Source: a phage. From it: 64,000 nucleotides of DNA. This document shows, one piece after another, positions 1-64,000 of this stretch (positions within the stretch are counted from its first letter, which is position 1; every line of letters begins with the position of its first letter). The position numbers and the translations under genes are program-made. The notes beneath the pieces are model-generated. The model made no database searches. It was not told the DNA's origin and was given only the letters and a program-made list of their open reading frames with translations. The stretch lies in sequence record PZ154897.1; one strand, given 5' to 3'.

Positions 1-1583
1 TCCTTCAAACCATCTAAAATTTTAGCCACATTTTTAATACCTTCAGCATCAAATGCACCGTCATACACTTCATCAAGAAATAAACAACTTATTTTAACAC
101 CTGAAACTTTTTCAGCAATATCACGCCAAGTAAATAAAAGAGCAATATCAATTCGTGCTTTTTCACCTTGACTAAATGAAGCATAACTAAAATCTTCACG
201 ACCACGGGATTTAATTGTCTCATTAAATTCTTCATCTAATGTAAACACATAATCCGCTTCCATTATTTTAAGATAATGGTTAATCTGCTTATTAAATAAT
301 GGAATGTACTTTTTAATAATAGCACCTTTAATACCAGAATCTTTGAGCATATCAGTCAAAATTCCTCGGTGGTATTTTTCCATTACTAAATTAGTTTTTG
401 TCTTAACAATTTTATCAAGTTCTTCTTGAAGCAGTGCTATTTCATCAGCATGGTCAATAAACTCAGAAGATGCTTTTTCTATAGCCGCTTTAACCTTTTT
501 AGCTTTATCTACCGTCGTGATTAGAGATTGCTTTTTATTGCGAATATCATTTGCCAACGTCTGTTGGGTTTTAATATTATCTCGGTATTCATCAACGAGA
601 ACTTTTAAATTATCACGATGTGTTGAAAGCTGTTCAAACGAATGCGTGCATTCAGAAACTTTATCTTTAATTTTAGAAACAACTTTATCACCGGAACTTA
701 ATTGTGACAAACAGGTTGGACATAATCCACCTTCGTGATACATATTAATGACTTTATTATACGAGTCAATTTTTGATTTAATTAAAAATGCTTCTTGACC
801 GATTTTATTAAATGCATCAGTCGGGTCTTCATCCAAAACAATATTAACTAATCTTTCATTAGCTTCTTCTATTTCCGATTTTAGCGTTCTAGCTTCTTTT
901 GCCAAATCATCATACATATTCTGCAGACGAGTAAGGTTATCACCAGTTAATTTTTTCTGGCGTTCAACGTTATCATTATATATTTTAATTTGTTGGATAA
1001 TACTATCTTTTTTAACATCAAGCACTTGGTTTTGTGAATTTAATTCACGTATTAGTGCTTTATTAAGCTTATCCATTTCAGCTAATGTTCCTACCTCAAG
1101 CAGGTCTTCCACAAGCTTTCTTCGCGCAGGGGTCGACAAACCCATGAAAGGGGTATACCCTGCTGTACCAAGGACAACAATCTGCTTGAAACTGGCATAT
1201 GACATTCCGATAAGCTGTTCAAATTCTGCTTGGAAATCTTTACTGCTGGCAGATTCATTAAGACGTGTACCGTTAACGGTGATTTCGAAAACGTTTGGTT
1301 TTTGTCCTCTTTTGATATAGTACTTTTTCTCATCATATTCCATCCACAGTTCAACTAAAAGTTCTTTCTTATTTGTGCTGTTTATTAATTGACCTTTCTT
1401 TACATCACGGAATGGCTTGCCAAAAAGCCCAAATGTGATGGCTTCTAACATAGTAGACTTACCACCGCCATTTCGTCCAGTAATAAGAGTTTTTTGAACC
1501 TTATCTAATTGAATGTCAACTCCATTTTGACCAACTGACATTATATTTTTATATTTTACTCTATTAAGTTTAAATGATTTCAT
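1..1583 (-). CDS. 46: Recombination endonuclease subunit gp46 (SbcC/Rad50-like ATPase); 3' end cut by window start
   Basis: Manual minus-strand translation from ATG at 1583 gives MKSFKLNRVKYKNIMSVGQNG...GRNGGGKST (Walker A); frame stays open to position 3. Absent from ORF track because it is edge-truncated. Confidence 0.9.
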   Translation of the reverse strand, partial: MKSFKLNRVKYKNIMSVGQNGVDIQLDKVQKTLITGRNGGGKSTMLEAITFGLFGKPFRDVKKGQLINSTNKKELLVELWMEYDEKKYYIKRGQKPNVFEITVNGTRLNESASSKDFQAEFEQLIGMSYASFKQIVVLGTAGYTPFMGLSTPARRKLVEDLLEVGTLAEMDKLNKALIRELNSQNQVLDVKKDSIIQQIKIYNDNVERQKKLTGDNLTRLQNMYDDLAKEARTLKSEIEEANERLVNIVLDEDPTDAFNKIGQEAFLIKSKIDSYNKVINMYHEGGLCPTCLSQLSSGDKVVSKIKDKVSECTHSFEQLSTHRDNLKVLVDEYRDNIKTQQTLANDIRNKKQSLITTVDKAKKVKAAIEKASSEFIDHADEIALLQEELDKIVKTKTNLVMEKYHRGILTDMLKDSGIKGAIIKKYIPLFNKQINHYLKIMEADYVFTLDEEFNETIKSRGREDFSYASFSQGEKARIDIALLFTWRDIAEKVSGVKISCLFLDEVYDGAFDAEGIKNVAKILDGLK

Positions 1584-1598
1584 TTTGTATCCAATTGT

Positions 1599-2453
1599 TC
1601 ACAATGAAGAAAATTCTTTAACTAAAGCCTGTAATGAAGCCTCTATTGGATATCCATTCTTAACTAACATTTTCCTAAACATCACATGTTTAGGACGATT
1701 ATATGATATCCACAATTCATACAATTTATCTTTATTATCCCAATGATAGCCTTTTCGTCGAGATGCTATATGAGCTTTTCTAATCTCCGGATTTTTCCAA
1801 CTAGCAGCTACTGAATTTGATATAGCTATTTTATATTCAGGTTTTGATAAAGCAGCGCGAACAGCCCTTTGGTGTTTAATTTTATTTTCTTCGTTATTAA
1901 ACCATTCCCTTGAAGCCATTGAAATTTTTTGTTTTGTTTTAAAATTATTTAATCTTTCTTTGTTATCTTTTCTATTTTTTGCTACTGAAAAATATTTTAA
2001 TGCCCTTTCTCTAGCAGCATTTCTATTTTGCGGATTTGAATAATACTGTTGAAGCCTTTTTGATATTGTGTCACTTACATCTTGTTTTATAAAACTATAT
2101 TCAGCAGCTATTAAATCAACTTCGGCTAAAGATAAATTTTTATATGTTTTTCCTGACATCATTCTATTTAAAGCATTTAGCATTTTTCCATTTTTACCTT
2201 TTGCTAATAAGAAATGTGCTTTGAAATGATTGAAATGACTTAAATTAACTAAATTCCATGTAGATTTTAAATATTCAGGAAATATTGATTTAGGAAGCAC
2301 GTGATGTGCTTCCGTTTTACCTGGAGTTTTAACAGTTGAATTCATAGAAATAAAATTAATGTAAGACTTGGCGTCTTCTTCGCTCAACACTAATTTTTCA
2401 ACTAATTCCTTTATTAAAAATTCATCATTAATATCAAGTTTAAAATTCTTCAC
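1599..2453 (-). CDS. HNH homing endonuclease, free-standing, with NUMOD-like C-terminal repeats
   Basis: 284 aa; HNH motif AHHVLPKS...NLVNLSHFNHFKAH; basic repeat-rich C-terminus; GTG start preceded by SD AAGGAA; lies between gene 46 and the 46.x/47 genes. Confidence 0.7.
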   Translation of the reverse strand: MKNFKLDINDEFLIKELVEKLVLSEEDAKSYINFISMNSTVKTPGKTEAHHVLPKSIFPEYLKSTWNLVNLSHFNHFKAHFLLAKGKNGKMLNALNRMMSGKTYKNLSLAEVDLIAAEYSFIKQDVSDTISKRLQQYYSNPQNRNAARERALKYFSVAKNRKDNKERLNNFKTKQKISMASREWFNNEENKIKHQRAVRAALSKPEYKIAISNSVAASWKNPEIRKAHIASRRKGYHWDNKDKLYELWISYNRPKHVMFRKMLVKNGYPIEASLQALVKEFSSL

Positions 2454-2656
2454 AAAAGATTCCTTTTAATGTATCTTTTAGACCATTCTATCATATCATC
2501 ATAATCTAAAAAGTATTCATCAAATTCAGCCATGCAAACAACACCTTGTGCTGCTTTTGATGTGATATAAATTATTCCAACATATCTAGAATCTTCTTCG
2601 GTGTAATCAATATTTGCTATGAATTCATCGTTAATGTCAAATGTCGAAAACTTCAC
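2450..2656 (-). CDS. Hypothetical small protein (46.x-like)
   Basis: ORF track 2450..2713; likely true start is GTG at 2656 with SD AAGGA; N-terminus MKFSTFDINDEF resembles the N-terminus of the adjacent HNH ORF. Confidence 0.4.
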   Translation of the reverse strand: MKFSTFDINDEFIANIDYTEEDSRYVGIIYITSKAAQGVVCMAEFDEYFLDYDDMIEWSKRYIKRNLL

Positions 2657-2900
2657 AGTATGCATCCTTAATACAAGATACAGCCATATCTTGTAATGAT
2701 TTAGGTGTGTCATTATCTAAAATGTTGAAGTTAAAAGATACAGCCCAGTCAGTGCAGACCGTGACCTTTTTAATACAATTATCTTCAACCTCTAACGGTT
2801 CAAACCAATATTCAATAATTTCTTTATGCCCAATATCATCTTTTACTTCACATTCAAAATGCTGACTCATCATAACATTTTTAAATTCATCAAAAGTCAT
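2637..2900 (-). CDS. Hypothetical protein, 87 aa
   Basis: ORF track; its ATG overlaps the gene 47 stop (ATGA), suggesting translational coupling. Confidence 0.45.
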   Translation of the reverse strand: MTFDEFKNVMMSQHFECEVKDDIGHKEIIEYWFEPLEVEDNCIKKVTVCTDWAVSFNFNILDNDTPKSLQDMAVSCIKDAYCEVFDI

Positions 2901-3916
2901 TGTGTTGCCTCTACATATAACTGATTTGCATATTGAATAAGTGCTTCGCGATCAGAATCAGTGATGTCTGGAATTGCATTAATGTATTCTTCCATCAACG
3001 TCTGAAGAGATTGAACTTCAACTTCTTCGCTATCATCTGACTCGACAGAGTTATCAATCTTTGACACAACTCGTAATGAATGCACAACTTTTTCTAGTTC
3101 AGATTCGAACTTCGTTAGATTTTTGTCTACCTCAGTTACTATAACACGCACTGATAGATTTGTAAAATCTTTATAGTCAATTTTTCCCTTAAATGGATAC
3201 TGAATTCGACGATGCCAGGTAGTGTTGTTTGGAATAAATTCCATTCGTTCTGTTTCTGTATCAAACATCCAGAACCCGCGAGGGTCATTCTCGTCACCTG
3301 CAGTTAGTGTCCATGGTGTCCCAATATATCTGACGTTAGCAGCCTCAGAGATAGTATGGAAGTGACCAGACCACACCTCTTTATAAGTCTTAAGGAAATC
3401 AGGTTCAAGACCGTGAGATTTCATTCCTTTATAAAAATAAAATCCATTCAACTCCCAGTGACCAACACAAAAAGAAGCAGATGAAGTTTTGATGTGTTCA
3501 AGAATTTCACCAGTATTTTCTTCGCACATCCAAGGAATTAAATCAATCAAACATCCGTCAAAATCTACTGTAGTAGGCTTATCATATACTTTAACATTAG
3601 GATATTTAGCCAAAAGCTCAGTAGAGGCATTTGGATGCATTACATTTTTATAGTGGAGATCGTGATTTCCTACAATAGTATGTAATGTGATTCCAACGTC
3701 ATCAAGCATTTGAACTATTTCGCGAGCAAACTCCATAGTTTTATGCGTGATCGCTTTTCGCACATCAAAAATATCACCATATTGAATCCATACAGTAATT
3801 CCGTTTTTCTTAGAATATTCTATCGCTTGCTTAATTCCATCAATTTGAATACCGCGAATCCACTCATCATCAGCTTTAACGCCTAAATGCCAATCACCTA
3901 AATTTAAAATTTTCAT
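2897..3916 (-). CDS. 47: Recombination endonuclease subunit gp47 (Mre11/SbcD-like phosphoesterase)
   Basis: 339 aa; calcineurin-like motifs GDWHLG, GNHD, GHFH; same length as T4 gp47. Confidence 0.92.
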   Translation of the reverse strand: MKILNLGDWHLGVKADDEWIRGIQIDGIKQAIEYSKKNGITVWIQYGDIFDVRKAITHKTMEFAREIVQMLDDVGITLHTIVGNHDLHYKNVMHPNASTELLAKYPNVKVYDKPTTVDFDGCLIDLIPWMCEENTGEILEHIKTSSASFCVGHWELNGFYFYKGMKSHGLEPDFLKTYKEVWSGHFHTISEAANVRYIGTPWTLTAGDENDPRGFWMFDTETERMEFIPNNTTWHRRIQYPFKGKIDYKDFTNLSVRVIVTEVDKNLTKFESELEKVVHSLRVVSKIDNSVESDDSEEVEVQSLQTLMEEYINAIPDITDSDREALIQYANQLYVEATQ

Positions 3917-4069
3917 ATATCAAGAACCGTCATTGAAATGCAAAATAAAATTATTGAAATAAATCCATCTGGAGTGCTAAAGAACCCAATCCAACATGCT
4001 CTAGTGAATAGATAAAATGCAAGAAAAAGTATCACATATCCAAGAAATATCATTATATCAAACTCCGTA

Positions 4070-4095
4070 TAAAGCTAAAGGGCCGAAGCCCTTTA
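4070..4095 (-). terminator. Hairpin (stem AAAGGGC, UUCG loop) overlapping the a-gt stop codon; terminator or RNA-stabilising element
   Basis: Inverted repeat aaagggc-cgaa-gcccttt at 4077-4094; U-rich tract downstream on minus strand is interrupted. Confidence 0.4.
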
Positions 4096-5295
4096 TTTTG
4101 TAATAATGTCAAACTGTTCTTTAAAGCAGAAGCTTGAATCTTGATGCTGATACAAAAATTCATAAGCTTTTTCACGTTCACGGTCATAAAGAGCTCGGTC
4201 AGATGACAGTTCTTTAATACGTTCAAATGTTGATTCCATGTCATTTTCATCAAACCAAACGATACCGCTATCGTGTGAAATTAATGGAGTATTATCAACA
4301 CGGAATTTTAAATTTTCGCCAGTACATTTCCAAAATACCGGAATTGTTCCACATGCACCAAGCTCGAGATGAGTATATTCTAAAGAACGTTGTAGATATT
4401 TTTTGTCCAACTTACTCAGCTGATAACCAAATCCGGATTTACTCATGCGTTCAAGCATTTCGCTATTTACATAACGGTCGAGAATTTGCGTCGGCAAATT
4501 AGGAGCAATTTTAATTTGGTCTACTTGGTGAAGACGATAATACTCGTATGGAATTCCTTTTTCTTTAATAGGAATGAACGCTGGAGAACGTTCCAGACCT
4601 TCCATAATAGTACTTAGTCCTGCAGGTTTAAGATGTTTTTCATGAAAATCAAACATCTGATAAAAACCTTTCCATGTAGTCGTACGACCAATCCAACGGT
4701 TGATATTCATGTTAATTTCAGAAACATCTTTCCAGTAGGTTGACCGAACCTTCGCAATATCCATAGGAGGCTGAAAGTTATATACTGCCGGTGCTTCTTC
4801 AATATCATCAAACAGAGAAACTGTTTCAGGATACCATTCTTTCATCAGAACTTTATTAAAATCACCATTATCAGAATGGCTAAAAATAACATCAGCTCGA
4901 CGAACAGTTTCTTCTAATCCCAAATTTCGGCGCAAAGAAAGAGAAGAATGGTCATGTTGATAAACTACAACACGAACAGAAGGTTTAATGTTATCAATAA
5001 TTTTTTTATAGTTATTAATAGTGTCTTCTTCAACCGAAGTAGCAGGAACTGAATTGATAATTAGAATATCACAATCATTTACCAGCTTAAGTGTTTTATC
5101 GTATTCTTTTGCCAATAAAACTGGAATTGAAAATGATTTATAATCATGCGCGCAATTACGAGTAAATGATTTATCTTTAGCATAAACCAAAGTCACTTCA
5201 TGACCATTTTTAATAAACCAATCACGTTGCTCGAGTGAGAATTTTGTTACACCACAACCTTCAAGACCTCGAGCCATAAAAATACATACTTTCAT
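4093..5295 (-). CDS. a-gt: DNA alpha-glucosyltransferase
   Basis: 400 aa, N-terminus MKVCIFMARGLEGCGVTKFSLEQRDWFIKNGHEV; length and position as T4 a-gt. Confidence 0.88.
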   Translation of the reverse strand: MKVCIFMARGLEGCGVTKFSLEQRDWFIKNGHEVTLVYAKDKSFTRNCAHDYKSFSIPVLLAKEYDKTLKLVNDCDILIINSVPATSVEEDTINNYKKIIDNIKPSVRVVVYQHDHSSLSLRRNLGLEETVRRADVIFSHSDNGDFNKVLMKEWYPETVSLFDDIEEAPAVYNFQPPMDIAKVRSTYWKDVSEINMNINRWIGRTTTWKGFYQMFDFHEKHLKPAGLSTIMEGLERSPAFIPIKEKGIPYEYYRLHQVDQIKIAPNLPTQILDRYVNSEMLERMSKSGFGYQLSKLDKKYLQRSLEYTHLELGACGTIPVFWKCTGENLKFRVDNTPLISHDSGIVWFDENDMESTFERIKELSSDRALYDREREKAYEFLYQHQDSSFCFKEQFDIITK

Positions 5296-5361
5296 TTAAT
5301 ATCCTCTTTGTTTTGGTTTATTTTACCAAAAATTTATAAAGCAATATAGGAGCCGAAGCTC

Positions 5362-5532
5362 CTATCCACATAATACGTCATACAGAGGCTCATTTGAACT
5401 TTTAAATCGAATGGGCTTGTACGTAATAGTTCCTTCGGCTTTAGCTTTATCATAAGACTCTTTAAAACGTCTCATTCTTTCTGCTTTGCCTTTACGGATT
5501 TTATCGAAATTTTCAGAAGTCTGGGTGTTCAT
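5362..5532 (-). CDS. Hypothetical small basic protein, about 56 aa, below ORF-track threshold
   Basis: Manual translation MNTQTSENFDKIRKGKAERMRRFKESYDKAKAEGTITYKPIRFKSSNEPLYDVLCG; ATG at 5532; followed by hairpin 5347-5364. Confidence 0.3.
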   Translation of the reverse strand: MNTQTSENFDKIRKGKAERMRRFKESYDKAKAEGTITYKPIRFKSSNEPLYDVLCG

Positions 5533-5535
5533 CTT

Positions 5536-5742
5536 TCACAGTTGCCACCATTTTTTGACTTGATAAGAATCAACCCACACTTTCATATTAGGGTCTGCTC
5601 TTACAATAGGAGGATTAACTTCTTTAATTGAACTATCATGGTATTCTTTTTCAGAAATTTTCACACAAAGATGACCGTTCAAAGATTCAGTAAATCCTGC
5701 ATTAATTTTAAGACGCTTGAATTTTACGTGTGTAAGCATCAA
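5536..5742 (-). CDS. Hypothetical protein, 68 aa
   Basis: ORF track; same strand, tightly packed with neighbours. Confidence 0.4.
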   Translation of the reverse strand: MMLTHVKFKRLKINAGFTESLNGHLCVKISEKEYHDSSIKEVNPPIVRADPNMKVWVDSYQVKKWWQL

Positions 5743-6025
5743 TCATATCCTCAATCTGCGATCTAGTAGTCTTCCAAAGAATACTAATGAGTTCATCGTT
5801 ATATGGCTGTTTTAGAATATCCCGACTTTTCTTGATAGCATATTCGTATTGAGCAAAATTATTGTTTTCGGCTGCAATCTGAGCATGTTTATAAAGACGG
5901 TTCAGTTCGCGTTTATTTTTAGACAATAACTTATTTGCTTTTCTTTCTGCTTCAAGACGGTTCTTTTCTTCAATAGAAGAAATAAGCTTTTCAACTTCAT
6001 CATTAATTTCGGATTTATCAGTCAT
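5708..6025 (-). CDS. Hypothetical protein, 105 aa
   Basis: ORF track; charged, helical-looking sequence. Confidence 0.5.
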   Translation of the reverse strand: MTDKSEINDEVEKLISSIEEKNRLEAERKANKLLSKNKRELNRLYKHAQIAAENNNFAQYEYAIKKSRDILKQPYNDELISILWKTTRSQIEDMIDAYTRKIQAS

Positions 6026-6026
6026 A

Positions 6027-6245
6027 TTATTTCTCTAATATAAAATAAAAATCATCATCTGTTAAATGATACCGATAGTTTAATTCTACACCATTAGATT
6101 TAAAAGCGGTATCATACGGATTTTCTGGATCAATATCAATGTCAAGAGCTAAAACTTCCCTGAGATACATTTTAAGTAAATAGGGAATAGCTTCAACTTC
6201 AGGTATTTCTTCCAAGAATCCGGAGAGGTTAATCGTTAGCCTCAT
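6027..6245 (-). CDS. Hypothetical protein, 72 aa
   Basis: ORF track; 1-nt gap to downstream ORF. Confidence 0.45.
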
Positions 6246-6786
6246 ATAAAAAATCCAAACTAGGAGAATCGTCTACAACACTTTTCTTTTCAGCCCCCGG
6301 TGTTCTATAGGTTGATTCTTCGTAATGCGTCATTTTATCGTAGATGTCTTGAATAAAAGTTTCATCTACTAACGCAACCATATCGTCGTCACGGCTGTCA
6401 TAGACATTGTGAACGAAGTAACTATATTTCTTTGCAACTTCCTTACGTTCTTTTTTAATACGCTGGACGAATGCATTAAAACAAGCTTGAGTTATATACG
6501 CATGTGGGTTTTTATATTTCGTTTCATCAAAATTATGAAGCCCCTTAATAGAAGCTTCTATACCATCTGCAATCATTTCTTGTTTCCAAGACTGGGTGTA
6601 TCCTGAAAAGTTGAAACGTTTAGATAAGCCTTCTGCAATAAGCATAATGGCTAATCCGATAGTATCATTCTGACGAACTACTTTATTTGGGTCTTTATTA
6701 TTTGCTAATTCTGTTTTCCAATCAATAATAGCTTGTAAAAGCTCTTTATTGTTTACGTAATTATATTTAGGCTTAGTTTCTGACAT
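6229..6786 (-). CDS. 55: Late-transcription sigma factor gp55
   Basis: [27 protein letters not shown]...; ATG at 6786 with SD AAGAGG; 185 aa as in T4. ORF track extends 2 codons upstream. Confidence 0.9.
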
Positions 6787-6864
6787 TTTCACCTCTTAGC
6801 TCAATTCATAGATCTATTATATCATAATATTTGAAGATCTATCTTAAAGCATAGAGGATATCAG

Positions 6865-7134
6865 TTATCTAAGTAAACAGTATGCTTGGAACACTTTCTC
6901 CATCATCTTTTTAAATTCATGAATATCTATGTAATGATCATTAATATCAGCACGATATAAAAAGTCTAAAAACTTTTTATGGGTGTTAGAATATTTACTT
7001 TCATTTAATTCAGAAACATGGCTTTCCCAATATCCAACACCAATCTTATTTGGGAAAAATGAAATTTTCATGTATTGGTCAACATAGAAAATACCAAAAT
7101 TTTCAATAGCAATAGAAATATTAATTAATTTCAT
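6865..7134 (-). CDS. Hypothetical protein, 89 aa
   Basis: ORF track. Confidence 0.4.
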   Translation of the reverse strand: MKLINISIAIENFGIFYVDQYMKISFFPNKIGVGYWESHVSELNESKYSNTHKKFLDFLYRADINDHYIDIHEFKKMMEKVFQAYCLLR

Positions 7135-7346
7135 GCATTCATCAACTTAGCCGCTTCAAGAGCTGCATCTAGTGAATCAAATTGGTCAACGTATTCAATC
7201 AATTCGCCGTAATTAGCGTATAACCACCATTGGCTAAATTCATACTCAAGGATGAATCCATTTCCTTCAATTTGAGTTAAACCAATACCGTTTGTATTTA
7301 CTTCATATCCGGCAAGACGCAAATCGTTAATAAGAGCTTCGTTCAT
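7131..7346 (-). CDS. Hypothetical acidic protein, 71 aa
   Basis: ORF track; 4-nt overlap with neighbour. Confidence 0.45.
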   Translation of the reverse strand: MNEALINDLRLAGYEVNTNGIGLTQIEGNGFILEYEFSQWWLYANYGELIEYVDQFDSLDAALEAAKLMNA

Positions 7347-7348
7347 AA

Positions 7349-7675
7349 TTATACCTTAGCAATTTTCAGGTCTGCAAATTTTTTCTTGCGTTGATTTTTC
7401 ATGCGACGAATAGTTTTATCGGAAATTTCATGCTTTTGATAAGCTTTAGATTCTACACCAAAAGCTTTAACATCAAATTCTGACAAGATATATTGAACCA
7501 ACAATTCACGGACAGTATTGCGTCCAATCTTCTGATCATTCTGTTTCATCATTTGATGAAGCTCTTTTTCCCATTTATCCAAAATTTGAGGAGTTACAAT
7601 ATCGCCTTTTTCTAGCAAAGAAACTACTTTATCATATGCGTAAGAATTAATGACGTTTTTAATTTGAATAGTCAT
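7349..7675 (-). CDS. Hypothetical protein, 108 aa, basic C-terminus
   Basis: ORF track. Confidence 0.5.
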   Translation of the reverse strand: MTIQIKNVINSYAYDKVVSLLEKGDIVTPQILDKWEKELHQMMKQNDQKIGRNTVRELLVQYILSEFDVKAFGVESKAYQKHEISDKTIRRMKNQRKKKFADLKIAKV

Positions 7676-7707
7676 ACATTATCCTCAATTACGTTAAAAT
7701 TTTATTA

Positions 7708-7728
7708 TCCAAAAAGGGCCGAAGCCCT
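7708..7728 (-). terminator. Intrinsic terminator (AGGGC-UUCG-GCCCU then UUUUU)
   Basis: Hairpin 7715-7728 followed on the minus strand by a T5 run; abuts the stop of ORF 7728..7928. Confidence 0.5.
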
Positions 7729-7928
7729 TAGCTAAACCGTTTGGCACCCTTCCAGCCTTCGTACATCATTGCGGCTGATATTAATATTGCTCCTGAGCAA
7801 CTTGAATATTTGTGATTCCAAAACCAGTTTAGAAAAACTTCATCATCAATACCTTGGGCTATCATATTTTCAAAGAACTGACGACGAGCTTCGGCAATTC
7901 GTTGTGATAATTTAGATTCAGGATTCAT
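7728..7928 (-). CDS. Hypothetical protein, 66 aa
   Basis: ORF track. Confidence 0.4.
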   Translation of the reverse strand: MNPESKLSQRIAEARRQFFENMIAQGIDDEVFLNWFWNHKYSSCSGAILISAAMMYEGWKGAKRFS

Positions 7929-8144
7929 TTAAATTTTCCAGTTACCGTTTTCATCAATAAATTTAATCCAGTCATTTACTGACCACTTAGTTGTATCACC
8001 TTTTGGAGTAACATTTAAAGTGTATAATCCTTGTTTAAAAAGCATTCGTTTGATATTCATATTTTCCTCAGCTGTAACGATAACACTCGTTTGATTTACG
8101 CTTAGCAACTCGTTGAGAAGTATTATAATCAAAATCATCGTCAA
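7929..8144 (-). CDS. Hypothetical small protein; true start probably internal near 8063
   Basis: ORF track; N-terminal part overlaps the upstream ORF in another frame. Confidence 0.3.
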   Translation of the reverse strand: MTMILIIILLNELLSVNQTSVIVTAEENMNIKRMLFKQGLYTLNVTPKGDTTKWSVNDWIKFIDENGNWKI

Positions 8145-8358
8145 TGTAAACTGATTTTTTCAACTTTCTTACTTCACTACGTAATTGACGATTTAGCTCA
8201 TCTTTAACTTCTGAATCAATGCCTTTCATTCTACGCCATTTATCAGAGCGAAAAATGTTTTCAACCATATCTTTATGACTTACACCATCAGGAGCTTTGC
8301 GCTTTCCAAAATAGTCATAATCACGTACTTTTAAATCTTTACGACGATATGTTTTACC
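8068..8358 (-). CDS. Hypothetical basic protein, about 96 aa
   Basis: ORF track 8068..8406 trimmed to internal Met MGKTYRRKDL, removing the overlap with 8354..8536. Confidence 0.45.
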   Translation of the reverse strand, partial: GKTYRRKDLKVRDYDYFGKRKAPDGVSHKDMVENIFRSDKWRRMKGIDSEVKDELNRQLRSEVRKLKKSVYIDDDFDYNTSQRVAKRKSNECYRYS

Positions 8359-8536
8359 CATGGAGTTTAATTTCCTTAGCAACTGAACTAAATACAGCAC
8401 GATCACAAATCATCTGTTTATGTAACTTGAGTATAAGATAATAAACTTCAAAACCGTTTACGTAAGTAACACGAACAACATTACCATTAATAAAATAATA
8501 TTGTCCCTTTTTAATTTCTTTATCAACCACAACCAT
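8354..8536 (-). CDS. Hypothetical protein, 60 aa
   Basis: ORF track; downstream of a T4-type early promoter. Confidence 0.4.
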   Translation of the reverse strand: MVVVDKEIKKGQYYFINGNVVRVTYVNGFEVYYLILKLHKQMICDRAVFSSVAKEIKLHG

Positions 8537-8564
8537 ATCAAATCCTCAAAGGCAATTCATATGT

Positions 8565-8596
8565 TAATAATACCACAGTTTGAACTTCTTGTAAAC
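8565..8596 (-). promoter_or_regulatory. T4-type early promoter (-35 GTTTAC, about 17-18 bp spacer, extended -10 TGTGGTATTAT)
   Basis: Plus-strand gtaaac at 8591-8596 and taataatacca at 8566-8575, with an A/T-rich upstream element. Confidence 0.5.
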
Positions 8597-8667
8597 AACT
8601 TTGTGAAAATTATTTTAGGGAACGATAAGAAGGGAACGATAGCTTAGAATGGTAATATACAGAATGT

Positions 8668-8692
8668 GAGAAAGAAAGGCCCAGAGGGCCCG
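8668..8692 (-). terminator. Terminator-like hairpin (GGCCC-loop-GGGCC then U-rich tract) after nrdH
   Basis: Inverted repeat ggccc-agag-ggccc at 8678-8691 with plus-strand A-run 8671-8677. Confidence 0.45.
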
Positions 8693-8694
8693 TC

Positions 8695-9018
8695 TTAGTC
8701 TTCTATGATATCTCTATCATATCCAAGTGAAATGAGAGTTTCTTTGAAGTGTTTAATGTTCTTTTGTCTAGAATCATTAATGAAAATGACTGGATAACGA
8801 ATGTTAAGAGATGTGAATCCAGCGCGTTTAGCAAGAGATACAATCAATGGACGATCATACTCGATCTTACCATTATTTGTAAGAACTTTATAGAAAGTAA
8901 AAGGAGCATTGAGCTCCTTTAGAAGTTTTGTAACTGATTGACATCCAGGACAACGACCTACTTCATCTGGAATTCCATAGACTTCAATCTTATTCTTTAA
9001 GTTCGAGTTTTGTTCCAC
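8695..9018 (-). CDS. nrdH: Glutaredoxin-like protein NrdH
   Basis: CPGC redox motif (EVYGIPDEVGRCPGCQS); ORF track 8695..9147 has a hydrophobic N-extension overlapping the upstream ORF, so start is placed at in-frame GTG about 9018; start uncertain. Confidence 0.55.
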   Translation of the reverse strand: MEQNSNLKNKIEVYGIPDEVGRCPGCQSVTKLLKELNAPFTFYKVLTNNGKIEYDRPLIVSLAKRAGFTSLNIRYPVIFINDSRQKNIKHFKETLISLGYDRDIIED

Positions 9019-9301
9019 GAGAAATAATTCCTTGATAAGCCCAGTATGGCGGGTTAACAGAATCATCGCCAGAATTTTCTTCAGGAAAATAAACCTGGAT
9101 AACAAATCCAGATGCATCAAAGGTAAAATAAACCGTAGGCAGTTCACCTAACAATTCAGCACGAGCATTAATTTCTTCGAGATCTCGTTCACGTCCAGCC
9201 CAAAAACTAGGATTTAGACTACATTCATAGAAATAATAGTCATTACCAAACATATCAAACCCCTTCCAACTCTCTACCACATACTGCTCAAAACTAATCA
9301 T
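8990..9301 (-). CDS. Hypothetical protein, 103 aa
   Basis: ORF track. Confidence 0.45.
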   Translation of the reverse strand: MISFEQYVVESWKGFDMFGNDYYFYECSLNPSFWAGRERDLEEINARAELLGELPTVYFTFDASGFVIQVYFPEENSGDDSVNPPYWAYQGIISRGTKLELKE

Positions 9302-9303
9302 AA

Positions 9304-9543
9304 TTAAGCCTTTTTATCAAGAACAGCATTAAGCTTGTTAGTAATTTTATCCAGACGCTCATTGAACTCGCTAGAAGATAAGCCTTTTTCTGGAGAAATT
9401 AAGCTAATTACGAAAAATATAGCAATAAAAGGAATAAGAAAAATAGCACCAACTGCCATAAACAAAAAGAACGTTACAGTTGTAAGAAAATCAGCTAAAC
9501 CTTTACGAAATTTATACATATTTACCCTTAATTGATTAACCAA
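9304..9543 (-). CDS. Small membrane protein, 79 aa
   Basis: Hydrophobic segment FLTTVTFFLFMAVGAIFLIPFIAIFFVISLI. Confidence 0.45.
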   Translation of the reverse strand: MVNQLRVNMYKFRKGLADFLTTVTFFLFMAVGAIFLIPFIAIFFVISLISPEKGLSSSEFNERLDKITNKLNAVLDKKA

Positions 9544-9633
9544 GCATTGATAAGTACTAAACTATACTGCGAATAAAATTCTGGACCAAAATGAAAAATC
9601 ATATCATTTATAGTATCAATAATATAATTCAGT

Positions 9634-10104
9634 TTAATCATGTTTCCACACCCCATCGGTATTTGACCAAAGTCGCTGATTATCTGAACCTCGCCACAGC
9701 TTTTTGGTTGGAAGATTTTTCTCATACTTCCCATCAATAATAACATCAACATATTTAAGCATTTCTAGTTGTTTAATATCTTCAAACTTGTACCCTGTCC
9801 ACAACCAAATGCTTTTATTTGGATAAAGATTTTTTACAGTTTGAACAATGCAATGAACATCATCTCGGTTATCAGGATAAAGAGGGTCACCTCCAGTTAT
9901 AGTTAATCCTTCTATATAATCATTATTCAAACATTCAATTAATTGTTCTAGTGTTTCACCAGTAAATGGAACGCCATTTCTAGCATTCCATGTTGATTTA
10001 TTATAACACCCTTCGCATTTATGCAAACAACCTGTAACGAAAAGAACTGTCCTGCATCCAGGACCATTAACAAAGCAGCACGGGTATATTCTGTCATAAT
10101 TCAT
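9634..10104 (-). CDS. nrdG: Anaerobic ribonucleotide reductase activating protein NrdG (radical SAM)
   Basis: CxxxCxxC cluster motif CLHKCEGC; start set at ATG 10104 (156 aa), which forms an ATGA overlap with the stop of the upstream endonuclease gene. Confidence 0.85.
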   Translation of the reverse strand: MNYDRIYPCCFVNGPGCRTVLFVTGCLHKCEGCYNKSTWNARNGVPFTGETLEQLIECLNNDYIEGLTITGGDPLYPDNRDDVHCIVQTVKNLYPNKSIWLWTGYKFEDIKQLEMLKYVDVIIDGKYEKNLPTKKLWRGSDNQRLWSNTDGVWKHD

Positions 10105-10931
10105 AATAATATCCAATTTTTCCAAGCTTCATCAGTAGAATTACAGCGTTTTAGTATAAGATGTCTAGAAACTTTTATGGCATTTGAGCACTTTTTAATT
10201 GAATCATATTTAATACCGTCAACTGAAACGGTTTTGCTAGTTGGAGAAATTTTTCCATACATTGGATTTTTTGAACCAACTTGAAGTCCTTTTAAAGCTT
10301 TTGAAAGCTTTTGTCTAGATTCCAATGACATGGGAGAATTCTTTTTACCTTCAATAATTCGCTTGCGATGAAGTTCGCGTTCTTCTTCACTCAAAGAATT
10401 GTAATATTTTTTAACACCGTTTGATATAGATAATTTATCTTTCTCAGACCGCTCTCCAGCTAATTTACTTCTAACATCTTTTCGCTTCATAGCTATGCTT
10501 ACGGCTTTATTTAAATTTGCTTGATGCTCTGGCGTACGTTTATATTTCTTTAAAGCACGTGAAATAGCTATTTTAGTTTCTTCTGTTCTCTTTTTACCTT
10601 TATTTGCTAAACTATTTTTGCGGCGATGTTCAAGTGTCTGTTCATAGGCAGTTCCACCTTTTCCACCAGGTTTAATATTATATGTATTTTCTTTTAGACA
10701 ATACTCTTCGGTTACAAGTTCAGCTTCTTTATCATACATTTGTTTTTCATTATCAAAAACATGTAAAATTTCTTTATTAAAATTTTTTCTACCATATTTT
10801 AATAAAGCGGCACGAATCAATGTTCCTGACCCCATATAACCGTCATTTATGTTATCGGTGCTATGCGCACCGATATATTCCTTTGAATTAATTATATTTG
10901 TTATTTTATAAATTATATAATACCTATGCAT
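10101..10931 (-). CDS. GIY-YIG homing endonuclease, Seg-like, NUMOD3 plus C-terminal DNA-binding region
   Basis: 276 aa; N-terminus YIIYKITNIINSKEYIGAHS; paralogous to segB N-terminus at 38739..39404; overlaps nrdD 3' end by 8 nt. Confidence 0.8.
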   Translation of the reverse strand: MHRYYIIYKITNIINSKEYIGAHSTDNINDGYMGSGTLIRAALLKYGRKNFNKEILHVFDNEKQMYDKEAELVTEEYCLKENTYNIKPGGKGGTAYEQTLEHRRKNSLANKGKKRTEETKIAISRALKKYKRTPEHQANLNKAVSIAMKRKDVRSKLAGERSEKDKLSISNGVKKYYNSLSEEERELHRKRIIEGKKNSPMSLESRQKLSKALKGLQVGSKNPMYGKISPTSKTVSVDGIKYDSIKKCSNAIKVSRHLILKRCNSTDEAWKNWILL

Positions 10932-12741
10932 GTTTTACTCGTTTTACCATTTCTTTCATTTTACCTAAATTCCATGGAACAACGCTAGGAGTTCCAAGAT
11001 ATCCGCATGTTCTTCTTATTGTGTTCATCTTTTTAGGATCAGTTTCTCCACAAATAGAACAAACAAATCCGTTTTCAGTAGGAGTCATTTCATGGGTACT
11101 TCCGCATGTAAAACATTTATCTACCGGCATGTTAACACCAAAATAATCTAAATGTTGTGCAGCATAATCCCATATGGCCTCAAGGCCTTTTAAGTTATTT
11201 TTCATATCAGGAAGTTCAACATAAGAAATGTGACCACCTGTCGCAATGAAATGATATGGCGCTTCACGAGAAATCTTTTCAAACGGAGTAATATTTTCTT
11301 CTACTGAAACGTGGAAACTGTTAGTGTACCAGCCTTTATCAGTAACATCCTTTACACTTCCATATTTTTCAGTATCAAGTTTACAGAAGCGATAGCACAG
11401 GTTTTCAGCAGGTGTAGAATACAAGCTAAAAGCAAAACCGGTTCTTTCAGTCCACTGCTTAAGACGAGTATTCATTTTAGTTAAAATTTCTTGTCCAATA
11501 TCACGACCAACAAGAATATTCAATTCGTGAATACCAATGTATCCTAGGGACACTGAACTTCTACCGTTTTTAAATAACTCAATTATATCATCATCGGGTT
11601 TAAGACGAACCCCGAATGCACCTTCTTGGTAAAGAATAGGAGCAACAGTAGCTTTAACTCCTTTTAAGGAACTAATTCTACACATCAATGCTTCAAAACA
11701 TAAATCAATTCGTTCATTGAACAATTCGGCAAATTTCTGTTCATTGAACTGTGTTCCAATATAAGAATCTAGCGCAATGCGAGGAAGATTCAGTGTTACA
11801 ACGCCAAGATTATTACGTCCATCAAGAATTTCATTACCAGTCGAATCTTTCCATACGCTCAAGAAACTGCGGCAACCCATTGGAGAAACAGGAATAGATG
11901 AACCTGTGATAGCTTTATTGTTCTTAGCCGAAATGATGTCAGGATACATTCTTTTGCTTGCACACTCTAAAGCAAGCTGTTTAATATCATAGTTCGGATC
12001 GTCTTTATAAAGATTAACACCTTCTTCAACGAACATAACAAGTTTAGGGAAAATAGGAGTTATCCCGTCACGACCAAGACCTTTAATACGATTTTTCAGA
12101 ATTGCTTTCTGAATCATTCGTTCAGTCCAGTCAGTTCCCGTACCAAATGTAATTGTTACAAAAGGCGTTTGTCCGTTTGAACTAAAGAGAGTATTTACTT
12201 CATATTCATAAGCTTGGAACGCATCGTATACATCTTTTTCTGTTTTAGATTGGGCATAATTCAATGCATCTGCGATTTGCCATTTTTCCGCGTCCTCAAT
12301 ATGTTTCGCATAGGTGCGTTTAACATAAGGAGAAAGTACTTTATCTACATTCGCAAAAGTCGTTCCACCATATTGATGGGAAGCAACCTGTGCAGTAATT
12401 TGTGCCATAATTGCAGTAGCAACACCGATTGATTTAGGAGTTTCAATCTGTGCATTACCGAGCTTAAACCCGTTCTCAAGCATTCCTTTTAAATCTACTA
12501 AACAACAATTAGTAAAAGGCAATGATATACTGTAATCTAAATCATGAAAATGAATTAATCCGACGTTATGAGCATTTACAATATGGCTTGGAAGAATACT
12601 ACAAGCGATATGTTTAGAAACAATACCAGCCATTAAATCTCTTTTTGTTGGAAAGACACGAGAATCTTTGTTGGCATTTTCGGTATTTAATTCTTTATCT
12701 TTATTTGAAATAAAATTTAAAACATCTTTCTCTAAAGACAT
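10924..12741 (-). CDS. nrdD: Anaerobic ribonucleoside-triphosphate reductase NrdD, uninterrupted (no intron)
   Basis: 605 aa; C-terminal zinc ribbon CFTCGS...CSICG and glycyl-radical motif RTCGYLG. Confidence 0.93.
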   Translation of the reverse strand: MSLEKDVLNFISNKDKELNTENANKDSRVFPTKRDLMAGIVSKHIACSILPSHIVNAHNVGLIHFHDLDYSISLPFTNCCLVDLKGMLENGFKLGNAQIETPKSIGVATAIMAQITAQVASHQYGGTTFANVDKVLSPYVKRTYAKHIEDAEKWQIADALNYAQSKTEKDVYDAFQAYEYEVNTLFSSNGQTPFVTITFGTGTDWTERMIQKAILKNRIKGLGRDGITPIFPKLVMFVEEGVNLYKDDPNYDIKQLALECASKRMYPDIISAKNNKAITGSSIPVSPMGCRSFLSVWKDSTGNEILDGRNNLGVVTLNLPRIALDSYIGTQFNEQKFAELFNERIDLCFEALMCRISSLKGVKATVAPILYQEGAFGVRLKPDDDIIELFKNGRSSVSLGYIGIHELNILVGRDIGQEILTKMNTRLKQWTERTGFAFSLYSTPAENLCYRFCKLDTEKYGSVKDVTDKGWYTNSFHVSVEENITPFEKISREAPYHFIATGGHISYVELPDMKNNLKGLEAIWDYAAQHLDYFGVNMPVDKCFTCGSTHEMTPTENGFVCSICGETDPKKMNTIRRTCGYLGTPSVVPWNLGKMKEMVKRVKHA

Positions 12742-13553
12742 AATTCTAATTTATCCTTTTGAAATTCTTCGTCTAAATATGGGTTCCAACCCATTTTAAA
12801 CCTTTTGATGAAATTATCAATTCTAAATTTCGGTAAGTTTAAATCCGCAAAAATAGATGATTTACTTTTAAAATATGGACCTAAATAATCATATAAAATT
12901 TCTGCGTATTTTAACCATAATATACAAGTACCAGATTTAATTGCTCTCGGAGTTTTCCAAGGTTTTACACCATACATCGGATTTCCACTTCCTTTATGCC
13001 TGATAGAAGATGAAATTCCAATTTTAATTTTAGCTTCCTTTGTGTGCGAAAATCCATGATGTGGATTTTCTTTCCAGTATTTTTTAGAAGCTTCTGATAT
13101 TTTCTTTCTGGCTAAATTAGTATGATGCTTTCCATAAAATCCATGATTTTTACCTTTATTACGATTTCTTTTAATCATGGTTATTGATTGCTTTTCTCTA
13201 GTTTCTTTAGAAGGAGAAATACCATACGTTGTAAATTGACCGTCAGCATATGCTAAATTGAAATACTCTTTATTCCATATATCTTTTTCTATATTCTTTT
13301 GAAATTCAGCTTCAATGCTAGTTATTTGTTCATCTCCGACTAATTGAAAATATAATATTTCAACTTTCGGCGTTTCTTTCAACAGGGCTTTTTGAAATTC
13401 GGAAGATGACGAAGACGAATAATAAAATTTACCATTTTTATCAATAATATTCGTTCCGTCAAAAGTGCAATTGGTTTTACTTCCAATATAATAATATGGC
13501 GGGGTTTTAGCATTAATTCTACTAATAAATGATAGTTTATATACTACATTCAT
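12732..13553 (-). CDS. Putative homing endonuclease (GIY-YIG-like N-terminus, NUMOD3-type repeats)
   Basis: 273 aa; VYKLSFI...YYYIGSKTN; repeats GKHHTNLARKKISEASKKYW and GFSHTKEAKIKIG; ATGA overlap with gene 49 stop; overlaps nrdD start by 10 nt. Confidence 0.55.
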   Translation of the reverse strand: MNVVYKLSFISRINAKTPPYYYIGSKTNCTFDGTNIIDKNGKFYYSSSSSSEFQKALLKETPKVEILYFQLVGDEQITSIEAEFQKNIEKDIWNKEYFNLAYADGQFTTYGISPSKETREKQSITMIKRNRNKGKNHGFYGKHHTNLARKKISEASKKYWKENPHHGFSHTKEAKIKIGISSSIRHKGSGNPMYGVKPWKTPRAIKSGTCILWLKYAEILYDYLGPYFKSKSSIFADLNLPKFRIDNFIKRFKMGWNPYLDEEFQKDKLELCL

Positions 13554-14023
13554 TTTAAACTCTTTCTAAGCTGCTTCTTGAATGAAGCTATTAATTGTGT
13601 TTTGGTGTCAGATTCATTATATTCAAATCCTCTTTGAAGCATCTCGGCCATCATTTCCTCTTTTCCTAAACGAGAAAATTCCTTTGATTTATCTCCAACG
13701 AAGTTAGGGTGAATATTATTTTGGGTGTAATCGGATTTTAAATAAGTAAGTAAATTTTCTAACCATTCAAGATAATCAACACCTTGTCCCTTTAAGCCAG
13801 AACGATTAAATTTGTGCTTCATTTGACCTTCTGCGGCATTGCATAGATTACAAAGCAATCCACGTACCTTTCCTGCTTTTGGTCCATTTAATTCATGGTC
13901 ATGATCGAGGTGATTAGCTTGAACGTCAGGATTTAGTTCTCGTTGGCAAATTAAGCATTTACCATTTTGTGCATCATAAAATTTCTGTTTTTCTTCTTTA
14001 TATAATTTGCCAGTCAATAACAT
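13550..14023 (-). CDS. 49: Endonuclease VII (Holliday junction resolvase)
   Basis: 157 aa; zinc-binding cysteines CLICQ...CNLCN and HLDHDHE motif; matches T4 gp49 length. Confidence 0.9.
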   Translation of the reverse strand: MLLTGKLYKEEKQKFYDAQNGKCLICQRELNPDVQANHLDHDHELNGPKAGKVRGLLCNLCNAAEGQMKHKFNRSGLKGQGVDYLEWLENLLTYLKSDYTQNNIHPNFVGDKSKEFSRLGKEEMMAEMLQRGFEYNESDTKTQLIASFKKQLRKSLK

Positions 14024-14064
14024 AATAAACCCTTACCTTAAATAGATAAGGGTATTTATTATTT

Positions 14065-14568
14065 TCAAGTATTGTAAAACATTTGATTCAATCGCTTATA
14101 TTGCCGAATCTTTTGGTCAGAAAAAGAAATTTGAGTTTCAAGCCATTCAATATATTCTGCCGCAGCTTGCATCAAATTTCCTTCATAGCCATCATTGTTT
14201 TCTTGCGCAGCTAATTTAGCTAATGCATATGAAATGCGTTCACCTTGAAAAGCGGCTTTAGGTTTATGAATAGCTTGATCAACTCGTTCTACAACTTCTT
14301 CAATTTCGCCGTTTTCTACTGATTCAGTATTCCATAGGCACCAATATGTAATTGGCTTATCATAGATGTTAATAACCTTTCCGTCAGAAAGTTCAATTTC
14401 AATAATTCCAGTATCAGGTTCTATATCATCTTCACATTCTTTTGCAAGTTCACGAACTTTAAAGACAGTACCTGCACTAAGTTCCGGCCAGTAATTACAC
14501 AGCCCTTTATCAGCACGATTAATTCTAAACCACTTATCTACTGTAATCATGTCCCATCTCCATATCAA
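14065..14568 (-). CDS. Hypothetical protein at the position of T4 pin (protease inhibitor); identity not verified
   Basis: ORF track 167 aa; an internal Met 6 codons in would give 161 aa. Confidence 0.45.
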   Translation of the reverse strand: MIWRWDMITVDKWFRINRADKGLCNYWPELSAGTVFKVRELAKECEDDIEPDTGIIEIELSDGKVINIYDKPITYWCLWNTESVENGEIEEVVERVDQAIHKPKAAFQGERISYALAKLAAQENNDGYEGNLMQAAAEYIEWLETQISFSDQKIRQYKRLNQMFYNT

Positions 14569-14673
14569 TTATGTCATTTATTGTAGGTTCATTATATACT
14601 GTTTCTTCATCAGTGTAAACCGGTTCTTCCGGTTCTGGCTCTACTGTTTCCCATCTAGCCGCCCACCAAGGTT

Positions 14674-14994
14674 TTATAGCGTAATCCATTCTCGTATTGT
14701 CTGAGTTACTACACGTTCACGGGGCTCGACTAATTCAACAGTCGGAACTGCATAATACCAGTCAGAATGGTAAGAACCTGAGCGAGATTCATTTACAGAC
14801 ACATGAACGTTATGTTTTGGACTAAAATAAACACACTGACGATATTGACATTTACCGTCTTGCACCCAGTCTTCTATTTCGACAGGTTTAAGATAATCGG
14901 AAAAATCGAAATCATAGTTTTCTGAAAATGCATCATGGTCTTCAATGATTTCACTCAGAACTGCATCAACATCTAATTTATTTTCAATATTCAT
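14674..14994 (-). CDS. Hypothetical acidic protein, 106 aa
   Basis: ORF track. Confidence 0.45.
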   Translation of the reverse strand: MNIENKLDVDAVLSEIIEDHDAFSENYDFDFSDYLKPVEIEDWVQDGKCQYRQCVYFSPKHNVHVSVNESRSGSYHSDWYYAVPTVELVEPRERVVTQTIREWITL

Positions 14995-15004
14995 TTGTCA
15001 CCAA

Positions 15005-15214
15005 TTAATTTCGCAATTTATTAAGTTCTTCATAATCAATCCAGGATTCTAGTCCTGATGGCAAATCAGATTCAATTTCCCAAAGAAGCTCTTCAATTTT
15101 CTGAAGACGATCTAATTCTTCGGCTGGAATAGTAACCATTGACGGAGTTCTTGATACACTAATATCGTAAATCATATTTACCCCAGTTTGACCATGCAAT
15201 CGCCATATTTCCAT
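15005..15214 (-). CDS. Hypothetical small protein
   Basis: ORF track; N-terminus overlaps upstream ORF, real start probably internal. Confidence 0.35.
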   Translation of the reverse strand: MEIWRLHGQTGVNMIYDISVSRTPSMVTIPAEELDRLQKIEELLWEIESDLPSGLESWIDYEELNKLRN

Positions 15215-15393
15215 TTAGAAATAGACTTTTCACCATTAGAATAATAAACTTCGAGTTTAGCACGATTATTTTTAATTTGAATAACCTTTGCTGTCATCAA
15301 AGTTCCATACCCATAATAAACTGCAACCTCATCACCTACATATACCGCGCTTCCGCGGTAGTCATGGATATAATCAGTTCCTTCGAGCATCAT
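15178..15393 (-). CDS. Hypothetical protein, 71 aa
   Basis: ORF track; ATGA-type overlap with nrdC. Confidence 0.4.
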   Translation of the reverse strand: MMLEGTDYIHDYRGSAVYVGDEVAVYYGYGTLMTAKVIQIKNNRAKLEVYYSNGEKSISKWKYGDCMVKLG

Positions 15394-15653
15394 TTAAAGT
15401 ATTCCCGCAATTGGTCAAATCCACCAATATGACTTCCATCAGGAGCAAATACTTGTGGCATCGTCAGTCCAATTTGAGTATCACGACCTAGTTTCGTCAG
15501 AAGCTCAGCGATTTTCTCATCATCAAAAACACCTTTTTCCGGCATAATGTTGATAAATTCAAACGGCTGTTTCTTCACAGTCAAGAGACGTTTTGCATTA
15601 TCGCAATACACACATTTGTGGATGTTGCTATCATAACCATATACTTTAAACAT
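15390..15653 (-). CDS. nrdC: Thioredoxin/glutaredoxin NrdC
   Basis: 87 aa with CVYC active site (MFKVYGYDSNIHKCVYCDNAKRLL). Confidence 0.87.
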   Translation of the reverse strand: MFKVYGYDSNIHKCVYCDNAKRLLTVKKQPFEFINIMPEKGVFDDEKIAELLTKLGRDTQIGLTMPQVFAPDGSHIGGFDQLREYFK

Positions 15654-15654
15654 A

Positions 15655-15912
15655 TTATTCCTTAATTCCTAGTACTTGTTTAAAAGTCTCGTCGTAATCA
15701 AGACTTTGGCCCGTTTGTTCTTTATGTTTGTATATAATATCACTTACTTCTGATAGCATATTTTTATATGAACGAGTTAAAGCAGATTTAAGCACGCTGT
15801 ATCTATCAGGAAATTTACCGTGTTCATTATAATACGCTATTGCTAATTCACGGACTGCCTTTTCAGCAATCTCCATATATTCTTTACGCTTTTTCATTTT
15901 CTTCTCGGTCAA
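15655..15912 (-). CDS. Hypothetical protein, 85 aa
   Basis: ORF track. Confidence 0.45.
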
Positions 15913-16201
15913 ATCGGTGTTTGCAATGACGACATTTATAACGAAGAATACTAGTCTGCCAATGAACTAATTGTACCTGTTCAGTACCACATTTTGGGCA
16001 GTTCGGAACATTCTTAGAAGCCCTTTCGCGGCGTTCAACCATAACCATAATAGCATCCCATGCCGGAGGTTTAAAATCTAAATCGTCACAACCATGAATC
16101 TTTCCACGCATTTCCAGATCGTCTTCTTCACCAGCCATAATAATTTTAATTAGACTAGAATTACTTGAAGCTGCAATGTCTTCTAATAGACGCTTTTTCA
16201 T
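15884..16201 (-). CDS. Zinc-ribbon protein, 105 aa
   Basis: CPKCG...CRHCKH four-cysteine motif. Confidence 0.45.
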
Positions 16202-17127
16202 TTCAATACCTCAATAGCATTACGTAAACCATTTGCTTTTGCATTAAGAGCTTTTAACAATTTGGTGTGTTCGGCAATCTGGGCTTCAACTTCAACCAAT
16301 CGAGATTTGAGATATTCACGTTCTTCACTCAGGTTATCAACCTTTTCTACTTTAGGTTCTTTTACATCTGGCTTATATGTATTAGGGTTCTTCAGTTTAA
16401 TTAGAATGCGTGAACTGTATAACATTGAACCATTATCTTCGGTTTCGTCATACATTTCCACTACGTCCATAATTTTTAGCATCATGCGGAGTTTATAAGA
16501 CAACGAACGAATAGTTTTGTTATGCTTATTAATTTCTCTAGCATTCATGGTGCCGAGATTACGTGAGTAATAATAAGGAACCTGGATATTAATTAATACT
16601 GATGAACCACCTGGCTTGTGTGTTACTTCATCAGCAATAACCCAATCCTTAACATGAACTGTATTTGTACGGTCATCACCCGCGGTAAACAGTTTGCGAG
16701 CATGCTTAAAAAGCATATTCACTTGGTCATTGAATTGACAAGCAAATTTATCAGCAAATTTAGTTTCAGGAATGGTAGATAACCAATCAGCCAAATGAGT
16801 CTTTTTAACATCGTTAACAATAGTAAATTCAACCAAATCAGTTATAGATGTCTCAGATTTAATAAAGCTCGGCTTCATAAAGTTTTTAATGTTATCGCGA
16901 GCTACAGTAGAAGATAACATACGAGAACGTTTAAACCATTCAAGCAAATTGCCTAACGAATGAGAATAAGCGTTTTGAGTATCTTTACAGATATGATTTT
17001 CCTGGCCAACATATTGAAGGAAATCACGAAGAATATTATTGATTACTGCTCTGTGCCCGATTTGATAATTACGGTGTTTAGTAATAAGACTGTCAAAATA
17101 ATCAATATAATGTTTACGAGTTTTCAT
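16198..17127 (-). CDS. Hypothetical protein, tandem paralog A; globular N-domain plus C-terminal coiled coil
   Basis: 309 aa; shares motif MLFKHARKLFTAGDD with the three downstream ORFs; heptad-like C-terminus. Confidence 0.6.
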   Translation of the reverse strand: MKTRKHYIDYFDSLITKHRNYQIGHRAVINNILRDFLQYVGQENHICKDTQNAYSHSLGNLLEWFKRSRMLSSTVARDNIKNFMKPSFIKSETSITDLVEFTIVNDVKKTHLADWLSTIPETKFADKFACQFNDQVNMLFKHARKLFTAGDDRTNTVHVKDWVIADEVTHKPGGSSVLINIQVPYYYSRNLGTMNAREINKHNKTIRSLSYKLRMMLKIMDVVEMYDETEDNGSMLYSSRILIKLKNPNTYKPDVKEPKVEKVDNLSEEREYLKSRLVEVEAQIAEHTKLLKALNAKANGLRNAIEVLK

Positions 17128-17179
17128 GTTCTTCTCACTTGGTTAATGATTTATACTCCGAGCCATCCTTGGCTTTAAA

Positions 17180-18181
17180 TTACTTAATTAATTGTAAAGC
17201 TTGTTCCAGACGATCCAGACGATTAACAGATTCTTCCCAAATCCTTTTAGTCTTCTCATATTCTTTCTGTGCTTTATTAGAAATTTCTAGAGCTTCTTTA
17301 TAAGCTTTTTCTAATGCAATAACTTCTGGACGAATTTCTACCGGTTCAGGTGAATCGTCAAGACATTCCATTAGTTCCTCAAGGGTAGTTTCTTCTTTAG
17401 GAGTATTCACAATTTCTTCGCATTTTTGTTGATAAATTTCTTTATCAGTCGGTGAGTACGCACGCTTTACTTCACGAAGGCTAATTATAATTTTATATCC
17501 TTCCCAACCACACATATTTTTGAAAGGATATGTATGAATACTTTTTACAGTTTCCATACAGCCCAAAGCCGCCTCTAATTGATAAGTTATAGTGCTAGCA
17601 ATTGAGAAAAATTTATTAATATTCTTTTGGTTAGCGTTTGGTGTAAAAAATCCATAATTCACAAAAATAGCTACTTTATTTTTATCAAGCTCATATTCTT
17701 TTACGATAATCATATCAGAAGCCAAAGGATGAATTTGACGATAATCGCCATAGCATAATTTAGAAGCTGATTTTAGAATTTGTCCTTTAAAAAGTCTGAA
17801 ATTACTAATCCAACGACGAGTAAAAATATTCTCAGGGTCTTCTTTATTATTAAGATGATAAGAATTAACATCACCGAACCAATTATATCCTACTACATCT
17901 TTAGTTCGTTTAATTTCTTTCCCAAATTTACTAAGAATATCTCTGTTGACTAAGTATGAAAGAAGACGAGACCCTTTAAAGGTTTTCTTAATGTCTTCTT
18001 TATCTGTACGACTAGAAATTTCACGAACTTCATGAATAAATTTGCCAGAAGAAACAATACTTGCATCAGTATTATTGAGCCATTGATTGATAATAGAAAT
18101 CAAACTATTCTGACTAGACATAGGTTTAACTTTATCATCAATAACGCTGTTGAACGATTTGATATATTCGTTGCGAGTCAT
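17180..18181 (-). CDS. Hypothetical protein, tandem paralog B
   Basis: ORF track 17180..18232 trimmed to ATG 18181 (SD GAGGAG), because an early promoter occupies 18210-18239; motif RLFKGQILKSASKLCYGDY. Confidence 0.6.
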   Translation of the reverse strand: MTRNEYIKSFNSVIDDKVKPMSSQNSLISIINQWLNNTDASIVSSGKFIHEVREISSRTDKEDIKKTFKGSRLLSYLVNRDILSKFGKEIKRTKDVVGYNWFGDVNSYHLNNKEDPENIFTRRWISNFRLFKGQILKSASKLCYGDYRQIHPLASDMIIVKEYELDKNKVAIFVNYGFFTPNANQKNINKFFSIASTITYQLEAALGCMETVKSIHTYPFKNMCGWEGYKIIISLREVKRAYSPTDKEIYQQKCEEIVNTPKEETTLEELMECLDDSPEPVEIRPEVIALEKAYKEALEISNKAQKEYEKTKRIWEESVNRLDRLEQALQLIK

Positions 18182-18209
18182 ATTAATCTCCTCAGTAGAA
18201 AGTAAGAAC

Positions 18210-18239
18210 ATTATACCACATCCTTGTGGCAAAGTAAAC
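18210..18239 (-). promoter_or_regulatory. T4-type early promoter (-35 GTTTAC, 17-bp spacer, TGGTATAAT)
   Basis: Plus-strand attatacca at 18210-18218 and gtaaac at 18234-18239. Confidence 0.55.
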
Positions 18240-19267
18240 TAGTTTAGTGCATTTAGTGCATTGTTCAGTTTAGAACGTTGCTTCGTGAGATTTTTGACTT
18301 TTTCTTGAGCTTTTTCTAGCATCTTTTCAGCTTCTAGCACTTCATTAGTTGCTTTAACGAGTTCATCATCTACTGCCTTGATAGACTTCTCAATCGCATC
18401 TGCATGCCATTTTTCAACAGGTTTAAGACTCGGATTTTCAACAGGAAGAAAATTCACTTTATTGAATTTCCATTCATCCTTATTACCTGAACTATACATC
18501 CAAAATTTAGGATCGTTTGATAAGTAATTGGATAAATTTAAATTTAAGTTATCTTGCACTTCCTGCTTTTTCTCTTGCGTGACTTCGTCCTTTCTCAAAA
18601 AATCGTATTTAAATGAAACGATCATATCAAGTTCATATGTTGTTGTGTCTAATTTAAATCGTTCGAAATGCTGTGAAATCTTAGACTGAACAGCAGCAAC
18701 AACATCCATATACTTAAATGCTTCTGTCAACTGCGATTTAAGGCATTCGCAAATTGAAAGAGAATTTTTTGTATTAGGTTTAAAGCTAATTCGTGCGGTT
18801 CTATTATTTTCTTTTAATGGTCTTACTTCCATCTGAAGAGTATAACCATCAAATTTCAGATTCTTTAAATTAATATCAGAACCTTTTAATCGACTCGCAG
18901 TTGATAAAATTTGCTTTAATTGCCTACGGAACAGAGCAATAAATCTCCATTCAATACGATAATGATTTGGATTGAAAAATCCAGATGATAAATCGACCTT
19001 ACTTTGGCCAACGCCTTGAACAAATAGAGGATTTTTATAATCAATAGTTTTACAGAAATCGGTGAGCTGCTCACGAGCAGTCATTTGTGTAATATATCCC
19101 GCTTTATTAAAATTACGCACCCATTCACTGCTATTCGTATACTTAAAGTGATGAATAACACGATTAACTTTATCAGGGTCTAAATTATTTTCACACAAAA
19201 ATGTCATAACATCACGAGTATAGCTGGCATTACGAACCATATCTTCAATTTGAGAACGAGTTTTCAT
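18239..19267 (-). CDS. Hypothetical protein, tandem paralog C
   Basis: 342 aa; motif LFRRQLKQILSTASRLKGSD; coiled-coil C-terminus. Confidence 0.6.
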   Translation of the reverse strand: MKTRSQIEDMVRNASYTRDVMTFLCENNLDPDKVNRVIHHFKYTNSSEWVRNFNKAGYITQMTAREQLTDFCKTIDYKNPLFVQGVGQSKVDLSSGFFNPNHYRIEWRFIALFRRQLKQILSTASRLKGSDINLKNLKFDGYTLQMEVRPLKENNRTARISFKPNTKNSLSICECLKSQLTEAFKYMDVVAAVQSKISQHFERFKLDTTTYELDMIVSFKYDFLRKDEVTQEKKQEVQDNLNLNLSNYLSNDPKFWMYSSGNKDEWKFNKVNFLPVENPSLKPVEKWHADAIEKSIKAVDDELVKATNEVLEAEKMLEKAQEKVKNLTKQRSKLNNALNALN

Positions 19268-19275
19268 GGTATTCC

Positions 19276-20202
19276 TTAAGATTTAAGTAAATCAACAATT
19301 TTAATTAACTTTTCACGCTCAGATTTAGCTTTACTACTCAGTCCAGATAGTCTGAAAATTTCATCGTCATATTGTTGAATAGAAATATTCAGCTCTTCAA
19401 TCTGCTTATTAAAATAATCAATTTGTTCAGAATGTTTTTCGTTACTACGAACTGGTACAGGTTTTGTAGGCAATTTAGTTGAACTGGATTCATCCGGGCG
19501 ATAAATTAAAATACAACTTGAACCAATAGGGCATTTAGCACCAGATGAATATTCTAGTGTTCCAGCTTCTTTTAAAACTTCAAAAGCTAAACAGAGATGA
19601 TGACCCATATTGACATAATCTGTAGAGCGAGCTCTGATGTAATAATCATCTCCGCGAATACTAAATTTAAAGCATTTAAGGTCTTCTGTATTATTGGTCT
19701 TAAAAATCATTTGTTTATCTAGACCTTTAGCTAATCGAGCGCCCAATGCTAATAATCGTCGTTGATTTTCCCACAAATCCGCAATCATTTGATCGAATGA
19801 TAATTTTGGCATTAGTCGACCATAAAGGTCATATCCTTTATTATAATTACGAAGGATTTCGCTCGCATTAATACGAGACAACGCTCCAATTTTATTAAGG
19901 GCTTTCATAATGCGATTAGATAAACTCATTCCAGACCCGGTTGTTCGCTGCAAATGTTTTTCTAATCCAAATCCAATATCAACTTTAAACTTATCTAAAA
20001 TTTCTGCATGAACATCTTTGTCGATAACATTCAAATCCAAAGTTGGGTTAAATCTATGAAAAAATTTATCTGGCTCTCCACGGCGAAGTACAGTCCATTC
20101 ATTCATCATTTTTTTATTAACTAATGATTTAATTACTGCATTGACATTATTAATTACTACTGACATATTTTCCTCACTCAATTTCAATTTTACTAAATAC
20201 AC
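19276..20202 (-). CDS. Hypothetical protein, tandem paralog D
   Basis: 308 aa; motif QRRLLALGARLAKGLD; coiled-coil C-terminus. Confidence 0.6.
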   Translation of the reverse strand: MYLVKLKLSEENMSVVINNVNAVIKSLVNKKMMNEWTVLRRGEPDKFFHRFNPTLDLNVIDKDVHAEILDKFKVDIGFGLEKHLQRTTGSGMSLSNRIMKALNKIGALSRINASEILRNYNKGYDLYGRLMPKLSFDQMIADLWENQRRLLALGARLAKGLDKQMIFKTNNTEDLKCFKFSIRGDDYYIRARSTDYVNMGHHLCLAFEVLKEAGTLEYSSGAKCPIGSSCILIYRPDESSSTKLPTKPVPVRSNEKHSEQIDYFNKQIEELNISIQQYDDEIFRLSGLSSKAKSEREKLIKIVDLLKS

Positions 20203-20581
20203 AGAATATGATTGAACAGACTACATAAGCGCCACACACGGATTGAACTAATACCATCCCAAAGAACCAAACAATATTATCAAACAGTGTCTGTTTTACG
20301 TCGAAAGGACGTAAACTTACAGTAATATTATCACCCTTTTCTATTGAAGAATACATCTCTGGGGAAATATATTCACTAAATCTATAACCGTCTTTGAGTT
20401 CATATACGGCAATAAACGATAAACTAGACCCCTTTCCTTGTGTTCCTGTAATGGTATTAACTACAGTAACATCATAATCTTTATAATGCATATAATCATT
20501 AATTGCGTAATAACCGTATGCAACTACTACACATAAACAACATATCAATAAATTCAATCTTTTAATTATCAACTGTTTCAT
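20174..20581 (-). CDS. Membrane protein, 135 aa, N- and C-terminal transmembrane helices
   Basis: Hydrophobic termini LLICCLCVVVAYGYY and IVWFFGMVLVQSVCGAYVVCSIIFCVF. Confidence 0.5.
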   Translation of the reverse strand: MKQLIIKRLNLLICCLCVVVAYGYYAINDYMHYKDYDVTVVNTITGTQGKGSSLSFIAVYELKDGYRFSEYISPEMYSSIEKGDNITVSLRPFDVKQTLFDNIVWFFGMVLVQSVCGAYVVCSIIFCVFSKIEIE

Positions 20582-20607
20582 AATAATCTCAATTAAAAGG
20601 GCTTAGA

Positions 20608-20640
20608 ACCATTATACCATCCTTGGTATAAAGCGGTTAT
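20608..20640 (-). promoter_or_regulatory. Probable early promoter (extended -10 TGGTATAAT; weak -35)
   Basis: Plus-strand ccattatacca at 20609-20619. Confidence 0.35.
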
Positions 20641-21164
20641 GCGAGTACCGTCTTTAACCGTTCTTCAAACTTCCGAAGAGTATTTTGGCGTTCAGCTCTT
20701 TGCTTTTTGTAAGTTTCAATACGCTCTGAAATGAGAGTGTATCGTTCATTTACTGATTCTTTCATAAAATCAGGAATTTCACGAGAAGCTTTAATCTCAT
20801 CAAATTTATCAATAACAGCTTGCTCTTCAGCAATTAAGTTATCATACATTAAAATATCTTTCTTGATGAACTCAATATCTTCTTGAGTTACACGAGATAA
20901 TTTAGATGCTTTATCCTTTTTGTACTGTTCGTTAGTATCACGAGACCAGTGTAATGTACGATTTTTATTCGTATTCTTGTAAATTTCTACAATACCAATC
21001 TCATCAATAATAACGATCCAATTCCAACGGGATTTGTAAATTTGTCCTCCATCAACAGTGATTTCACCTCCGATTGAGATGTCGTTAAAGAACTTACTCT
21101 GTACTTCAGATTTAAATTTACCATCGTTGTAATTTACTAAGTTGAAAATATCTTTAGCGTTCAT
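20637..21164 (-). CDS. Hypothetical protein, 175 aa, coiled-coil C-terminus
   Basis: ORF track; SD GGAGG upstream of ATG. Confidence 0.55.
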   Translation of the reverse strand: MNAKDIFNLVNYNDGKFKSEVQSKFFNDISIGGEITVDGGQIYKSRWNWIVIIDEIGIVEIYKNTNKNRTLHWSRDTNEQYKKDKASKLSRVTQEDIEFIKKDILMYDNLIAEEQAVIDKFDEIKASREIPDFMKESVNERYTLISERIETYKKQRAERQNTLRKFEERLKTVLA

Positions 21165-21191
21165 TTTCTGTTCCTCCGTAGTTGATAGTTG

Positions 21192-21222
21192 TATAGTACC
21201 ACAGAGGAACAGTCTTGTAAAC
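21192..21222 (-). promoter_or_regulatory. T4-type early promoter with conserved leader cassette
   Basis: gtaaac at 21217-21222, 17-bp spacer, -10 region in gtatagtacca; the 22-nt cassette is repeated at 22619 and 37594. Confidence 0.5.
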
Positions 21223-21224
21223 CA

Positions 21225-21539
21225 CTAAAAGAAACTTCTTTCACAATTTTTTCCACTGAACCATGCACTCACTGCTTTCTTAGTCTCAGGAGCAGTGTTA
21301 TCCATAAACCATTCAAAGGCAGCCTTTTTATGATTCTGGAGGGCTTCTCGGGCTTTAATCTGCTCACGGTCTATTAACACTAACATATGAGCCTTTCTTG
21401 TCACCATGGGCTTCTTATGATTTTTTGAATACTCCCAGTCATTTGTCCATCGCATTGTCGTTGCGAATTGAAATACAGCTTCTTTAATCTTAGTTTCGTA
21501 AATTTCACGAGCCTTTGAGTATAACATCACTACCTCCAT
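21225..21539 (-). CDS. Hypothetical protein, 104 aa
   Basis: ORF track. Confidence 0.45.
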   Translation of the reverse strand: MEVVMLYSKAREIYETKIKEAVFQFATTMRWTNDWEYSKNHKKPMVTRKAHMLVLIDREQIKAREALQNHKKAAFEWFMDNTAPETKKAVSAWFSGKNCERSFF

Positions 21540-21628
21540 TCACCAGTTTAATTCTAGTCATCTTTTTAATGGCAGTCCATATAATCTATTTCTGAACTGC
21601 CTTTTTGTCATAGAAGTCCTCTTATGAA

Positions 21629-22597
21629 TTATTTCAGAAGAGTAACCTCAGCAATTTCTTCCCAACCGTTTTTGTCGGTCATAATAAAGTCAGCAAGATA
21701 AAGAGCAGTACGCAGTGAAACATTGCGTAAACGGTTAACATTAACTTTCATCCATGATAATGCTTTATAAGTTTCTTCATCAGAAAGACCGCGCTTTTGC
21801 ATCATGTCAGTTGAAAGAATAACATCTTCAACCCTGACCATAATTTCTTCATTAGTGTGAACACCCAAATCTAAATAAACCGAGCGGGACACTAATGCTT
21901 GTAAGTGTGGAGCAAGTTTAGTACCACGGTCTAATTCGCGGTCAATGTCAACGTTTGTGATAAAAACAATCGTTCCTTTAAATTCAAACTCACGCTCAAT
22001 GCCTTTTTCTTCTAAGTAAGAAGATGCAGTGCTCCAGCAGACTTTACGGGTTTCTCCGGTGTCCAGAGCGGCTTTTAGAAGATTAAGAATGTCCATATCA
22101 GAGAAAACATCCACATCATCAATCAAAAGGACAGAATTCTCTTCACGATTATTCCAAAGCTGCTCATAAAGACCAATACCAGAGATTTTACCATTAATGC
22201 TTTTATATTCAATGTATCCAATATCATTTGCTTTATTTAAAGCTTTATCTAAAGAATACGTTTTACCAATACCTGCTGCGCCAGAGATAATTAATGAACG
22301 AATATTTCCATTAATAATACCATTCGTCATCATTCCCATAACATTAAATCTTTTATTAATGCGGGTTTTCATATCTTCATATGATTCTTTAACTTCTTCA
22401 ACTTTTACACCATCATATGAAATATCTGATTTGTAAACCCAAACACCGCGACGTTTACCGTCAATTTCAACAAAAACTTTACCATCTCCTTGTGCATCTA
22501 CCGGAGCATTATCTGGGAACCATTCGCCTAAGAGCTCAAAAGTTCCAGAGATTTCTTTACCGAAGTAGATACCCTTATTGATAGTTACAGTTTTCAT
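21629..22597 (-). CDS. P-loop NTPase (Walker A GAAGIGKT, Walker B VLLIDDVD)
   Basis: ORF track 21629..22663 trimmed to ATG 22597 (MKTVTINKG) preceded by SD GGAGA. Confidence 0.65.
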   Translation of the reverse strand: MKTVTINKGIYFGKEISGTFELLGEWFPDNAPVDAQGDGKVFVEIDGKRRGVWVYKSDISYDGVKVEEVKESYEDMKTRINKRFNVMGMMTNGIINGNIRSLIISGAAGIGKTYSLDKALNKANDIGYIEYKSINGKISGIGLYEQLWNNREENSVLLIDDVDVFSDMDILNLLKAALDTGETRKVCWSTASSYLEEKGIEREFEFKGTIVFITNVDIDRELDRGTKLAPHLQALVSRSVYLDLGVHTNEEIMVRVEDVILSTDMMQKRGLSDEETYKALSWMKVNVNRLRNVSLRTALYLADFIMTDKNGWEEIAEVTLLK

Positions 22598-22659
22598 TTT
22601 ATTCTCCAAATCCGTATCAGTTGATAGTTGTATAGTACCATAAGCCCGAAGGCTCCCTA

Positions 22660-23673
22660 TCATTTATAATAACTTCGATGGTTTTCAAGATAGACCTTCT
22701 CAAGGAAGTCATCCCAGAAACTCATGTCTACTGTTTTAGGCATACCGTTCTTAGAAGCTTCAGTAGATGCTGCTTCTACTTGATCGACCACATCTTCCAA
22801 AAACTCTTGAACGGTTTTAAATGGATGTTTACCCAACTTCACGTCGAGAATAAATGGAGCGTCTTGAAGTGGATAAACCAAGTCACCAGTTTTGTAAATT
22901 TCCAATAGTTGAAGTCCACCACGACAAGCATGGCTCAGAGCTTTCCAGTCGATGCCTTCATTGGCTTCGGCCTTACGAGCGCGTTCACCATATTCAGCAT
23001 TTAATTTGTTCAGTGACTGCTTAAGCTCAATAAGAGAAAGCGTTGTCTGATATTTACGACCCAATACAGTATAGAACGTTTGTGGGCCTGTTTTCTCATG
23101 ATCATGGAACACCCATTCACAGAATTCGTTTTTTGGAAGACGATGCTTAATATCTTCAACTTTAGTACGACGCTGCTTAATGGAACCGTCTTCTTGGTAA
23201 TCAACCCATTGCTCAGGGATTTGATTAACTACTTTCAATACATCACGTAATGCAGCCAAACGAGAACCCTTGACACCGTATTTAGAAGCTTGCTTACGGA
23301 CATATCCTAAATAGGATTTCATGTTAGTCGTATAAAAACGAGAACGGTTGTCTTGAATAAACTTCCACACATCAGGCAAATCAGATTTAACCACTAGTTC
23401 AGGTGGAGTGTGAAGCATATCCAATGCTACAGTTTCACCATCTGCTGCTAATTTAAAGAAATACTTAAGACTATACAATTCGTGGTCAATATCATCTTTA
23501 GTGTTTTTAGATGATGTGTTGTTGGTGTTTTTACTCATGTGCTCTTTGACGTTTCCGATAAGAATATCACGAGCAGGAGGAACAAAAATTTCTTTAAAAT
23601 CTACATCAGATTCTGGAGTAGAAGTTCCATAAAGATGACTACCAAAATAGCTTTTCATTACTGTTTTCATCAT
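22660..23673 (-). CDS. Nucleotidyltransferase-fold protein (Pol-beta superfamily motif GS-x11-DVD)
   Basis: 337 aa; N-terminal GSHLYGTSTPESDVDF; directly upstream of the P-loop NTPase. Confidence 0.6.
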   Translation of the reverse strand: MMKTVMKSYFGSHLYGTSTPESDVDFKEIFVPPARDILIGNVKEHMSKNTNNTSSKNTKDDIDHELYSLKYFFKLAADGETVALDMLHTPPELVVKSDLPDVWKFIQDNRSRFYTTNMKSYLGYVRKQASKYGVKGSRLAALRDVLKVVNQIPEQWVDYQEDGSIKQRRTKVEDIKHRLPKNEFCEWVFHDHEKTGPQTFYTVLGRKYQTTLSLIELKQSLNKLNAEYGERARKAEANEGIDWKALSHACRGGLQLLEIYKTGDLVYPLQDAPFILDVKLGKHPFKTVQEFLEDVVDQVEAASTEASKNGMPKTVDMSFWDDFLEKVYLENHRSYYK

Positions 23674-24131
23674 TCAGCCTTATATTCAATAACAGGACAT
23701 ACTTTAGCTTTACGCGCTTTTAAAAATTCGACGATAATAGATTTCTTGGGTTGAATAGGTGGTAAACCTTTATACGCCCTATCAATATTTTCTACATGTA
23801 AAGCATAATCCTTTTTCCATTTATAATCTTTATATTTTTCATGCAGCTGTGCAGGAATAACAAATGAACCAATAATAAGTAAAACAAGCAAAATGGCAAG
23901 TACAAATGCTGATGGAATAAGAGTCCATAAACTACCAAAAATAAGCCATTTCTGTATGATTTCTGCGCAGATGATAGTTAGACCTGCGAGTATAGTACAT
24001 CCGAAAAAAGAAACGAAAAATGTAGGGATAACAATAGACCAAAAGTATGCACACAGTGTCTTAGGTCGTTTCCATTCATCATTAAACATTTTGAATAATT
24101 TATAGTGCCAAGAGCTTTCATTAATAATCAT
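23670..24131 (-). CDS. Multi-pass membrane protein, 153 aa
   Basis: Several hydrophobic helices; ATGA overlap with downstream ORF. Confidence 0.5.
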   Translation of the reverse strand: MIINESSWHYKLFKMFNDEWKRPKTLCAYFWSIVIPTFFVSFFGCTILAGLTIICAEIIQKWLIFGSLWTLIPSAFVLAILLVLLIIGSFVIPAQLHEKYKDYKWKKDYALHVENIDRAYKGLPPIQPKKSIIVEFLKARKAKVCPVIEYKAE

Positions 24132-24133
24132 AA

Positions 24134-24655
24134 TTATCCTTTCATTGAAGGTGTAACAGTTGTTAAATACTTAATCATAGCTTCAGCTTCTGATTTTGAT
24201 AATGAAATTTCTCCATTGTTTTGACGAATAGAAATAAAATCCGGATGACGGTCACCACCAGCTTTCAAAACACACATATAAGTATCAGTTTCATCTTCAA
24301 TATTTGAAATGATTGAAGCAGTTCCACATGAATGCGGTTTTTGATAAATCAATACGGCTTTTCTTCCACTGTTTGACTGTTCATAAACTTTTAACACATC
24401 AAACAAATCACTTCTTTTATCAATAGCTAAGATGTTGTTTTCATCTTCAATGTTAAATCCTTCGGATACTTCATAAAGTGTCACCCATAAATCACCTATA
24501 TCGATAGTAGCATTTTCCTTTCCATGACTTTCAAGAGCATGACAAATTTTCTTGATTTCGTCATAACTCATTTTAATAATATCATCTCCTTGAATAAGGA
24601 AGATGTCATTTTTAAATTCAACACGAATTAAACCGCTTTCACTTGAAATAAACAT
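24134..24655 (-). CDS. Hypothetical protein, member of a tandem paralog pair
   Basis: 173 aa; C-terminus SKSEAEAMIKYLTTVTPSMKG resembles neighbour; shared GFNIEDENN motif. Confidence 0.5.
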   Translation of the reverse strand: MFISSESGLIRVEFKNDIFLIQGDDIIKMSYDEIKKICHALESHGKENATIDIGDLWVTLYEVSEGFNIEDENNILAIDKRSDLFDVLKVYEQSNSGRKAVLIYQKPHSCGTASIISNIEDETDTYMCVLKAGGDRHPDFISIRQNNGEISLSKSEAEAMIKYLTTVTPSMKG

Positions 24656-24661
24656 ATTTCC

Positions 24662-25225
24662 TCACTTTGAAATCATAGTTGGAATGACAGAATCAAGATA
24701 AGTCTTTAGCGCAATAGCTTCGTCTTTGGTAAATGTGACAATATGTGATCGAAAATCGTCAATTTGACGAATAGATACTACATCTCCTTCTTCATAGCAT
24801 TTTGATACATTTAAAACAGTTTCATCATTCTGATCGCACTGATCGCAAGCGTTAGTAATAATAGCATTGCAATTTTTAAGCCATTTTAAACTATGTTTTC
24901 TTTCATTAGAATAATAAAAATATTTAATGTAAGTTATAAAATTATCCCAATTATTAATTGATAAGCATATTGACTCGCTTTCAATGTTAAATCCTGGGCA
25001 TAAAGAATAGAAATGAATTTTATGCTCATCATTAATGCTTACAATTTTATCAGTATAAGGATATTCAATTTGGGTTAAATGAATAATTTCGCTAGGCGTA
25101 AAATATAGCATATCATCTTCTTGCGTCAAACGATACATATTATTTACTTTTTCTATAGCCAATTCACCAAAAAGTGAACTAACTTCTAATACTAATCGTT
25201 TCATATTAATCCTTTTTATTGGCAC
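24662..25225 (-). CDS. Hypothetical protein, member of a tandem paralog pair
   Basis: 187 aa; C-terminus TKDEAIALKTYLDSVIPTMISK; GFNIESES motif. Confidence 0.5.
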   Translation of the reverse strand: MPIKRINMKRLVLEVSSLFGELAIEKVNNMYRLTQEDDMLYFTPSEIIHLTQIEYPYTDKIVSINDEHKIHFYSLCPGFNIESESICLSINNWDNFITYIKYFYYSNERKHSLKWLKNCNAIITNACDQCDQNDETVLNVSKCYEEGDVVSIRQIDDFRSHIVTFTKDEAIALKTYLDSVIPTMISK

Positions 25226-25484
25226 GAATTTGTTCTAAAATTTTAGAATATTCCTTTGTATCAGATTTACGTACAATTGATACACTATAAGGCATACTAT
25301 CGGTGTCTTTTATAAAGCGTTCCAAATGACACTCTAACAAAATTTCTGGATTATAAATCGTGTACATCAAATTACCTGTTGCTCCACGATATTGGCAGAT
25401 TTCTACTGATTGAACACCATTCCATAATTTTGTTAAAACTAAATCACCTACTTCTAATTTAGGAAAGCCCATGTTATTCACCAA
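25206..25484 (-). CDS. Hypothetical protein, about 90 aa
   Basis: ORF track. Confidence 0.4.
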   Translation of the reverse strand: MVNNMGFPKLEVGDLVLTKLWNGVQSVEICQYRGATGNLMYTIYNPEILLECHLERFIKDTDSMPYSVSIVRKSDTKEYSKILEQIRANKKD

Positions 25485-25659
25485 TTAAAGTTTCAATATA
25501 AGAATCAAGATTTACTTTAGCTTCTTCCATAAGAGTTTTGTATTTAATCTTGTTAGCATGTCCGGAGAAAGCTGATTCATCAATAATTGTTGATGTATGA
25601 ACAGCTTTACTATACGTCTCAATTAATTCTCTTAATTTAAAAGCCTGCTCACTTGTCAT
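25474..25659 (-). CDS. Hypothetical protein, 61 aa
   Basis: ORF track. Confidence 0.35.
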   Translation of the reverse strand: MTSEQAFKLRELIETYSKAVHTSTIIDESAFSGHANKIKYKTLMEEAKVNLDSYIETLIGE

Positions 25660-25790
25660 TACATACTCCTTTGAATAATATCAATAATGTTGTTCACTAG
25701 ATTATAAGTAAACATTGGGTAATTATATTGAATCATCACATACACAACAAACAAAATTTTCATTCTCTTCTCCTTGGCAGTTGACAAGAT

Positions 25791-25821
25791 TACTATACCA
25801 TAACCTTGCCAACTTGTAAAC
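25791..25821 (-). promoter_or_regulatory. T4-type early promoter
   Basis: gtaaac at 25816-25821, 17-bp spacer, tactatacca at 25791-25800. Confidence 0.4.
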
Positions 25822-25986
25822 CATTAAATGACGTTTTCAATAAAATTCTGAAGCTTTGTGTGAGCATCAACCATAATTTTCATTTCTTCCTTTGCGAAAG
25901 CTGTACCTCTTTCACGAGAAGAATACTCATAGTCAGAAACTGCATTAGCGTATTCTTCAATTAGCTTCATTAAAAACATCTGCTTT

Positions 25987-26181
25987 TCAGTTTTCATTAT
26001 TCCACCTAATCATTTCAAGATATTGAACTAACTTAGCTTTGGATTTATCCAAATCCTTTTTTGCTGCTTCTATACCATCGTACGAATATCCTTCGCAATG
26101 CTCAACTGCTAATTGATATGAATCTATTTCAACATCACGTGCTAATTTAATGATTTTTTCAAACTGTTCGCGTGTTAGCAT
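25987..26181 (-). CDS. Hypothetical protein, 64 aa
   Basis: ORF track. Confidence 0.35.
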   Translation of the reverse strand: MLTREQFEKIIKLARDVEIDSYQLAVEHCEGYSYDGIEAAKKDLDKSKAKLVQYLEMIRWNNEN

Positions 26182-26183
26182 AC

Positions 26184-26423
26184 TTACACTCTCGTATTAT
26201 GATCGATAATTTCATCAAGAAACATATCTAACGCTTCTACAGCATTATCAACTTTAGTTTCAAAGTCTTTAATGCCTTTATTCGAAATACCCGATGAATA
26301 CCAAGCAAAGTCAATCAGCTCTTCATCTGCTTTACGAATTAAAGCTACCAATTCCTTGATTTTATCTGCTTGTTCGATACTAATCATTATTCCACCACAT
26401 ATGAAAGAGAGAATATTGCACAC
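26184..26423 (-). CDS. Hypothetical protein, 79 aa
   Basis: ORF track. Confidence 0.35.
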
Positions 26424-26575
26424 GCCATGTGAGTTGCAACTTCATCACACATATCATAACGTTTCTTAAGAAGTTCTACAAGTTCTTCACTAGTAACTTC
26501 ATCCATGCCGACGAAAAAATCACCATTAATGATGACGTAGATATTTCCTTCTTGATTGAGTGCTTCAATTTTCAT
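26387..26575 (-). CDS. Hypothetical protein, about 62 aa
   Basis: ORF track 26387..26620 (TTG start) trimmed to ATG 26575 with SD AAAGAGGAGA. Confidence 0.4.
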
Positions 26576-26602
26576 GATGTTCTCCTCTTTATCCGATGGT
26601 TG

Positions 26603-26633
26603 TATAGTATCACAGCTCAAATGGAAAGTAAAC
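26603..26633 (-). promoter_or_regulatory. T4-type early promoter
   Basis: gtaaac at 26628-26633, 17-bp spacer, tatagtatcaca at 26603-26614. Confidence 0.5.
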
Positions 26634-26642
26634 CGGTAAAAT

Positions 26643-26667
26643 GAAAAAAGTCTCCCGAAGGAGACTA
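26643..26667 (-). terminator. Intrinsic terminator (AGUCUCC-UUCG-GGAGACU then U6)
   Basis: Perfect inverted repeat 26650-26665 with plus-strand A6 at 26644-26649; directly after the stop of ORF 26671..27057. Confidence 0.65.
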
Positions 26668-26670
26668 ATG

Positions 26671-27057
26671 TTATTCGAGGGAAAGAAGATACTTACTCTG
26701 GTAAAACATTCCAGTAATATCATCTATCGTGCTTTGAATGGCTGGAGGCATTTCTTTATAAATGCTGTTAGATTGGTCTAGTATACGATCAATCATTTTA
26801 ATTGTGTCGGTAGGAAGTTTACTAGCATCTGGAATTGAAGGTGTGTATTTTCTACCAGAATACCCCAAATATTGCTCACCAAATTTATCAATCAAATCTG
26901 GCAACTCGGAGAAAATAAAATCGTATGCTTTGTGTCTAGCATAACTTTTAGTTTCAAAATGTGCAGAATGAAAATAAGCTTGTGCAGCCATTAATAAACC
27001 TAAGTATTCATCTGCCTTTGAAGGTTTTCCACTTTGTGAAAAGTCGCTGAATTTCAT
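26671..27057 (-). CDS. Hypothetical protein, 128 aa, downstream of rI
   Basis: ORF track; ATGA overlap with rI. Confidence 0.5.
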
Positions 27058-27347
27058 TCAGTCTCCAATTTAATGTTCATAATTCTAGCGTATGATTGTG
27101 CCATCTCCGCGCCTCGTTCTATACATTCAAAATCAGAAGAGCACGGGTCATTTTTATAGGTCGTTCTCATAAAACTATAGAATTGTTCAGACGATTCTAC
27201 GCTTTTATTTTCAAAAAGCATATAAACGTGCCTAATACCAGATTCCATAAATTTATCAAAATGAGGATCGACATTCGCTTCAATCGGTGGAGATAAAACA
27301 AATGACAATCCTAGCATGGCAAATAGTGCCGTTGCTTTTAAGGCCAT
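27054..27347 (-). CDS. rI: Lysis-inhibition regulator RI (signal-anchored periplasmic antiholin)
   Basis: 97 aa; MALKATALFAMLGLSFVLSPPIEANVDPHFDKFMESG..., recognised as T4 RI. Confidence 0.85.
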   Translation of the reverse strand: MALKATALFAMLGLSFVLSPPIEANVDPHFDKFMESGIRHVYMLFENKSVESSEQFYSFMRTTYKNDPCSSDFECIERGAEMAQSYARIMNIKLETE

Positions 27348-27359
27348 AAAGGCCTCCTA

Positions 27360-27572
27360 TCATTTTTGTCCTGTATTTACTTTATGCCGATGCACGGCCT
27401 TAACTTTATCAAGGTATTTTTCAAAATTTCGCAATCTAGTATAGTCTGCCGGAGATTGGTTGAGTGATACTTCTCGACGCAAAGCTGAAATGATATTTCC
27501 AACTTCCCTACGAATTTCATCTAATTGAAGAACAGTAAGATTGCGAAGTTGCTTTTCAGTTAATTGTAGCAT
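27360..27572 (-). CDS. Hypothetical protein, 70 aa
   Basis: ORF track. Confidence 0.45.
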
Positions 27573-27614
27573 ATATACCCCTTTAGTTAGATAAACCTAT
27601 TTATAACTTTTGCA

Positions 27615-28196
27615 CTAACCGAGCTTTTTAGTTAATTCATTCCAATGTTTTCTACACAAAGAAACATAAATTTCATCACCAATACAGATTTGATTACCTT
27701 CTTTAACTGGTGTTCCATCTTCCATTAATCGAGCTGTCATAATAGCTTTTTTACCACAATGACAAACTGCTTTTAGTTCAATAAGTTTATCTGCAATCGC
27801 CAAAAGTTCTTTAGAACCTTCAAATAATTTTCCAGCGAAATCAGTCCTTAGTCCATAAGCCATAACAGGAACATTATATGTATCAACAATTCGGCTTAAT
27901 TGATGCACCTGTTCAGTTTTTAAAAACTGGGCTTCATCTACAAATACACAATGAATATCTTTTTGTGCTTCAGCCCATTTATAGAACTCAAAAATATCCA
28001 TATCATCCGTAATAATATTCGCTTCCTGCTTAATTCCAATGCGAGAAACGACTTCACAGACAGAATCACGAGTATCAATAGCAGGCTTAAGAACTAATAC
28101 ACCCATTCCGCGTTCTTTATAATTATGCGCAGCAGTCAAAAGAGAAGCAGATTTTCCAGCATTCATTGCTGCATAAGTAAAAATTAAACTCGCCAT
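27615..28196 (-). CDS. tk: Thymidine kinase
   Basis: 193 aa; P-loop NAGKSASLL; C-terminal zinc-binding cysteines CHCGKK...CRKH. Confidence 0.92.
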   Translation of the reverse strand: MASLIFTYAAMNAGKSASLLTAAHNYKERGMGVLVLKPAIDTRDSVCEVVSRIGIKQEANIITDDMDIFEFYKWAEAQKDIHCVFVDEAQFLKTEQVHQLSRIVDTYNVPVMAYGLRTDFAGKLFEGSKELLAIADKLIELKAVCHCGKKAIMTARLMEDGTPVKEGNQICIGDEIYVSLCRKHWNELTKKLG

Positions 28197-28205
28197 ATCA
28201 CCTTC

Positions 28206-28391
28206 TTAAAGCGTATTCACATAAGCTATTAATTCGTTTTCTTTCTTATCAAACCGATCAGCAAATTCTTCCTGTTGTTCGGGAGATAGCGGGCCGTATT
28301 CATCATAAAAGGCGTTTGCTTCTGTATGCTCATCTAGAAGTTCATGGATAAGCTCAAACAATTTATCTTTTTGTTCTTTACTCAGACTCAT
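28206..28391 (-). CDS. Hypothetical acidic protein, 61 aa
   Basis: ORF track. Confidence 0.45.
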   Translation of the reverse strand: MSLSKEQKDKLFELIHELLDEHTEANAFYDEYGPLSPEQQEEFADRFDKKENELIAYVNTL

Positions 28392-28557
28392 ATATTAATT
28401 TCCAGAAGTTTTAAAATAATTCGCTTTTGCTTAAATATTTCCATAGTTAAATGATCAGTATCTTTTTGACCAATTCCGATGGCAAAACCTTTATTAACAG
28501 CGAGTTCAATTAAATTATCGAGTTCACGTAACACTTCATATTGTAACTCAGAACTAT

Positions 28558-28785
28558 TCATTTTGGTTTACCTTCTTTAACAAAATCGGGATAAGGATAA
28601 AATCCTGAATAAAATCCTTCACCTTTATGATTAATGCATCCTTTATTAGAGCAATAGCACCAATAATCGAAATCACAAGCCATTTCATCATTGCATAAAG
28701 CAAAAACAACTGGCCATTTACACTTTTCACAATGTGCATTTTTAAGAATGCTAGTTTGGCTCATAACCATGTAACCTTTAAGCAA
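28558..28785 (-). CDS. Cysteine-rich small protein, 75 aa
   Basis: CEKCKWPVVFALCNDEMACDFDYWCYCSNKGC. Confidence 0.4.
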   Translation of the reverse strand: MLKGYMVMSQTSILKNAHCEKCKWPVVFALCNDEMACDFDYWCYCSNKGCINHKGEGFYSGFYPYPDFVKEGKPK

Positions 28786-28973
28786 TATTCTTCTACATGC
28801 TGTTTACGACCTTTCTTATCAATAAAGGTATATTCAACGAATGTTCCAATATAGTCTTTATCTACATCATGAGGACTATTAATTGGGCATTTAGTACGGC
28901 AAATGCGTTCCCATTGACGAATAATTTCTGCTTTGTTTTTAGGATCAAACGGATGCGGGTAATGTACTTTCAT
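28761..28973 (-). CDS. Hypothetical protein, 70 aa
   Basis: ORF track. Confidence 0.4.
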   Translation of the reverse strand: MKVHYPHPFDPKNKAEIIRQWERICRTKCPINSPHDVDKDYIGTFVEYTFIDKKGRKQHVEEYCLKVTWL

Positions 28974-29424
28974 AATCCACCACTATTAAATCAATATCAG
29001 GAGTAAACATGTCGATTAATTTAGAAACCTTATCCCAATCACCGCCAGCAATACCACAACCTATGCGTGGAATGTAAATTACTGGTTTAAACAAAAGGGT
29101 CTCTGCCTGTAGATTTAATTCTATCATGCAGTTTACTAAAGCACCATAATCAAGATTAGGACCCGGTTCGTATTGCGTATACAGGTTATAGCATATACCA
29201 AATCCCGTAGGACTATGTTTAAAAACAATAGACATATCGCCTAATTTATCACGAGAACCGTACTCGGTAGTGGTTTTATCTATTTCTAAAATTTTGGGAT
29301 AGGCCCTCGCTAATTGACCCGCTACACCTGAACCCATAGTATGAAAGCAGTTGCACCCGTGCGCAATAATATTACCTTGAAGAAATAGGGCGACAATATC
29401 GCCCTTGATATATTTTACAATCAT
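28945..29424 (-). CDS. Macro-domain-like protein (putative ADP-ribose binding or hydrolase)
   Basis: 159 aa; GDIVALFLQGNIIAHGCNCFHTMGSGVAGQLA and IPRIGCGIAGGDWDKV resemble macrodomain glycine-rich motifs; not verified by search. Confidence 0.45.
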   Translation of the reverse strand: MIVKYIKGDIVALFLQGNIIAHGCNCFHTMGSGVAGQLARAYPKILEIDKTTTEYGSRDKLGDMSIVFKHSPTGFGICYNLYTQYEPGPNLDYGALVNCMIELNLQAETLLFKPVIYIPRIGCGIAGGDWDKVSKLIDMFTPDIDLIVVDYESTLPASV

Positions 29425-29762
29425 CTAGTACTCAATCCTCGATTATAAGAATCTACCAAACGGTCAACCATTGAATGACAAGCGGCTTTATCTTTCTCCT
29501 CCGCAACTGAACATTCTAAGGTATTCCACTTTTTAGCATATCGTTTTAATAAAGTATCGTTCTTGTATCTGCTTGATTTATCTCTTTCTCCGTCTTTATA
29601 TGCATATATTAATTTCTGCGCAAATTCAGCTTGGCATGCTTTATTTTTCCCGCAATAATCCGCGGCAGTACGGTTTACATACTCTCTAATTTCAGTATAT
29701 GATGTATTTGCTAACGCAGAAAATGAAATTAATCCTATACATAAAACCAAAATTTTAGTCAT
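29421..29762 (-). CDS. Secreted or periplasmic protein with signal peptide, 113 aa
   Basis: N-terminal MTKILVLCIGLISFSALA; four cysteines in the mature part. Confidence 0.5.
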   Translation of the reverse strand: MTKILVLCIGLISFSALANTSYTEIREYVNRTAADYCGKNKACQAEFAQKLIYAYKDGERDKSSRYKNDTLLKRYAKKWNTLECSVAEEKDKAACHSMVDRLVDSYNRGLSTR

Positions 29763-30300
29763 TTACTATTTCCAAAAGTTTATTATTTTTAAGGTAGTTA
29801 GCCTTTTCTAGGACTTCAGAAGCATATTTAGAACCTGCTTTAACATTCCATCCCGAATTATAAGAGGATATAGCCTTTCTTATATCGCCCTTATGTATAT
29901 TTAACCAATAAGAAAGTTCAATGTACGCCCAGGAAGCTGAATTGGACCGTTTATTCAACATTCTTTTTATTTCAGCATCGGTCATATTATAACCAAGTTC
30001 CTTAACTCTTGCTCGCATTGTCGGCAAATAATTTTGGAACATTCCATAGGCATGATGCTTTGGTTTAGATTTTAAATTAACTCCGGCAGAGCTTTCTTGC
30101 CATAAAATAGCAGCCATTATATGACCTAATCCACCCTTGTGGATATTTTTATGTGTTTTATATTTTCCATCCTTAGAAAATTGTTCCCCGAATTGATACG
30201 CGTAACGCATGTTATCGAGTTGGACATTACTGAAAGTATGCTCGGAGCTATGTGCCATCATTGAAATGGCCAATAGACCAGCGAGTAGTGCTTTTCTCAT
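29755..30300 (-). CDS. Secreted lytic-transglycosylase-like protein (SLT-domain motifs)
   Basis: 181 aa; signal peptide MRKALLAGLLAISMMAHS; motifs WQESSAG, GMFQ, YNSG. Confidence 0.5.
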   Translation of the reverse strand: MRKALLAGLLAISMMAHSSEHTFSNVQLDNMRYAYQFGEQFSKDGKYKTHKNIHKGGLGHIMAAILWQESSAGVNLKSKPKHHAYGMFQNYLPTMRARVKELGYNMTDAEIKRMLNKRSNSASWAYIELSYWLNIHKGDIRKAISSYNSGWNVKAGSKYASEVLEKANYLKNNKLLEIVND

Positions 30301-30307
30301 GCTTACC

Positions 30308-30769
30308 TCATTGAGTTTTAATTACTGCTTTAGAAGCCTTTCCTGGTAAACGACGACTGTTGATAATTGCCATCCTACATTGAAGTGACGGGTCTTTGAA
30401 CTTCGCATTAGGTTTACAAACTGTAAATCCAAGCCAAAGATTTCCATCAGTGATTTCTAAACGCCCAGGACGATATTCAACCCCATCAATAAAATCCTCG
30501 TCAATGTCAGGACGCGGAGGCATACTCAGGAATTCATTAACTTCTAAAACATGGTCTTTTATTTTATGGAATAATTCAAAAACATATGTCTCATCAATCT
30601 CCCGTTGAATTGCACGATCAAGAAGATGTTGAGAATATTTTAGATGAAACGATGAGACCCCTGCTGCTTTTGATGCCTCACGAATCTCATTGTTAATTTG
30701 ACGAAACTCCGACTCAAAGTGACGACGAAGCTTATTTCGACGGATAAAAACTTCTGTATTGATAGTCAT
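30308..30769 (-). CDS. regB: Sequence-specific endoribonuclease RegB
   Basis: 153 aa, MTINTEVFIRRNKLRRHFESEFRQ; length, position and early promoter consistent with T4 regB. Confidence 0.7.
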   Translation of the reverse strand: MTINTEVFIRRNKLRRHFESEFRQINNEIREASKAAGVSSFHLKYSQHLLDRAIQREIDETYVFELFHKIKDHVLEVNEFLSMPPRPDIDEDFIDGVEYRPGRLEITDGNLWLGFTVCKPNAKFKDPSLQCRMAIINSRRLPGKASKAVIKTQ

Positions 30770-30796
30770 GTTATTCTCCTCTTAACTGATAGAAAA

Positions 30797-30826
30797 ATTA
30801 TACCACAGTCAAGAGGAAAAGTAAAC
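30797..30826 (-). promoter_or_regulatory. T4-type early promoter upstream of regB (-35 GTTTAC, -10 TATAAT)
   Basis: gtaaac at 30821-30826; attata at 30797-30802. Confidence 0.55.
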
Positions 30827-30829
30827 AAG

Positions 30830-31108
30830 TTATTCTTTAAATCTAATCAATTTATTCATAGACTTTGAAACTTCTGCACGAACCTCATGTAGGTTTTTAA
30901 GCTGTTCAAGACGCTGCTCATAGTAAGCAATTTCATCTTCTTCGAGACAGTCCTGTGAATCTTCTTTAAGATAACGCGCATAGTCCTGGAAAGCTTTACG
31001 GACTACTTCCTGGAAGTCATCAAGACTTTGAATTTTCTTAGGAGCAACAGATACACGACGAGGGGCAGTATAATACTCATAACCAAACCCTGCGCTTAAT
31101 TGAGCCAT
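30830..31108 (-). CDS. Hypothetical protein, about 92 aa
   Basis: ORF track 30830..31150 trimmed to internal Met [13 protein letters not shown]. Confidence 0.4.
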
Positions 31109-31374
31109 TAATATTTTTCCTCTGGTTGGAACACAGCACGACAAGCCCACATACTGGCTTCTTTGAGTTTCGTTTTAGCAATAGTTAACTGATCAAGACT
31201 TTCAGCATAATTCTTTGCGAATTCGCAGTCTTCACAATTATCTAATGCTTCCCAGAATTCATCGTATAAAGCATCAAAGATAAGTCCTAAACGAACTTCA
31301 GCGTCTTTGATAGCATTCACTTTACTGATTTTATCGTCAGTATGTGGCTTATAACCTTTAATATCTTCAATCAT
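31108..31374 (-). CDS. Hypothetical acidic protein, about 88 aa
   Basis: ORF track 31108..31410 trimmed to internal Met. Confidence 0.4.
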
Positions 31375-31588
31375 ATTTGACTTCCTCACCAGTGCATAAA
31401 TCATATTCAACTAAACGAATAGGTTCATGAATGCCATATCCCTGAACAGAAATTTCTGTCGTAGGATAAATTCCACTAATATCACCCATATTCCACGCTT
31501 CATTAAATTGCTGTTCGCCTGAATTACTAAACCATTCGGCGAAAGCATTTAGCACATCTTTAGAACCTTCAATAATTATCTTTGCCAT
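31367..31588 (-). CDS. Hypothetical protein, 73 aa
   Basis: ORF track. Confidence 0.4.
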   Translation of the reverse strand: MAKIIIEGSKDVLNAFAEWFSNSGEQQFNEAWNMGDISGIYPTTEISVQGYGIHEPIRLVEYDLCTGEEVKYD

Positions 31589-31962
31589 TACAGACTCTCG
31601 GTAAAGGTACGAGCGATAACGTCGCGCTGCTGTTCCGGAGTCAGAGAGTTAAAGCGAACTGCATAACCGGATACACGGATGGTCAGCTGCGGATATTTTT
31701 CCGGATGCTTAACTGCATCTTCCAGAGTTTCACGACGCAGAACGTTAACGTTCAGGTGTTGACCACCTTCAATTTTAACTGTAGGTTGTGTTTCAATTTC
31801 AATTTCACGGGCATGCAAACCATAGAAAATTTCTGGGTCTACAAAAGAGTCCTCTTTAAAGGTTTTAGAGACAATAATTCGTGCTTGAATACCGTCTTCA
31901 AAATAAATAGTACCTTTATGCGTGCCTTCAAGAATTTGATATGCTTTCATATAACCTCTCAA
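31588..31962 (-). CDS. grcA: Autonomous glycyl-radical cofactor (GrcA/YfiD-like)
   Basis: 124 aa; C-terminal half [63 protein letters not shown] carries the RVSGYAV glycyl-radical motif; this half is noticeably GC-richer than the surrounding phage DNA. Confidence 0.85.
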
Positions 31963-32288
31963 TTAGAAAATAAATTTATCCAAGATTGCTCTTTAATTAA
32001 AAATGGCTCAGAATCATATGCCATTAAACTTTGGGTAATTAGTCCTTTAAAAGGCCCATCAATAAATTCCATGGTAAAATATGGAATTTTATTCATTAAT
32101 CTTGCATTAGGAGCAGTGCACAAAACTCTGCATCCTTTGAATACGCCTTTTTGTAATTTGTATTGCTTAGGATAAAATTCGCTCAAGACGTTGTTATTTG
32201 CCAAAATTTCAAAATGATTCACCAATTTATTTTTAATAGTTTTTGGCGAAAAATAAAGATATTCGAAAAGTTGCGTGTCTGTCATCAT
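31959..32288 (-). CDS. Hypothetical protein, about 109 aa
   Basis: ORF track 31959..32339 trimmed to internal Met, giving a 4-nt overlap with upstream gene. Confidence 0.4.
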
Positions 32289-32872
32289 TGCATTCCAATC
32301 ACAAAAAATTGAGGACGAGTAATACCACCAATGCAACATTTACTATTGCAGCAGTACTGTACAGTGTCAATATGAGCATCATAAATCTTATCCATATCAG
32401 GAGATTTGACAGGCTCATCAATTATATATAAAATTCGCGAAAGAGATAAACCTCTGAACTTGCTTCCTTTATTACCAATAAAACTACACACAGAATCAGT
32501 AAATAAACGAAAACGTATATCATCATTAGAATAACGCGAAAATTCCTTTTTGATGTTATCTGCAGAAATTTTAGCATAAGCTGAACTATTAGAAAGAACA
32601 ATAACTGTTCCACCGTCATACAACCAATTAGCGGCAAAATTAGTTACTGCAATTGATTTACCGGATTGACGTCCACCATCTAGTCGAAGTGTGCAATACT
32701 GCTTAAGTAAGTCTTCAAATGGCAGGATATATTCGTTTTTACAAATTTCTTCTACTCTAGCATCAGAATGGTGTGTAAAAGCATTCATCAGGGATAGATA
32801 AGGACCAGTTAAAAATGTTCTCATTTTGTTATCTCTAAATTTGGGCCATTCCGTGGCGCATGAATTGTCCAT
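32285..32872 (-). CDS. P-loop-containing protein (Walker A GGRQSGKS), 195 aa
   Basis: ORF track; Walker A-like motif. Confidence 0.5.
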   Translation of the reverse strand: MDNSCATEWPKFRDNKMRTFLTGPYLSLMNAFTHHSDARVEEICKNEYILPFEDLLKQYCTLRLDGGRQSGKSIAVTNFAANWLYDGGTVIVLSNSSAYAKISADNIKKEFSRYSNDDIRFRLFTDSVCSFIGNKGSKFRGLSLSRILYIIDEPVKSPDMDKIYDAHIDTVQYCCNSKCCIGGITRPQFFVIGMQ

Positions 32873-32969
32873 TTCTGTATTTACCCATTACCGCACTTGG
32901 GCTCGACCTTATTACAGGTTGGCGGGAATCCCTCATAGAATCATGAGGTCCAGGTTATTCCCATGTTAT

Positions 32970-33386
32970 TTAAATGTAAATATTTTTGCCGTAATACTTG
33001 TACCAGTGTGGCTTCATTAAAATTTTTTCATCGAGTCGTTGTTGACTCAACCTAATAGCTGATTTGCATGGATTATAATCATTTTTCCATTCTACTGGAA
33101 TATCACTGATGTCAGGAACTTCAGTATCTTTTATACTAAACCCGCGTTTTAAGCATTCCGTTATAATGTCTGATTGACGCTTTCGCAAAAATTCTAACTT
33201 ATCGTAAAAGAACGTAACATGACCAGAACCTAAAATAAACTCGGAAGATATTTTAAAATCTTTAACTCGTTTACCATTTGCCACGTGTTTACGAATTATA
33301 CCAAAAACACGTGGCAATTCACGGTATTCTGCGATTAAATGCTGATCAGCAAGTTCAGATACTAAAGTCAAATTAATACGAGTCAT
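32970..33386 (-). CDS. denV: Endonuclease V (pyrimidine-dimer DNA glycosylase)
   Basis: 138 aa; [29 protein letters not shown], recognised as T4 endonuclease V. Confidence 0.9.
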
Positions 33387-33410
33387 TTTATCCCTCCAAG
33401 TAACTGTGAA

Positions 33411-33442
33411 TATACTATCACAGTTACTTGGAGAAAGTAAAC
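33411..33442 (-). promoter_or_regulatory. T4-type early promoter upstream of denV
   Basis: gtaaac at 33437-33442; tatactatcaca at 33411-33422. Confidence 0.5.
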
Positions 33443-33446
33443 AACT

Positions 33447-33977
<531 letters not shown>

Positions 33978-34433
33978 TTAAAAGAGGCTGTTCATTATTC
34001 GGTAAAGTGAAGGACCCATCACATATTGCCACTGAGTACGAGGAATAAGAGCAAAAGCATCCATCTCTGGAATCATAACACCATCTTTATTTTCAAAATA
34101 AGACTCGCAATGGCAATTTCTAAACATCTCATGCTCTACTGGAATCGTATAATAAAATAACTGTAAGTCTTTATTACTAGAATATTTAAATACACCTAGG
34201 TCTTCTAGAAGGTCTGGATTATAATTATTAAAACCAGTCTCTTCTAAGCATTCTCTTCGTGCTGCATCTAGCGCGCTTAAATCAGAATTTTCTACACGGC
34301 CCTTTGGGATATCCCAGCGATGTGCCATCATTCCAGGCTTACGAGAACCAGTAACCCGACCCATAAATAAATCTTTATCTTCTGTCATAAAGATAATACC
34401 AGCTGATAATGTTTTCATTTTAATTTCCTGCAT
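33978..34433 (-). CDS. nudE: Nudix hydrolase NudE (e.1)
   Basis: 151 aa; Nudix box GRVENSDLSALDAARRECLEETG. Confidence 0.85.
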   Translation of the reverse strand: MQEIKMKTLSAGIIFMTEDKDLFMGRVTGSRKPGMMAHRWDIPKGRVENSDLSALDAARRECLEETGFNNYNPDLLEDLGVFKYSSNKDLQLFYYTIPVEHEMFRNCHCESYFENKDGVMIPEMDAFALIPRTQWQYVMGPSLYRIMNSLF

Positions 34434-34903
34434 TCAGTGATAAAGTTATTTAAATTTTGAGTATATTTCTTTTCATCAAAAATCTTTTGTTGTCTGCGTA
34501 GCCGCCATGGCATTTCAATGAACGTGTACCATATCCCAGATAATATTGCTGCTGTAAAAATATTAACAAGTATGGTTAAAAGAATCCAATCTCCTATTCT
34601 GTCCATTGGATTTTTTATAAAAAAGTAAAATACGAATGATGTCACAGGAAGACTAATAATATACCACAGAATCATAATTTTATCTGTGAACCAATCAGCG
34701 TTCGTTAATTTAGCGCGACCATTATGAATACATACGAATTTATCATCTGTTGCAGTAGATGGCTTAACTGGTTGATATCCCATTCTAAACTCCCTAATCA
34801 GCAAATTTTTCATATCTTCGGAACAGCCATTCCAGTCAACTCTATCAACTGGAATGCCATCATCCCCATCATCTAAATCATACCAGCGAGTTTTTAAAAT
34901 CAT
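34415..34903 (-). CDS. Membrane protein, 162 aa
   Basis: Two hydrophobic helices; C-terminus NFITECRKLK overlaps the SD and start of nudE. Confidence 0.5.
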   Translation of the reverse strand: MILKTRWYDLDDGDDGIPVDRVDWNGCSEDMKNLLIREFRMGYQPVKPSTATDDKFVCIHNGRAKLTNADWFTDKIMILWYIISLPVTSFVFYFFIKNPMDRIGDWILLTILVNIFTAAILSGIWYTFIEMPWRLRRQQKIFDEKKYTQNLNNFITECRKLK

Positions 34904-35265
34904 CTGATTTTCCTACAATCACTCACAAACTCTTTCATTGATTCATTTTCAATATAAGACATGTAGCTATTATATTCTTTTAATTGTATTTTGTAATCCT
35001 TTTTTCTTTGCCAATTTATTTTAAAATTATCATAATGAAAATATAGAATGATACAAAAGAATGAAAATAATGAAATAATTTTAGTATAGCGAAGTTCACT
35101 CCAAACTTCTATTATATTTACTGTGCCATCGATGTTTAAAATAAAACAGTCGTCAATTAACAATCCAAAAAGACTACCCGCAAGAGCTGCAGCCAACGCC
35201 ACAGCAAAAATTAAAAATGACTCAGGAAGCGAATATTTGACTTTATTTAGTTTTGGCTTTTGCAT
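34900..35265 (-). CDS. Membrane protein, 121 aa
   Basis: Two hydrophobic helices; C-terminus EFVSDCRKIR; ATGA overlap with downstream gene. Confidence 0.5.
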   Translation of the reverse strand: MQKPKLNKVKYSLPESFLIFAVALAAALAGSLFGLLIDDCFILNIDGTVNIIEVWSELRYTKIISLFSFFCIILYFHYDNFKINWQRKKDYKIQLKEYNSYMSYIENESMKEFVSDCRKIR

Positions 35266-35639
35266 CGTGATTCCTTAACAAATTTCATAATTTCATCAAA
35301 TTCATACGCAGCAAGTTTAAGCTGATATTCCTTTTTAATCTTTTTACACTGTGCTTTCCAATCACGTACGCGTTTACGATAATGCCTTCCTTGATACCAG
35401 TATCCTACCCAATTTACAGGTACTAATAAAAATGGAACTATTAATGGAAGAATTAGCATTAATACAAGTATTTCGCCAGAATCAATATCAGTCATAACAT
35501 CTAAAACACCTCCAATAATCAATAGAATTACAAATGATATGAGTATAACAGGACCTATTAATACATCAGTAGAAATTAGCTGACGCTTTGGTTCATACTT
35601 CACAGGTTTACTTGGAAGGTATAGTGATGGCTTTGACAT
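35247..35639 (-). CDS. Membrane protein, about 130 aa
   Basis: ORF track 35247..35660 trimmed to ATG 35639 (MSKPSLYL); C-terminus KFVKESRCKSQN. Confidence 0.5.
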   Translation of the reverse strand: MSKPSLYLPSKPVKYEPKRQLISTDVLIGPVILISFVILLIIGGVLDVMTDIDSGEILVLMLILPLIVPFLLVPVNWVGYWYQGRHYRKRVRDWKAQCKKIKKEYQLKLAAYEFDEIMKFVKESRCKSQN

Positions 35640-36216
35640 ATTCTCTACATTCCTTAACAAATTTTTCTAATAATAAATCGCTTTCAAAATTAGGATTTTC
35701 CACGAATTTATCAAAAAGATCATCAACAATAGTTAAGATATTCTTTTTACTAAGAATACGTTTATTTTCATGCTTTGTTTCAGAATCAACTATAAGAGTA
35801 AAGAAATATTTCTTTCCCTGAAATTTTACCGTAGTATCAATATAGAACAAATTTGACTTTTGTAAATTACGTTTAAACCATGCGTCACTTAAACTATAAA
35901 CGCCAAGATAATCATAATCGTCATTTAAATAACAAACCGTCCATTCAGGAGAAATGAAATCAGTAAATTCAACATCAAAATCACACGTCAATGAATGAAT
36001 TGATTCAATACTTTTAATGAGTATTCCAGGACGTATTAAAGACTTTTTACCTCTAGAAAATCTTCCAGAAAGACTTTCATCAGTTTCATATGAAGACCCC
36101 CAATAGTAATTACGTCCTTCTGCCATACGTTTAAGAGCATTTAGTAATTGGTCTGGAACATCAACCTGTCTTTGGAACTCTTCAAACATTGAATTGAAAT
36201 CACTTTGCATTTTCAT
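35608..36216 (-). CDS. Hypothetical soluble protein, 202 aa
   Basis: ORF track; C-terminus EKFVKECREYVK shares the junction motif with the three downstream membrane proteins. Confidence 0.5.
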   Translation of the reverse strand: MKMQSDFNSMFEEFQRQVDVPDQLLNALKRMAEGRNYYWGSSYETDESLSGRFSRGKKSLIRPGILIKSIESIHSLTCDFDVEFTDFISPEWTVCYLNDDYDYLGVYSLSDAWFKRNLQKSNLFYIDTTVKFQGKKYFFTLIVDSETKHENKRILSKKNILTIVDDLFDKFVENPNFESDLLLEKFVKECREYVKAITIPSK

Positions 36217-36224
36217 TCCTATTT

Positions 36225-36252
36225 ACTCCAAGTAATAGGGGCCGAAGCCCCT
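36225..36252 (-). terminator. Hairpin (AGGGGC-UUCG-GCCCCU) after ORF 36258..36851; weak U tract
   Basis: Inverted repeat 36237-36252. Confidence 0.35.
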
Positions 36253-36257
36253 TATCA

Positions 36258-36851
36258 TTATTTCAGAGAATTAATGTATTCCTGAACATCGGCAGAGGTA
36301 GTTTCAACCCCGGAAATATTACCGTTAAAGGTTTCAACTCGAGCAAGAGTATCTTCAATATCAACCTTAGTTAGCGCTGCGATTTCAACTACATCATCGG
36401 CAGTACTAATTCCAAGGGCATTTGCTGCACGAGTTTCACGGATATATTCCAATTTAACTGCAAGTTCTTGACGAGCATCATCTAATTCAACTACTTTCTT
36501 GGCGATTTCAATTCGCATTTCAGCATAACCATCAGCTTTAGTAGTCAACTGCTCAGCTGTTCGACGATATAGTAAACCGAGCTTAGCATGCATTGTTACA
36601 TCTTGACCTTCGGAAAGAAGTTTGCGAATTTCACGCTCTTTTGATTCGGCTTGTCGATTCTTTTCGATAACAAGTTCACGAATACGTTTTTCTTCATTAA
36701 TAGATTTAACAGAAGCAGTTTTTAGATCTTTAATTTTATCAAGCAGTTTTGCTGCTGCAGCAGTATACTGTTCTTCAACAGATAGATTTTTAGCCATAGC
36801 AGAACCAAGTTTAGTGCGAATAAACTCAACAATTTTCTTCAGTGTGTTCAT
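36258..36851 (-). CDS. Coiled-coil protein, 197 aa, possibly PspA/IM30-like
   Basis: Long heptad-rich charged helices ([45 protein letters not shown]); family assignment unverified. Confidence 0.45.
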
Positions 36852-36908
36852 AGTATTTCCTTAGATTGATACAATTAGATAATATCACGTTTTTAATAGA
36901 TTGTAAAC

Positions 36909-37244
36909 TTATTCTTCGTCTAGCTCGTCGATAAAGACGTTGATGGACTCGACAATGGCATCGTTAATAGCCAGTAAAATAAAATCGTCGTCAGTACCTT
37001 TATAAGATTCTGAAGCATTGATATATGCTTGATTGGCGAGTTCCCAAGCCTTTTTAAAATAAGGAGCTTCATCATCAGGACAAATATCCCGCACACCTTC
37101 AAAGATACGATTGGCATAATCTAACACCCATTGTACAGGTATGTTTTGAGAACGTTCATTAAACTCTTTAAAGTCCTTAGATTCAAAAAGCTCTTCAGGG
37201 TAATCATTTCTATTGCAAAAATCTTTGCTAAAGTTACGTTTCAT
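36909..37244 (-). CDS. Hypothetical acidic protein, 111 aa
   Basis: ORF track. Confidence 0.45.
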   Translation of the reverse strand: MKRNFSKDFCNRNDYPEELFESKDFKEFNERSQNIPVQWVLDYANRIFEGVRDICPDDEAPYFKKAWELANQAYINASESYKGTDDDFILLAINDAIVESINVFIDELDEE

Positions 37245-37299
37245 AATATTTTCCTCAAATTATAGGCTCATAATATCTCAATCATGAGCCTATGTAAAC

Positions 37300-37563
37300 T
37301 TATTTCATATTATTAAAATATTCTTCTGCGATTTCGTCGTTATCATGGTAAACTTTAGAAGACAGTTTAACATAACCTTCAGCAGTGAACATGTTAATCA
37401 CAACCTTTACAGTATACCACTGACCGTCTTCATTACCCATTACTGCGTAAGTTTCAAACATCGGATGGTCAGGACCGATAACTTTAATATCATTCACTGT
37501 ACGACCGAAATCTTCTGAAACACATTTCATAAAGAAGTTGAACAGTTCGCCGTAATTATCCAT
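37300..37563 (-). CDS. Hypothetical protein, about 87 aa
   Basis: ORF track 37300..37575 (TTG) trimmed to ATG 37563 with SD GGAG. Confidence 0.45.
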   Translation of the reverse strand: MDNYGELFNFFMKCVSEDFGRTVNDIKVIGPDHPMFETYAVMGNEDGQWYTVKVVINMFTAEGYVKLSSKVYHDNDEIAEEYFNNMK

Positions 37564-37604
37564 TTCATTCTCCAAGTTATTTTCTGTATCAGTAGTTGAT
37601 AGTT

Positions 37605-37636
37605 GTATAGTACCATGGAAAAACGGGGATGTAAAC
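37605..37636 (-). promoter_or_regulatory. T4-type early promoter with conserved leader cassette
   Basis: gtaaac at 37631-37636, 17-bp spacer, gtatagtacca at 37605-37615. Confidence 0.5.
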
Positions 37637-37765
37637 AGTTTTGTGAAAAATTTTTTTAAAAAGTTTTAGGGAATTCTAGGGTGGGAAGGGGCAATTAAAG
37701 GATAGGATAATATATTATAAAGGGTAGAAACTAAATGATGCCTAGAGAGGTCCAGAAAGGTCTAG

Positions 37766-37800
37766 ATACCAAAAAGCCCCAACCTTTCGGTCGGGGCTAA
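37766..37800. repeat. 35-bp perfect direct repeat (copy 1) carrying a terminator hairpin
   Basis: ataccaaaaagccccaacctttcggtcggggctaa; identical to 38309-38343. Confidence 0.8.
37769..37798 (-). terminator. Intrinsic terminator (GCCCCGACC-GAAA-GGUUGGGGC then U5)
   Basis: Hairpin 37776-37797, plus-strand A5 at 37771-37775; perfect 35-bp copy at 38309-38343. Confidence 0.6.
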
Positions 37801-37805
37801 GAATG

Positions 37806-38264
37806 TTATTTGATTTGTTTAGCAGACCAAATGCGGTCTTTAATAATTTTTTGGATGTCTTCAACATACTCTAGGTCATGAGCATGTGGATTATCTTTAA
37901 AACTATAAGCTCGCGCAAGTTTCTGGCCTTCGGTCTTAATTACCAAAAGTTCTTTAAGAATTGCTTCATACCTAGAAATAATTCCTTTAGCAATATTTTT
38001 TTCTTGTGCTGCTTTAGGGTCAGCCTTAGGAGCAGGTTTACCAGAAGGTTTTTCGAAAGCCGCACCAGTAGCAACCAGGCTTTTCCAGGCGGTGGTAACA
38101 TAGTTACCCACAAAGCCTTCAGCTCTCATATCGTCGTAGAACTTGTACCGAGATTCGTCAGAAGCATCTTTATAAGAATATTTACCAGCTTTAATAGCAG
38201 CAGTTGCTACAGCGCGAACATCTGAAGCGGATGCTTCATTTAAAAATTGAGCATATGATTTCAT
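37806..38264 (-). CDS. Internal-protein-like capsid-targeted protein (CTS MKSYAQFLNE with L-N-E protease site)
   Basis: 152 aa, Ala/Lys-rich; N-terminus resembles the T4 internal-protein targeting sequence MKTYQEFIAE; late promoter TATAAATA just upstream. Confidence 0.5.
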   Translation of the reverse strand: MKSYAQFLNEASASDVRAVATAAIKAGKYSYKDASDESRYKFYDDMRAEGFVGNYVTTAWKSLVATGAAFEKPSGKPAPKADPKAAQEKNIAKGIISRYEAILKELLVIKTEGQKLARAYSFKDNPHAHDLEYVEDIQKIIKDRIWSAKQIK

Positions 38265-38303
38265 CTTATTTCCTGTTTTAATTCGTGATTTAATATACTA
38301 CTA

Positions 38304-38311
38304 TATTTATA
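38304..38311 (-). promoter_or_regulatory. Late promoter box TATAAATA
   Basis: Plus-strand tatttata at 38304-38311, 40 nt upstream of the ATG at 38264. Confidence 0.5.
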
Positions 38312-38343
38312 CCAAAAAGCCCCAACCTTTCGGTCGGGGCTAA
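38309..38343. repeat. 35-bp perfect direct repeat (copy 2) carrying a terminator hairpin
   Basis: Identical to 37766-37800; the two copies bracket the CTS-protein gene 37806..38264. Confidence 0.8.
38312..38341 (-). terminator. Intrinsic terminator ending the tRNA/stable-RNA transcription unit
   Basis: Hairpin 38319-38340 with A5 at 38314-38318; identical to the copy at 37769-37798. Confidence 0.6.
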
Positions 38344-38344
38344 A

Positions 38345-38655
38345 GCCTTGCGGCAACCTTGTCGGGGTTCCACCTGCTAAGGCAAGTGTTTGTACGAAAC
38401 GCCGGGATTCGAACCCGGTTATTAAGCAGTTGACGCTACTTAATATTTTTAAAAGGCCATATCTCGACCATATCCGAACGTTCCGTCAAAAACGCTACTC
38501 GGCTTACGGCAAAGATATTTCCTCGAATCGATAATTCGGTGCGCCGTTTCTGCTGTGATGTAAGAGGGCATCAACAAATCATAAAGATTTATTAACGCAA
38601 TTCCTTACCCAGGGAACATCAGTCCGACGACTTACCGGTAGCGACCCGGTTTCTT
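38345..38655 (-). ncRNA. Probable small stable RNA region (position of T4 species 1 and 2 RNAs), includes a tRNA-like T-arm
   Basis: No ORF; lies between tRNA-Arg and a terminator; cggg-attcgaa-cccgg T-arm-like element at 38403-38419; boundaries not determined. Confidence 0.3.
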
Positions 38656-38658
38656 GTC

Positions 38659-38735
<77 letters not shown>

Positions 38736-38738
38736 TAA

Positions 38739-39404
38739 TTAAAATTTCATTTTTCGACCTTTAAACCATCCTTCTGGAATTGGGTCAGTTTTCTTAATAC
38801 GTTTAGAAACTTTTTCATCTAATGAATGAATCCACATCATACCAAATTGGGAATTCTTTTCGCCCTGTTGGTGTTTATTTCTGGCGTGAGATTCTTTCAT
38901 TTTATTAATAGTTTCAGGAGTATGGGTCTTACCCAAGAAAGATTTAATATTTAAAAATTTCTCTCTATACTTAGGATTATCCCAAAGCTGTTTAAACCTT
39001 TCTGAACCCATTTTACGATATTTTTCTTTAAGGTCTGGGTCGTTCTCAAATCTGGTTTTAAAAGCAGCAGCCCCTTTTAAGGAAGCTTCTTTCTTTTTAT
39101 CCAAATATTCTTTAGTGTTTAAATGGTCCCAACCACCTTCACCACCTAATTTCAAATTATAAACATCAGGGCGCTTTAAAAACTCTTCAGTCACAATATT
39201 CTTTTCTGACTCAAACATAGAGGTTTTATCGTCAAAGAACTCTAATATTTCTTTAGAGAAATTTTCTATACCATACTTGTCTTGGGCTCTTTTTAATAAT
39301 TTACCAGAACCCATATATCCATCATCTAAATTTTCGGTAGAATGAGCGCCTATATAGATTTTATTATTAATTTTATTTGTTATTTTATAAGTGTAATGGA
39401 ACAT
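38739..39404 (-). CDS. segB: GIY-YIG homing endonuclease SegB in the tRNA cluster
   Basis: 221 aa; MFHYTYKITNKINNKIYIGAHS; splits the tRNA cluster as in T4. Confidence 0.85.
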   Translation of the reverse strand: MFHYTYKITNKINNKIYIGAHSTENLDDGYMGSGKLLKRAQDKYGIENFSKEILEFFDDKTSMFESEKNIVTEEFLKRPDVYNLKLGGEGGWDHLNTKEYLDKKKEASLKGAAAFKTRFENDPDLKEKYRKMGSERFKQLWDNPKYREKFLNIKSFLGKTHTPETINKMKESHARNKHQQGEKNSQFGMMWIHSLDEKVSKRIKKTDPIPEGWFKGRKMKF

Positions 39405-39445
39405 AAATATCTCCTATTTCTAAGAGTATTTATGTTCCCAAAATA

Positions 39446-39517
39446 TGGCCCTGGGTGGAATTGAACCACCATCTGGCGATTATGAGTCGCTTGCTTGAAC
39501 CTTCCAGCTACAGGGCC
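39446..39517 (-). tRNA. tRNA-Ile (anticodon CAU)
   Basis: Perfect 7-bp acceptor ggccctg/cagggcc; anticodon loop CUCAUAA; T-arm GGUGG-UUCAAUU-CCACC; CCA not encoded. Confidence 0.75.
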
Positions 39518-39523
39518 TTGATA

Positions 39524-39596
39524 TGCTGATTGACGGAATCGAACCGCCGACATCCTCATTACAAGTGAGGTGCTCTACCTACTGAGCTAAATCAGC
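39524..39596 (-). tRNA. tRNA-Thr (anticodon UGU)
   Basis: Acceptor gctgatt/aatcagc; anticodon stem-loop with CUUGUAA. Confidence 0.75.
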
Positions 39597-39603
39597 GAAA
39601 TTA

Positions 39604-39690
39604 CGGAGGCGATAGGATTTGAACCTATGAGTCACCGGAGCGACTGCCGGTTTTCAAGACCGGTGCATTAAACCACTCTGCCACGCCTCC
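39604..39690 (-). tRNA. tRNA-Ser (anticodon UGA), long variable arm
   Basis: Acceptor ggaggcg/cgcctcc; anticodon loop CUUGAAA; 87 nt. Confidence 0.75.
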
Positions 39691-39692
39691 AG

Positions 39693-39766
39693 TCTCCGCG
39701 GCAGGATTTGAACCTGTGACATTCTGCTCCCAAAGCAGACGCTCTACCAAACTGAGCTACACGGAG
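39693..39766 (-). tRNA. tRNA-Pro (anticodon UGG)
   Basis: Acceptor with one U-G pair; anticodon loop UUUGGGA. Confidence 0.7.
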
Positions 39767-39778
39767 TAAATTAAATTT

Positions 39779-39850
<72 letters not shown>

Positions 39851-39856
39851 AAACTT

Positions 39857-39943
39857 TGGTACGAGAAGTGGGACTCGAACCCACAAGGAAATCATTCCGC
39901 AGCATTTTAAGTGCTGTGCCTTTACCAATTTGACCATTCTCGC
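39857..39943 (-). tRNA. tRNA-Leu (anticodon UAA), long variable arm, CCA encoded
   Basis: 5' GCGAGAA; anticodon loop CUUAAAA; 3' CCA from plus-strand tgg at 39857-39859. Confidence 0.75.
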
Positions 39944-39944
39944 G

Positions 39945-40017
39945 CGGGGAATAAAGGACTCGAACCTTTGCATCTAGCAGTCAAAGTGCTATGCCTTACC
40001 AACTTGGCTAATTCCCA
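39945..40017 (-). tRNA. tRNA-Gln (anticodon UUG)
   Basis: 5' UGGGAAU; anticodon loop CUUUGAC; position 1-72 is a mismatch; directly abuts tRNA-Leu. Confidence 0.7.
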
Positions 40018-40079
40018 ATTATTAACAAAGGCTCTCTAACAAGAACCCTTGATGATAGAGGGTATTAATCAGTGCGATA

Positions 40080-40113
40080 TGAGTTAATAATAACAAATAA
40101 TTCTTAAAGCATA
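40080..40113 (-). promoter_or_regulatory. Candidate MotA-dependent middle promoter upstream of the tRNA cluster
   Basis: Minus-strand ATGCTTTAA (MotA-box-like) at 40105-40113 followed about 12 nt later by a TATTAT-like -10. Confidence 0.3.
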
Positions 40114-40114
40114 T

Positions 40115-40402
40115 TTACCATTTATGATAATACATATTTACGATGCATTCAAGACCCAAAGAATTCTTGAAAATATCATATTCAAGAGGACCTTTTTCTG
40201 TTTCAATAAAGAAATCAAAGTTAACTGTGTTAAATTTACGGTCTTCCTTCACTAATTTAACTTGAGAAGATGAACGGTCAACATAAACCTTTTCAACTTC
40301 AAAACATGTTAAAACGCCATAATCATCAATCAAGGCTTTAGCTGCTTCTTGATCATATTTATATCCATTTTCAATGGATGATACTTTCGCATAAAGAATC
40401 AT
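40115..40402 (-). CDS. Hypothetical protein, 95 aa
   Basis: ORF track; no capsid-targeting sequence. Confidence 0.45.
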   Translation of the reverse strand: MILYAKVSSIENGYKYDQEAAKALIDDYGVLTCFEVEKVYVDRSSSQVKLVKEDRKFNTVNFDFFIETEKGPLEYDIFKNSLGLECIVNMYYHKW

Positions 40403-40404
40403 TA

Positions 40405-40788
40405 TCAGCCTTCATCAACAATAGTATGAGTATTGGCATTTACAATTTGCCACCAATCAAAGCGGTTGGAACCATAATCTGGTTTGTTTTCATTTTCTTT
40501 GATAATGTCACGGAGTTCATCTTCAGTGGCGGCTTTCGCGATTAAATCAGCATATCCACCACGAGGATAATAATTATCACCTGCAAAAAGTAAAAAATTT
40601 GGTTTAATATTATTAAACTCTTCAAGAGTAATAACTTTTCCTGATGGTAGTTGAACAATCTCTACATATTTATATCCTAATTTTTGAGCAGCATCTACTG
40701 CTTCAAGCAAAGTATCATGAGCCCATCCAATTTGACAACCTGGCTTTTCAGATGGATTAGCCTGATAATCCGCGTACACTTTATACAT
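40405..40788 (-). CDS. Hypothetical protein, about 127 aa
   Basis: ORF track 40405..40821 trimmed to ATG 40788 with SD AAGGTG. Confidence 0.45.
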   Translation of the reverse strand: MYKVYADYQANPSEKPGCQIGWAHDTLLEAVDAAQKLGYKYVEIVQLPSGKVITLEEFNNIKPNFLLFAGDNYYPRGGYADLIAKAATEDELRDIIKENENKPDYGSNRFDWWQIVNANTHTIVDEG

Positions 40789-40789
40789 T

Positions 40790-40975
40790 CTATTCACCTT
40801 TAGAAATTTTATCCATAACAATAGCGATTAAACCAATTAAAAATGCTACTACAAGTGAAAACACATTTTCTGCTGTAGTTAATAATCCACATATAAATCC
40901 AACAAACATTGAAAAACTAAAAGCAGAAGCAGAAATTGCAATAGCAACATTTCGAATTAATTCACATCGTTTCAT
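40790..40975 (-). CDS. Small membrane protein, 61 aa
   Basis: Two hydrophobic helices; SD GAGGAG; downstream of an early promoter cassette. Confidence 0.45.
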   Translation of the reverse strand: MKRCELIRNVAIAISASAFSFSMFVGFICGLLTTAENVFSLVVAFLIGLIAIVMDKISKGE

Positions 40976-40992
40976 TTTATTCTCCTCAGTAA

Positions 40993-41038
40993 TTGATAGG
41001 GTAATAGTATCACACTACTACCCAGAAGTAAACAACTT
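40993..41038. repeat. Repeated early-promoter cassette, copy A (ttgatagggtaatagtatcaca ... gtaaacaactt)
   Basis: About 45-bp unit also found at 41285-41330 and 41621-41667. Confidence 0.7.
41005..41033 (-). promoter_or_regulatory. T4-type early promoter (cassette copy A)
   Basis: gtaaac at 41028-41033, 17-bp spacer, tagtatcaca at 41005-41014. Confidence 0.5.
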
Positions 41039-41261
41039 ATTCCGCTCCAGCAGCTTTCAAAAGCTTTTTAAGATTAACAGTGCCACGAGCAGAAAACGTG
41101 ACTTTACCATCCTTTTCACTAATAGAGCCAGTTAACTTAGAAAGTTTATCGCTAGGAATTTTTTTAAAATCACTTAATGTACCATCAAAAGTTTTCGTAA
41201 CAATTGGTAGTTCATCTTCATGTCTTTTAGCTTCATTGATAAATTCTTGATATGTTTTCAT
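41037..41261 (-). CDS. Internal-protein-like capsid-targeted protein (CTS MKTYQEFINE)
   Basis: ORF track 41037..41273; likely start at ATG 41261, giving the canonical CTS with I-N-E protease site; about 74 aa. Confidence 0.55.
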   Translation of the reverse strand: MKTYQEFINEAKRHEDELPIVTKTFDGTLSDFKKIPSDKLSKLTGSISEKDGKVTFSARGTVNLKKLLKAAGAE

Positions 41262-41284
41262 TTTGATTTCCATTTAGTTTTGTT

Positions 41285-41330
41285 TTGATAGGGTAATAGT
41301 ATCACAACTAAACCACCGTGTAAACAATTT
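41285..41330. repeat. Repeated early-promoter cassette, copy B
   Basis: Near-identical to copies A and C. Confidence 0.7.
41297..41325 (-). promoter_or_regulatory. T4-type early promoter (cassette copy B)
   Basis: gtaaac at 41320-41325; tagtatcaca at 41297-41306. Confidence 0.5.
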
Positions 41331-41601
41331 ATTTTAAATAAATTGCATATTTTTTATAACCAGCCGTCTCGTGACGCAGACCTTTTTCATTAGCAAAGCG
41401 TTCAATATTATTAATTTGATTCTGATCAAGTTCTGAAATATCAAATACAAAAAAGTTTCGTTTATTTCCTAACGTTACATGATTCGTCAAATCAATGTTA
41501 TAAAGATGATTTATATTATCAATCATAGTCTTAACAGATTTGCTAATTTTTACTTCTTCATTAAGAGCAGATTCAACGATAAACTCTTTGAAAGTTTTCA
41601 T
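41329..41601 (-). CDS. Internal-protein-like capsid-targeted protein (CTS MKTFKEFIVE)
   Basis: 90 aa; CTS-like N-terminus with I-V-E site; SD AGGAA. Confidence 0.5.
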   Translation of the reverse strand: MKTFKEFIVESALNEEVKISKSVKTMIDNINHLYNIDLTNHVTLGNKRNFFVFDISELDQNQINNIERFANEKGLRHETAGYKKYAIYLK

Positions 41602-41620
41602 TTTATTTTCCTAATTAATT

Positions 41621-41667
41621 TTGATGAGGTAATAGTATCACAACTAAAACCCCGTGTAAACAACTTT
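41621..41667. repeat. Repeated early-promoter cassette, copy C
   Basis: Near-identical to copies A and B. Confidence 0.7.
41633..41661 (-). promoter_or_regulatory. T4-type early promoter (cassette copy C)
   Basis: gtaaac at 41656-41661; tagtatcaca at 41633-41642. Confidence 0.5.
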
Positions 41668-41673
41668 GTGAAA

Positions 41674-42370
<697 letters not shown>

Positions 42371-42371
<1 letters not shown>

Positions 42372-43084
42372 TATAGTACCTTTAGTGTATTTTTAATTTT
42401 AGAAAAAAGTTCTTCAAGAGAACCATCGTTTGTAATTACTAAATCGCCATCACGAATTGGCAATCCAGCTTCTGTAATATGTGTATCATTGGATTTTTGA
42501 CCAGGACGAACTACATGAATTACTGTAGCACCCATCGCCCTAGCCGCATCCATTTCATGATCTTGACGAGTATCAGGAACGATATAATAATCATAACCTG
42601 AGTTAAATTTATCAAGATAATCTAAAGCAAATAATTTTACCCAATACATGCGGTCGAAGTTATTAACAATCAAATCCGTACCTAGGGCTTGCATCAGACG
42701 ACGGACTGACCATTGATCTTCAATATTATTTATAACGTCAGCAATCTTGTTAAATGCTACGAAATTAACTGCGTCATCAAAAACAAACACACCTTTAATT
42801 GGGCTTTTACTATTAAGATAGCAAAATGCTTGTTCCATAATCGTGATTACTTCTGATTTAGTCAGATTTAAATTAGTCTCACGATCATAGTCAATTCCTT
42901 CAAACTCTCTACGAGTTAAGCAAGGATAGTCAGTGTTTGCTGCAAATACACCCCATGCATAAGCCAATGCATCTTTAATAGGACCAGCAAGTTGATATTT
43001 AACTGCAGAATAATTATTCATGATAAAATCTGCAGTAGTATCTTTTCCACTACGCTTTACACCACTTAAAAAGATTAGTTTCAT
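42371..43084 (-). CDS. 1: Deoxynucleoside monophosphate kinase gp1
   Basis: 237 aa; P-loop GVKRSGKDT. Confidence 0.9.
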
Positions 43085-43133
43085 ATGTTTCTCCTCAAAT
43101 TTAGTTAAGATTATAACACATGAAACTTAAGCA

Positions 43134-43664
43134 TTAAACTTCTGCTATAATTTTGCCATCTTTTTCTACTTGAAAATACGTATAAGGAATCGTTGCTGTG
43201 CATACTAAAGCTGGGTCTGAATCTTCTGTGTAGCTAAATTCTACTTCAGACAGGTCAGAAACCCAAGGCTTATAAAAGTTTATTGACATCACGATTTCAG
43301 TTTTACTATTATCTAAAATGTAAAGCGTAATGTATTCAGGACCTGTTTTTTGGGCAGTATTTTCGCCTGTAAGATAGTTACTAGTTCCTAGCATCCATTC
43401 ATACATTCCTATCCACGACTTAAGTTCTTCATCAACTATAAATCTCACAATGAGTGGGTCGTACTCAAATGTAACTCCTGGACGTTGTGCTCGGCCCAGT
43501 CCAAACGGCCCAGTCACAGTATCAGTAACAGGTATTCTAATTCCTGGAATAGGAACTGACTGAGCATTTAAAGTAAAAGCAGATGTAGTATTACTATGTG
43601 GTATTGATACTACAAAGTTAGTTGTATTTGCTTGGTTAAAAATTTGTTGCAGAGCTTGCGACAT
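43134..43664 (-). CDS. 3: Tail tube terminator / sheath stabiliser gp3
   Basis: ORF track 43134..43745 trimmed to ATG 43664 (MSQALQQIFNQ, SD GAGGAA), 176 aa. Confidence 0.85.
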   Translation of the reverse strand: MSQALQQIFNQANTTNFVVSIPHSNTTSAFTLNAQSVPIPGIRIPVTDTVTGPFGLGRAQRPGVTFEYDPLIVRFIVDEELKSWIGMYEWMLGTSNYLTGENTAQKTGPEYITLYILDNSKTEIVMSINFYKPWVSDLSEVEFSYTEDSDPALVCTATIPYTYFQVEKDGKIIAEV

Positions 43665-43770
43665 ATATTCCTCATAATGCTTTATAAATGTTGGTGGTAT
43701 AATGGGTCTAAGTCCCTTCCATTCAATTCCAATTAGAACAAACAATAGAAAAGAATGGAAGATAATAGAA

Positions 43771-44430
43771 TTAATTTATTAGACTTCTTAAACGAGCAGA
43801 AGTCATAAATGGAAATTTTTCTAAAGTTGGCTTTCGCCAATATCTTGGATGACAAGTTGATTTAAAATCAAGAACAATTTTCTTTGCTTCATCAATAGTG
43901 CTAACTCCAAAGTTATCTAACATTATTTTCTTTTCTTTTTCCCACCGTTTATTAGCTAAAGCAGATTGAAGCTTTTTGTTTTTAAATGTATCATTTTTTC
44001 TAGAATGAGTTGTGCCTTGTGTCGGACTCCATCCTCTTCCTAAAATAAATCCCTCAGGAATTATATCTCCATCATGCAATTTTATACATCTTTTACCATT
44101 ATTATAATATTTTCGTCCAGTTTGTGTATTTGAAATATTATTTGCATGTTTTCTTTTTAACCAACCATAAACTTTATTATTTCTCCTAACATATTTAGTT
44201 GAAACCGTCATTTTTATGGCCGCATAAGATAATTTTAAAGAATTTGGGTGTATTTTTACTAATAGTTGATGTGCAACATAATGCTCTTCTGGAGTTAAAT
44301 CAACCAAGTTAGAAGCATCATTACTACCGCCTAAACATTTCGGAATAATATGATGTCTTTCTTTATATCCAGTAAGGGCTCTATTGCGAGCCCTATCAAT
44401 TAGTGAATTATAAATTTTTTCATAATTCAT
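43771..44430 (-). CDS. HNH endonuclease (free-standing homing-endonuclease-like) between genes 2 and 3
   Basis: HNH motif [27 protein letters not shown]; ATG 44430 forms an ATGA overlap with the gene 2 stop; ORF track begins 5 codons upstream at TTG. Confidence 0.7.
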
Positions 44431-45254
44431 CGTACATTGCTCCAAACTTTGTTTGCAGAGAAACGTTTTCCTTTGGAGTAGAAGCTTTGGAGTGGCATCA
44501 ACACAACGTTCGCCCAGTCTTTCGGGGCGATTTCAACAAGGCTACCCATAATATTACCAGGTATATATGCCTTAATCATTTGGTCTGCACCCCTAAATCC
44601 TTTCACTTGACTCCAATCAATTTTTAATTTCGTTTTATTAGTAATAGTAGGTGTATTTGAATATTGCTTTAAAAGCTCTTCTAGAAATTGCTGACGAGCT
44701 TTAGGTGGAATATAGTGCAAGTTCAATCCATACATTAAATTATGTTTACCTAAACCGAGGTAAATTATCAAAGGAAATTTATCCCAATAAGGAAGAGTTT
44801 CCTTGTGTTTAGCATCATAAGCAAAAGCATATATTCGTCCCGGCTGCGGGCGAACAACTTTATGTCCTTTTACTTGCTTAATAGTTTCAGCAAACCACTT
44901 TCTGGTTTTATTATTAATTGCTGCGCCTTCATTACGAATTTTATCACGCAATGTTTGTCTGAATGAATTTATCATAAGCAGTTGTCTTTCTTGCTTATTG
45001 AGTTTATTCATTGGTTTTGATTCAAGCTTTTGAATCTTTTCAGCCGTTTTAATTCCTGAAGCATATTTTGACATTGCCGAAGTAAACGTAGAGTATTTGA
45101 TTCCTCTTTCTTCAGCAAATTGCTTTCCTGTCATTCCTTTTGCTTTGGCCTTTTTGTATTCAAGACCTATCTGAATCCATTTCTTTTCATTTAATGATTG
45201 CTTAACCTTTGGAACTTGGGGAGTGCTTTCATTAATTATTTGAAAAATAGCCAT
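44427..45254 (-). CDS. 2: DNA end protector protein gp2
   Basis: 275 aa; position between genes 4 and 3. Confidence 0.85.
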
Positions 45255-45706
45255 TATGCCCCCTTAAAGCCAAGAGCTCTTAATCCATCTTCTGTTAGAA
45301 TTCTAAATTTTATTCCACGCTTTTCAGCTAAAGCCTGCGCTGCTTTCCATTTGTCAGTATTAACAGAATATGTATAAATTTCATTCATAAATCTTTTCTT
45401 CGCTGCAGTTGTTAGATGTGCTGGTTTAACTGGTGGTTGTGTTTCTTTTTTAGGTTTTATTTCAATAAAAAATTCTTGTCCAGAAGAATCTTTCATCCAA
45501 ATATCCATGAAGTATCTACGTTTTTTCCCTTCTGCATTACAAAAATAAGGAATTACTGCTGTTTCACTACCCCATGCAATAATTTCTGGATTTTTATCTA
45601 ACCATTCAAAAAAGAATTTTTCCCAATTTGATCTATACGTAATTTTTTTAGGGTCACCTCTATATTTTGATATATTTTTAGGAACCCATTTTCCAGAATA
45701 TGCCAT
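45254..45706 (-). CDS. 4: Head completion protein gp4
   Basis: 150 aa, [21 protein letters not shown]; SD GGAG. Confidence 0.88.
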
Positions 45707-45717
45707 TGGATTCTCCT

Positions 45718-45725
45718 TATAAATA
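45718..45725 (+). promoter_or_regulatory. Late promoter TATAAATA for gene 53
   Basis: tataaata at 45718-45725, 29 nt upstream of the gene 53 ATG. Confidence 0.55.
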
Positions 45726-45732
45726 GATAATA

Positions 45733-45740
45733 TATTTATA
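45733..45740 (-). promoter_or_regulatory. Late promoter TATAAATA for gene 4
   Basis: Plus-strand tatttata at 45733-45740. Confidence 0.5.
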
Positions 45741-45753
45741 AACAGGAGGGCCC

Positions 45754-46344
45754 ATGCTCTTTACATTTTTTGATCCGATTGAATATGCGGCCAAAACGGT
45801 GAATAAAAACGCGCCGACTATTCCTATGACAGATATTTTTAGAAACTATAAAGACTATTTCAAACGTGCTCTTGCGGGATACCGCTTACGTACTTATTAT
45901 ATTAAAGGTTCACCACGCCCGGAAGAATTAGCAAATGCTATATATGGAAATCCGCAGTTGTATTGGGTTTTATTGATGTGTAATGATAATTATGATCCGT
46001 ATTATGGATGGATTACTTCGCAAGAAGCTGCTTATCAAGCATCTATACAAAAATACAAAAACGTAGGTGGAGACCAAATAGTATATCATGTGAATGAAAA
46101 CGGTGAAAAATTTTATAATTTAATATCATACGATGATAATCCATATGTTTGGTATGACAAAGGCGATAAAGCTAGAAAATATCCTCAATATGAAGGAGCA
46201 CTTGCTGCGGTCGATACGTATGAAGCTGCTGTTCTTGAAAATGAAAAACTTCGTCAAATAAAAATAATAGCAAAATCAGACATCAATTCATTTATGAACG
46301 ACCTTATACGTATAATGGAGAAATCTTATGGAAATGATAAGTAA
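45754..46344 (+). CDS. 53: Baseplate wedge protein gp53
   Basis: 196 aa; SD GGAGGG; first plus-strand late gene. Confidence 0.9.
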   Translation: MLFTFFDPIEYAAKTVNKNAPTIPMTDIFRNYKDYFKRALAGYRLRTYYIKGSPRPEELANAIYGNPQLYWVLLMCNDNYDPYYGWITSQEAAYQASIQKYKNVGGDQIVYHVNENGEKFYNLISYDDNPYVWYDKGDKARKYPQYEGALAAVDTYEAAVLENEKLRQIKIIAKSDINSFMNDLIRIMEKSYGNDK

Positions 46345-48055
46345 TAACCTTAATTGGTTTGTTGGTGTTGTTGAAGATAGAATGGACCCATTAAAATTAG
46401 GTCGTGTTCGTGTTCGTGTAGTTGGTCTGCATCCACCTCAAAGAGCGCAAGGCGACGTAATGGGTATTCCAACTGATAAATTACCATGGATGTCAGTTAT
46501 TCAACCTATAACTTCTGCAGCAATGTCTGGAATTGGAGGCTCCGTTACTGGTCCAGTAGAAGGAACTAGAGTTTATGGTCATTTTTTAGACAAATGGAAA
46601 ACTAACGGAATTGTCCTTGGCACTTATGGTGGAATAGTTCGCGAAAAACCGAATAGACTTGAAGGATTTTCTGACCCGACTGGACAGTATCCTAGACGTC
46701 TAGGAAATGATACTAACGTATTAAACCAAGGCGGAGAAGTAGGATATGATTCGTCTTCTAATATTATCCAAGATAGCAATCTAGATACTGCGATAAATCC
46801 CGATGATAGACCGTTATCAGAAATTCCAACTGATGATAATCCAAATATGTCAATGGCTGAAATGCTTCGCCGTGATGAAGGATTAAGACTAAAAGTTTAT
46901 TGGGATACTGAAGGATATCCGACAATTGGTATTGGTCATCTTATCATGAAGCAACCAGTTCGTGATATGACCCAAATTAATAAAGTTTTATCAAAACAGG
47001 TTGGTCGTGAAATTACCGGAAATCCGGGTTCTATTACAATGGAAGAAGCGGTAACTTTATTTGAACGTGATTTAGCTGATATGCAACGTGACATTAAATC
47101 ACATTCTAAAGTTGGCCCAGTTTGGCAGGCAGTTAATCGTTCTCGTCAAATGGCATTAGAAAATATGGCATTTCAGATGGGTGTTGGCGGTGTAGCTAAA
47201 TTTAACACAATGTTAACTGCTATGTTAGCCGGAGATTGGGAAAAAGCATATAAAGCTGGTCGTGATTCATTGTGGTATCAACAAACAAAAGGCCGTGCAT
47301 CCCGTGTTACCATGATTATTCTTACAGGGAATTTGGAATCATACGGTATTGAAGTGAAAACACCGGCTAGGTCTTTGTCAGCAATGGCTGCTGCTGTAGC
47401 AAAGTCTTCTGATCCAGCTGACCCTCCTATTCCGAATGATTCGAGAATTTTATTTAAAGAACCTGTTTCTTCATATAAAGGTGAATATCCGTATGTTCAC
47501 ACAATGGAAACTGAAAGCGGTCATATTCAGGAATTTGACGATACCCCGGGACAAGAACGATACAGATTAGTTCATCCGACTGGAACATATGAGGAAGTAT
47601 CACCGTCAGGAAGAAGAACAAGAAAAACTGTTGATAATTTGTATGATATAACAAATGCTGATGGTAATTTTTTAGTAGCCGGCGATAAAAAGACTAACGT
47701 CGGTGGATCAGAAATTTATTACAACATGGATAATCGTCTTCACCAAATAGATGGAAGCAACACAATATTTGTGCGTGGCGATGAAACTAAGACAGTTGAA
47801 GGTAATGGAACTATCCTAGTCAAAGGTAATGTTACTATTGTAGTTGAAGGTAATGCTGACATTACAGTTAAAGGAGATGCTACCACTTTAGTTGAAGGAA
47901 ATCAGACTAATACAGTAAATGGAAATCTTTCTTGGAAAGTTGCTGGGACAGTTGATTGGGACGTTGGTGGCGATTGGACAGAAAAAATGGCATCTATGAG
48001 TTCTATTTCATCTGGTCAATACACAATTGATGGATCGAGGATTGACATTGGCTAA
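46328..48055 (+). CDS. 5: Baseplate central spike gp5 with lysozyme domain
   Basis: 575 aa; OB-fold N-terminus; lysozyme domain MAEMLRRDEGLRLKVYWDTEGYPTIGIGHL; C-terminal VxGxxxxx beta-helix repeats. Confidence 0.95.
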   Translation: MEMISNNLNWFVGVVEDRMDPLKLGRVRVRVVGLHPPQRAQGDVMGIPTDKLPWMSVIQPITSAAMSGIGGSVTGPVEGTRVYGHFLDKWKTNGIVLGTYGGIVREKPNRLEGFSDPTGQYPRRLGNDTNVLNQGGEVGYDSSSNIIQDSNLDTAINPDDRPLSEIPTDDNPNMSMAEMLRRDEGLRLKVYWDTEGYPTIGIGHLIMKQPVRDMTQINKVLSKQVGREITGNPGSITMEEAVTLFERDLADMQRDIKSHSKVGPVWQAVNRSRQMALENMAFQMGVGGVAKFNTMLTAMLAGDWEKAYKAGRDSLWYQQTKGRASRVTMIILTGNLESYGIEVKTPARSLSAMAAAVAKSSDPADPPIPNDSRILFKEPVSSYKGEYPYVHTMETESGHIQEFDDTPGQERYRLVHPTGTYEEVSPSGRRTRKTVDNLYDITNADGNFLVAGDKKTNVGGSEIYYNMDNRLHQIDGSNTIFVRGDETKTVEGNGTILVKGNVTIVVEGNADITVKGDATTLVEGNQTNTVNGNLSWKVAGTVDWDVGGDWTEKMASMSSISSGQYTIDGSRIDIG

Positions 48056-48089
48056 TATACTTCCAATGAGCGCTGATTTAGGAGAATCC

Positions 48090-48584
48090 ATGGAAGGTTC
48101 TTCTATCGACGTCACCTTTACCGCTCAATTAGAAACAGGTGAAACGTTAGTATCTATAAATATAACTAGTTACGAAGAAACTCCTGGGGTTTTAGTAGAA
48201 GAAAATCGTTTATATGGAACGTATGAATCTGTATTTGGATTTGGAAATGATGCGTTGAAATATCGTTTAGATAATGAATTTAAAACTGCTGCTTCATGGG
48301 AAGACCTTCCAACTGATTCTAATACTCAGTTATATTTATGGAAAGCTCCTCAAAACCTCCAGAAGACATTCACTTACGAAGTAACATTAATATATGACTA
48401 CCAAGAACAAGGTGAATCTGGAGGTTCTGGCAGTAATTCTAGGTCATCTTCTGATACTACTGAACCAACGAATCCTCCAGCTCCAATAAGAAAAACTCTT
48501 GTTAAAAATTATACAAAAACTATAGTTGGAAATTGGAGTCGTTGGGCTAATAAATTGAGAAGCTATGTGTATGAGAGGCCATAA
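48090..48584 (+). CDS. Hypothetical protein 5.1-like
   Basis: ORF track 48027..48584 trimmed to ATG 48090 with SD AGGAGAA. Confidence 0.6.
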   Translation: MEGSSIDVTFTAQLETGETLVSINITSYEETPGVLVEENRLYGTYESVFGFGNDALKYRLDNEFKTAASWEDLPTDSNTQLYLWKAPQNLQKTFTYEVTLIYDYQEQGESGGSGSNSRSSSDTTEPTNPPAPIRKTLVKNYTKTIVGNWSRWANKLRSYVYERP

Positions 48585-48878
48585 ATGTCAGGATTAAGTT
48601 ACGATAAGTGTGTTACTGCTGGCCATGAAGCATGGCCTCCAACAGTTGTGAATGCCACACAAAGTAAAGTATTCACTGGAGGAATTGCTGTTCTCGTAGC
48701 AGGTGATCCAATTATAGAACATACAGAAATTAAAAAGCCATATGAAACACATGGCGGAGTGACACAACCTAGAACTTCTAAGGTATATGTCACTGGAAAG
48801 AAAGCTGTTCAAATGGCTGATCCAATATCATGCGGTGATACTGTGGCTCAGGCATCATCTAAAGTATTCATTAAATAG
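48585..48878 (+). CDS. 5.4: PAAR-repeat spike tip protein gp5.4
   Basis: 97 aa; PAAR-like fold sequence with conserved Gly and Val positions. Confidence 0.85.
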
Positions 48879-48886
48879 GATTTAAA

Positions 48887-50869
48887 ATGGCAAATACCCC
48901 TGTAAATTATCAATTAACAAGAACAGCAAATGCTATTCCCGAGATATTCGTCGGGGGTACATTTGCTGAAATAAAACAAAACCTCATTGAATGGCTTAAT
49001 GGTCAAAATGAATTTTTGGATTATGATTTTGAAGGCTCAAGATTAAACGTTCTGTGCGACCTTTTGGCTTATAATACATTATACATTCAGCAGTTTGGTA
49101 ATGCTGCCGTGTATGAAAGCTTTATGCGTACTGCTAACTTACGTAGTTCAGTAGTTCAAGCGGCACAAGATAATGGATATTTACCTACTTCAAAATCAGC
49201 TGCTCAAACTGAAATTATGCTAACTTGTACAGACGCATTGAATAGAAATTACATTACTATTCCTCGTGGTACTCGCTTTTTAGCATATGCAAAAGATACT
49301 TCTGTTAATCCTTATAACTTTGTATCTACCGAAGATGTTATTGCTATTCGCGACAAAAATAACCAATATTTTCCGCGTTTAAAATTAGCCCAGGGACGTA
49401 TAGTAAGAACTGAAATCATTTATGATAAATTAACACCTATTATCATTTATGACAAAAATATAGATAGAAACCAAGTTAAACTATACGTTGATGGAGCAGA
49501 ATGGATTAACTGGACAAGAAAGTCAATGGTTCATGCTGGTTCTACATCAACAATTTACTACATGCGTGAAACTATTGATGGAAATACTGAGTTTTATTTT
49601 GGCGAAGGTGAGATTTCTGTTAATGCGGCAGAAGGAGCATTGACTGCTAATTATATTGGAGGTCTTAAACCTACCCAAAACTCTACGATTGTTATTGAGT
49701 ACATCAGTACTAACGGTGCAGATGCGAATGGCGCAGTCGGATTTTCATACGCAGATACATTAACAAATATAACTGTCATCAACATTAATGAAAATCCAAA
49801 CGATGACCCAGATTTTGTTGGGGCAGATGGCGGCGGCGATCCAGAAGATATTGAACGTATTCGCGAATTGGGTACTATTAAACGCGAAACCCAGCAACGC
49901 TGCGTAACTGCAACTGACTATGATACATTCGTTTCAGAGAGATTTGGTTCTATTATTCAAGCAGTTCAGACGTTCACTGATTCTACTAAACCTGGTTATG
50001 CATTTATTGCTGCTAAACCTAAATCAGGTCTGTATTTAACTACTGTACAGCGCGAAGATATTAAAAATTATCTCAAAGACTATAATTTAGCTCCTATTAC
50101 GCCATCAATTATTTCTCCTAATTATCTTTTTATTAAGACTAATTTAAAAGTCACATATGCTTTAAATAAGCTGCAAGAATCCGAACAGTGGCTCGAAGGT
50201 CAAATAATTGATAAAATTGATCGTTATTATACCGAAGATGTAGAAATTTTTAACTCATCTTTCGCTAAATCTAAGATGTTGACATATGTAGATGATGCAG
50301 ATCATTCTATCATTGGCTCATCAGCGACAATTCAAATTGTTCGTGAAGTACAAAACTTCTATAAAACGCCTGAAGCAGGTATTAAATACAATAATCAAAT
50401 AAAAGATCGTTCTATGGAATCTAATACGTTTTCATTTAATTCTGGACGAAAGGTTGTAAATCCTGATACTGGTTTAGAAGAAGATGTATTATATGACGTT
50501 CGCATAGTATCAACAGACCGAGATTCTAAAGGAATTGGTAAAGTTATTATTGGTCCATTTGCTTCTGGCGATGTTACAGAAAATGAAAACATTCAGCCGT
50601 ATACAGGCAACGATTTTAACAAATTAGCAAATTCTGATGGACGCGACAAATATTATGTTATCGGTGAAATAAATTATCCAGCTGATGTGATTTACTGGAA
50701 TATCGCTAAAATTAATTTAACATCTGAAAAATTTGAAGTTCAGACTATTGAATTATATTCTGACCCAACCGATGATGTTATCTTTACTCGCGATGGTTCA
50801 CTGATTGTATTTGAAAATGACTTACGTCCACAATACTTAACTATCGATTTGGAGCCTATATCACAATGA
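48887..50869 (+). CDS. 6: Baseplate wedge protein gp6
   Basis: 660 aa, length and position as T4. Confidence 0.92.
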   Translation: MANTPVNYQLTRTANAIPEIFVGGTFAEIKQNLIEWLNGQNEFLDYDFEGSRLNVLCDLLAYNTLYIQQFGNAAVYESFMRTANLRSSVVQAAQDNGYLPTSKSAAQTEIMLTCTDALNRNYITIPRGTRFLAYAKDTSVNPYNFVSTEDVIAIRDKNNQYFPRLKLAQGRIVRTEIIYDKLTPIIIYDKNIDRNQVKLYVDGAEWINWTRKSMVHAGSTSTIYYMRETIDGNTEFYFGEGEISVNAAEGALTANYIGGLKPTQNSTIVIEYISTNGADANGAVGFSYADTLTNITVININENPNDDPDFVGADGGGDPEDIERIRELGTIKRETQQRCVTATDYDTFVSERFGSIIQAVQTFTDSTKPGYAFIAAKPKSGLYLTTVQREDIKNYLKDYNLAPITPSIISPNYLFIKTNLKVTYALNKLQESEQWLEGQIIDKIDRYYTEDVEIFNSSFAKSKMLTYVDDADHSIIGSSATIQIVREVQNFYKTPEAGIKYNNQIKDRSMESNTFSFNSGRKVVNPDTGLEEDVLYDVRIVSTDRDSKGIGKVIIGPFASGDVTENENIQPYTGNDFNKLANSDGRDKYYVIGEINYPADVIYWNIAKINLTSEKFEVQTIELYSDPTDDVIFTRDGSLIVFENDLRPQYLTIDLEPISQ

Positions 50870-53800
50870 CAGTAAAAGCACCTTCAGTCACTAGTCTCAG
50901 AATTTCCAAGTTATCCGCAAATCAGGTGCAAGTACGCTGGGATGACGTTGGTGCTAATTTCTACTATTTTGTAGAAATCGCTGAGACAAAAACAAACTCG
51001 GGGGAAAATCTCCCGAGTAATCAATACAGATGGATTAACTTAGGATATACTGCAAATAACAGCTTCTTTTTTGATGATGCTGACCCATTGACATCATACG
51101 TTATTAGAGTAGCCACAGCTGCGCAAGATTTTGAGCAGTCTGATTGGATTTATACCGAAGAGTTTGAAACTTTTGCTACAAATGCTTATACATTTCAAAA
51201 CATGATTGAAATGCAATTAGCTAATAAATTCATTCAGGAAAAATTTACTCTTAATAATTCTGATTATGTTAATTTTAATAATGACACTATAATGGCTGCA
51301 TTGATGAATGAATCATTTCAGTTCAGCCCATCATATGTTGATGTTTCATCAATAAGTAATTTTATTATTGGTGAAAATGAGTATCATGAAATACAAGGTT
51401 CTATTCAGCAAGTATGTAAGGATATTAACCGAGTTTATTTGATGGAATCAGAAGGGATTCTATACCTTTTTGAGCGCTATCAACCTGTAGTTAAAGTATC
51501 CAATGATAAAGGACAAACTTGGAAAGCTGTAAAGCTCTTCAATGACCGCGTAGGATATCCTTTATCTAAGACAGTATATTACCAATCTGCGAACACAACA
51601 TACGTTCTAGGATACGACAAGATTTTCTATGGCCGCAAATCGACTGATGTTAGATGGTCAGCTGATGATGTCAGATTTAGTTCTCAGGATATAACATTCG
51701 CTAAACTCGGTGACCAATTACATCTAGGATTTGATGTAGAAATTTTTGCCACTTACGCGACTTTACCAGCTAATGTATACCGTATTGCAGAAGCTATTAC
51801 TTGCACCGATGATTACATTTACGTTGTCGCCAGAGATAAAGTTAGATACATAAAAACGAGTAATGCACCTATAGATTCTGATCCATTATCTCCGACATAT
51901 TCGGAAAGGCTTTTTGAACCTGATACTATGACTATAACTGGAAATCCTAAAGCAGTATGCTATAAAATGGATTCTGTCGGTGATAAAGTTTTTGCTCTTA
52001 TTATTGGTGAAGTTGAAACATTAAATGCTAATCCTAGAACATCAAAAATAATTGATTCTGCTGATAAAGGAATATATGTTTTAAATCATGACACAAAAAC
52101 GTGGAAAAGAGTTTTTGGCAACACTGAAGAAGAAAGAAGACGTATTCAACCAGGGTATGCGAATATGTCAACTGATGGTAAATTAGTTTCTCTATCATCG
52201 AGTAATTTTAAATTTTTAAGTGATAATGTTGTTAATGACCCTGAAACTGCAGCAAAATATCAGTTAATCGGTGCCGTTAAATATGAATTTCCTCGTGAAT
52301 GGCTAGCTGATAAGCATTATCATATGATGGCATTTATAGCAGATGAAAAGTCTGATTGGGAAACTTTTACTCCTCAGCCGATGAAATACTACGCTGAACC
52401 ATTCTTTAACTGGTCTAAAAAATCTAACACACGTTGTTGGATAAACAACTCTGATAGGGTTGTAGTAGTTTATGCTGATTTAAAATACACTAAAGTTATA
52501 GAAAATATTCCGGAAACATCACCAGATAGATTAGTTCATGAATATTGGGACGATGGCGATTGCACTATAGTAATGCCAAATGTTAAATTCACTGGATTTA
52601 AAAAATATGCATCTGGGATGCTTTTCTATAAAGCCTCTGGTGAAATAATTTCTTACTATGATTTTAACTATCGTGTTAGAGACACTGTCGAAATTATTTG
52701 GAAACCAACTGAAGTATTTTTAAAAGCATTTTTACAAAACCAAGAGCATGAAACTCCTTGGTCGCCCGAAGAAGAGCGTGGATTAGCTGACCCTGATTTA
52801 AGACCATTGATTGGCACAATGATGCCTGATTCTTATTTGTTACAGGATTCGAATTTTGAGGCATTTTGTGAAGCATATATTCAGTATCTCTCTGATGGAT
52901 ATGGAACTCAGTATAACAATTTACGAAATTTAATTCGTAACAAATATCCACGAGAAGAGCATGCATGGGAATATTTGTGGTCAGAGATATATAAAAGAAA
53001 CATTTATTTAAATGCTGACAAACGTGATGCTGTTGCAAGATTTTTCGAATCACGTAGCTATGATTTTTATTCTACTAAAGGAATTGAAGCATCATATAAA
53101 TTTCTTTTTAAAGTTCTTTATAATGAAGAAGTTGAAATTGAAATTGAATCTGGGGCTGGTACTGAATATGATATAATCGTTCAATCTGATTCTTTGACTG
53201 AAGACTTAGTAGGACAAACGATTTATACAGCTACAGGAAGATGTAATGTTACTTATATAGAAAGAAGCTATTCTAATGGTAAATTGCAATGGACCGTAAC
53301 TATTCATAATCTTTTAGGAAGATTAATTGCCGGTCAAGAAGTTAAAGCAGAAAGACTCCCTAGTTTTGAAGGCGAAATTATTCGTGGAGTTAAAGGGAAG
53401 GATTTGCTTCAAAATAATATAGACTATATTAATAGAAGTCGATCATATTATGTAATGAAAATTAAATCCAATTTACCTTCTTCCCGCTGGAAATCTGACG
53501 TTATTCGTTTTGTTCATCCAGTAGGATTTGGATTTATAGCAATTACTCTTTTAACAATGTTTATTAATGTTGGTTTAACTCTTAAACCAACAGAGACTAT
53601 AATTAATAAATACAAAAACTATAAATGGGATTCTGGATTGCCTACTGAATATGCTGATAGAGTAGCTAAATTGACTCCAACCGGTGAAATTGAGCATGAT
53701 TCGGTAACAGGTGAAGCAATTTATGAACCTGGCCCAATGGCTGGTGTAAAATATCCTCTTCCTGATGACTATAATGCTGAAAATAATAATTCAATATTTC

Positions 53801-53964
53801 AAGGTCAATTGCCATCTGAACGACGTAAATTAATGAGTCCTTTATTCGATGCATCTGGAACAACATTTGCACAATTTAGGGATTTAGTTAATAAACGTCT
53901 AAAAGATAATATAGGAAATCCAAGAGACCCTGAAAATCCAACACAGGTTAAAATAGATGAATGA
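50866..53964 (+). CDS. 7: Baseplate wedge protein gp7
   Basis: 1032 aa. Confidence 0.92.
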   Translation: MTVKAPSVTSLRISKLSANQVQVRWDDVGANFYYFVEIAETKTNSGENLPSNQYRWINLGYTANNSFFFDDADPLTSYVIRVATAAQDFEQSDWIYTEEFETFATNAYTFQNMIEMQLANKFIQEKFTLNNSDYVNFNNDTIMAALMNESFQFSPSYVDVSSISNFIIGENEYHEIQGSIQQVCKDINRVYLMESEGILYLFERYQPVVKVSNDKGQTWKAVKLFNDRVGYPLSKTVYYQSANTTYVLGYDKIFYGRKSTDVRWSADDVRFSSQDITFAKLGDQLHLGFDVEIFATYATLPANVYRIAEAITCTDDYIYVVARDKVRYIKTSNAPIDSDPLSPTYSERLFEPDTMTITGNPKAVCYKMDSVGDKVFALIIGEVETLNANPRTSKIIDSADKGIYVLNHDTKTWKRVFGNTEEERRRIQPGYANMSTDGKLVSLSSSNFKFLSDNVVNDPETAAKYQLIGAVKYEFPREWLADKHYHMMAFIADEKSDWETFTPQPMKYYAEPFFNWSKKSNTRCWINNSDRVVVVYADLKYTKVIENIPETSPDRLVHEYWDDGDCTIVMPNVKFTGFKKYASGMLFYKASGEIISYYDFNYRVRDTVEIIWKPTEVFLKAFLQNQEHETPWSPEEERGLADPDLRPLIGTMMPDSYLLQDSNFEAFCEAYIQYLSDGYGTQYNNLRNLIRNKYPREEHAWEYLWSEIYKRNIYLNADKRDAVARFFESRSYDFYSTKGIEASYKFLFKVLYNEEVEIEIESGAGTEYDIIVQSDSLTEDLVGQTIYTATGRCNVTYIERSYSNGKLQWTVTIHNLLGRLIAGQEVKAERLPSFEGEIIRGVKGKDLLQNNIDYINRSRSYYVMKIKSNLPSSRWKSDVIRFVHPVGFGFIAITLLTMFINVGLTLKPTETIINKYKNYKWDSGLPTEYADRVAKLTPTGEIEHDSVTGEAIYEPGPMAGVKYPLPDDYNAENNNSIFQGQLPSERRKLMSPLFDASGTTFAQFRDLVNKRLKDNIGNPRDPENPTQVKIDE

Positions 53965-54961
53965 TTCAAGTGTTATCTATCGTGCGATAGTTACTTCAAA
54001 ATTTAGAACAGAAAAAATGTTGAATTTTTATAATTCAATTGGAAGTGGTCCGGATAAAAACACTATCTTTATCACATTTGGAAGATCAGAACCATGGTCA
54101 TCAAATGAAAATGAGGTGGGATTTGCCCCACCTTATCCCACCGATTCTGTATTAGGTGTAACTGACATGTGGACTCATATGATGGGAACCGTGAAGGTTC
54201 TTCCATCTATGCTTGATGCAGTTATTCCTCGTCGAGATTGGGGAGATACTAGATATCCGGATCCATACACATTTAGAATTAACGATATTGTAGTATGTAA
54301 CTCAGCTCCTTACAATGCTACCGAATCAGGCGCAGGCTGGTTAGTATATCGTTGTTTAGATGTTCCTGATACCGGAATGTGTTCAATTGAGTCTTTAACT
54401 AATAAGGATGAATGCCTTAAGTTAGGTGGAAAATGGACTCCTTCTGCTAGGTCAATGACTCCTCCTGAAGGTCGAGGAGACGCGGAAGGAACAATCGAAC
54501 CTGGAGACGGGTATGTATGGGAATATCTTTTTGAGATTCCGCCTGATGTATCTATAAATAGATGTACGAATGAATATATCGTGGTTCCTTGGCCGGAAGA
54601 ATTAAAAGAAGACCCAACTAGATGGGGGTATGAAGATAATCTCACTTGGCAACAAGATGATTTTGGATTAATTTACCGTGTTAAGGCAAATACTATCCGT
54701 TTTAAAGCATATTTAGATTCAGTTTATTTTCCTGAAGCTGCACTGCCGGGAAATAAAGGATTTAGGCAAATATCAATAATCACGAATCCTCTTGAAGCTA
54801 AAGCTCATCCAAATGACCCAAACGTTAAAGCTGAAAAGGATTATTATGATCCGGAAGATTTAATGAGGCATTCGGGAGAAATGATTTATATGGAAAATAG
54901 GCCACCTATTATCATGGCAATGGATCAAACAGAAGAAATCAATATTCTGTTTACATTTTAA
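53957..54961 (+). CDS. 8: Baseplate wedge protein gp8
   Basis: 334 aa. Confidence 0.92.
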   Translation: MNDSSVIYRAIVTSKFRTEKMLNFYNSIGSGPDKNTIFITFGRSEPWSSNENEVGFAPPYPTDSVLGVTDMWTHMMGTVKVLPSMLDAVIPRRDWGDTRYPDPYTFRINDIVVCNSAPYNATESGAGWLVYRCLDVPDTGMCSIESLTNKDECLKLGGKWTPSARSMTPPEGRGDAEGTIEPGDGYVWEYLFEIPPDVSINRCTNEYIVVPWPEELKEDPTRWGYEDNLTWQQDDFGLIYRVKANTIRFKAYLDSVYFPEAALPGNKGFRQISIITNPLEAKAHPNDPNVKAEKDYYDPEDLMRHSGEMIYMENRPPIIMAMDQTEEINILFTF

Positions 54962-54964
54962 CTT

Positions 54965-54993
54965 AAGGGAGCCCATGGGCTCCCTTTTTCTTT
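54965..54993 (+). terminator. Intrinsic terminator after gene 8 (GGGAGCCC-loop-GGGCUCCC then U-rich)
   Basis: Perfect 8-bp inverted repeat 54967-54984 followed by tttttcttt. Confidence 0.6.
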
Positions 54994-55000
54994 ATAAATA
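54993..55000 (+). promoter_or_regulatory. Late promoter TATAAATA for gene 9
   Basis: tataaata at 54993-55000, 25 nt upstream of the gene 9 ATG. Confidence 0.55.
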
Positions 55001-55024
55001 CTATAAACTCATAAGGAAACCGCT

Positions 55025-55891
55025 ATGTTCATTCAAGAACCAAAGAAATTGATTGATACCGGCGAAATTGGTAACGCTTCTACTGGTGATATCTTATTCG
55101 ACGGTGGTAATAAAATTAATAGTGATTTTAACGCAATTTATAATGCGTTTGGCGATCAACGTAAAATGGCAGTAGCAAATGGAACTGGAGCAGATGGCCA
55201 AATTATCCATGCTACTGGATATTATCAAAAACACTCTATCGCAGAGTACGCAACTCCAGTAAAAGTTGGCACTAGGCATGATATTGATACCTCTACTGTA
55301 GGTGTTAAAGTTATCATTGAAAGAGGCGAACTTGGTGATTGTGTTGAATTTATTAACTCAAATGGATCAATATCAGTTACTAATCCTTTAACAATTCAAG
55401 CCATTGATTCAATTAAAGGTGTTTCAGGTAATTTAGTAGTAACTAGCCCATATAGTAAAGTAACTTTACGTTGTATTTCATCTGATAATTCTACATCGGT
55501 GTGGAATTATTCTATTGAAAGTATGTTTGGTCAAAAGGAATCACCAGCTGAAGGTACATGGAATATTTCTACATCCGGATCAGTTGATATTCCACTATTT
55601 CATCGTACTGAATATAACATGGCTAAATTGTTAGTTACATGCCAATCAGTAGATGGAAGAAAAATTAAAACGGCAGAAATAAATATTCTTGTGGATACTG
55701 TTAATTCAGAGGTCATTTCTTCTGAATATGCTGTCATGCGGGTTGGGAATGAAACCGAAGAAGACGAAATCGCTAATATTGCATTTAGTATTAAAGAAAA
55801 TTATGTAACGGCGACTATAAGTTCTTCAACTGTCGGTATGAGAGCAGCAGTTAAAGTTATCGCTACGCAGAAAATCGGGGTGGCTCAATAA
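55025..55891 (+). CDS. 9: Baseplate protein gp9 (long tail fibre socket)
   Basis: 288 aa. Confidence 0.92.
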   Translation: MFIQEPKKLIDTGEIGNASTGDILFDGGNKINSDFNAIYNAFGDQRKMAVANGTGADGQIIHATGYYQKHSIAEYATPVKVGTRHDIDTSTVGVKVIIERGELGDCVEFINSNGSISVTNPLTIQAIDSIKGVSGNLVVTSPYSKVTLRCISSDNSTSVWNYSIESMFGQKESPAEGTWNISTSGSVDIPLFHRTEYNMAKLLVTCQSVDGRKIKTAEINILVDTVNSEVISSEYAVMRVGNETEEDEIANIAFSIKENYVTATISSSTVGMRAAVKVIATQKIGVAQ

Positions 55892-57699
55892 TGAAACAAA
55901 ATATTAATATCGGTAATGTTGTTGATGATGGTACCGGTGACTACCTGCGTAAAGGTGGTATAAAAATAAATGAAAACTTTGATGAGCTTTATTACGAGCT
56001 TGGTGATGGAGATGTTCCATATTCAGCCGGTGCCTGGAAAACTTATGATGCTTCATCTGGTCAAACACTAAAAGCTGAGTGGGGGAAATCATACGCTATT
56101 AATACCTCTTCTGGAAGAGTAACTATAAATCTTCCAAAAGGAACTGTCAATGATTACAACAAAGTAATTAGAGCTAGAGACGTATTTGCTACATGGAACG
56201 TTAACCCAGTTACATTAGTAGCTGCTTCCGGTGATACGATTAAAGGGTCTGCAGTACCAGTTGAAATTAATGTTCAATTCAGTGATTTGGAATTAGTGTA
56301 TTGCGCTCCAGGACGTTGGGAATATGTCAAAAATAAGCAAATTGACAAAATTACCAGTTCAGACATTAGTAATGTAGCTCGTAAAGAATTTTTAGTCGAA
56401 GTTCAAGGACAAACAGACTTTTTAGATGTTTTCCGTGGAACTAGCTATAATGTAAATAACATCAGAGTAAAACATCGTGGTAACGAATTGTATTACGGCG
56501 ATGTATTTAGTGAAAACAGCGATTTTGGCTCTCCGGGCGAAAATGAAGGTGAATTAGTTCCTCTTGATGGATTTAATATTCGATTAAGACAACCTTGTAA
56601 TATCGGTGACACCGTTCAAATTGAAACATTTATGGATGGTGTATCACAATGGAGAAGTTCATATACAAGACGCCAAATTAGACTGTTAGATTCAAAATTA
56701 ACGTCAAAAACTTCTTTAGAAGGAAGCATTTACGTTACTGATTTATCAACAATGAAATCAATTCCGTTTTCAGCTTTTGGATTAATTCCAGGTGAACCTA
56801 TTAATCCTAATTCTCTCGAGGTCCGTTTTAATGGAATTTTACAAGAATTGGCTGGAACAGTTGGAATGCCATTATTTCATTGTGTTGGTGCTGATTCAGA
56901 TGATGAAGTAGAATGCTCTGTTTTAGGTGGAACTTGGGAACAGTCTCACACAGACTATTCAGTTGAAACTGACGAAAACGGCATACCAGAAACATTGCAC
57001 TTCGATAGAGTATTTGAGCATGGCGACATTATCAATATCACCTGGTTTAATAATGATTTAGGTACATTATTAACAAAAGATGAGATTATTGATGAAACTG
57101 ATAATCTCTATGTATCGCAAGGACCAGGAGTAGATATTTCCGGTGATGTAAATTTAACAGACTTCGATAAAATTGGTTGGCCAAATGTAGAAGCAGTTCA
57201 GTCCTATCAACGCGAATTTAATGCTGTTTCAAATATCTTTGATACGATTTATCCTATTGGAACTATATATGAAAACGCTGTTAATCCAAATAACCCTGTT
57301 ACATATATGGGATTCGGCTCATGGAAATTATTTGGGCAAGGAAAAGTTTTAGTTGGATGGAATGAAGATATTTCGGACCCTAACTTTGCTCTAAATAACA
57401 ACGATTTAGATTCGGGTGGAAATCCTTCACATACTGCAGGCGGAACAGGTGGTTCTACTTCTGTTACATTGGAAAATGCTAATCTTCCTGCAACTGAGAC
57501 AGATGAAGAAGTTCTAATAGTTGATGAAAATGGATCAGTCATTGTTGGTGGATGTCAATACGATCCAGATGAATCCGGTCCAGTTTACACGAAATACCGT
57601 GAAGCTAAAGCATCTACTAACTCTACTCACACTCCGCCAACATCAATAACTAACATTCAACCATATATTACAGTTTATCGTTGGATAAGGATTGCATAA
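55891..57699 (+). CDS. 10: Baseplate wedge / short tail fibre attachment protein gp10
   Basis: 602 aa. Confidence 0.92.
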
Positions 57700-58358
57700 T
57701 GAGTTTACTTAATAATAAAGCGGGAGTTATTTCCCGCTTAGCCGATTTTCTTGGTTTTAGACCTAAAACTGGCGACATCGATGTAATGAATCGTCAATCG
57801 GTTGGGTCAGTGACAATTTCTCAATTAGCGAAAGGATTTTATGAACCAAACGTAGAATCAGCTATTAATGATGTTCATAATTTTTCTATAAAAGACGTTG
57901 GTACAATTATTACTAATAAAACTGGCGTTTCTCCTGAGGGTGTTTCTCAAACTGATTATTGGGCATTTTCAGGAACTGTGACAGATGATTCGCTTCCTCC
58001 TGGTTCTCCTGTTACTGTATTAGTATTTGGTCTTCCGGTTTCAGCAACAACCGGAATGACAGCTATCGAGTTTGTTGCCAAAGTTCGCGTTGCACTACAA
58101 GAAGCTATTGCGTCATTTACTGCTATCAATTCATATAAAGACCATCCAACTGACGGTAGTAAATTAGAAGTTACTTATTTAGATAATCAGAAACATGTAT
58201 TAAGCACATATTCCACATATGGAATAACTATTTCCCAAGAAATTATTTCAGAATCTAAGCCTGGATATGGCACATGGAATTTGCTTGGTGCACAAACTGT
58301 AACTTTAGATAATCAGCAAACTCCAATAGTACTTTATCATTTTGAGAGAACAGCATGA
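57699..58358 (+). CDS. 11: Baseplate wedge protein gp11
   Basis: ORF track 57681..58358 (TTG) trimmed to ATG 57699 (MSLLNNKAG), overlapping the gene 10 stop (TAATG); 219 aa. Confidence 0.9.
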
Positions 58359-59938
58359 GTAATAATACATATCAACACGTTTCTAATGAATCTCGCTATG
58401 TAAAATTTGATCCAACAGGTACAAATTTTCCGGCAGAGATTACTGATGTTCAGGCTGCTATAGCAGCCATTTCTCCTGCTGGTGTAAATGGAGTTCCTGA
58501 TGCATCATCAACAACAAAGGGAATTTTATTTCTTGCCACTGAACAGGAAGTTATCGACGGAACTGATAATACCAAAGCAGTTACACCAGCAACGTTGGCA
58601 ACAAGATTATCTTATCCAAACGCAACTGAAACTGTTTACGGATTAACAAGATATTCGACCAATGATGAAGCAATTGCCGGAGTTAATAATGAATCTTCTA
58701 TAACTCCTGCTAAATTTACTGTTGCCCTTAATAATGCCTTTGAAACACGAGTTTCAACTGAATCATCAAATGGAGTTATTAAAATTTCATCTCTACCGCA
58801 AGCATTAGCTGGCGCAGATGATACTACTGCGATGACTCCGTTAAAAACACAGCAGTTAGCTATTAAATTAATTGCGCAAATCGCTCCTTCTGAAACCACA
58901 GCTACCGAATCTGACCAAGGTGTTGTTCAATTAGCGACAGTAGCTCAAGTTCGTCAAGGAACCTTAAGAGAAGGCTATGCAATTTCTCCTTATACGCTAA
59001 TGAATTCTACTGCTACTGAAGAATATAAAGGCGTAATTAAATTAGGAACACAATCAGAAGTTAACTCGAATAATGCTTCTGTTGCGGTTACTGGCGCAAC
59101 TCTTAATGGTCGTGGTTCTACAACGTCAATGAGAGGCGTAGTTAAATTAACTACAACCGCCGGCTCACAGAGTGGAGGCGATGCTTCATCAGCACTAGCT
59201 TGGAATGCTGACGTTATCCACCAAAGAGGTGGTCAAACGATTAATGGAACACTTCGCATTAATAATACGCTCACAATAGCTTCAGGCGGAGCAAATATTA
59301 CCGGAACAGTTAACATGACCGGTGGTTATATTCAAGGTAAGCGCGTTGTAACGCAGAATGAAATAGATAGAACTATTCCTGTCGGAGCTATTATGATGTG
59401 GGCGGCTGATAGCCTTCCTAGTGATGCTTGGCGCTTCTGTCATGGCGGAACTGTTTCAGCATCAGATTGTCCATTATATGCTTCTAGAATTGGAACAAGA
59501 TACGGCGGAAGTTCATCAAATCCTGGATTACCTGATATGCGTGGCCTTTTTGTTCGCGGCTCTGGTCGTGGTTCTCACTTAACAAATCCAAATGTTAATG
59601 GTAATGACCAATTTGGTAAGCCTAGATTAGGCGTAGGTTGTACCGGTGGATATGTTGGCGAAGTACAAAAACAGCAGATGTCTTATCATAAACACGCTGG
59701 CGGATTTGGTGAGCATGATGATTCTGGAGCATTCGGTAATACCCGCAGATCAAATTTTGTTGGTACACGTAAAGGACTTGACTGGGATAACCGTTCATAC
59801 TTCACCAATGACGGATATGAAATTGACCCAGCATCACAACGAAATTCCAAATATACACTAAATCGTCCTGAATTAATTGGAAATGAAACACGTCCATGGA
59901 ACATTTCTTTAAACTACATAATTAAGGTAAAAGAATGA
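58355..59938 (+). CDS. 12: Short tail fibre protein gp12
   Basis: 527 aa; repeat-rich fibre sequence. Confidence 0.92.
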
Positions 59939-61398
59939 CAGATATTGTACTGAATGACTTACCATTCGTTGACGGCCCTCCTGCAGAGGGCCAGAGCCGC
60001 ATTTCCTGGATTAAAAACGGCGAAGAAATATTAGGAGCTGACACACAGTATGGAAGTGAAGGTTCAATGAATAGACCTACAGTTTCTGTACTAAGAAATG
60101 TTGAAGTTCTTGATAAAAACATTGGAATACTTAAAACATCTTTAGAATCCGCGAATAGTGATATTAAAACAATTCAGGGCATCTTAGATGTATCTGGTGA
60201 TATTGAAGCTTTGGCCCAAATAAGTATCAATAAAAATGATATTTCTGACCTTAAAACGCTAACCAGTGAACATACAGAAATATTAAATGGGACTAATAGT
60301 ACTGTTGACAGCATTCTTGCTGATATTGGTCCATTTAACTCCGAGGCCAACTCTGTATACAGAACGATCAGAAATGATTTACTGTGGATAAAGCGTGAAC
60401 TTGGACAATATACAGGCCAAGATATTAATGGTCTTCCTGTTGTAGGAAATCCTAGCACAGGAATGAAGCATCGCATTATTAATAATACTGATGTCATCAC
60501 TTCACAGGGAATACGTTTAAGCGAATTAGAAACAAAATTTATTGAATCTGATGTAGGTTCTTTAACTATTGAAGTTGGCAATCTTCGCGAAGAGCTTGGA
60601 CCGAAACCACCGTCATTTTCACAAAACATCTACAGTCGTTTAAATGAAATTGACACTAAACAGACAACAGTTGAGTCTGACATTAGTGCTATTAAGACCT
60701 CAATAGGATATCCAGGAAATAATTCGATTATTACGAGTGTTAATACAAACACTGATAATATTGCATCTATTAATTTAGAGCTAAATCAAAGTGGAGGTAT
60801 TAAACAGCGTTTAACCGTTATTGAAACTTCTATTGGTTCAGATGATATTCCTTCGAGTATTAAAGGCCAAATCAAAGATAATACAACTTCAATTGAAGCT
60901 CTAAATGGAATCGTCGGTGAAAACACTTCATCCGGTTTAAGAGCGAATGTTTCGTGGTTAAACCAAATTGTTGGAACTGATTCTAGCGGTGGACAACCTT
61001 CTCCTCCTGGGTCTCTTTTAAACCGAGTTTCTACAATTGAAACTTCTGTTTCAAGCTTGAATAACGATGTTCAAAACCTACAAGTAGAGATTGGTAATAA
61101 CAGCACAGGAATTAAAGGGCAAGTTGTAGCGTTAAATACTTTAGTAAATGGAACTAATCCAAACGGTTCAACAGTCGAAGAACGTGGATTAACCAATTCA
61201 ATAAAAGCTAACGAAACCAACATTGCATCAGTTACACAAGAAGTGAATACAGCCAAAGGTAGTATATCTTCTCTGCAAGGTGATGTTCAAGCTCTACAAG
61301 AAGCAGGTTATATTCCTGAAGCTCCAAAAGATGGTCAAGCTTACGTTCGTAAAGACGGCGAATGGGTATTACTTTCTACCTTTTTATCACCAGCATAA
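59935..61398 (+). CDS. wac: Fibritin (whisker) with C-terminal foldon
   Basis: 487 aa; coiled-coil heptads; C-terminus [30 protein letters not shown] is the foldon. Confidence 0.95.
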
Positions 61399-61399
61399 C

Positions 61400-61430
61400 A
61401 TGGGGCCGCAAGGCCCCAAAGGATTTTTAA
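61400..61430 (+). terminator. Hairpin after wac (GGGGCC-GCAA-GGCCCC); terminator or RNA-stabilising element
   Basis: Inverted repeat 61402-61417; T-run 61424-61428 separated from the stem by the gene 13 SD. Confidence 0.4.
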
Positions 61431-63132
<1,702 letters not shown>

Positions 63133-63173
63133 TAAATATTATAAACTAATTAAAGCCCAGATTAGGAGAAATC

Positions 63174-63992
63174 ATGTTTGGTTATTTTTATAATTCGTCT
63201 TTTAGACGATATGCTACCTTGATGGGCGATTTGTTTTCAAATATCCAAATCAAACGTCAGTTAGAATCTGGTGATAAGTTTATACGTGTTCCTATTACGT
63301 ATGCATCAAAGGAACACTTCATGATGAAATTAAATAAATGGACATCGATAAATTCGCAAGAAGATGTAGCTAAAGTTGAAACTATTCTACCTCGTATAAA
63401 TTTACATTTAGTTGATTTTAGCTATAATGCTCCATTTAAAACAAACATTTTAAATCAGAATTTACTGCAAAAAGGCGCAACTTCTGTAGTATCACAGTAT
63501 AATCCATCTCCTATTAAAATGATTTATGAATTGAGTATCTTTACTCGTTACGAAGATGATATGTTTCAAATAGTTGAGCAGATTCTTCCATATTTTCAAC
63601 CTCATTTTAATACAACCATGTACGAACAGTTTGGAAATGATATTCCATTTAAAAGGGATATTAAAATTGTACTGATGTCTGCTGCTATAGATGAAGCTAT
63701 AGATGGAGATAATTTATCTCGTCGTAGAATTGAATGGTCACTAACATTTGAAGTAAATGGGTGGATGTATCCTCCAGTAGATGATGCAGAAGGATTAATT
63801 CGTACTACTTATACAGATTTTCACGCCAACACAAGAGATTTGCCTGATGGCGAAGGTGTTTTTGAATCTGTAGATAGCGAAGTTGTTCCTCGAGATATTA
63901 ACCCAGAAGACTGGGATGGAACAGTAAAACAAACTTTCACTAGCAATGTAAATAGACCAACACCGCCAGAACCTCCTGGCCCAAGAACATAG
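63174..63992 (+). CDS. 15: Tail sheath stabiliser / connector gp15
   Basis: 272 aa; SD AGGAGA. Confidence 0.9.
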   Translation: MFGYFYNSSFRRYATLMGDLFSNIQIKRQLESGDKFIRVPITYASKEHFMMKLNKWTSINSQEDVAKVETILPRINLHLVDFSYNAPFKTNILNQNLLQKGATSVVSQYNPSPIKMIYELSIFTRYEDDMFQIVEQILPYFQPHFNTTMYEQFGNDIPFKRDIKIVLMSAAIDEAIDGDNLSRRRIEWSLTFEVNGWMYPPVDDAEGLIRTTYTDFHANTRDLPDGEGVFESVDSEVVPRDINPEDWDGTVKQTFTSNVNRPTPPEPPGPRT

Positions 63993-64000
63993 AGGTTATT

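Follow-up and report, generated by a model that had tools for sequence, protein, structure and literature searches.

Organization of the gene 46 locus

The window analyzed here is the whole 64,000-nucleotide stretch of phage DNA (record PZ154897.1). Its region under study shared 100% identity with Escherichia phages N2 and BYEP01 and 98-99% with T2, T6, RB51, RB68, and PP01. Because of this 98-100% identity, the window phage is assigned by sequence to Tequatrovirus, as a T2/T6-type phage. Every gene of the locus is carried on the minus strand, and the transcription order is gene 47, 46.2, 46.1, an HNH ORF, and gene 46. The features of the locus are as follows:

2897-3916, minus strand: gene 47
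2637-2900, minus strand: 46.2 (Pfam T4_Y03C)
2450-2656, minus strand: gene 46.1, DUF5487, 68 aa, intact, GTG start, near-identical to T4 46.1
2621-2638, minus strand: 46.1 codons 7-12, GACATTAACGATGAATTC (DINDEF), a native 46.1-family segment according to the family alignment
2460-2465, minus strand: AAGGAA Shine-Dalgarno within the 3' end of 46.1; the same bases precede gene 46 in T4
1599-2453, minus strand: predicted HNH homing endonuclease gene, 284 aa, intact, free-standing, Mob-type
2436-2453, minus strand: HNH nt 1-18, GTGAAGAATTTTAAACTT (MKNFKL), the original gene 46 start, identical to the T4 gene 46 start
2436-2444, minus strand: left copy of the 9-bp direct repeat TTTAAACTT, the old copy of gene 46 nt 10-18
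2418-2435, minus strand: HNH codons 7-12, GATATTAATGATGAATTT (DINDEF), the first stretch of the insert, 46.1-like
1566-2435, minus strand: endonuclease cassette of 870 bp, without counterpart in T4 in a pairwise alignment with the T4 empty site
1584-1598, minus strand: new 15-nt spacer ACAATTGGATACAAA from the HNH stop to the new gene 46 ATG, cassette-borne and without counterpart in T4
1-1583, minus strand: gene 46, an SbcC/Rad50-like recombination nuclease subunit (T4 annotation), with its ATG at 1583 and running past the window edge
1566-1574, minus strand: right copy of TTTAAACTT, the new copy of gene 46 nt 10-18
1518-1574, minus strand: gene 46 nt 10-66, the cassette-linked allele, with diagnostic nt 34, 51, 55, and 56 (window 1528-1550)

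The small gene 46.1 gave a full-length match to Pfam PF17589 (DUF5487; E 2e-49, 165.9 bits against a cut-off of 27), and its GTG start was confirmed because this match spans residues 1-66 of 66. It also matched PHROG 2327 (E 1e-39).

The 284-aa ORF is a putative Mob-type HNH homing endonuclease

The 284-aa ORF matched PHROG 655, "homing endonuclease" (E 8e-45), and PHROG 12434, "HNH endonuclease" (E 6e-16). In tblastn searches it aligned with genes annotated as mobC (36.5% identity, E 3e-22), mobD (29.6%, E 4e-11, T4 included), and mobE (28.1%, E 4e-7). T4 MobC and MobD are its nearest named homologues, and the motif GKTEAHHVLPKSIFPEY is common to the HNH protein and MobC-like proteins; their loci (nrdG/nrdD and nrdC.11), however, differ from the gene 46 locus, and no relationship is seen over the first ~30 residues. 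Residues 1 to ~26-30 of the HNH protein were found at the gene 46 locus alone, other Mob homologues aligning from residue 27-47. Residues H50, H51, N67, N75, H76, and H80 were invariant in an alignment of three HNH clades, and all of these except N75 were also invariant against MobC-like proteins. An AlphaFold2 model of low confidence (mean pLDDT 53) placed strands at 48-52 and 68-72 followed by a helix at 73-85, which fits a beta-beta-alpha-metal topology. The Pfam HNH models gave no match to the protein even at E 10, NCBIfam gave none, a PDB sequence search gave none, and Foldseek against PDB gave none below E 0.06. On the PHROG and Mob homologies, the ORF is a free-standing HNH homing endonuclease of the T4 Mob type, with putative activity.

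Toward its C-terminus the protein has three stretches of similar NP/NE-x-x-R/K pattern (YYSNPQNRNAA, WFNNEENKIKH, and SWKNPEIRKAH), which we take to be putative NUMOD-type DNA-binding repeats. NUMOD Pfam matches were only sub-threshold and fell on the MobC-like protein P0003, with none on the HNH protein.

A word-indexed protein search for closer relatives returned five matches, namely the protein itself, a truncated copy from RB68, and MobC-like proteins. No relative was found in two IMG/VR scans, and one metagenome scan returned 17 distant relatives with unrelated N-termini. Many GenBank records already give the gene the label "homing endonuclease". Neither this particular endonuclease nor a gene 46 homing site turned up in a literature search; the HNH gene upstream of gene 46 is thus uncharacterized in the literature searched.

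The nearest HNH homologues (42-45% identity across the body of the protein) were found in Mosigvirus, in AV113, F2, phiEC1, and others (10 records), and in Gelderlandvirus, in Melville, SEA1, and others. These sister genes of both genera sit directly upstream of gene 46.

The endonuclease has very probably taken over the start of gene 46

We compared the window with T4, which lacks the endonuclease. In T4, AAAAGGAATCTTTTGTGAAGAATTTTAAACTT runs straight into gene 46 (AATAGAGTAAAATAT), whose start is overlapped by the stop of 46.1 (AAAAGGAATCTTTTGTGAAGAATTTTAAACTTAATAGAGTAAAATAT); in the window, the 18 nt of the gene 46 start lead into the HNH ORF. The window is T4-like up to GTGAAGAATTTTAAACTT and then passes through GATATTAATGATGAATTT into the endonuclease, whose stop is followed by ACAATTGGATACAAA, ATGAAATCATTTAAACTT, and AATAGAGTAAAATAT. 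HNH nt 1-18 are contiguous with the whole upstream flank, as the gene 46 start is in T4. Since the T4 empty site continues the same sequence into gene 46, the ribosome site, the GTG, and the first six codons of the HNH ORF are, by this alignment, the original gene 46 start, left in place. The insert is exactly 870 bp (1566-2435), lies 18 nt inside gene 46, and is flanked by the 9-bp TTTAAACTT repeat; deletion between the two TTTAAACTT copies gives the T4 junction exactly.

The uninterrupted site was present in 446 records (T4 and 445 others) and the HNH gene in 72, with flanks 95-100% identical, and in all 72 carriers the match to the T4 empty-site query was exact as far as nt 18 of gene 46. 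The presence of the gene in 72 and its absence from 446 closely related phage records bear out the first-pass annotation, which had proposed a mobile HNH endonuclease gene. That annotation had also read the HNH start as made from host translation-initiation sequence, with which the empty-site alignment agrees, and the junction as a mark of insertion, both boundaries of which the T4 comparison now defines to the base. Its proposal that an initiation region had been duplicated or captured holds in part: there is a recombination footprint at the junction, but the start that was taken over belongs to gene 46 and not to 46.1.

The start of gene 46 is now duplicated, as MKNFKL on the HNH ORF and MKSFKL on gene 46. 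Window gene 46 begins with ATGAAATCA (MKSFKL), the previous start being GTGAAGAAT (MKNFKL), and the start expected in HNH-free Tequatrovirus is GTGAAGAATTTTAAACT. The replacement start brought by the cassette consists of the 15-nt spacer, ATG AAA TCA, and the repeated TTTAAACTT. The spacer ACAATTGGATACAAA is homologous to the stretch that precedes gene 46 in Melville (ACAGACGGATATTAAATGAAA). A transposon-style target-site duplication was considered and rejected, the right TTTAAACTT copy being ordinary gene 46 nt 10-18. TTTAAACTT also adjoins the sister HNH gene in Melville, and a variant, TTTAAATTA, is present in AV113; the repeat therefore represents two homologous gene 46 starts and not a staggered cut. 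We are highly confident, from these alignments, in the architecture described here and in the takeover of the gene 46 start by the HNH ORF.

The sister loci are built differently. In AV113, 46.1 is replaced by the HNH gene, whose own first 7 codons are those of 46.1, whereas in the window 46.1 is intact and the HNH ORF opens with gene 46 codons. In Melville, the HNH gene lies directly behind gene 47, unlike the window HNH. In both AV113 and Melville the HNH 3' end overlaps the gene 46 start, while the window HNH stops 15 nt before gene 46. The first 22 nt of the AV113 HNH gene are common to RB69 46.1 (MTKTDYE), after which the two diverge completely. In Gelderlandvirus STML-198, 46.1 was lost via a crossover of the 46.1 start (GTGAAA) with the gene 46 start (ATGAAA) in an S16-like genome. 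As a separate observation, the sister HNH tail EFMRKNL resembles the 46.1 C-terminus RYIKRNL, a likeness that the embedded AGGA ribosome site can explain.

The likeness between the HNH and 46.1 starts has two components

The HNH ORF starts GTG AAG, with AAGGAA 6 nt upstream, and encodes MKNFKLDINDEF; 46.1 starts with a GTG at 2656, with AAGGA 8 nt upstream, and encodes MKFSTFDINDEF. The likeness of these starts, which had first drawn attention to the locus, persisted in an in-register alignment from the start codons, with 27/36 and 30/42 nt (71%) identical and DINDEF shared. Upstream of the start codons identity was 7/20, and the in-register comparison showed no likeness beyond codon 12.

To place this match against other N-termini, we surveyed the 99 largest non-overlapping ORFs of the window together with 46.1, which gave 4950 pairs. 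Six identical residues in a row, in register, were seen for HNH/46.1 and for no other pair, the runs elsewhere not exceeding 3; HNH/46.1 also had 7 identities over residues 2-12, against 5 for the next best pair. Because the run of 6 is unique among the 4950 pairs, chance alone is an inadequate explanation of the match.

In endonuclease-free T4, the starts of 46.1 and gene 46 themselves match at 11/18 nt. As this likeness exists without the endonuclease, the GTGAAG, the arrangement of Shine-Dalgarno and start codon, and the general form of codons 1-6 are, judged from T4, the native likeness of 46.1 and gene 46 starts, unrelated to the insertion. The HNH/46.1 likeness thus consists of two components of different origin, codons 1-6 and the DINDEF block.

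We weighed these data against the proposal that the insertion duplicated or captured the initiation region and first ~14 codons of 46.1, the 46.1 start being the homing site. Such a capture would account for two ORFs that both open with GTG-AAG behind an AAGGA motif, share DINDEF, and are identical at 30/42 nt, and the Mosigvirus sister HNH does carry the first 7 codons of its resident 46.1. In the window, however, the HNH Shine-Dalgarno, the GTG, and nt 1-18 of the ORF make up the undisturbed start of gene 46 seen in T4 and the 445 other empty sites; upstream identity to 46.1 is only 7/20; and codons 3-6 read NFKL, as in gene 46, against FSTF in 46.1. The duplicated 46.1 initiation region of the first-pass annotation is accordingly replaced by a region taken over in place, the duplicated start being that of gene 46. 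We consider a capture of the 46.1 start improbable.

Selection could also have kept a shared 5' coding sequence, for example as an RNA element controlling translation or as an N-terminal peptide signal, and free-standing T4 endonucleases are often translationally regulated via their initiation regions (PMC2988022). But neither start had a stable RNA structure (z -0.19 and +0.03 versus shuffles), synonymous third-position differences (GAT/GAC, AAT/AAC, TTT/TTC) separate the HNH copy from that of 46.1, SYGD1 has DINNEF, and the motif is missing from the sister HNH genes of other genera. A shared functional element therefore appears very improbable.

Origin of the DINDEF block

HNH codons 7-12 (nt 19-36) matched 46.1 codons 7-12 at 15/18 nt in the window copy and at 16/18 nt in T4. 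An alignment of 46.1 from four genera has DINDEF at this position in Tequatrovirus, NLDDEF in DK-13, SIGDGY in RB69, and NLGNGW in S16. By this alignment, DINDEF is a native, variable segment of 46.1 in its Tequatrovirus-specific form. Of the HNH start, codons 7-12 alone are plausibly derived from 46.1, by a second, separate event.

We propose the following course for that event. In an ancestor, codons 1-12 of a Tequatrovirus-type 46.1 would have been joined to the HNH ORF, which took the place of the rest of 46.1, much as the AV113 sister gene has done in Mosigvirus. In this postulated intermediate, 46.1 codons 1-12 would lead directly into TTAATAAAGGAATTAG, with the order 46.2, fusion, gene 46. 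An illegitimate crossover would have followed, involving the 46.1 start of this donor and the gene 46 start of a recipient with an intact 46.1, and would have yielded gene 46 codons 1-6, 46.1 codons 7-12, and the endonuclease body, downstream of an intact 46.1. Exchanges of this kind do occur at the locus, as AV113 and STML-198 show. The proposed breakpoint has a microhomology of 1-2 nt (TT), and the fused intermediate was not found in 50,697 phage records, IMG/VR, or the metagenome scan. On balance, we lean slightly toward this two-step recombination as the origin of DINDEF.

Alternatively, DINDEF could be the HNH protein's own N-terminus, matching 46.1 by coincidence, so that the takeover of the gene 46 start would be the sole recombination footprint. 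The block consists of six common amino acids in an AT-rich genome, and the intermediate arrangement is missing from all the collections just named. At the NDEF position, alignment of the HNH clades gives a weak x-D-x-E-[T/F] pattern, and MobC-like proteins have CDF; part of DINDEF could thus be native to the HNH protein, and with TDYET in AV113 and IDAET in Melville aligned to it, E11 and F12 could be ancestral HNH residues. The AV113 TDYE, however, is identical in nucleotides to RB69 46.1 and is not independent evidence of an HNH-native sequence. Coincidence would also have to produce six consecutive in-register identities with the neighboring gene, when the other pairs of the 4950 reach at most 3, and a match to the Tequatrovirus-specific form of a variable 46.1 segment, at a locus where HNH and 46.1 demonstrably exchange 5' ends. 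We regard a coincidental match as unlikely, and a derivation of the block from 46.1 by recombination as the preferred reading.

The converse relation, with 46.1 as a decayed HNH remnant, was set aside as unsupported: BLASTP aligned residues 1-39 only (E 0.001, in a single comparison), and beyond residue 12 the aligned HNH residues are conserved within the HNH family (SEEDAKSYINFI versus SWEGLDEYLNFI).

More broadly, the start codons of 46.1, HNH, and gene 46 might act as recombination joints, at which the cassette swaps 5' ends, replaces or spares a host gene, and is cleanly lost. The short likeness of the starts, [A/G]TGAA[A/G] behind AGGA, would enable such 5'-end swaps. We put this forward tentatively, as a possibility somewhat short of even.

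A linked gene 46 allele points to a candidate homing site

The flanks of the insertion site were compared among T2, T4, AR1 (which lacks the HNH gene), and the window. On the right, gene 46 side of the insert, 12-13 of 50 nt separated AR1 from HNH-carrying genomes (13 for the window), after which mismatches fell to ~0-2 per 50 nt; on the left, the 46.1 side, the same comparison showed no substitution cluster. The cluster in gene 46, with none in 46.1, argues against a capture of the 46.1 start and against the earlier placing of the homing site there.

Gene 46 nt 10-66 grouped by HNH status and not by genus across Tequatrovirus, Mosigvirus, and Gelderlandvirus. The window and Melville agreed at 82% over nt 10-66 and at 71% over nt 67-460. 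The corresponding values were 56% and 96% for Melville and its congener S16, and 79% and 99% for AV113 and RB69. The sister HNH genes (AV113, F2, phiEC1, Melville, SEA1) share with the window HNH both the site and the gene 46 variant at nt ~31-60. Four positions, nt 34, 51, 55, and 56, separated all HNH-linked alleles from the HNH-free alleles of the test set (AR1, RB69, S16, and STML-198); Gaprivervirus DK-13 is HNH-free, lies outside this set, and has the linked state at nt 34 and 51. In the protein, the diagnostic changes replace Q12 by K or S and G19 by Q. We refer to TATCAAAATATAATGTCAGTAGGTGGAAAT as the AR1-type allele and to TATAAAAATATAATGTCAGTTGGTCAAAAT as the T4/T2-type allele.

These patterns suggest that a candidate homing site, for recognition or cleavage, probably lies within gene 46 nt ~19-66. 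The core of this candidate region, nt ~31-60, is situated just upstream of the gene 46 Walker A motif. The allele follows HNH presence in three genera and is therefore probably a protected homing site, the form in carrier genomes being probably a cleavage-resistant version of the target. In a mixed infection, cleavage would fall on the common allele (RYQNIMSVGGNPID type) of HNH-free phages, and repair of the break would copy the cassette into the HNH-free genome.

A 72-nt query with the T4 allele returned 145 records, 72 with the HNH gene (matching from nt 10) and 73 without it (matching from nt 1, T4 included); the ~373 remaining Tequatrovirus records have another gene 46 allele. T4 and the 72 other HNH-free carriers of the allele could have lost the cassette by deletion across TTTAAACTT. 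The T4-type state could also have arisen by gene conversion of the allele alone, with the broken left end pairing at TTTAAACT, and the T4 junction fits the TTTAAACTT deletion and allele-only repair equally. Frameshifted HNH copies are present in T2, SV76, RB51, RB68, and MLP2, and intact ones in the window phage, N2, and T6. Since intact, frameshifted, and gene-free allele-carrying genomes all exist, the stages of an endonuclease cycle, read from these genomes as intact, frameshifted, lost with the allele kept, and naive, are all on record.

Translation and expression signals

The HNH GTG overlaps the 46.1 stop as GTGA, the position behind 46.1 that gene 46 has in T4 and that the endonuclease now holds. 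Because of this overlap, the HNH ORF is probably translationally coupled to 46.1, as gene 46 is in T4. Window gene 46 is preceded by the 15-nt spacer with a weak GGA only, and then its ATG. MobE of T4 resembles the window HNH in that its start codon overlaps the stop of the upstream gene, suggesting translational coupling, and start/stop overlaps are also described for segC, segF, mobA, and mobC (PMC2988022). Promoter-like sites in the region were at chance level, no promoter or terminator signal exceeded chance, and the T4 late promoter motif was absent from the region.

Comparison with known systems and implications

MobE, encoded between nrdA and nrdB, belongs to the same protein family as the window HNH and is likewise free-standing between conserved genes. 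MobE is described as mobilizing both itself and the DNA on its flanks (PMC2790892). MobE is intergenic and has no codons in common with its neighbor, whereas the window HNH opens with six codons of its target and replaces the target's start. The less usual aspects of the present locus are that the ORF opens with target-gene codons, that the cassette gives the gene a substitute start, and that the 5' end is a mosaic from two host starts.

The gene 46 locus also resembles SegF/gene 56 and SegG/gene 32, with a substitution cluster in an adjacent essential gene and co-conversion of the flank. These two systems are responsible for marker exclusion in T4 x T2 crosses, and SegF and SegG are GIY-YIG enzymes with mapped cleavage sites; for the gene 46 HNH, in contrast, cleavage is inferred from comparative patterns. 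Goddard and Burt reportedly described a cycle of homing-endonuclease gain, decay, and loss, and the decayed copies and the endonuclease-free genomes with the variant allele seen here resemble it.

A cassette in the gene 46 start, a linked allele, and a two-step origin of DINDEF together form our best overall explanation, in which we have reasonably good confidence. It leaves the known picture of homing endonucleases unchanged and adds a clean, uncharacterized example to it. The example gives the anatomy, to the base, of a selfish endonuclease gene fitted into an overlapping, putatively translationally coupled operon: the HNH gene borrows the ribosome site and first codons of its target and returns a substitute start together with a variant, probably protected, allele. 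It also names a concrete candidate homing site (nt ~31-60) in the essential recombination gene 46. The sequence comparison suggests that the gene 46 start of T4, the laboratory reference, carries the allele linked to the HNH element; if so, the 5' end of T4 gene 46 would be an endonuclease-derived protected allele, and an ancestor of T4 would once have met or carried the enzyme. If start codons do serve as joints, they would offer endonuclease genes a general route into tight, coupled operons, which would stay unbroken.

An intact endonuclease gene and its apparently decaying copies in other phages

The endonuclease copy of the window is intact. In T2, the same gene is broken by a frameshift (L005, the T2 stretch, 2001-2853) and is annotated as a 204-aa 'homing endonuclease' followed by an 85-aa hypothetical ORF. 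The frameshift-split gene was also found in RB51, RB68, MLP2, and SV76, and the split copies in these five phages appear to be decaying endonuclease genes.

We compared the 3' end of the window gene with its sister endonuclease genes in AV113 (L003, a Mosigvirus) and Melville (L004, a Gelderlandvirus). The window gene carries approximately 11 nt more in the TTCTTCATTGT region (window 1599-1625), which brings the stop codon forward, so that the ORF no longer overlaps the start of gene 46. The sister endonucleases have the C-terminal tails EFMRKNLSENI and EFDRRILNENF (L003 3230-3283 and L004 3230-3283), which resemble the 46.1 C-termini RYIKRNLL and DFIRREYI. This likeness may represent a retained 3' end of 46.1, or it may simply reflect the AGGA ribosome site of gene 46 that is embedded there.

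One strong hairpin was located within the HNH ORF:

Window 2293-2313, minus strand: hairpin GGAAGCAC-ATCAC-GTGCTTCC, -13.6 kcal/mol, z = -5.2 versus shuffles

This hairpin coincides exactly with the codons of TEAHHVLP, the predicted catalytic motif, and its plus-strand score is terminator-like. It has been documented that mobE and segF contain terminator hairpins in their 5' coding regions (PMC2988022). The window hairpin has no U-run 3' of it on the coding strand.

Exchange and loss at 46.1

The 46.1 protein of RB69 (L026 924-945) bears an N-terminal extension of 7 residues, MTKTDYE, which is lacking in 46.1 of T4, DK-13, and S16. The nucleotides encoding MTKTDYE match the 5' end of the AV113 endonuclease gene exactly (L003 2423-2444), and the aligned position in the Melville endonuclease reads IDAET. 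Because MTKTDYE is absent from 46.1 of those three phages and Melville has IDAET, the sequences are compatible with transfer in Mosigvirus in either direction, from 46.1 to the endonuclease gene or the reverse.

In Salmonella phage STML-198, 46.1 is wholly missing (L028 742 versus L027 742-948 in S16). Its gene 46 starts with GTGAAAACATTTAAG, a hybrid between two S16 starts, that of 46.1 (GTGAAA...) and that of gene 46 (ATGAAAACATTTAAG), which indicates that 46.1 was cleanly deleted through recombination between the two start codons.

Other endonuclease genes nearby

In T4, the endonuclease gene mobB adjoins a-gt (L002 4886-5501, the mobB coordinates ending where the compared T4 stretch ends). 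At the corresponding place in the window (5296-6025), the ORFs are all small (56, 68, and 105 aa), and mobB therefore seems to be missing from this phage. DK-13, a Gaprivervirus, carries a different 'putative homing endonuclease' gene on the opposite strand just beyond the 3' end of gene 46 (L007 3667-3978), and thus gene 46 seems to draw endonuclease genes at both its ends.

Follow-up and report, generated by a model that had tools for sequence, protein, structure and literature searches.

The window analysed here, a stretch of 64,000 nucleotides from a T-even (Tequatrovirus-type) phage (record PZ154897.1), contains an nrdD gene whose two ends are both part of mobile cassettes. Two independent promoter-less cassettes were probably inserted at the nrdD ends, each made up of a homing endonuclease gene and a replaced stretch of nrdD, and the upstream endonuclease, ORF273, would home by cutting the 5′ region of T4-type nrdD. 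The downstream cassette would consist of segH and the last ~75 nt of nrdD, and the upstream cassette of ORF273 and the first ~225 nt. Between them, nrdD (10924..12741; this and all other features named below lie on the minus strand) reads in alignments as a three-part chimera, in which patches at the 5′ and 3′ ends enclose a T-even-type core. Free-standing endonuclease cassettes flanking nrdD are an ordinary kind of element, of which ORF273 is the uncharacterised member.

As the first-pass annotation had proposed, nrdD is one continuous ORF of 605 aa from which the T4 intron is absent. Its product covers the whole Pfam NRDD model (1-562 of 562, E 2e-170) and also matches Gly_radical, and alignments with T4 and with the intron-bearing phage vB_Eco_F26 leave a clean gap at the empty I-TevII group I intron site (12204..12205, nrdD nt ~537), the F26 exons aligning to nrdD nt 1-536 and 539-900. 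In the window, nrdD shows neither an insertion of ~1 kb at nt ~537 nor a split reading frame. On the downstream side lies the activase gene nrdG (9634..10104; Pfam Fer4_12 and Radical_SAM), whose first ~45 nt differ in alignment from the endonuclease-free allele, and on the upstream side gene 49 (endonuclease VII; 13550..14023; Pfam Endonuclease_7 and Endonuc-dimeris both matched), whose protein is identical to T4 gp49. The two ORFs that separate these genes from nrdD were likewise confirmed at the positions and with the overlaps first described. The Seg-like GIY-YIG gene segH (10101..10931, 276 aa) occupies the nrdD/nrdG slot, its 5′ end overlapping the nrdD stop region by 8 nt (10924..10931) and its TGA overlapping the nrdG ATG (ATGA, 10104..10101). 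The endonuclease-like gene ORF273 (12732..13553, 273 aa), which has no name, sits exactly at the gene 49/nrdD junction, its 3′ end overlapping the nrdD start by 10 nt and its ATG overlapping the gene 49 TGA (ATGA, 13550..13553). Both are real genes rather than chance ORFs, since intact copies of each occur in numerous public phage genomes. NUMOD3 was detected in both by Pfam, and catalytic-type residues are present on proper alignment, a check that the first-pass annotation had called for. Their assignment as free-standing GIY-YIG-type homing endonuclease genes is supported.

The downstream gene can be identified as the published SegH. Its product is identical to SegH of phage LZ2 (ABI48951.1, AY262139.2) at 275 of 276 residues, the two genes (both 831 bp) are 99.7% identical in nucleotides, and the overlaps of 8 nt with nrdD and 4 nt with nrdG are the same in the window and at the published SegH locus. 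The order nrdD-segH-nrdG is common to the window, T6 and LZ2, the T6 gene in this slot (MH550421) being annotated segH; in T4, mobC is found there. The product further matches phrog_314 (E 2e-60), and a match to the I-TevI DNA-binding domain falls below threshold. SegH reportedly cleaves site-specifically close to its own locus and homes when infections are mixed, according to the 2005 work of Sandegren, Nord and Sjoberg in Nucleic Acids Research, and is said there to cut the DNA of its own phage too, so that recoding of a flank is not necessarily a sign of immunity. The flank linked to segH is a diverged 3′ patch formed by the final ~75 nt of nrdD (about 22 codons; 10924..10998): segH-bearing nrdD alleles (window, T6, SF6, FL18) end in GTPSVVPWNLGKMKEMVKRVKHA, and those of OLB35 (no endonuclease gene), T4 (with mobC) and RB69 end in GNPNERGFNLGKNKEIMHRVKHQ. 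Neither the identity of the downstream gene with published SegH nor the assignment of both nrdD ends to cassettes was part of the first-pass annotation.

ORF273 combines a nuclease domain (aa 1-~105; 13239..13553) with a DNA-binding part (12732..13217) composed of NUMOD3-type repeats at aa ~113-200 (Pfam NUMOD3 at aa 130-153, E 6e-7) and a C-terminal domain at aa ~201-273, the tail of which resembles that of T4 SegG (GW.P..D.E.). Its predicted model adopts a GIY-YIG alpha/beta fold at the N-terminus and is of low confidence in the DNA-binding part. The motifs VVY (aa 3-5) and YYIG (aa 21-24) are present; Y5, Y22 and G24 do not vary among 18 SegG-like sequences, and E81 and N99, likewise invariant among SegG-like proteins, align with the ERE/YNI region of I-TevI (E75, N90). 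By alignment, ORF273 is a relative of SegG that has kept all family-invariant residues. The locus (49/nrdD, not 59/32) rules it out as a SegG ortholog and makes it a paralog; record JK42 labels it 'SegG'. The same type of nuclease domain is found with other C-termini elsewhere, for example in P0003 between gp5 and 5.1. In sequence searches of solved structures, SegH, ORF273 and a profile built from SegG-like nuclease domains produced no more than chance-level matches, and a literature search on an endonuclease gene between 49 and nrdD found nothing relevant.

It could be argued that ORF273 is no longer a nuclease, but a decaying or domesticated DNA-binding remnant that persists because its 3′ end contains the nrdD start region. 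The Pfam GIY-YIG profiles (PF01541, PF19835) do not match ORF273 at E <= 0.1; the SegG-like relatives are likewise without a precomputed N-terminal Pfam domain, and the GIY-YIG profile appears not to cover this subfamily. The position aligned with the canonical catalytic Arg of I-TevI (R27) holds no Arg in ORF273, SegG or I-TevII, and only R12, which is family-invariant and lies between the GIY and YIG motifs, could stand in for it. In addition, nrdD initiation inside ORF273 would penalise a clean loss, and decay or loss does occur at the locus (OLB35, FL18, PD112, sutha). However, all residues invariant among SegG-like proteins are retained, T4 SegG is listed as an active enzyme (PMC2988022), and ORF273 is under purifying selection, with a pN/pS of about 0.15 across the whole gene and 8/8 alleles intact. 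Moreover, the spread of the cassette over two genera and at least four different nrdD backgrounds implies recent movement. We consider the loss of nuclease function improbable.

No promoter of their own was found for ORF273 or segH. The sense strand of 9650-14700 has no T4 late or MotA-type promoter motif, the cassettes contain neither TATAAATA nor a MotA-box motif on that strand, and sigma-70-like sites are no more frequent than expected by chance (23 found, 23.2 expected from shuffled sequence). The sequence upstream of the nrdD ATG in T4 and T6 is the same as that upstream of the ORF273 ATG in the window, and ORF273 appears to have taken over the translation start region used by nrdD in those phages, including the ATGA coupling to gene 49. 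The start of nrdD now lies inside the last ORF273 codons, which hold its start codon and whatever ribosome-binding site it now uses; segH in turn starts inside the last nrdD codons, and nrdG is ATGA-coupled to segH.

The 5′ patch of nrdD (nt 1-~225, codons 1-75; 12517..12741) travels with ORF273. Its nucleotide identity to T4 and RB69 is 64%, compared with 95% between T4 and RB69 over the same stretch, and identity to T4 and T6 rises sharply to 93-95% after about nt 237. At an identity of at least 95%, the patch is present in exactly 50 records, namely 49 with full-length ORF273 and the deletion derivative OLB35, in which the endonuclease gene has been deleted and the flank kept. Full-length ORF273 is linked to the patch in 49/49 occurrences, and eight ORF273-bearing alleles with a common patch have at least four different nrdD backgrounds downstream. 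We regard the patch as the probable location of the immune version of the ORF273 target. The constant right border of the patch was considered as a marker of the cut site and rejected: heterology alone explains it, and it does not locate the cut because recombination does not resolve inside 64%-identical DNA wherever the break falls.

A target in the nrdD 5′ end is supported by a diverged relative on the metagenomic contig L010, a single contig with a frameshifted endonuclease gene. There, gene 49 and nrdD are separated by a homolog 54-66% identical to ORF273 (54% in the DNA-binding part). Ahead of this homolog stands a remnant, 55 codons long, of the resident nrdD 5′ end, and behind it comes a complete nrdD whose 5′ end is different. 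Scans for other diverged relatives with the ORF273 DNA-binding part, in viral contigs, in a metagenome and by a protein search seeded with P0002, yielded nothing beyond near-identical copies and nuclease-domain-only relatives, which leaves L010 as the sole diverged example. The nrdD 5′-end target is also supported by known enzymes, since the nearest characterised relative of ORF273, T4 SegG, has its target in the adjacent gene 32 (PMC2988022, Table 1), and free-standing endonucleases cut at a distance from their own gene and co-convert flanking sequence (PMC2988022). The predicted ORF273 target probably lies in T4-type nrdD near nt 165-240. Homing would then proceed in steps in which (i) the ORF273 enzyme, in a mixed infection, would cut the conserved T4-type nrdD 5′ region of a phage lacking ORF273, most likely between about nt 165 and 240; (ii) the break would be repaired from the ORF273-bearing genome, the conserved 3′ end of gene 49 and the nrdD sequence past nt ~240 providing homology on either side; (iii) ORF273 and the diverged patch would be copied together as one block of ~1.05 kb in place of 225 bp; and (iv) the patch, at 64% identity too different to be a good substrate or to recombine internally, would therefore protect its carrier and stay linked to ORF273.

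Alternatively, an active ORF273 might recognise the gene 49/nrdD junction itself, which its insertion disrupts, and the patch would then be passenger DNA of the first host lineage that is unable to recombine away. The insertion is exact at the ATGA junction. Across genera, the 3′ end of gene 49 hardly varies and would suit a target (its last ~115 nt are near-identical in T4, T6, RB69, OLB35 and FL18), and heterology alone could account for the linkage of patch and gene. The homolog on L010, however, stands after nrdD codon 55 rather than at the 49/nrdD junction and brings its own nrdD 5′ end, and the characterised free-standing T4 GIY-YIG enzymes cut within the neighbouring gene at a distance (PMC2988022), so that we judge recognition of the junction unlikely. 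The gene 49 3′ conservation in the Mosigvirus phages OLB35 and FL18 was also considered as a co-conversion tract and rejected, since RB69, which has no sign of the element, is equally conserved.

Cleavage within the nrdD 5′ end remains our preferred reading, and we tentatively extend it to a further possibility. The ORF273 element may be a composite mobile unit, equipped with a spare 5′ end of its target that resists cleavage, and could in this way enter a coding sequence without inactivating it; the NrdD termini would then be set by selfish cassettes, and pairs of cassettes would promote nrdD loss. L010, in which resident nrdD codons 1-55 form a dead stub, followed by the endonuclease gene and a complete nrdD, is consistent with this possibility. 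In T-even phages the unit would just overwrite the resident nrdD 5′ end, and FL18, in which nearly all of nrdD has been lost between the two endonuclease genes, would be an example of loss between paired cassettes.

Among roughly 650-840 records covering the region, ORF273 is present in 50 and segH in about 70. T4, T6 and RB69 have a direct 49/nrdD ATGA junction, a clean empty site for ORF273. RB69 has neither element, T6 only segH and Lutter only ORF273, and both genes occur together in ten public records (OES_C-3, Pu-Krd-SF1/2/5/6/7, Lv5cm, vB_Eco_F26 and, twice, fPS-2). Lv5cm, F26 and fPS-2 additionally have the I-TevII intron and hence three endonuclease genes in or around nrdD, and Bas43 pairs ORF273 with a different endonuclease gene in the downstream slot. 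The first-pass annotation had viewed the pair as an unusual density of endonucleases around an essential gene, and as a hot spot for competition between mobile elements. The density is not unusual, given the ten records with the same pair, the three phages that also have the intron, and T4 itself with mobC and the I-TevII intron; nor is nrdD indispensable, as FL18 has lost it almost entirely. Competition or interaction between the elements could be read from the 10-13 records with both genes, against about 5 expected under independence (70 segH, 50 ORF273, about 650 T-even-type records), from the alteration of the nrdD ends by both cassettes, and from FL18, evidence that such a pair can remove the gene it encloses. 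Yet the 10-13 records include many near-identical isolates or duplicate RefSeq/GenBank records, from which the excess comes, and the co-occurrence is close to independent assortment. With all single and double combinations in existence, nrdD dispensable in FL18 and two endonuclease genes already at nrdD in T4, we find such competition very doubtful; the idea of ribonucleotide reductase genes as hot spots, or magnets, for mobile elements is already in the literature (PMC2988022, PMC3653736).

Through this locus the T-even set gains one uncharacterised free-standing endonuclease, whose predicted target is concrete and cheaply testable (T4-type nrdD nt ~165-240, around the conserved stretch that codes for HxHDxDY). 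The locus further offers a life-cycle series at a single site, leading from the empty site of RB69 through invasion with a recoded flank in the window to internal decay of ORF273 in PD112 and sutha, and further to OLB35, where the endonuclease gene is deleted and the flank left, and FL18, where the host gene is deleted between two endonuclease genes. In these phages, the NrdD ends do not share the vertical inheritance of the core, a point of importance for annotation and for nrdD-based phylogenies. The understanding of homing endonucleases is unchanged by these findings.

Nothing of substance distinguishes the downstream gene of the window from SegH of phages LZ2 and T6. ORF273 and T4 SegG (Liu et al. 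2003 J Mol Biol 334:13, as cited in PMC2988022) have the nuclease domain in common, with 126 aligned residues at 40% identity, and ORF273 further resembles SegG in having a similar C-terminal tail, in being promoter-less and oriented like its neighbours, and in adjoining its inferred target gene. In contrast to segG, which lies between genes 59 and 32, ORF273 is located at 49/nrdD, and it is 63 aa longer, its nuclease domain and tail being separated by inserted NUMOD3 repeats. By analogy, we propose for ORF273 the same general mechanism as for the intronless homing and marker exclusion of T4 SegF (Belle et al. 2002 Genes Dev 16:351), in which the neighbour gene is cut and repair copies the endonuclease gene together with donor flank (PMC2988022). 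The two differ in the flank that travels along, which for ORF273 is a block of 64% identity with sharp borders, instead of a graded tract with a few polymorphisms. The mobC gene and the I-TevII intron of T4 nrdD, and mobE of Aeh1 nrdA, are likewise mobile endonuclease genes in or beside ribonucleotide reductase genes, T4 mobC occupying the very slot of segH in the window. MobC and MobE are HNH enzymes, and I-TevII is located in an intron. In Aeh1, mobE lies within nrdA and is said, in the 2007 work of Friedrich and colleagues in PNAS, to leave nrdA split into two polypeptides. By contrast, the ORF273 cassette, as seen in L010, brings a spare 5′ end by which the gene regains its full length.

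On the minus strand of the window, the genes lie in the order gene 49 (endonuclease VII, matching the corresponding Pfam family; 13550..14023), a 273-aa ORF (ORF273, 12732..13553; Pfam NUMOD3), nrdD (10924..12741), a 276-aa ORF (ORF276, 10101..10931; Pfam NUMOD3) and nrdG (ATG at 10104, end at 9634; Pfam NrdG). The first-pass annotation had described nrdD as an intron-less gene for a 605-aa protein, and this is borne out by a match to the full length of the Pfam NrdD model (E 2e-170), together with the glycyl-radical domain, and by a clean gap at about 12204/12205 where alignments with T4 and the intron-bearing phage vB_Eco_F26 place the T4 nrdD intron. Its description of the junctions is likewise exact: gene 49/ORF273 and ORF276/nrdG are ATGA couplings, and nrdD overlaps ORF273 by 10 nt and ORF276 by 8 nt. 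The region is from a T-even phage, with Escherichia phage OES_C-3 as its closest public match (97.9% identity over 4.5 kb). Directly upstream of the gene 49 start, a hairpin with a 10-bp stem (ACCCTTATCTATTTAAGGTAAGGGT then TTATTATG) is found at 14029-14053; a terminator is annotated at this position in the record of phage Lutter, and the structure is similar to the translational hairpin known for T4 gene 49.

Sequence comparisons indicate that each of the two flanking genes moves together with the adjoining, recoded end of nrdD. In T4 and T6, which both lack ORF273, gene 49 matches that of the window at 98-100% identity up to the insertion point, whereas identity is only 60-78% across the initial ~225 nt of nrdD (the 5' patch) and jumps to 93-95% beyond them. 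Within nt 1-225, T4 and RB69 each show 64% identity to the window, while these two phages, which belong to different genera, are 95% identical. The NrdD N-terminus accordingly reads MSLEKDVLNFISNKDKELN... in ORF273-carrying phages and MTIEKEIEGLIHKTNKDLL... in T4 and T6. At an identity of at least 95%, the 5' patch is present in exactly 50 records (zero at 90-95%) and ORF273 DNA in 50 phage records, the two lists differing by one record each way (OLB35 and FL18). Eight ORF273-carrying alleles have the 5' patch in common and, directly downstream of it, at least four different haplotypes, some of them shared with T4 or T6. Since the patch is linked to ORF273 and the downstream haplotypes vary, the gene and its patch act as one heterologous block that has been transferred among different nrdD backgrounds. 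At the other end, nrdD terminates in GTPSVVPWNLGKMKEMVKRVKHA in alleles with the downstream gene, as opposed to GNPNERGFNLGKNKEIMHRVKHQ in the endonuclease-free allele of OLB35, the mobC-carrying allele of T4 and RB69, with nucleotide divergence limited to the last ~75 nt. With both ends recoded, the NrdD encoded here is a chimera of three parts. On the far side of the downstream gene, the initial ~45 nt of nrdG are recoded as well. The first ~300 nt of nrdG (9830-10104 in the window, the 5' third; 2620-2917 in comparison sequence L004) are also mosaic among T-even phages: identity between mobC-carrying T4 and the window is only 45-80% in this 5' third and 97-100% further on, and at 10012-10132 the divergence of Pu-Krd-SF6 from the window is 10-22% although its segH is identical.

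ORF276 is SegH. Its protein is identical to SegH of phage LZ2 at 275 of 276 positions (GenBank AY262139.2, a 2.7-kb entry giving the gene name segH), and T6 carries an 831-bp gene with identical overlaps that is annotated segH. In T4, the nrdD/nrdG slot holds the HNH gene mobC, as our comparison also showed (PMC2988022, Table 1); PMC2790892 cites Sandegren et al. 2005, whose title refers to replacement of mobC by SegH in several T4-related phages. Some segH copies are decaying, with a 577-bp internal deletion in PD112 (L024, about 727-1035) and a frameshift splitting the gene into two ORFs in sutha (L028, 1801-2635). Within segH of the window, the codons for EYIGAHSTD, which include the YIG motif, contain a perfect inverted repeat of 9 bp around a 5-nt loop (TATCGGTGC-N5-GCACCGATA, 10853-10875), which was scored as terminator-like on the antisense (+) strand.

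Database records call the upstream gene 'homing endonuclease', 'hypothetical protein' or, in one case, 'SegG', and a literature search found no paper describing it. T4 SegG shares 40% identity with residues 1-126 of ORF273 (E 9e-27), a SegG variant of phage SP18 can be aligned over 97% of its length with 32% identity, and the protein matches phrog_7504 'homing endonuclease'; the Pfam GIY-YIG profiles gave no match. All 13 positions invariant among 18 aligned SegG-like nuclease domains (M1, Y5, R12, P19, Y22, G24, S25, K26, Y44, S47, E81, N99 and A103) are kept in ORF273, whose Glu and Asn align with E75 and N90 of I-TevI. The canonical Arg (I-TevI R27) has no counterpart in the alignment in ORF273, SegG or I-TevII. 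Among eight alleles, pN/pS values are 0.06-0.38 and the reading frame is intact in all. Taken together, these data make it very probable that the ORF273 product is an active SegG-type endonuclease (GIY-YIG, free-standing). It is a new, uncharacterised addition to the SegG-like homing endonucleases, at a locus, gene 49/nrdD, without a previously characterised endonuclease of this kind. A related nuclease domain (57% identity over 135 aa) joined to an unrelated C-terminal half is encoded at 4001-4822 of an ENA contig (ERZ13617658, L008), flanked by gp5 and a gene resembling T4 5.1 (Pfam Phage_T4_Y07E), in what we interpret as the T4 segC slot. The protein exemplifies a nuclease domain recombined with another DNA-binding part.

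Two Mosigvirus genomes, both of Escherichia phages, record losses at the locus. In OLB35 (MH992122.1, an UNVERIFIED record; L006, 2700-2742), ORF273 is deleted and the 5' patch retained, codons 1-7 of ORF273 being joined in frame to nrdD near codon 9 (MNVVYKL|LYFISNKDKELN) to give a chimeric NrdD N-terminus, MNVVYKLLYFISNKDKELN. In FL18 (PP400780.1; L007, 2117-3608), nearly all of nrdD is missing: ORF273 codons 1-201 continue in frame into the last ~20 nrdD codons (..KPWKTP|SVVPWNLGKMKEMVKRVKHA) across an AACTCC microhomology, directly followed by segH and then nrdG. Propagation of FL18 therefore does not depend on nrdD.

A fixed patch border does not by itself locate the cut, since DNA of 64% identity does not allow crossovers to be resolved within it. 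The cut position is suggested by a 4.7-kb contig assembled from a public sequencing run (Logan SRR27536177; L010, locus at 2188-3180), in which gene 49 is followed by a 55-codon ORF, an ORF273 homolog (54-66% identity, with a frameshift near codon 50) and a complete nrdD whose 5' end is different. The 55-codon ORF, which is ATGA-coupled to gene 49, is what is left of an nrdD 5' end, and, as in the window, the complete nrdD starts within the end of the endonuclease gene. The simplest reading suggests that (i) a break arose in the resident nrdD near codon 55 or further on; (ii) the gene 49 side would have been without homology; and (iii) a donor block comprising the endonuclease gene and its own nrdD 5' end would have been joined at the break. 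Taking this stub together with the patch end near nt 225-237, we infer from this one contig that the ORF273 target lies at about nt 165-240 of T4-type nrdD, which encode ...KAHESGIIHVHDIDYSPALPF.

The first-pass annotation had further proposed that two endonuclease genes flanking nrdD are an unusual density, pointing to competition between mobile elements. Among the 12 records covering at least 80% of a 3453-nt query, both genes are intact in 10 (OES_C-3, Pu-Krd-SF1/2/5/6/7, Lv5cm, F26 and fPS-2, the latter twice), the other two being PD112 records; Lv5cm, F26 and fPS-2 carry the intron as well. Of about 650 T-even-type records, about 70 have segH and 50 have ORF273, which would yield ~5 double carriers by chance, and the observed excess consists of near-identical isolates and duplicate records. 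The proposal of an unusual density is not supported, and there is no sign of interaction or competition between the two elements. Other combinations occur: Lutter has ORF273 alone, T6 segH alone and RB69 neither, while Bas43 (Escherichia phage TadeuszReichstein; L027, 795-1634) combines ORF273 with a different, 279-aa endonuclease-like gene in the nrdD/nrdG slot. Much like mobC, this gene overlaps nrdG by 11 nt and nrdD by 4 nt; its Pfam matches are weak ones to NUMOD1 and I-HmuI-NUMOD, with no nuclease domain among them.

In summary, the initial description of the locus was accurate, but its reading as unusual is not supported; the downstream gene is the known SegH and the upstream gene a new SegG-like member. 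Of most use is the cassette structure, in which an endonuclease gene comes with a recoded gene end; this and the series of natural deletions lead to a specific target prediction for ORF273. Within the cassettes, the sense strand contains neither the late promoter TATAAATA nor a MotA-box motif, and sigma-70-like matches equal the shuffled expectation. ORF273 has taken over the nrdD start region, since the sequence upstream of its ATG (AGAAAGAGTTTAAAATGA) is that preceding the nrdD ATG in T4 and T6. In the window, nrdD starts 10 nt before the ORF273 stop, with AAGGA 12 nt upstream of this start, and translation of nrdD may depend on ORF273. The window cassettes share the promoter-less, overlap-coupled arrangement described for segC, segF, segG, mobA and mobC (PMC2988022).

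Follow-up and report, generated by a model that had tools for sequence, protein, structure and literature searches.

Do four adjoining genes of a T4-like phage descend from a common ancestral gene, and what would the phage keep them for? Many genes of T-even phages are without a known function, and anti-defence genes have usually been discovered singly. The stretch of DNA analysed here (the window, 64,000 nucleotides of record PZ154897.1) comes from a Tequatrovirus (T4-like), and its ORF list contains four adjoining minus-strand ORFs at 16198-20202, the subject of this work.

The four genes and their boundaries

The array is placed between nrdC.2 and nrdC.7, in the same gene order as in T4, and its members, termed A, B, C and D, are the orthologues of T4 nrdC.3, nrdC.4, nrdC.5 and nrdC.6, respectively (309, 333, 342 and 296 aa). 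The T4 record U76612, annotated from nrdC.3 to nrdC.7, aligns in megablast with 92% of the region, the identity being 90.5%; amino acid identity to the T4 counterparts is 61% for nrdC.3, 89% for nrdC.4, 96% (95.9%) for nrdC.5 and 98% for nrdC.6. The original prediction could not assign these genes to any known family from sequence alone; they can be assigned, as T4 nrdC.3 to nrdC.6, and belong to existing families, albeit of unknown function. Its description of four minus-strand genes at 16198-20202 was correct as to the four ORFs, but probably not as to the span. Two mechanically called starts are probably overlong; judged by the annotation of T4 and by homologue lengths, nrdC.4 most likely starts with the ATG at 18181 (333 aa) rather than with the TTG at 18232, and nrdC.6 most likely with the ATG at 20166 (296 aa) rather than with the GTG at 20202. 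The true span of the array is therefore 16198-20166, with the following features:

16198..17127, minus strand: paralogue A, orthologue of T4 nrdC.3, 309 aa (ORF, T4 annotation, phrog_1435, BLASTP to B); segment 1 at nt 16876-16926, internal motif at nt 16672-16716, C-terminal helix at nt 16201-16332
17180..18181, minus strand: paralogue B, orthologue of T4 nrdC.4, 333 aa (ORF, T4 annotation, AlphaFold2 model); segment 1 at nt 17921-17971, motif at nt 17741-17797, C-terminal helix at nt 17183-17329
18210..18238, minus strand: sigma-70-like early promoter site, TTTACT-17-TATAAT with TG (consensus scan and T4 record)
18239..19267, minus strand: paralogue C, orthologue of T4 nrdC.5, 342 aa (Pfam DUF7235, HHalign); segment 1 at nt 19052-19102, motif at nt 18875-18934, C-terminal helix at nt 18242-18421
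19276..20166, minus strand: paralogue D, orthologue of T4 nrdC.6, 296 aa (ORF, T4 annotation, AlphaFold2, bridging family); segment 1 at nt 19840-19890, motif at nt 19717-19764, C-terminal helices at nt 19279-19440

The early promoter site falls inside the array, within the 57 nt that separate nrdC.5 from nrdC.4, and matches the position of an early promoter annotated in U76612 upstream of nrdC.4. It is this annotation that makes the site credible, since the number of promoter-like sites returned by the consensus scan of the region equals the expectation from shuffled sequences.

Homology and common architecture

Pfam and PHROGs file these families separately, all of them as of unknown function. 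Paralogue C matches the Pfam model DUF7235 over its full length (1-307 of 307; 420.5 bits, E 5.8e-126, with a gathering threshold of 30 bits), A, B and D do not match this model, and precomputed matches link nrdC.4 and nrdC.6 to PF26897 and PF26899. The PHROG families of the four genes are 1435, 2351 and 2257, nrdC.3 and nrdC.4 being together in phrog_1435. Searches of Pfam, NCBIfam and PADLOC gave nothing informative beyond DUF7235.

The pairwise and profile alignments proposed with the original prediction gave a divided answer: profiles link all four proteins, D by means of a bridging family, whereas BLASTP links only one pair. When the four proteins were compared with each other and with their neighbours, A and B alone gave a match (226 aa at 25% identity, E 2e-7); compared with NrdC.5, the other three (nrdC.3, nrdC.4, nrdC.6) are only about 13-25% identical. 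In HHalign, the profile of nrdC.3 and nrdC.4 (AB) matches C with 93% probability (E 3e-7), and still with 91% (E 1e-6) when the tails are removed. Directly compared, the D profile reaches significance neither with AB nor with C (E 0.03-0.14), so that intermediates are required for its link. Searching a representative library with the D profile yielded a family of proteins of other T4-like phages that bridges the gap; it matches D with 98.6% (E 8e-16), C with 97.8% (E 1e-12) and AB with 95% (E 4e-8); restricted to the cores, these values are 95% for D, 76% for C and 93% for AB. Controls with unrelated neighbouring proteins and reversed profiles gave E 0.1-0.75. D is thus tied to A, B and C by transitive profile matches and predicted structures, and not by a direct significant sequence match.

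Taken together, the four genes form a tandem family, as originally proposed. The copies go back to one gene, are very old and have diverged strongly, with homology extending beyond the coiled-coil or low-complexity tail. That the genes might instead be unrelated, resembling each other merely in composition and coiled-coil tails, would agree with the non-significant comparisons of D with B and C, with BLASTP finding A-B only and with the three separate database families; we nevertheless hold it to be extremely improbable and already largely refuted, given the profile matches that survive tail removal beside clean controls, the same topology and common structural neighbours of the B and D models (see below), and the single-copy relatives that sit at the same locus in other genera. 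Three families kept apart by Pfam and PHROGs hence prove related, which reveals a gap in these databases.

All four proteins are built alike: the N-domain is helical and variable, two segments are conserved, and the alpha/beta core is connected by a linker to a long C-terminal helix finishing in R-x-K-L-x-x-A-x-x-L-K. Both conserved segments as well as the tail are retained in all copies. The internal motif noticed originally corresponds to the second conserved segment (A 138-152, B 129-147, C 112-131, D 135-150) and is in register across the four proteins in the profile alignments; the other shared segment noticed at that time is likewise real and constitutes segment 1 (A 68-84, B 71-87, C 56-72, D 93-109), with the consensus LS..-A...L..FG. 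The statement that the N-terminal halves are highly diverged is roughly right, but A, B and C keep an M(K)TR start and the proteins can be aligned from about residue 50-80 onwards.

The AlphaFold2 model of B (nrdC.4; pLDDT 84) comprises a helical N-domain (1-84), an alpha/beta core (88-235), a disordered linker (261-282) and a helix (285-332). The model of D (nrdC.6; pLDDT 76) shows the same order of secondary structure elements, helices and hairpins included, with C-terminal helices at 243-272 and 278-295, which points to one fold for these two predicted structures. In Foldseek, the B model matches NrdC.6 of phage JS10 (E 2.9e-5, probability 1.0) and many further proteins of T4-like phages, and five neighbours are common to B and D (A0A7G3KGN9, A0A0A0PZG4, E5E4A2, A0A2Z4QAR2, A0A1V0DXL6).

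The heptad-rich, charged C-termini described in the original prediction are seen as long helices in the models of B and D. Our home-made and crude heptad score beat at least 298 of 300 shuffles for the tails of C and D and was weaker, and weakly discriminating, for A and B; in a profile search of the PDB, the tails matched coiled-coil chains only (e.g. Smc, IF1, prefoldin, fibritin). Long C-terminal helices with hydrophobic residues in heptad positions are thus consistent with coiled coils. For the core, no homologue was retrieved from the PDB with the sequences of B and C or with the family profile, only chance matches to caspases (E > 0.4) and coiled-coil proteins. An enzymatic nature finds no indication either: the alignment of 22 family members contains no invariant column and no invariant polar residue, with two leucines only reaching 90% conservation, and no significant enzyme match was obtained in Pfam, NCBIfam or PADLOC.

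Copy number, recombination and selection

A comparison of T4-like phages, suggested along with the original prediction, revealed that the number of copies varies across Straboviridae from one to four: one in Kanagawavirus, Mosugukvirus, Jiaodavirus and an Acinetobacter phage, two in Yersinia phage fPS-2, three in Dhakavirus, Gaprivervirus and Mosigvirus, and four in T4 and the phage of record PZ154897.1. The search for related loci in IMG/VR recovered close relatives of nrdC.4 only, and distant loci were reached via the conserved neighbour NrdC.11. A single copy is the state in several genera, and the family grows to three or four members in phages of E. coli. How the family can shrink is visible at the starts of two of its members:

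17116..17127, minus strand: first 12 nt of nrdC.3, ATGAAAACTCGT (MKTR), by direct sequence comparison
19256..19267, minus strand: first 12 nt of nrdC.5, ATGAAAACTCGT, the partner 12-mer, by direct sequence comparison

These two starts are identical, and in fPS-2 the sequence upstream of nrdC.5 is fused to the coding sequence of nrdC.3 exactly at this 12-mer. Recombination between paralogues, within the common 12-nt start, removed nrdC.4 and nrdC.5 from fPS-2 and left its junction there. A natural nrdC.5::nrdC.3 chimera and an internal duplication of nrdC.6 also exist, and the nrdC.3 allele studied here is 77% identical to a Mosigvirus NrdC.3, compared to 61% to that of T4.

The originally suggested selection for variation is not what the orthologues display. 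Positive selection between them was sought by dN/dS against T4 and not found; the values (nrdC.3 0.28, nrdC.4 0.21, nrdC.5 0.10, nrdC.6 0.04, the last computed on the first 259 codons, as the nrdC.6 coordinates in U76612 are wrong and end in a different frame) reflect purifying rather than diversifying selection. Each paralogue is therefore conserved once formed, and judging by these ratios all four copies appear to be functional. Variation in the family takes the form of genes gained or lost, exchanged alleles and chimeras.

Known and proposed anti-defence functions, and related systems

The original guess of an anti-defence role has been borne out for one member: with T4 nrdC.5 supplied on a plasmid, a deletion phage plates again on cells with Dsr1, a SIR2 (sirtuin) defence protein depleting NAD+ (eLife 2022, PMC9391042). 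The nrdC.5 of PZ154897.1, so close to that of T4 in sequence (96%), would be expected to act likewise. The other three, nrdC.3, nrdC.4 and nrdC.6, remain candidates and, since their homologue counters Dsr1, good ones; three new candidate immune inhibitors are hereby nominated in T4 itself. The array also sits among published anti-defence genes: its neighbour gp49.2 counters OLD (PMC13096335), nrdC.1 counters Septu and bas37_0203, an orthologue of nrdC.8, counters Druantia III (bioRxiv 10.1101/2025.11.20.689424). We also considered bas37_0203 as one of the four genes and rejected this, as its coordinates and length are those of an nrdC.8 orthologue. All of nrdC.3 to nrdC.6 are non-essential in T4 transposon sequencing, and transposon screens of T4 and Bas37 on clinical E. 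coli report no conditional phenotype for nrdC.3, nrdC.4 and nrdC.6.

We consider it moderately probable that these ancient tandem duplicates represent an expanded set of non-enzymatic binders of immune proteins, each specialised for a different target. A single ancestral gene adjoining nrdC in T4-like phages would have duplicated in tandem, giving rise to early-expressed, non-essential and presumably non-enzymatic proteins, in which two conserved helical segments introduce the conserved alpha/beta core, followed by a flexible linker and a conserved C-terminal helix that probably oligomerises the protein as a coiled coil. Most likely these proteins act stoichiometrically, each binding (presumably directly) to a host immune protein and so blocking it, with a putative anti-defence role for nrdC.3, nrdC.4 and nrdC.6 as well, and the array would be a small arsenal widening the host range. 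With core and tail conserved and the N-domain variable, swapping parts between members could locate the determinants of target choice.

It should also be noted that functional evidence concerns one of the four genes, and that NrdC.5 could affect Dsr1 indirectly, for instance through the timing or amount of the triggering product, the family consisting of nucleic acid binders or regulators of host takeover whose roles would be regulatory and not anti-defence. We regard this as unlikely. All four are early genes and encode basic proteins (pI 8.4-9.3, N-terminal regions 9.0-9.9), and the literature searched contains no published mechanism for NrdC.5. Residues 30-86 of NrdC.3 show a weak, sub-threshold resemblance to the SAM-like domain at the N-terminus of tyrosine recombinases (Pfam E 0.086; NCBIfam E 0.0018); this would fit nucleic acid binding, as would the basic character of the four proteins. 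Yet the recombinase matches lie far under the curated cut-offs and concern a single paralogue, lysine-rich basic proteins are frequent where the genome is AT-rich (GC about 0.33), dispensability of all four on the laboratory host is typical of host-specific accessory factors, and nrdC.5 alone on a plasmid sufficed for rescue on Dsr1 cells. Somewhat less unlikely, if still doubtful, is that anti-defence is limited to nrdC.5, the others having unrelated or no current functions and persisting in the hyperplastic nrdC-mobD region as accessory genes. The silent screens and the dispensability of several copies (two suffice in fPS-2, one in many genera) speak for this; those screens, on the other hand, covered few hosts, loss in some lineages is expected of host-specific counter-defence genes, and purifying selection on each copy, together with the retained segments and tail, argues against idle genes.

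A further reading, which we rate as distinctly improbable, is a reusable inhibitor chassis: an early protein, oligomerised by its coiled coil, whose central domain would imitate a virion component in its fold (tail-terminator-like) and serve as a non-activating decoy trapping pattern-recognition sensors of bacterial immunity, such as those of the Dsr1/Avs type, which read phage structural proteins by shape, with paralogues tuned to different sensors. Its simple version, a core of this kind mimicking the trigger of Dsr1, was rejected, because Dsr1 is reported to sense the major capsid protein (2026 preprint). The array genes themselves do not correspond to a tail terminator (lambda gpU-like), which is encoded by a late structural gene of the tail module and measures about 130-190 aa.

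Among known systems, T4 NrdC.5 (DUF7235; Srikant, Guegler and Laub, eLife 2022) is represented at 18239-19267 by an orthologue with 95.9% identity, the same position and a full-length model match, while A, B and D are remote homologues of the same architecture outside the DUF7235 model; the activity against Dsr1 was already known, and the kinship with nrdC.3, nrdC.4 and nrdC.6 is established here. DSAD1, the phage inhibitor of DSR2, is likewise directed against an NAD+-depleting SIR2 defence protein and works by binding that protein directly, the type of mechanism proposed here. Similarly, the tifA-dmd-adfA island and the internal proteins IPI, IPII and IPIII are encoded by accessory, non-essential host-range genes in variable regions, gained and lost by recombination. 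The anti-defence clusters of T-even phages, however, are made up of unrelated inhibitors, whereas nrdC.3-nrdC.6 are four adjoining homologues, i.e. one expanded family.

The four genes and their homology

The window is a segment of a Tequatrovirus genome, and its 4-kb array region matched 657 phage records (best Shigella phage SH-1 with 97.5%, T4 with about 90%). Aligned to U76612, an annotated T4 record, the array resolves into four T4 orthologues, with an early-promoter match between two of them:

16198-17127, minus strand: nrdC.3 orthologue, 309 aa
17180-18181, minus strand: nrdC.4 orthologue, 333 aa
18239-19267, minus strand: nrdC.5 orthologue, 342 aa
19276-20166, minus strand: nrdC.6 orthologue, 296 aa
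18238-18210, minus strand: early-promoter match, counterpart of the promoter annotated in T4 between nrdC.5 and nrdC.4

Mechanically called reading frames are longer in nrdC.4 (up to TTG at 18232) and nrdC.6 (up to GTG at 20202); the T4 annotation and the homologue lengths favour the inner ATGs as starts. The old record U76612 gives nrdC.6 only 275 aa, its last 16 residues being off-frame relative to the current 296-aa T4 annotation, which probably is a sequencing error of the 1990s.

Common descent of the four proteins is hardly visible in pairwise searches: the sole BLASTP link joins nrdC.3 and nrdC.4 (25% identity over 226 residues, E 2e-7). PHROGs likewise unites these two in phrog_1435 and keeps nrdC.5 and nrdC.6 apart (phrog_2351 and phrog_2257), the Pfam family of nrdC.5 being DUF7235. 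Family alignments were therefore compared as profiles with HHalign, built from database homologues and from the strongly diverged genes that phages MN01 and JS10 carry at the position of nrdC.5. The nrdC.3/4 family matched the nrdC.5 family with 93% probability (E 3e-7), and with 91% (E 1e-6) once the tails, the long C-terminal helices forming a putative coiled coil, were omitted. Directly compared with either family, nrdC.6 gave no significant match (E 0.03-0.14), although its best alignments already placed the internal motif common to the four proteins in register. An exhaustive HMMER search of the nrdC.6 profile against 1.84 billion representatives returned 14 proteins in all, three of them distant relatives of 288-345 aa from other T4-like phages. 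The profile of these three bridging sequences matched nrdC.6 (98.6%, E 8e-16), nrdC.5 (97.8%, E 1e-12) and nrdC.3/4 (95%, E 4e-8), and still did so with tails removed (95%, 76% and 93%, respectively). Since these links persist without the tails, while reversed profiles and unrelated neighbouring proteins stay at E 0.1-0.75, nrdC.3, nrdC.4, nrdC.5 and nrdC.6 are homologues; the original prediction of one paralogous family is upheld by the profile alignment it had proposed as a check, and the view that the similarity is an artefact is largely refuted. In the databases and literature searched, the latter mostly outside subscription journals, we found neither a union of the nrdC.3/4, nrdC.5 and nrdC.6 families in one superfamily nor a placement of the anti-Dsr1 factor in a tandemly expanded family of variable copy number.

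Architecture and predicted structure

In multiple alignment, nrdC.3, nrdC.4 and nrdC.5 share the start M(K)TR-x-EYI, and the family elements follow as segment 1 (LS...A...L..FG), segment 2, which is the internal motif (F......N....LA...RL..G..R), and a helix patterned ..AL.....V; the tail opens with PVE......IE, and the proteins end in R-x-K-L-x-x-A-x-x-L-K. In the AlphaFold2 model of NrdC.4 (mean pLDDT 84), residues 1-84 form a helical N-domain, which is followed by a meander of three strands and by three short helices with the motif (119-148). A hairpin, a long helix and another hairpin come next; residues 261-282 are a disordered linker, and residues 285-332 make up a single long helix. The NrdC.6 model (pLDDT 76), in which the meander is weak, repeats this order starting at the motif helices. 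Searched against BFVD, the NrdC.4 model matched NrdC.6 of phage JS10 (E 2.9e-5, probability 1.0) and uncharacterised proteins of 300-370 aa from T4-like phages of Acinetobacter, Klebsiella, Pectobacterium, Erwinia, Serratia and Yersinia; five of the matched proteins were also found with the NrdC.6 model. Among solved structures, the family has no sequence homologue, and its profile matches coiled-coil chains only, via the tail. No column is invariant among 22 aligned members, two leucines alone reaching 90%, and there was no match to an enzyme family, which makes a scaffold or binder more plausible than an enzyme.

Copy number, recombination and selection

Scanning the interval from nrdC.11 to nrdC in other Straboviridae with the family profiles, as the original prediction had suggested, revealed a number of copies varying from one to four. 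One copy is present in Kanagawavirus IME523, Mosugukvirus PM2, Jiaodavirus JD18 and Acinetobacter phage Berthold (the last matched with 86% probability). Dhakavirus JS10, Gaprivervirus MN01 and Mosigvirus Shf125875 have three, T4 and the window four. The single-copy proteins are of the bridging type and resemble all four paralogues, so that the simplest history is one ancestral gene which multiplied in the T-even lineages infecting E. coli. Directly upstream of the sole family member, the four one-copy genera carry a gene of about 260-270 aa, which did not match the family profiles:

L018, 6250-7020: upstream gene
L019, 6593-7378: upstream gene
L020, 16140-16928: upstream gene
L021, 14015-14824: upstream gene

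Yersinia phage fPS-2, also a Tequatrovirus (L023, 2501-4326), contains nrdC.3 and nrdC.6 only. Its junction fuses the upstream region of nrdC.5 to the nrdC.3 coding sequence exactly at the 12 nt, ATGAAAACTCGT, with which both genes begin in the window:

17116-17127: ATGAAAACTCGT in nrdC.3
19256-19267: ATGAAAACTCGT in nrdC.5

fPS-2 lost nrdC.5 and nrdC.4 through unequal recombination between paralogues. A natural hybrid, P0120 (299 aa, on three contigs, one of 167 kb), has the composition NrdC.5(146-274)::NrdC.3(134-309) with the junction KFNKVN/MLFKH, a type of fusion which would remove nrdC.4; its reading frame begins with a Met from inside nrdC.5, and the gene may therefore be damaged upstream. 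In Shigella phage Sf25, NrdC.6 (P0122, 378 aa) carries an internal tandem duplication of 83 residues (177-259). Alleles seem to move as well: NrdC.3 of the window is 61% identical to that of T4 (dS about 1.1) and 77% to that of Mosigvirus Shf125875, whereas identity to T4 is 88-99% in the flanking genes, which points to allele exchange between genera. Each copy is under purifying selection, dN/dS against T4 being 0.28 (nrdC.3), 0.21 (nrdC.4), 0.10 (nrdC.5) and 0.04 (nrdC.6). The proposed selection for variation thus holds for gene content and alleles, but not as ongoing positive selection on the orthologues.

Known and proposed counter-defence functions

Owing to the SIR2 (sirtuin) defence gene dsr1, ECOR17 resists infection by a T4 clone that carries a large deletion, and expression of T4 nrdC.5 restores infection of dsr1-carrying cells (Srikant, Guegler and Laub, eLife 2022, PMC9391042). 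NrdC.5 of the window is 95.9% identical to this factor, which, the three database families being one superfamily, belongs to a family that has expanded in tandem and varies in copy number. The sensor domain of Dsr1 has been reported to recognise phage major capsid proteins (2026 preprint, 10.64898/2026.01.04.697583).

The neighbourhood includes further genes of this kind. OLD is inhibited by gp49.2, reported as anti-OLD in T6 (PMC13096335), Septu by NrdC.1, and Druantia type III by bas37_0203 of phage Bas37 (both in bioRxiv 10.1101/2025.11.20.689424), an nrdC.8 orthologue judged by coordinates and length. Their counterparts in the window, with nrdC.10 and nrdC.11 in the last row as other genes of the region, are:

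14674-14994, minus strand: probable gp49.2 orthologue
15655-15912, minus strand: probable orthologue of T4 nrdC.1
20637-21164, minus strand: nrdC.8 orthologue, 175 aa, with the length and position of bas37_0203
21629-23673, minus strand: nrdC.10 and nrdC.11, an AAA-type ATPase-like protein and a nucleotidyltransferase

With the probable nrdC.1 and gp49.2 orthologues present, the region spanning gene 49 to nrdC.8 resembles an anti-defence island. The C-terminus of the nrdC.8 product, too, is charged and helical, with a heptad pattern. NrdC.11 is conserved in more than 1,500 phage records, as far as Vibrio and Aeromonas phages; one record annotates it as an RNA-repair-pathway polymerase-beta-family protein.

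We lean, if only slightly, towards a mechanism in which the nrdC.3-nrdC.6 products would act early as oligomeric, non-enzymatic binders blocking host immune proteins, NrdC.5 acting on Dsr1 and its three paralogues on other targets. Less probably, the action is indirect or regulatory, maybe by nucleic-acid binding: all four proteins are basic (pI 8.4-9.3), and residues 30-86 of NrdC.3 (16198-17127, minus strand) weakly resemble the N-terminal SAM-like domain of tyrosine recombinases, with matches below threshold in two libraries (Pfam E 0.086, NCBIfam E 0.0018). A competing explanation, also less likely, would confine the anti-defence role to nrdC.5; no conditional phenotype was reported for nrdC.3, nrdC.4 and nrdC.6 in bioRxiv 10.1101/2025.11.20.689424. 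In the supplement of that preprint, all four genes are listed as non-essential in T4. Through membership in one superfamily with the anti-Dsr1 factor, nrdC.3, nrdC.4 and nrdC.6 become specific candidates for further counter-defence genes. The array itself does not represent a novel type of system, because its genes have long been known as T4 ORFs, one of them with a published role.

Follow-up and report, generated by a model that had tools for sequence, protein, structure and literature searches.

The window analyzed here is a stretch of 64,000 nucleotides of phage DNA (sequence record PZ154897.1). It is part of a Tequatrovirus (T4-type) genome, as megablast gave matches in 732 phage records, mostly Tequatrovirus, at approximately 98% identity. 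An original prediction had described three open reading frames (ORFs) in the region studied, and all three were found at the predicted positions on the minus strand (Table 1). By sequence comparison they are the T4 early genes vs.1, vs, and tk.4/adfM, which are already known, and the order tk.4, vs, vs.1, regB is the same in the T4 reference annotation. These gene identities are established, with identities to the T4 proteins of 98.9% for Vs.1, 96.5% for Vs, 56.6% for Tk.4, 94.3% for Tk.3, and 99.3% for RegB. The original prediction had overlooked the named T4 genes, including the classical vs gene in the middle ORF. It had also placed the macrodomain gene first, followed by two signal-peptide genes. 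Minus-strand genes are read from right to left; therefore, this order is reversed, transcription runs from vs.1 through vs to tk.4, and the macrodomain gene is third. The locus is ordinary because its ORFs are known T4 genes, the exceptions being the divergent macrodomain allele and the export signal of Vs.

Table 1 Features of the vs.1, vs, and tk.4 region and its context in the window. A slash marks a predicted cleavage site.
Feature	Position	Strand	Description
rI antiholin (context)	27054..27347	-	T4 annotation; RI-like (PF24205) homology, E = 3.4e-13
Mosaic block over tk.4	28932..29393	.	DNA 41-78% identical to T4; both flanks >=98%
tk.4 / adfM	28945..29424	-	Stand-alone ALC1-like (TARG1/DarG/SCO6735-class) macrodomain, 159 aa, divergent allele
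Tk.4 Gln84 codon	29173..29175	-	Invariant in 47 sequences; corresponds to the catalytic Lys position of TARG1/DarG and to the essential Gln85 of SCO6735
Tk.4 Asn25 codon (H-G-C-N motif)	29350..29352	-	Invariant; corresponds to SCO6735 Asn27, which locks the Gln
vs	29421..29762	-	"Valyl-tRNA synthetase modifier", 113 aa; export predicted
Vs signal peptide, residues 1-18 (MTKILVLCIGLISFSALA/NTSY)	29709..29762	-	Recognized by the heuristic
vs.1	29755..30300	-	Predicted exported GH23/SLT-type lytic transglycosylase-like protein, 181 aa
Vs.1 Glu69 codon (WQ-E-S motif)	30094..30096	-	Predicted catalytic acid; invariant in 37/37 homologues
Vs.1 signal peptide, residues 1-18 (MRKALLAGLLAISMMAHS/SEHTF)	30247..30300	-	n/h/c features and AHS/S site recognized by the heuristic
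regB (context)	30308..30769	-	Pfam REGB_T4, E = 1.4e-68
Sigma-70-type promoter-like site upstream of regB	30797..30825	-	TTTACT-17-TATAAT, with upstream TG

The stop and start codons showed that vs.1 and vs overlap by 8 nt and that vs and tk.4 overlap by 4 nt (ATGA). regB is the leading gene of a leftward early transcription unit shared with vs.1, vs, and tk.4. The promoter-like site upstream of regB was identified using a consensus scan (10 of 12 positions, a consensus match alone), and the same scan detected no promoter-like site of comparable quality directly in front of vs.1. A MotA-box middle promoter for vs.1 or regB was rejected, the sole nearby match falling within tk.4. Plus-strand ORFs in the region were judged spurious because they are short, overlap conserved minus-strand genes, and have no family matches. 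We consider it probable that regB, vs.1, vs, and tk.4 are leftward, translationally coupled early genes whose products play the roles proposed below.

Vs belongs to phrog_1256 (E = 6.5e-40), and all of its homologues carry the Pfam domain PF26829 (ValRS_modifier) in precomputed annotation. All differences from T4 Vs fall in the signal-peptide c-region and are not differences in kind. We scored signal peptides with a home-made heuristic rather than SignalP, using cytoplasmic proteins and RI as controls. The original prediction had proposed N-terminal signal peptides for both proteins. Vs and Vs.1 showed n/h/c features and cleavage motifs, namely a basic n-region, an h-region with a Kyte-Doolittle value of 2.9-3.3, and a small-x-small site (ALA/N in Vs and AHS/S in Vs.1). 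The cytoplasmic neighbors RegB, Tk, and lysozyme had no such features. By this heuristic, both proteins have a Sec-type signal-peptide layout, which is kept among homologues where the sequence is not. In the Vs family, the mean pairwise identity was 33% in the signal segment versus 58% in the mature part; among 64 full-length representatives, 63 had an A-x-A-type site, 56 passed the strict n/h test, and all 64 had four cysteines in the mature region. The export signals are thus established as conserved features, and actual export and cleavage of Vs and Vs.1 are predicted from them. The depositors of phage Kimel independently annotated periplasmic secretion signals in Vs.1 and Vs.

The predicted mature form of Vs consists of 95 aa (11.0 kDa, pI 9.05), and the precursor has a mass of 12.9 kDa. 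In the structural model, residues 1-19 had pLDDT values below 50, and helices spanned residues 12-37, 41-60, 67-84, and 89-112. We suggest that Vs would be exported and that the 11-kDa protein would fold into four helices held together by two disulfides. Foldseek found no fold relatives of this model beyond generic helical bundles (best E = 1.7); therefore, these data do not support a likeness of Vs to known lysozyme inhibitors or T4 Spackle. Single-sequence and profile searches of the PDB with Vs gave nothing usable, Vs and Vs.1 matched no NCBIfam model, and text searches of the literature returned nothing relevant on the localization or signal peptide of Vs.

The genomic context of vs was compared among distant T4-like phages. 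In five distant loci, vs lies within an exported-protein cassette with the order vs.1-vs-X-(Y)-rI, whose products all carry export signals, and vs is located between the genes for the periplasmic transglycosylase and the periplasmic antiholin RI. In Kimel and metagenomic loci, the cassette ends with RI-like (PF24205) proteins. In the present genome, the tk.4...tk...rI.1 stretch lies between vs and rI, the last member of the ancestral cassette. The family-wide signal peptide, the four cysteines, and the exported cassette are hard to square with the textbook view of Vs as a cytoplasmic protein.

In the textbook description, Vs is a peptide of 10-13 kDa that resides in the cytoplasm and binds the valyl-tRNA synthetase (ValRS) of the host. 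In favor of it, T4 infection rescues a temperature-sensitive ValRS in vivo, and vs mutants were selected on that basis. Against it, the classical ValRS factor is approximately 10 kDa, and the predicted mature Vs is nearer to this size than the precursor is. This description is given as name and function in the T4 reference annotation and in reviews (PMC8076793), and binding to the cytoplasmic ValRS goes back to the classical report of Muller and Marchin (1975, 1977), cited in PMC8076793. No modern confirmation of this binding was found in the searchable literature. The phenotype of the vs knockout is nutrient-dependent and was linked to translation by its authors, in line with the textbook role. 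On that description, the hydrophobic N-terminus would be unused for export, or a fraction of the protein would be exported, and the four cysteines might bind metal. However, the A-x-A-type sites, the n/h layout, and the same four cysteines recur across the representatives, the N-terminal segment evolves fast yet keeps a signal-peptide layout, and the gene is surrounded by genes for exported proteins in the five distant loci. In addition, His-tagged full-length Vs is insoluble in E. coli. We regard the textbook role as possible but doubtful. A more novel reading, likewise possible but less likely than not, is that Vs may be a Sec-exported, disulfide-stapled periplasmic protein that, together with Vs.1 and RI, forms an ancient envelope-acting cassette of T4-like phages, with the adfM mosaics separately reflecting an arms race.

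Within the periplasm, Vs could be a partner of Vs.1 (as its regulator or inhibitor, or by serving the same pathway) and form with RI an envelope or lysis-timing module. The 8-nt gene overlap is consistent with this, as is the vs.1-vs order, which holds across Tequatrovirus, Acinetobacter phages, and metagenomic relatives alike and is always trailed by further exported proteins and rI. In T4 transposon data, insertions in vs and vs.1 were both approximately 10-fold below the counts of their neighbors in liquid LB, and both dropped in M9 (log2FC of -2.19 for vs; -0.87 for vs.1, p = 0.0055, adjusted 0.155). The minimal-medium phenotype is established for the T4 orthologues only and comes from a preprint. 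The common transposon phenotype could, however, be due to polarity of vs.1 insertions on vs. Moreover, structural comparison of the Vs model gave no match to Spackle of T4 or to known inhibitors of lysozymes or transglycosylases, and tblastn detected Vs.1 in 2,086 phage records versus 796 for Vs. Homologues of Vs.1 occur without a nearby Vs-family ORF in Aeromonas phage phiAS4, Vi01, and Felix-O1-type phages. A search that detected its positive controls found no such ORF within 1.5 kb of vs.1 in these phages, which excludes Vs as an obligate and universal partner of Vs.1. We consider the proposed partnership rather unlikely.

For the ORF closest to the left end of the locus, the original prediction had proposed a macrodomain on the basis of two motifs, GDIV...AHGCNCFHTMGSGVAGQL and IGCGIAGG. 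Both are present in Tk.4, and the protein matched Pfam Macro (PF01661; E = 1.3e-7, 32 bits against a cutoff of 22, 116 of 118 model positions covered) and phrog_335 (E = 1.2e-71). The Tk.4 family comprises 6,116 cluster representatives. Profile searches had been set beforehand as the refuting test for this gene and for vs.1, and they recovered both the macro and the SLT domains; publications describing these similarities date back to 2003-2006 (PMC1524935). When the Tk.4 family profile was compared with the PDB, the nearest solved relatives were BT1257 (1e-19), SCO6735 (2e-16), TARG1 (1e-15), Poa1p (6e-15), and DarG (7e-15), followed by TTHA0132 and viral nsp3 macrodomains at 7e-5 or worse. 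Sequence searches of the PDB also gave hits within this group of nearest relatives. The nearest relatives are not of the MacroD or PARG types, placing Tk.4 in the ALC1-like/TARG1-like class.

In a 47-sequence family alignment, N25, D49, Y82, Q84, P119, G122, and G124 of Tk.4 were invariant, and H22 was kept in at least 90% of the sequences. Gln84 aligned with the "MIGQ" motif of SCO6735 and BT1257 and with "LITK" of TARG1. Like SCO6735 (Streptomyces coelicolor, PDB 5E3B) and BT1257 (Bacteroides, 2AFC/2FG1), Tk.4 combines a Gln in place of the catalytic Lys with the H-x-C-N Asn and with the Gly-x-Gly of the phosphate loop, PRIGCG(I/L)AGG-W. SCO6735 removes thymidine-linked ADP-ribose from DNA and rescues E. 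coli from DarT, and its activity requires Gln85, Asn27, and Gly128, with Q85A inactive and N27S nearly inactive (PMC9411070). In contrast, the DNA-binding features of SCO6735 are not present in Tk.4, which has Gly23 for Val25 and Ser32 for Lys34, and a short mobile loop (YEPGPN) devoid of Lys in place of the long Lys-rich loop proposed as a DNA clamp, so that both Lys34 and Lys89 are absent. Tk.4 further differs in being phage-encoded, and it is not known to be linked to any cognate toxin. The absence of the Lys-rich loop and Lys34, which hold DNA in SCO6735, counts against the role proposed below for Tk.4.

The DarG macrodomain (PDB 5M3I/5M31; NCBIfam NF048014) shares the fold class of Tk.4, and the T4 phenotype described below implies the same substrate. 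DarG, however, carries a C-terminal DarT-binding domain and the catalytic Lys80, whereas Tk.4 lacks the domain and has Gln instead. Tk.4 scored 27.7 bits against the DarG equivalog cutoff of 250, aligning with model positions 2-142 of 338. The score far below the cutoff, the missing C-terminal domain, and the replacement of Lys by Gln rule out a captured DarG; therefore, Tk.4 is a DarG analogue within the superfamily.

The original prediction had suggested that the macrodomain might reverse DarT-type ADP-ribosylation, and the published genetics of the T4 orthologue fit this suggestion. A transposon screen against DarTG2 singled out T4 tk.4, renamed adfM, as its only significant hit, and T4 became sensitive to DarTG2 when the gene was cleanly knocked out (bioRxiv 10.1101/2025.11.20.689424). 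T4 without adfA and adfN remained DarTG2-resistant (PMC11825919). This phenotype, known from a preprint, is established for the T4 orthologue only, and we assume that the divergent allele shares the specificity of the T4 allele. The present protein is 56.6% identical to the genetically tested one, and the phosphate-binding loops differ, so this assumption calls for caution.

We propose that Tk.4 would be a small cytoplasmic ALC1-like macrodomain hydrolase, which most likely binds the ADP-ribose placed by host DarT2 on thymidine N3 of phage single-stranded DNA. Gln84, held by Asn25, would position the distal ribose, and catalysis would proceed via an activated water and not via Lys as in DarG and TARG1. 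Hydrolysis of the base-ribose bond would restore replicable DNA and release free ADP-ribose. Unlike DarG, Tk.4 has no toxin-binding domain and would therefore act solely by erasing the modification. A main substrate other than thymidine-linked ADP-ribose is unlikely. Candidates are ADP-ribose-1''-phosphate (from the label "A1pp phosphatase"), O-acetyl-ADP-ribose, uracil-linked ADP-ribose on RNA, Glu-linked protein ADP-ribose, and products of the T4 transferases Alt, ModA, and ModB. Among the labels that databases attach to the family are "phosphatase", "Poa1p_like", and "RNase III inhibitor". One of the nearest solved relatives is Poa1p of yeast, and SCO6735 additionally removes ADP-ribose linked to Glu in proteins or to uracil in RNA. 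However, the "phosphatase" name derives from a domain label with no assay behind it, and the sole phenotype found for T4 tk.4 is DarTG2-specific; T4 can do without the gene in LB and M9 and when facing the other defenses tested.

Sliding-identity comparison with NC_000866 revealed a mosaic block over tk.4 with sharp boundaries, and the flanking proteins were 94-99% identical to those of T4. Tk.4 and T4 AdfM occupy the same slot between vs and tk.3 and align over their full lengths (159 aa here and 155 aa in T4), indicating that they are orthologues. The first approximately 40 residues are near-identical, differing only at positions 15-19 and 39-40, and all family-invariant residues are common to both alleles. 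In contrast, most surface residues differ, and the phosphate-binding loop is IGCGIAGGDW here and IGAGIGKGNW in T4. At least three strongly divergent groups of adfM alleles were found among T-even phages, exchanged as a cassette; allele-specific counter-defense is therefore directly testable. The mosaic alleles may reflect an arms race with differing DarT2 variants.

The motifs of the SLT-like protein named in the original prediction (WQESSAG, GMFQ, and YNSG) are all present in Vs.1. The match to Pfam SLT (PF01464) was marginal (E = 5.5e-5, 23.2 bits against a cutoff of 21.3), and 33 of 37 Vs.1 homologues matched this model at E <= 0.01, the best at 1.3e-7. Besides Glu69, the residues G86, F88, and Q89 (GMFQ) and Y147, N148, and G150 (YNxG) were invariant in all 37, and S70 was kept in at least 90%. 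These Glu-Ser, GLMQ-type, and AYNxG-type motifs, together with a lysozyme-like GH23 fold, place Vs.1 among SLT/GH23 proteins. Its domain and fold membership and its conserved catalytic residues are established, as they are for Tk.4, and the enzymatic activities of both proteins are predicted from them. Single-sequence and profile searches of the PDB with Vs.1 gave nothing usable. Compared with family-1 lytic transglycosylases (Slt70, MltC, MltE, MltF, and EtgA; GH23), Vs.1 shows 13-21% sequence identity, has an additional N-terminal helical segment (residues ~25-58), and is phage-encoded, early, and outside the virion and the holin-endolysin system. The N-terminus was variable yet hydrophobic in all 37 aligned homologues and also in distant homologues of Aeromonas, Acinetobacter, Vi01, and Felix-O1 type, and the predicted mature form has ~163 aa (18.8 kDa, pI 9.65).

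Vs.1 is thus confidently predicted to be a secreted transglycosylase, and bioinformatic support was obtained for the proposal that it is a periplasmic murein enzyme separate from the endolysin. Its Sec signal peptide would be cleaved after Ser18, and once in the periplasm the enzyme would function as a lytic transglycosylase of family 1 (GH23) that uses Glu69 as its only catalytic acid. It would cleave murein at its MurNAc-GlcNAc bonds from an early stage of infection and would not depend on endolysin e, which is late and cytoplasmic. That Vs.1 is instead a catalytically dead binder, or a GH23 enzyme with another glycan substrate, is highly unlikely, as the catalytic Glu and all three family-1 signature motifs are invariant in 37 diverse homologues, which is unexpected in a dead enzyme, and the obvious substrate for such a fold in the periplasm is murein.

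As a gene find, this locus adds little, since the genes are named in T4, the macro and SLT similarities were in print by 2006, and the role of tk.4 against DarTG2 was described in 2025. Beyond annotation, it offers the mosaic tk.4 allele, the signal peptide and four cysteines of the Vs family, and the exported-protein cassette. AdfM would mechanistically be a Gln-type (SCO6735-like) eraser, a detail that could be useful to specialists, and few accessory proteins of large virulent myoviruses are as widespread as Vs.1. The export signal and disulfide pattern of Vs and the cassette ending in rI contradict the textbook cytoplasmic function of a protein known for 50 years as the ValRS modifier. If Vs is indeed periplasmic, the minimal-medium defect of vs mutants would be an envelope phenotype and not one of translation, and the association of Vs with ValRS would be secondary or would arise after lysis.

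The three ORFs at 28945–30300 were named by comparison with the T4 reference record. They lie in an AT-rich window (GC about 35%) among genes for T4-type thymidine kinase, RI, RegB, endonuclease V and lysozyme. Megablast of 28500–30800 matched 732 phage records, nearly all Tequatrovirus, with a top identity of 98.3%. The original prediction placed the macrodomain ORF first and two signal-peptide ORFs after it. As the genes are on the minus strand, the order of transcription is instead regB, vs.1, vs and tk.4, making tk.4 the last of the trio. A good sigma-70-type site is predicted from a sequence match upstream of regB. There is an 8-nt overlap between the vs.1 stop and the vs start, and an ATGA is shared by the vs stop and the tk.4 start; these overlaps suggest translational coupling of vs.1 to vs and of vs to tk.4.

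Features of the window
Feature	Position	Strand	Basis or description
tk.4	28945–29424	minus	T4 reference record comparison
vs	29421–29762	minus	T4 reference record comparison
vs.1	29755–30300	minus	T4 reference record comparison
regB	30308–30769	minus	tk.4, vs and vs.1 lie downstream
rI	27054–27347	minus	2.1 kb beyond vs
Divergent tk.4 tract	~28932–29393		41–78% DNA identity to T4; both flanks at least 98%
Middle-promoter pattern match	29118–29143	minus	MotA box TGCTTTA, 13-nt spacer, TAGAAT
Hairpin	29387–29405	minus	perfect 8-bp GC-rich stem, 3-nt loop, then T-rich run
tk.1/tk.2 block	28160–28750		10–55% identity to T4, many gaps
Phage_zn_bind ORF	28558–28785		Pfam, E = 3.3e-29
denV	32970–33386		
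Lysozyme e	33447–33941		
nudE-type gene	33978–34433	minus	ORF and Nudix box

Pfam recovered the Macro domain in tk.4 (E = 1.3e-7; 32 bits, cutoff 22) and the SLT domain in vs.1 (E = 5.5e-5; 23.2 bits, cutoff 21.3), and the middle ORF fell into the PHROGs family 'valyl tRNA synthetase modifier' (E = 6.5e-40). The signal peptides proposed for Vs and Vs.1 both passed a simple n-region/h-region/(−3,−1) test. They scored above T4 RI, whose signal peptide is described as experimentally cleaved (PMC8385771); RegB, Tk and lysozyme failed. Thus, the initial observation was confirmed. Its interpretation is essentially correct. For all three, which are known T4 genes, domain predictions have been published; tk.4 and vs also have recent phenotypes. 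Annotation drift is common in the matching public records: vs is frequently named 'valyl-tRNA synthetase', the enzyme instead of its modifier; Vs.1 homologues carry 'endoribonuclease' or 'site-specific RNA endonuclease' from the neighbouring regB; and tk.4 appears as 'phosphatase', 'RNase III inhibitor' or 'leucine aminopeptidase'.

An exhaustive HMMER search (E ≤ 1e-3) gave 6,116 cluster representatives of the Tk.4 family, and N25, G33, D49, Y82, Q84, P119, G122 and G124 were invariant in a 47-sequence alignment. Among solved structures, the family profile matched BT1257 (1e-19), SCO6735 (2e-16), TARG1 (1e-15), Poa1p (6e-15) and DarG (7e-15); MacroD-type and viral macrodomains scored far more poorly. 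The invariant Gln of the N-x-Y-T-Q motif aligned with L-I-T-K of TARG1 and M-I-G-Q of SCO6735 and BT1257. According to the study of SCO6735 (PMC9411070), its Gln85 is the equivalent of TARG1 Lys84 and DarG Lys80, activity is lost in Q85A and nearly lost in N27S, and the enzyme strips ADP-ribose off thymidine in DNA and protects E. coli against DarT. The His, Asn, Gln and Gly-x-Gly residues are common to Tk.4 and SCO6735, but Val25, Lys34 and the long Lys-rich loop of SCO6735 are missing from Tk.4. The NCBIfam DarG equivalog gave 27.7 bits (cutoff 250) and matched in its macrodomain half only, ruling out Tk.4 as a DarG orthologue. From these shared residues and this low score, we classify Tk.4, by sequence, as a Gln-type ALC1-like macrodomain.

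The proposal that this macrodomain counters DarT holds for the T4 orthologue. Challenging a T4 transposon library with DarTG2 gave one significant hit, tk.4, and a clean knockout was DarTG2-sensitive, hence the new name adfM (bioRxiv 10.1101/2025.11.20.689424). Consistent with this role, T4 without adfA and adfN remains DarTG2-resistant (PMC11825919). A nudE-type Nudix hydrolase gene adjoins lysozyme e; NudE is active on ADP-ribose according to the T4 reference record and could dispose of the ADP-ribose set free by AdfM.

Tk.4 of the window is only 56.6% identical to that of T4, whereas Tk.3, Vs, Vs.1, RegB and Tk are 94–99% identical. Sequenced phages carry three tk.4 allele groups: the window type (at least 90% identity; 313 records), the T4 type (224) and a third about 84% identical to T4's (159). 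As all family-invariant residues are kept, the window's allele is probably active. The middle-promoter match, one of 14 in the window against 5.2 expected by chance, lies within the divergent part of tk.4 and is directed toward tk.3. The hairpin lies 20–38 nt into the tk.4 coding region in a stretch identical to T4 (folding z-score −2.74); it might act on the transcript between vs and tk.4, by attenuation or stabilisation, or be due to chance. A second mosaic block, containing small ORFs, separates tk (up to 28159) from tk.3 (from 28752), both 88–100% identical to T4. Another variable spot spans 32970–33941, where e directly follows denV. In T4 the two genes are separated by ipII and ipIII, which encode internal proteins, and in phage CrRp10 a single gene for an internal virion protein lies upstream of denV; none of these is present here.

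Homologues of Vs.1, whose SLT similarity was noted in 2006 (PMC1524935), were found in 2,086 phage records, Aeromonas, Acinetobacter, Vi01-like and Felix-O1-like phages among them, with predicted signal peptides in every homologue checked. T4 vs.1 is non-essential for growth in LB. Vs.1 is most likely a Sec-exported family-1 lytic transglycosylase that would act on murein from early infection.

The order regB-vs.1-vs-tk.4 was kept in Tequatrovirus, Mosigvirus, Gaprivervirus, Mosugukvirus and one Klebsiella phage; Jiaodavirus KPV15 has an extra small secreted-protein gene between vs and tk.4 (L011 2351–2743). tk.4 was absent from the loci of Acinetobacter phage Kimel (L008 1441–3287) and four metagenomic contigs (L012, L014, L015 and L016). 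These distant T4-like phages conserve a cassette of Vs.1 (HMM E 1e-41 to 1e-73), Vs (1e-21 to 1e-34), a signal-peptide protein of 125–141 aa with mature N-terminus A-W-E/D, a roughly 100-aa protein anchored by a hydrophobic (TM) segment at its N-terminus (missing in L016), and an RI-type antiholin with homology to the window's rI (E = 3e-13). Pfam gave no hit for the third and fourth proteins, and the window has no counterpart of either. Export signals are predicted on all members, and for Kimel the depositors' own annotation gives each of the five a secretion signal. Vs.1 does not always adjoin Vs, since phiAS4, Vi01 and one Felix-O1-type phage had no Vs-family ORF within 1.5 kb of vs.1.

Differences between Vs of the window and T4 were confined to the signal-peptide c-region. 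Across 10 homologues from five genera, mean identity was 33% in the N-terminal segment, which kept the signal-peptide layout throughout, and 58% in the rest. A profile search gave 67 clusters, all with Pfam PF26829 'ValRS_modifier'. Among the 64 full-length clusters, all had four Cys (C-x5/6-C ... C-x8-10-C), 63 had an A-x-A-type site and 56 passed a strict signal-peptide heuristic. In the predicted structure four helices follow a disordered N-terminus, and the Cys pairs sit at the two hairpin turns; a structure search with this model found no fold relatives. Mature Vs is predicted to be 95 aa, 11.0 kDa and pI 9.05. These predicted features are those of a periplasmic, disulfide-bonded protein and are at odds with the textbook binding of cytoplasmic ValRS, a role cited in PMC8076793, which also reports full-length Vs as insoluble in E. 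coli.

In T4 transposon data comparing M9 with LB, vs was the strongest hit (log2FC −2.19), vs.1 showed a smaller fall (−0.87, p = 0.0055, adjusted 0.155) and tk.4 did not fall (bioRxiv 10.1101/2025.11.20.689424); regB insertions rose (+1.17; supplementary table 6). Counts in liquid LB were about 10-fold lower for vs and vs.1 (means 26.6 and 22.6) than for the adjacent regB, tk.4, tk.3 and vs.3 (179–767; same table), which suggests a mild fitness cost common to both, undiscussed in the preprint. The low counts and M9 falls fit either a shared pathway or polarity of vs.1 insertions on vs.

For these known genes, the analysis adds an unexplained contradiction between the name of Vs and its export features, the breadth of Vs.1 and the firm assignment of its fold, and, for AdfM, mosaic alleles and a predicted Gln-type mechanism.
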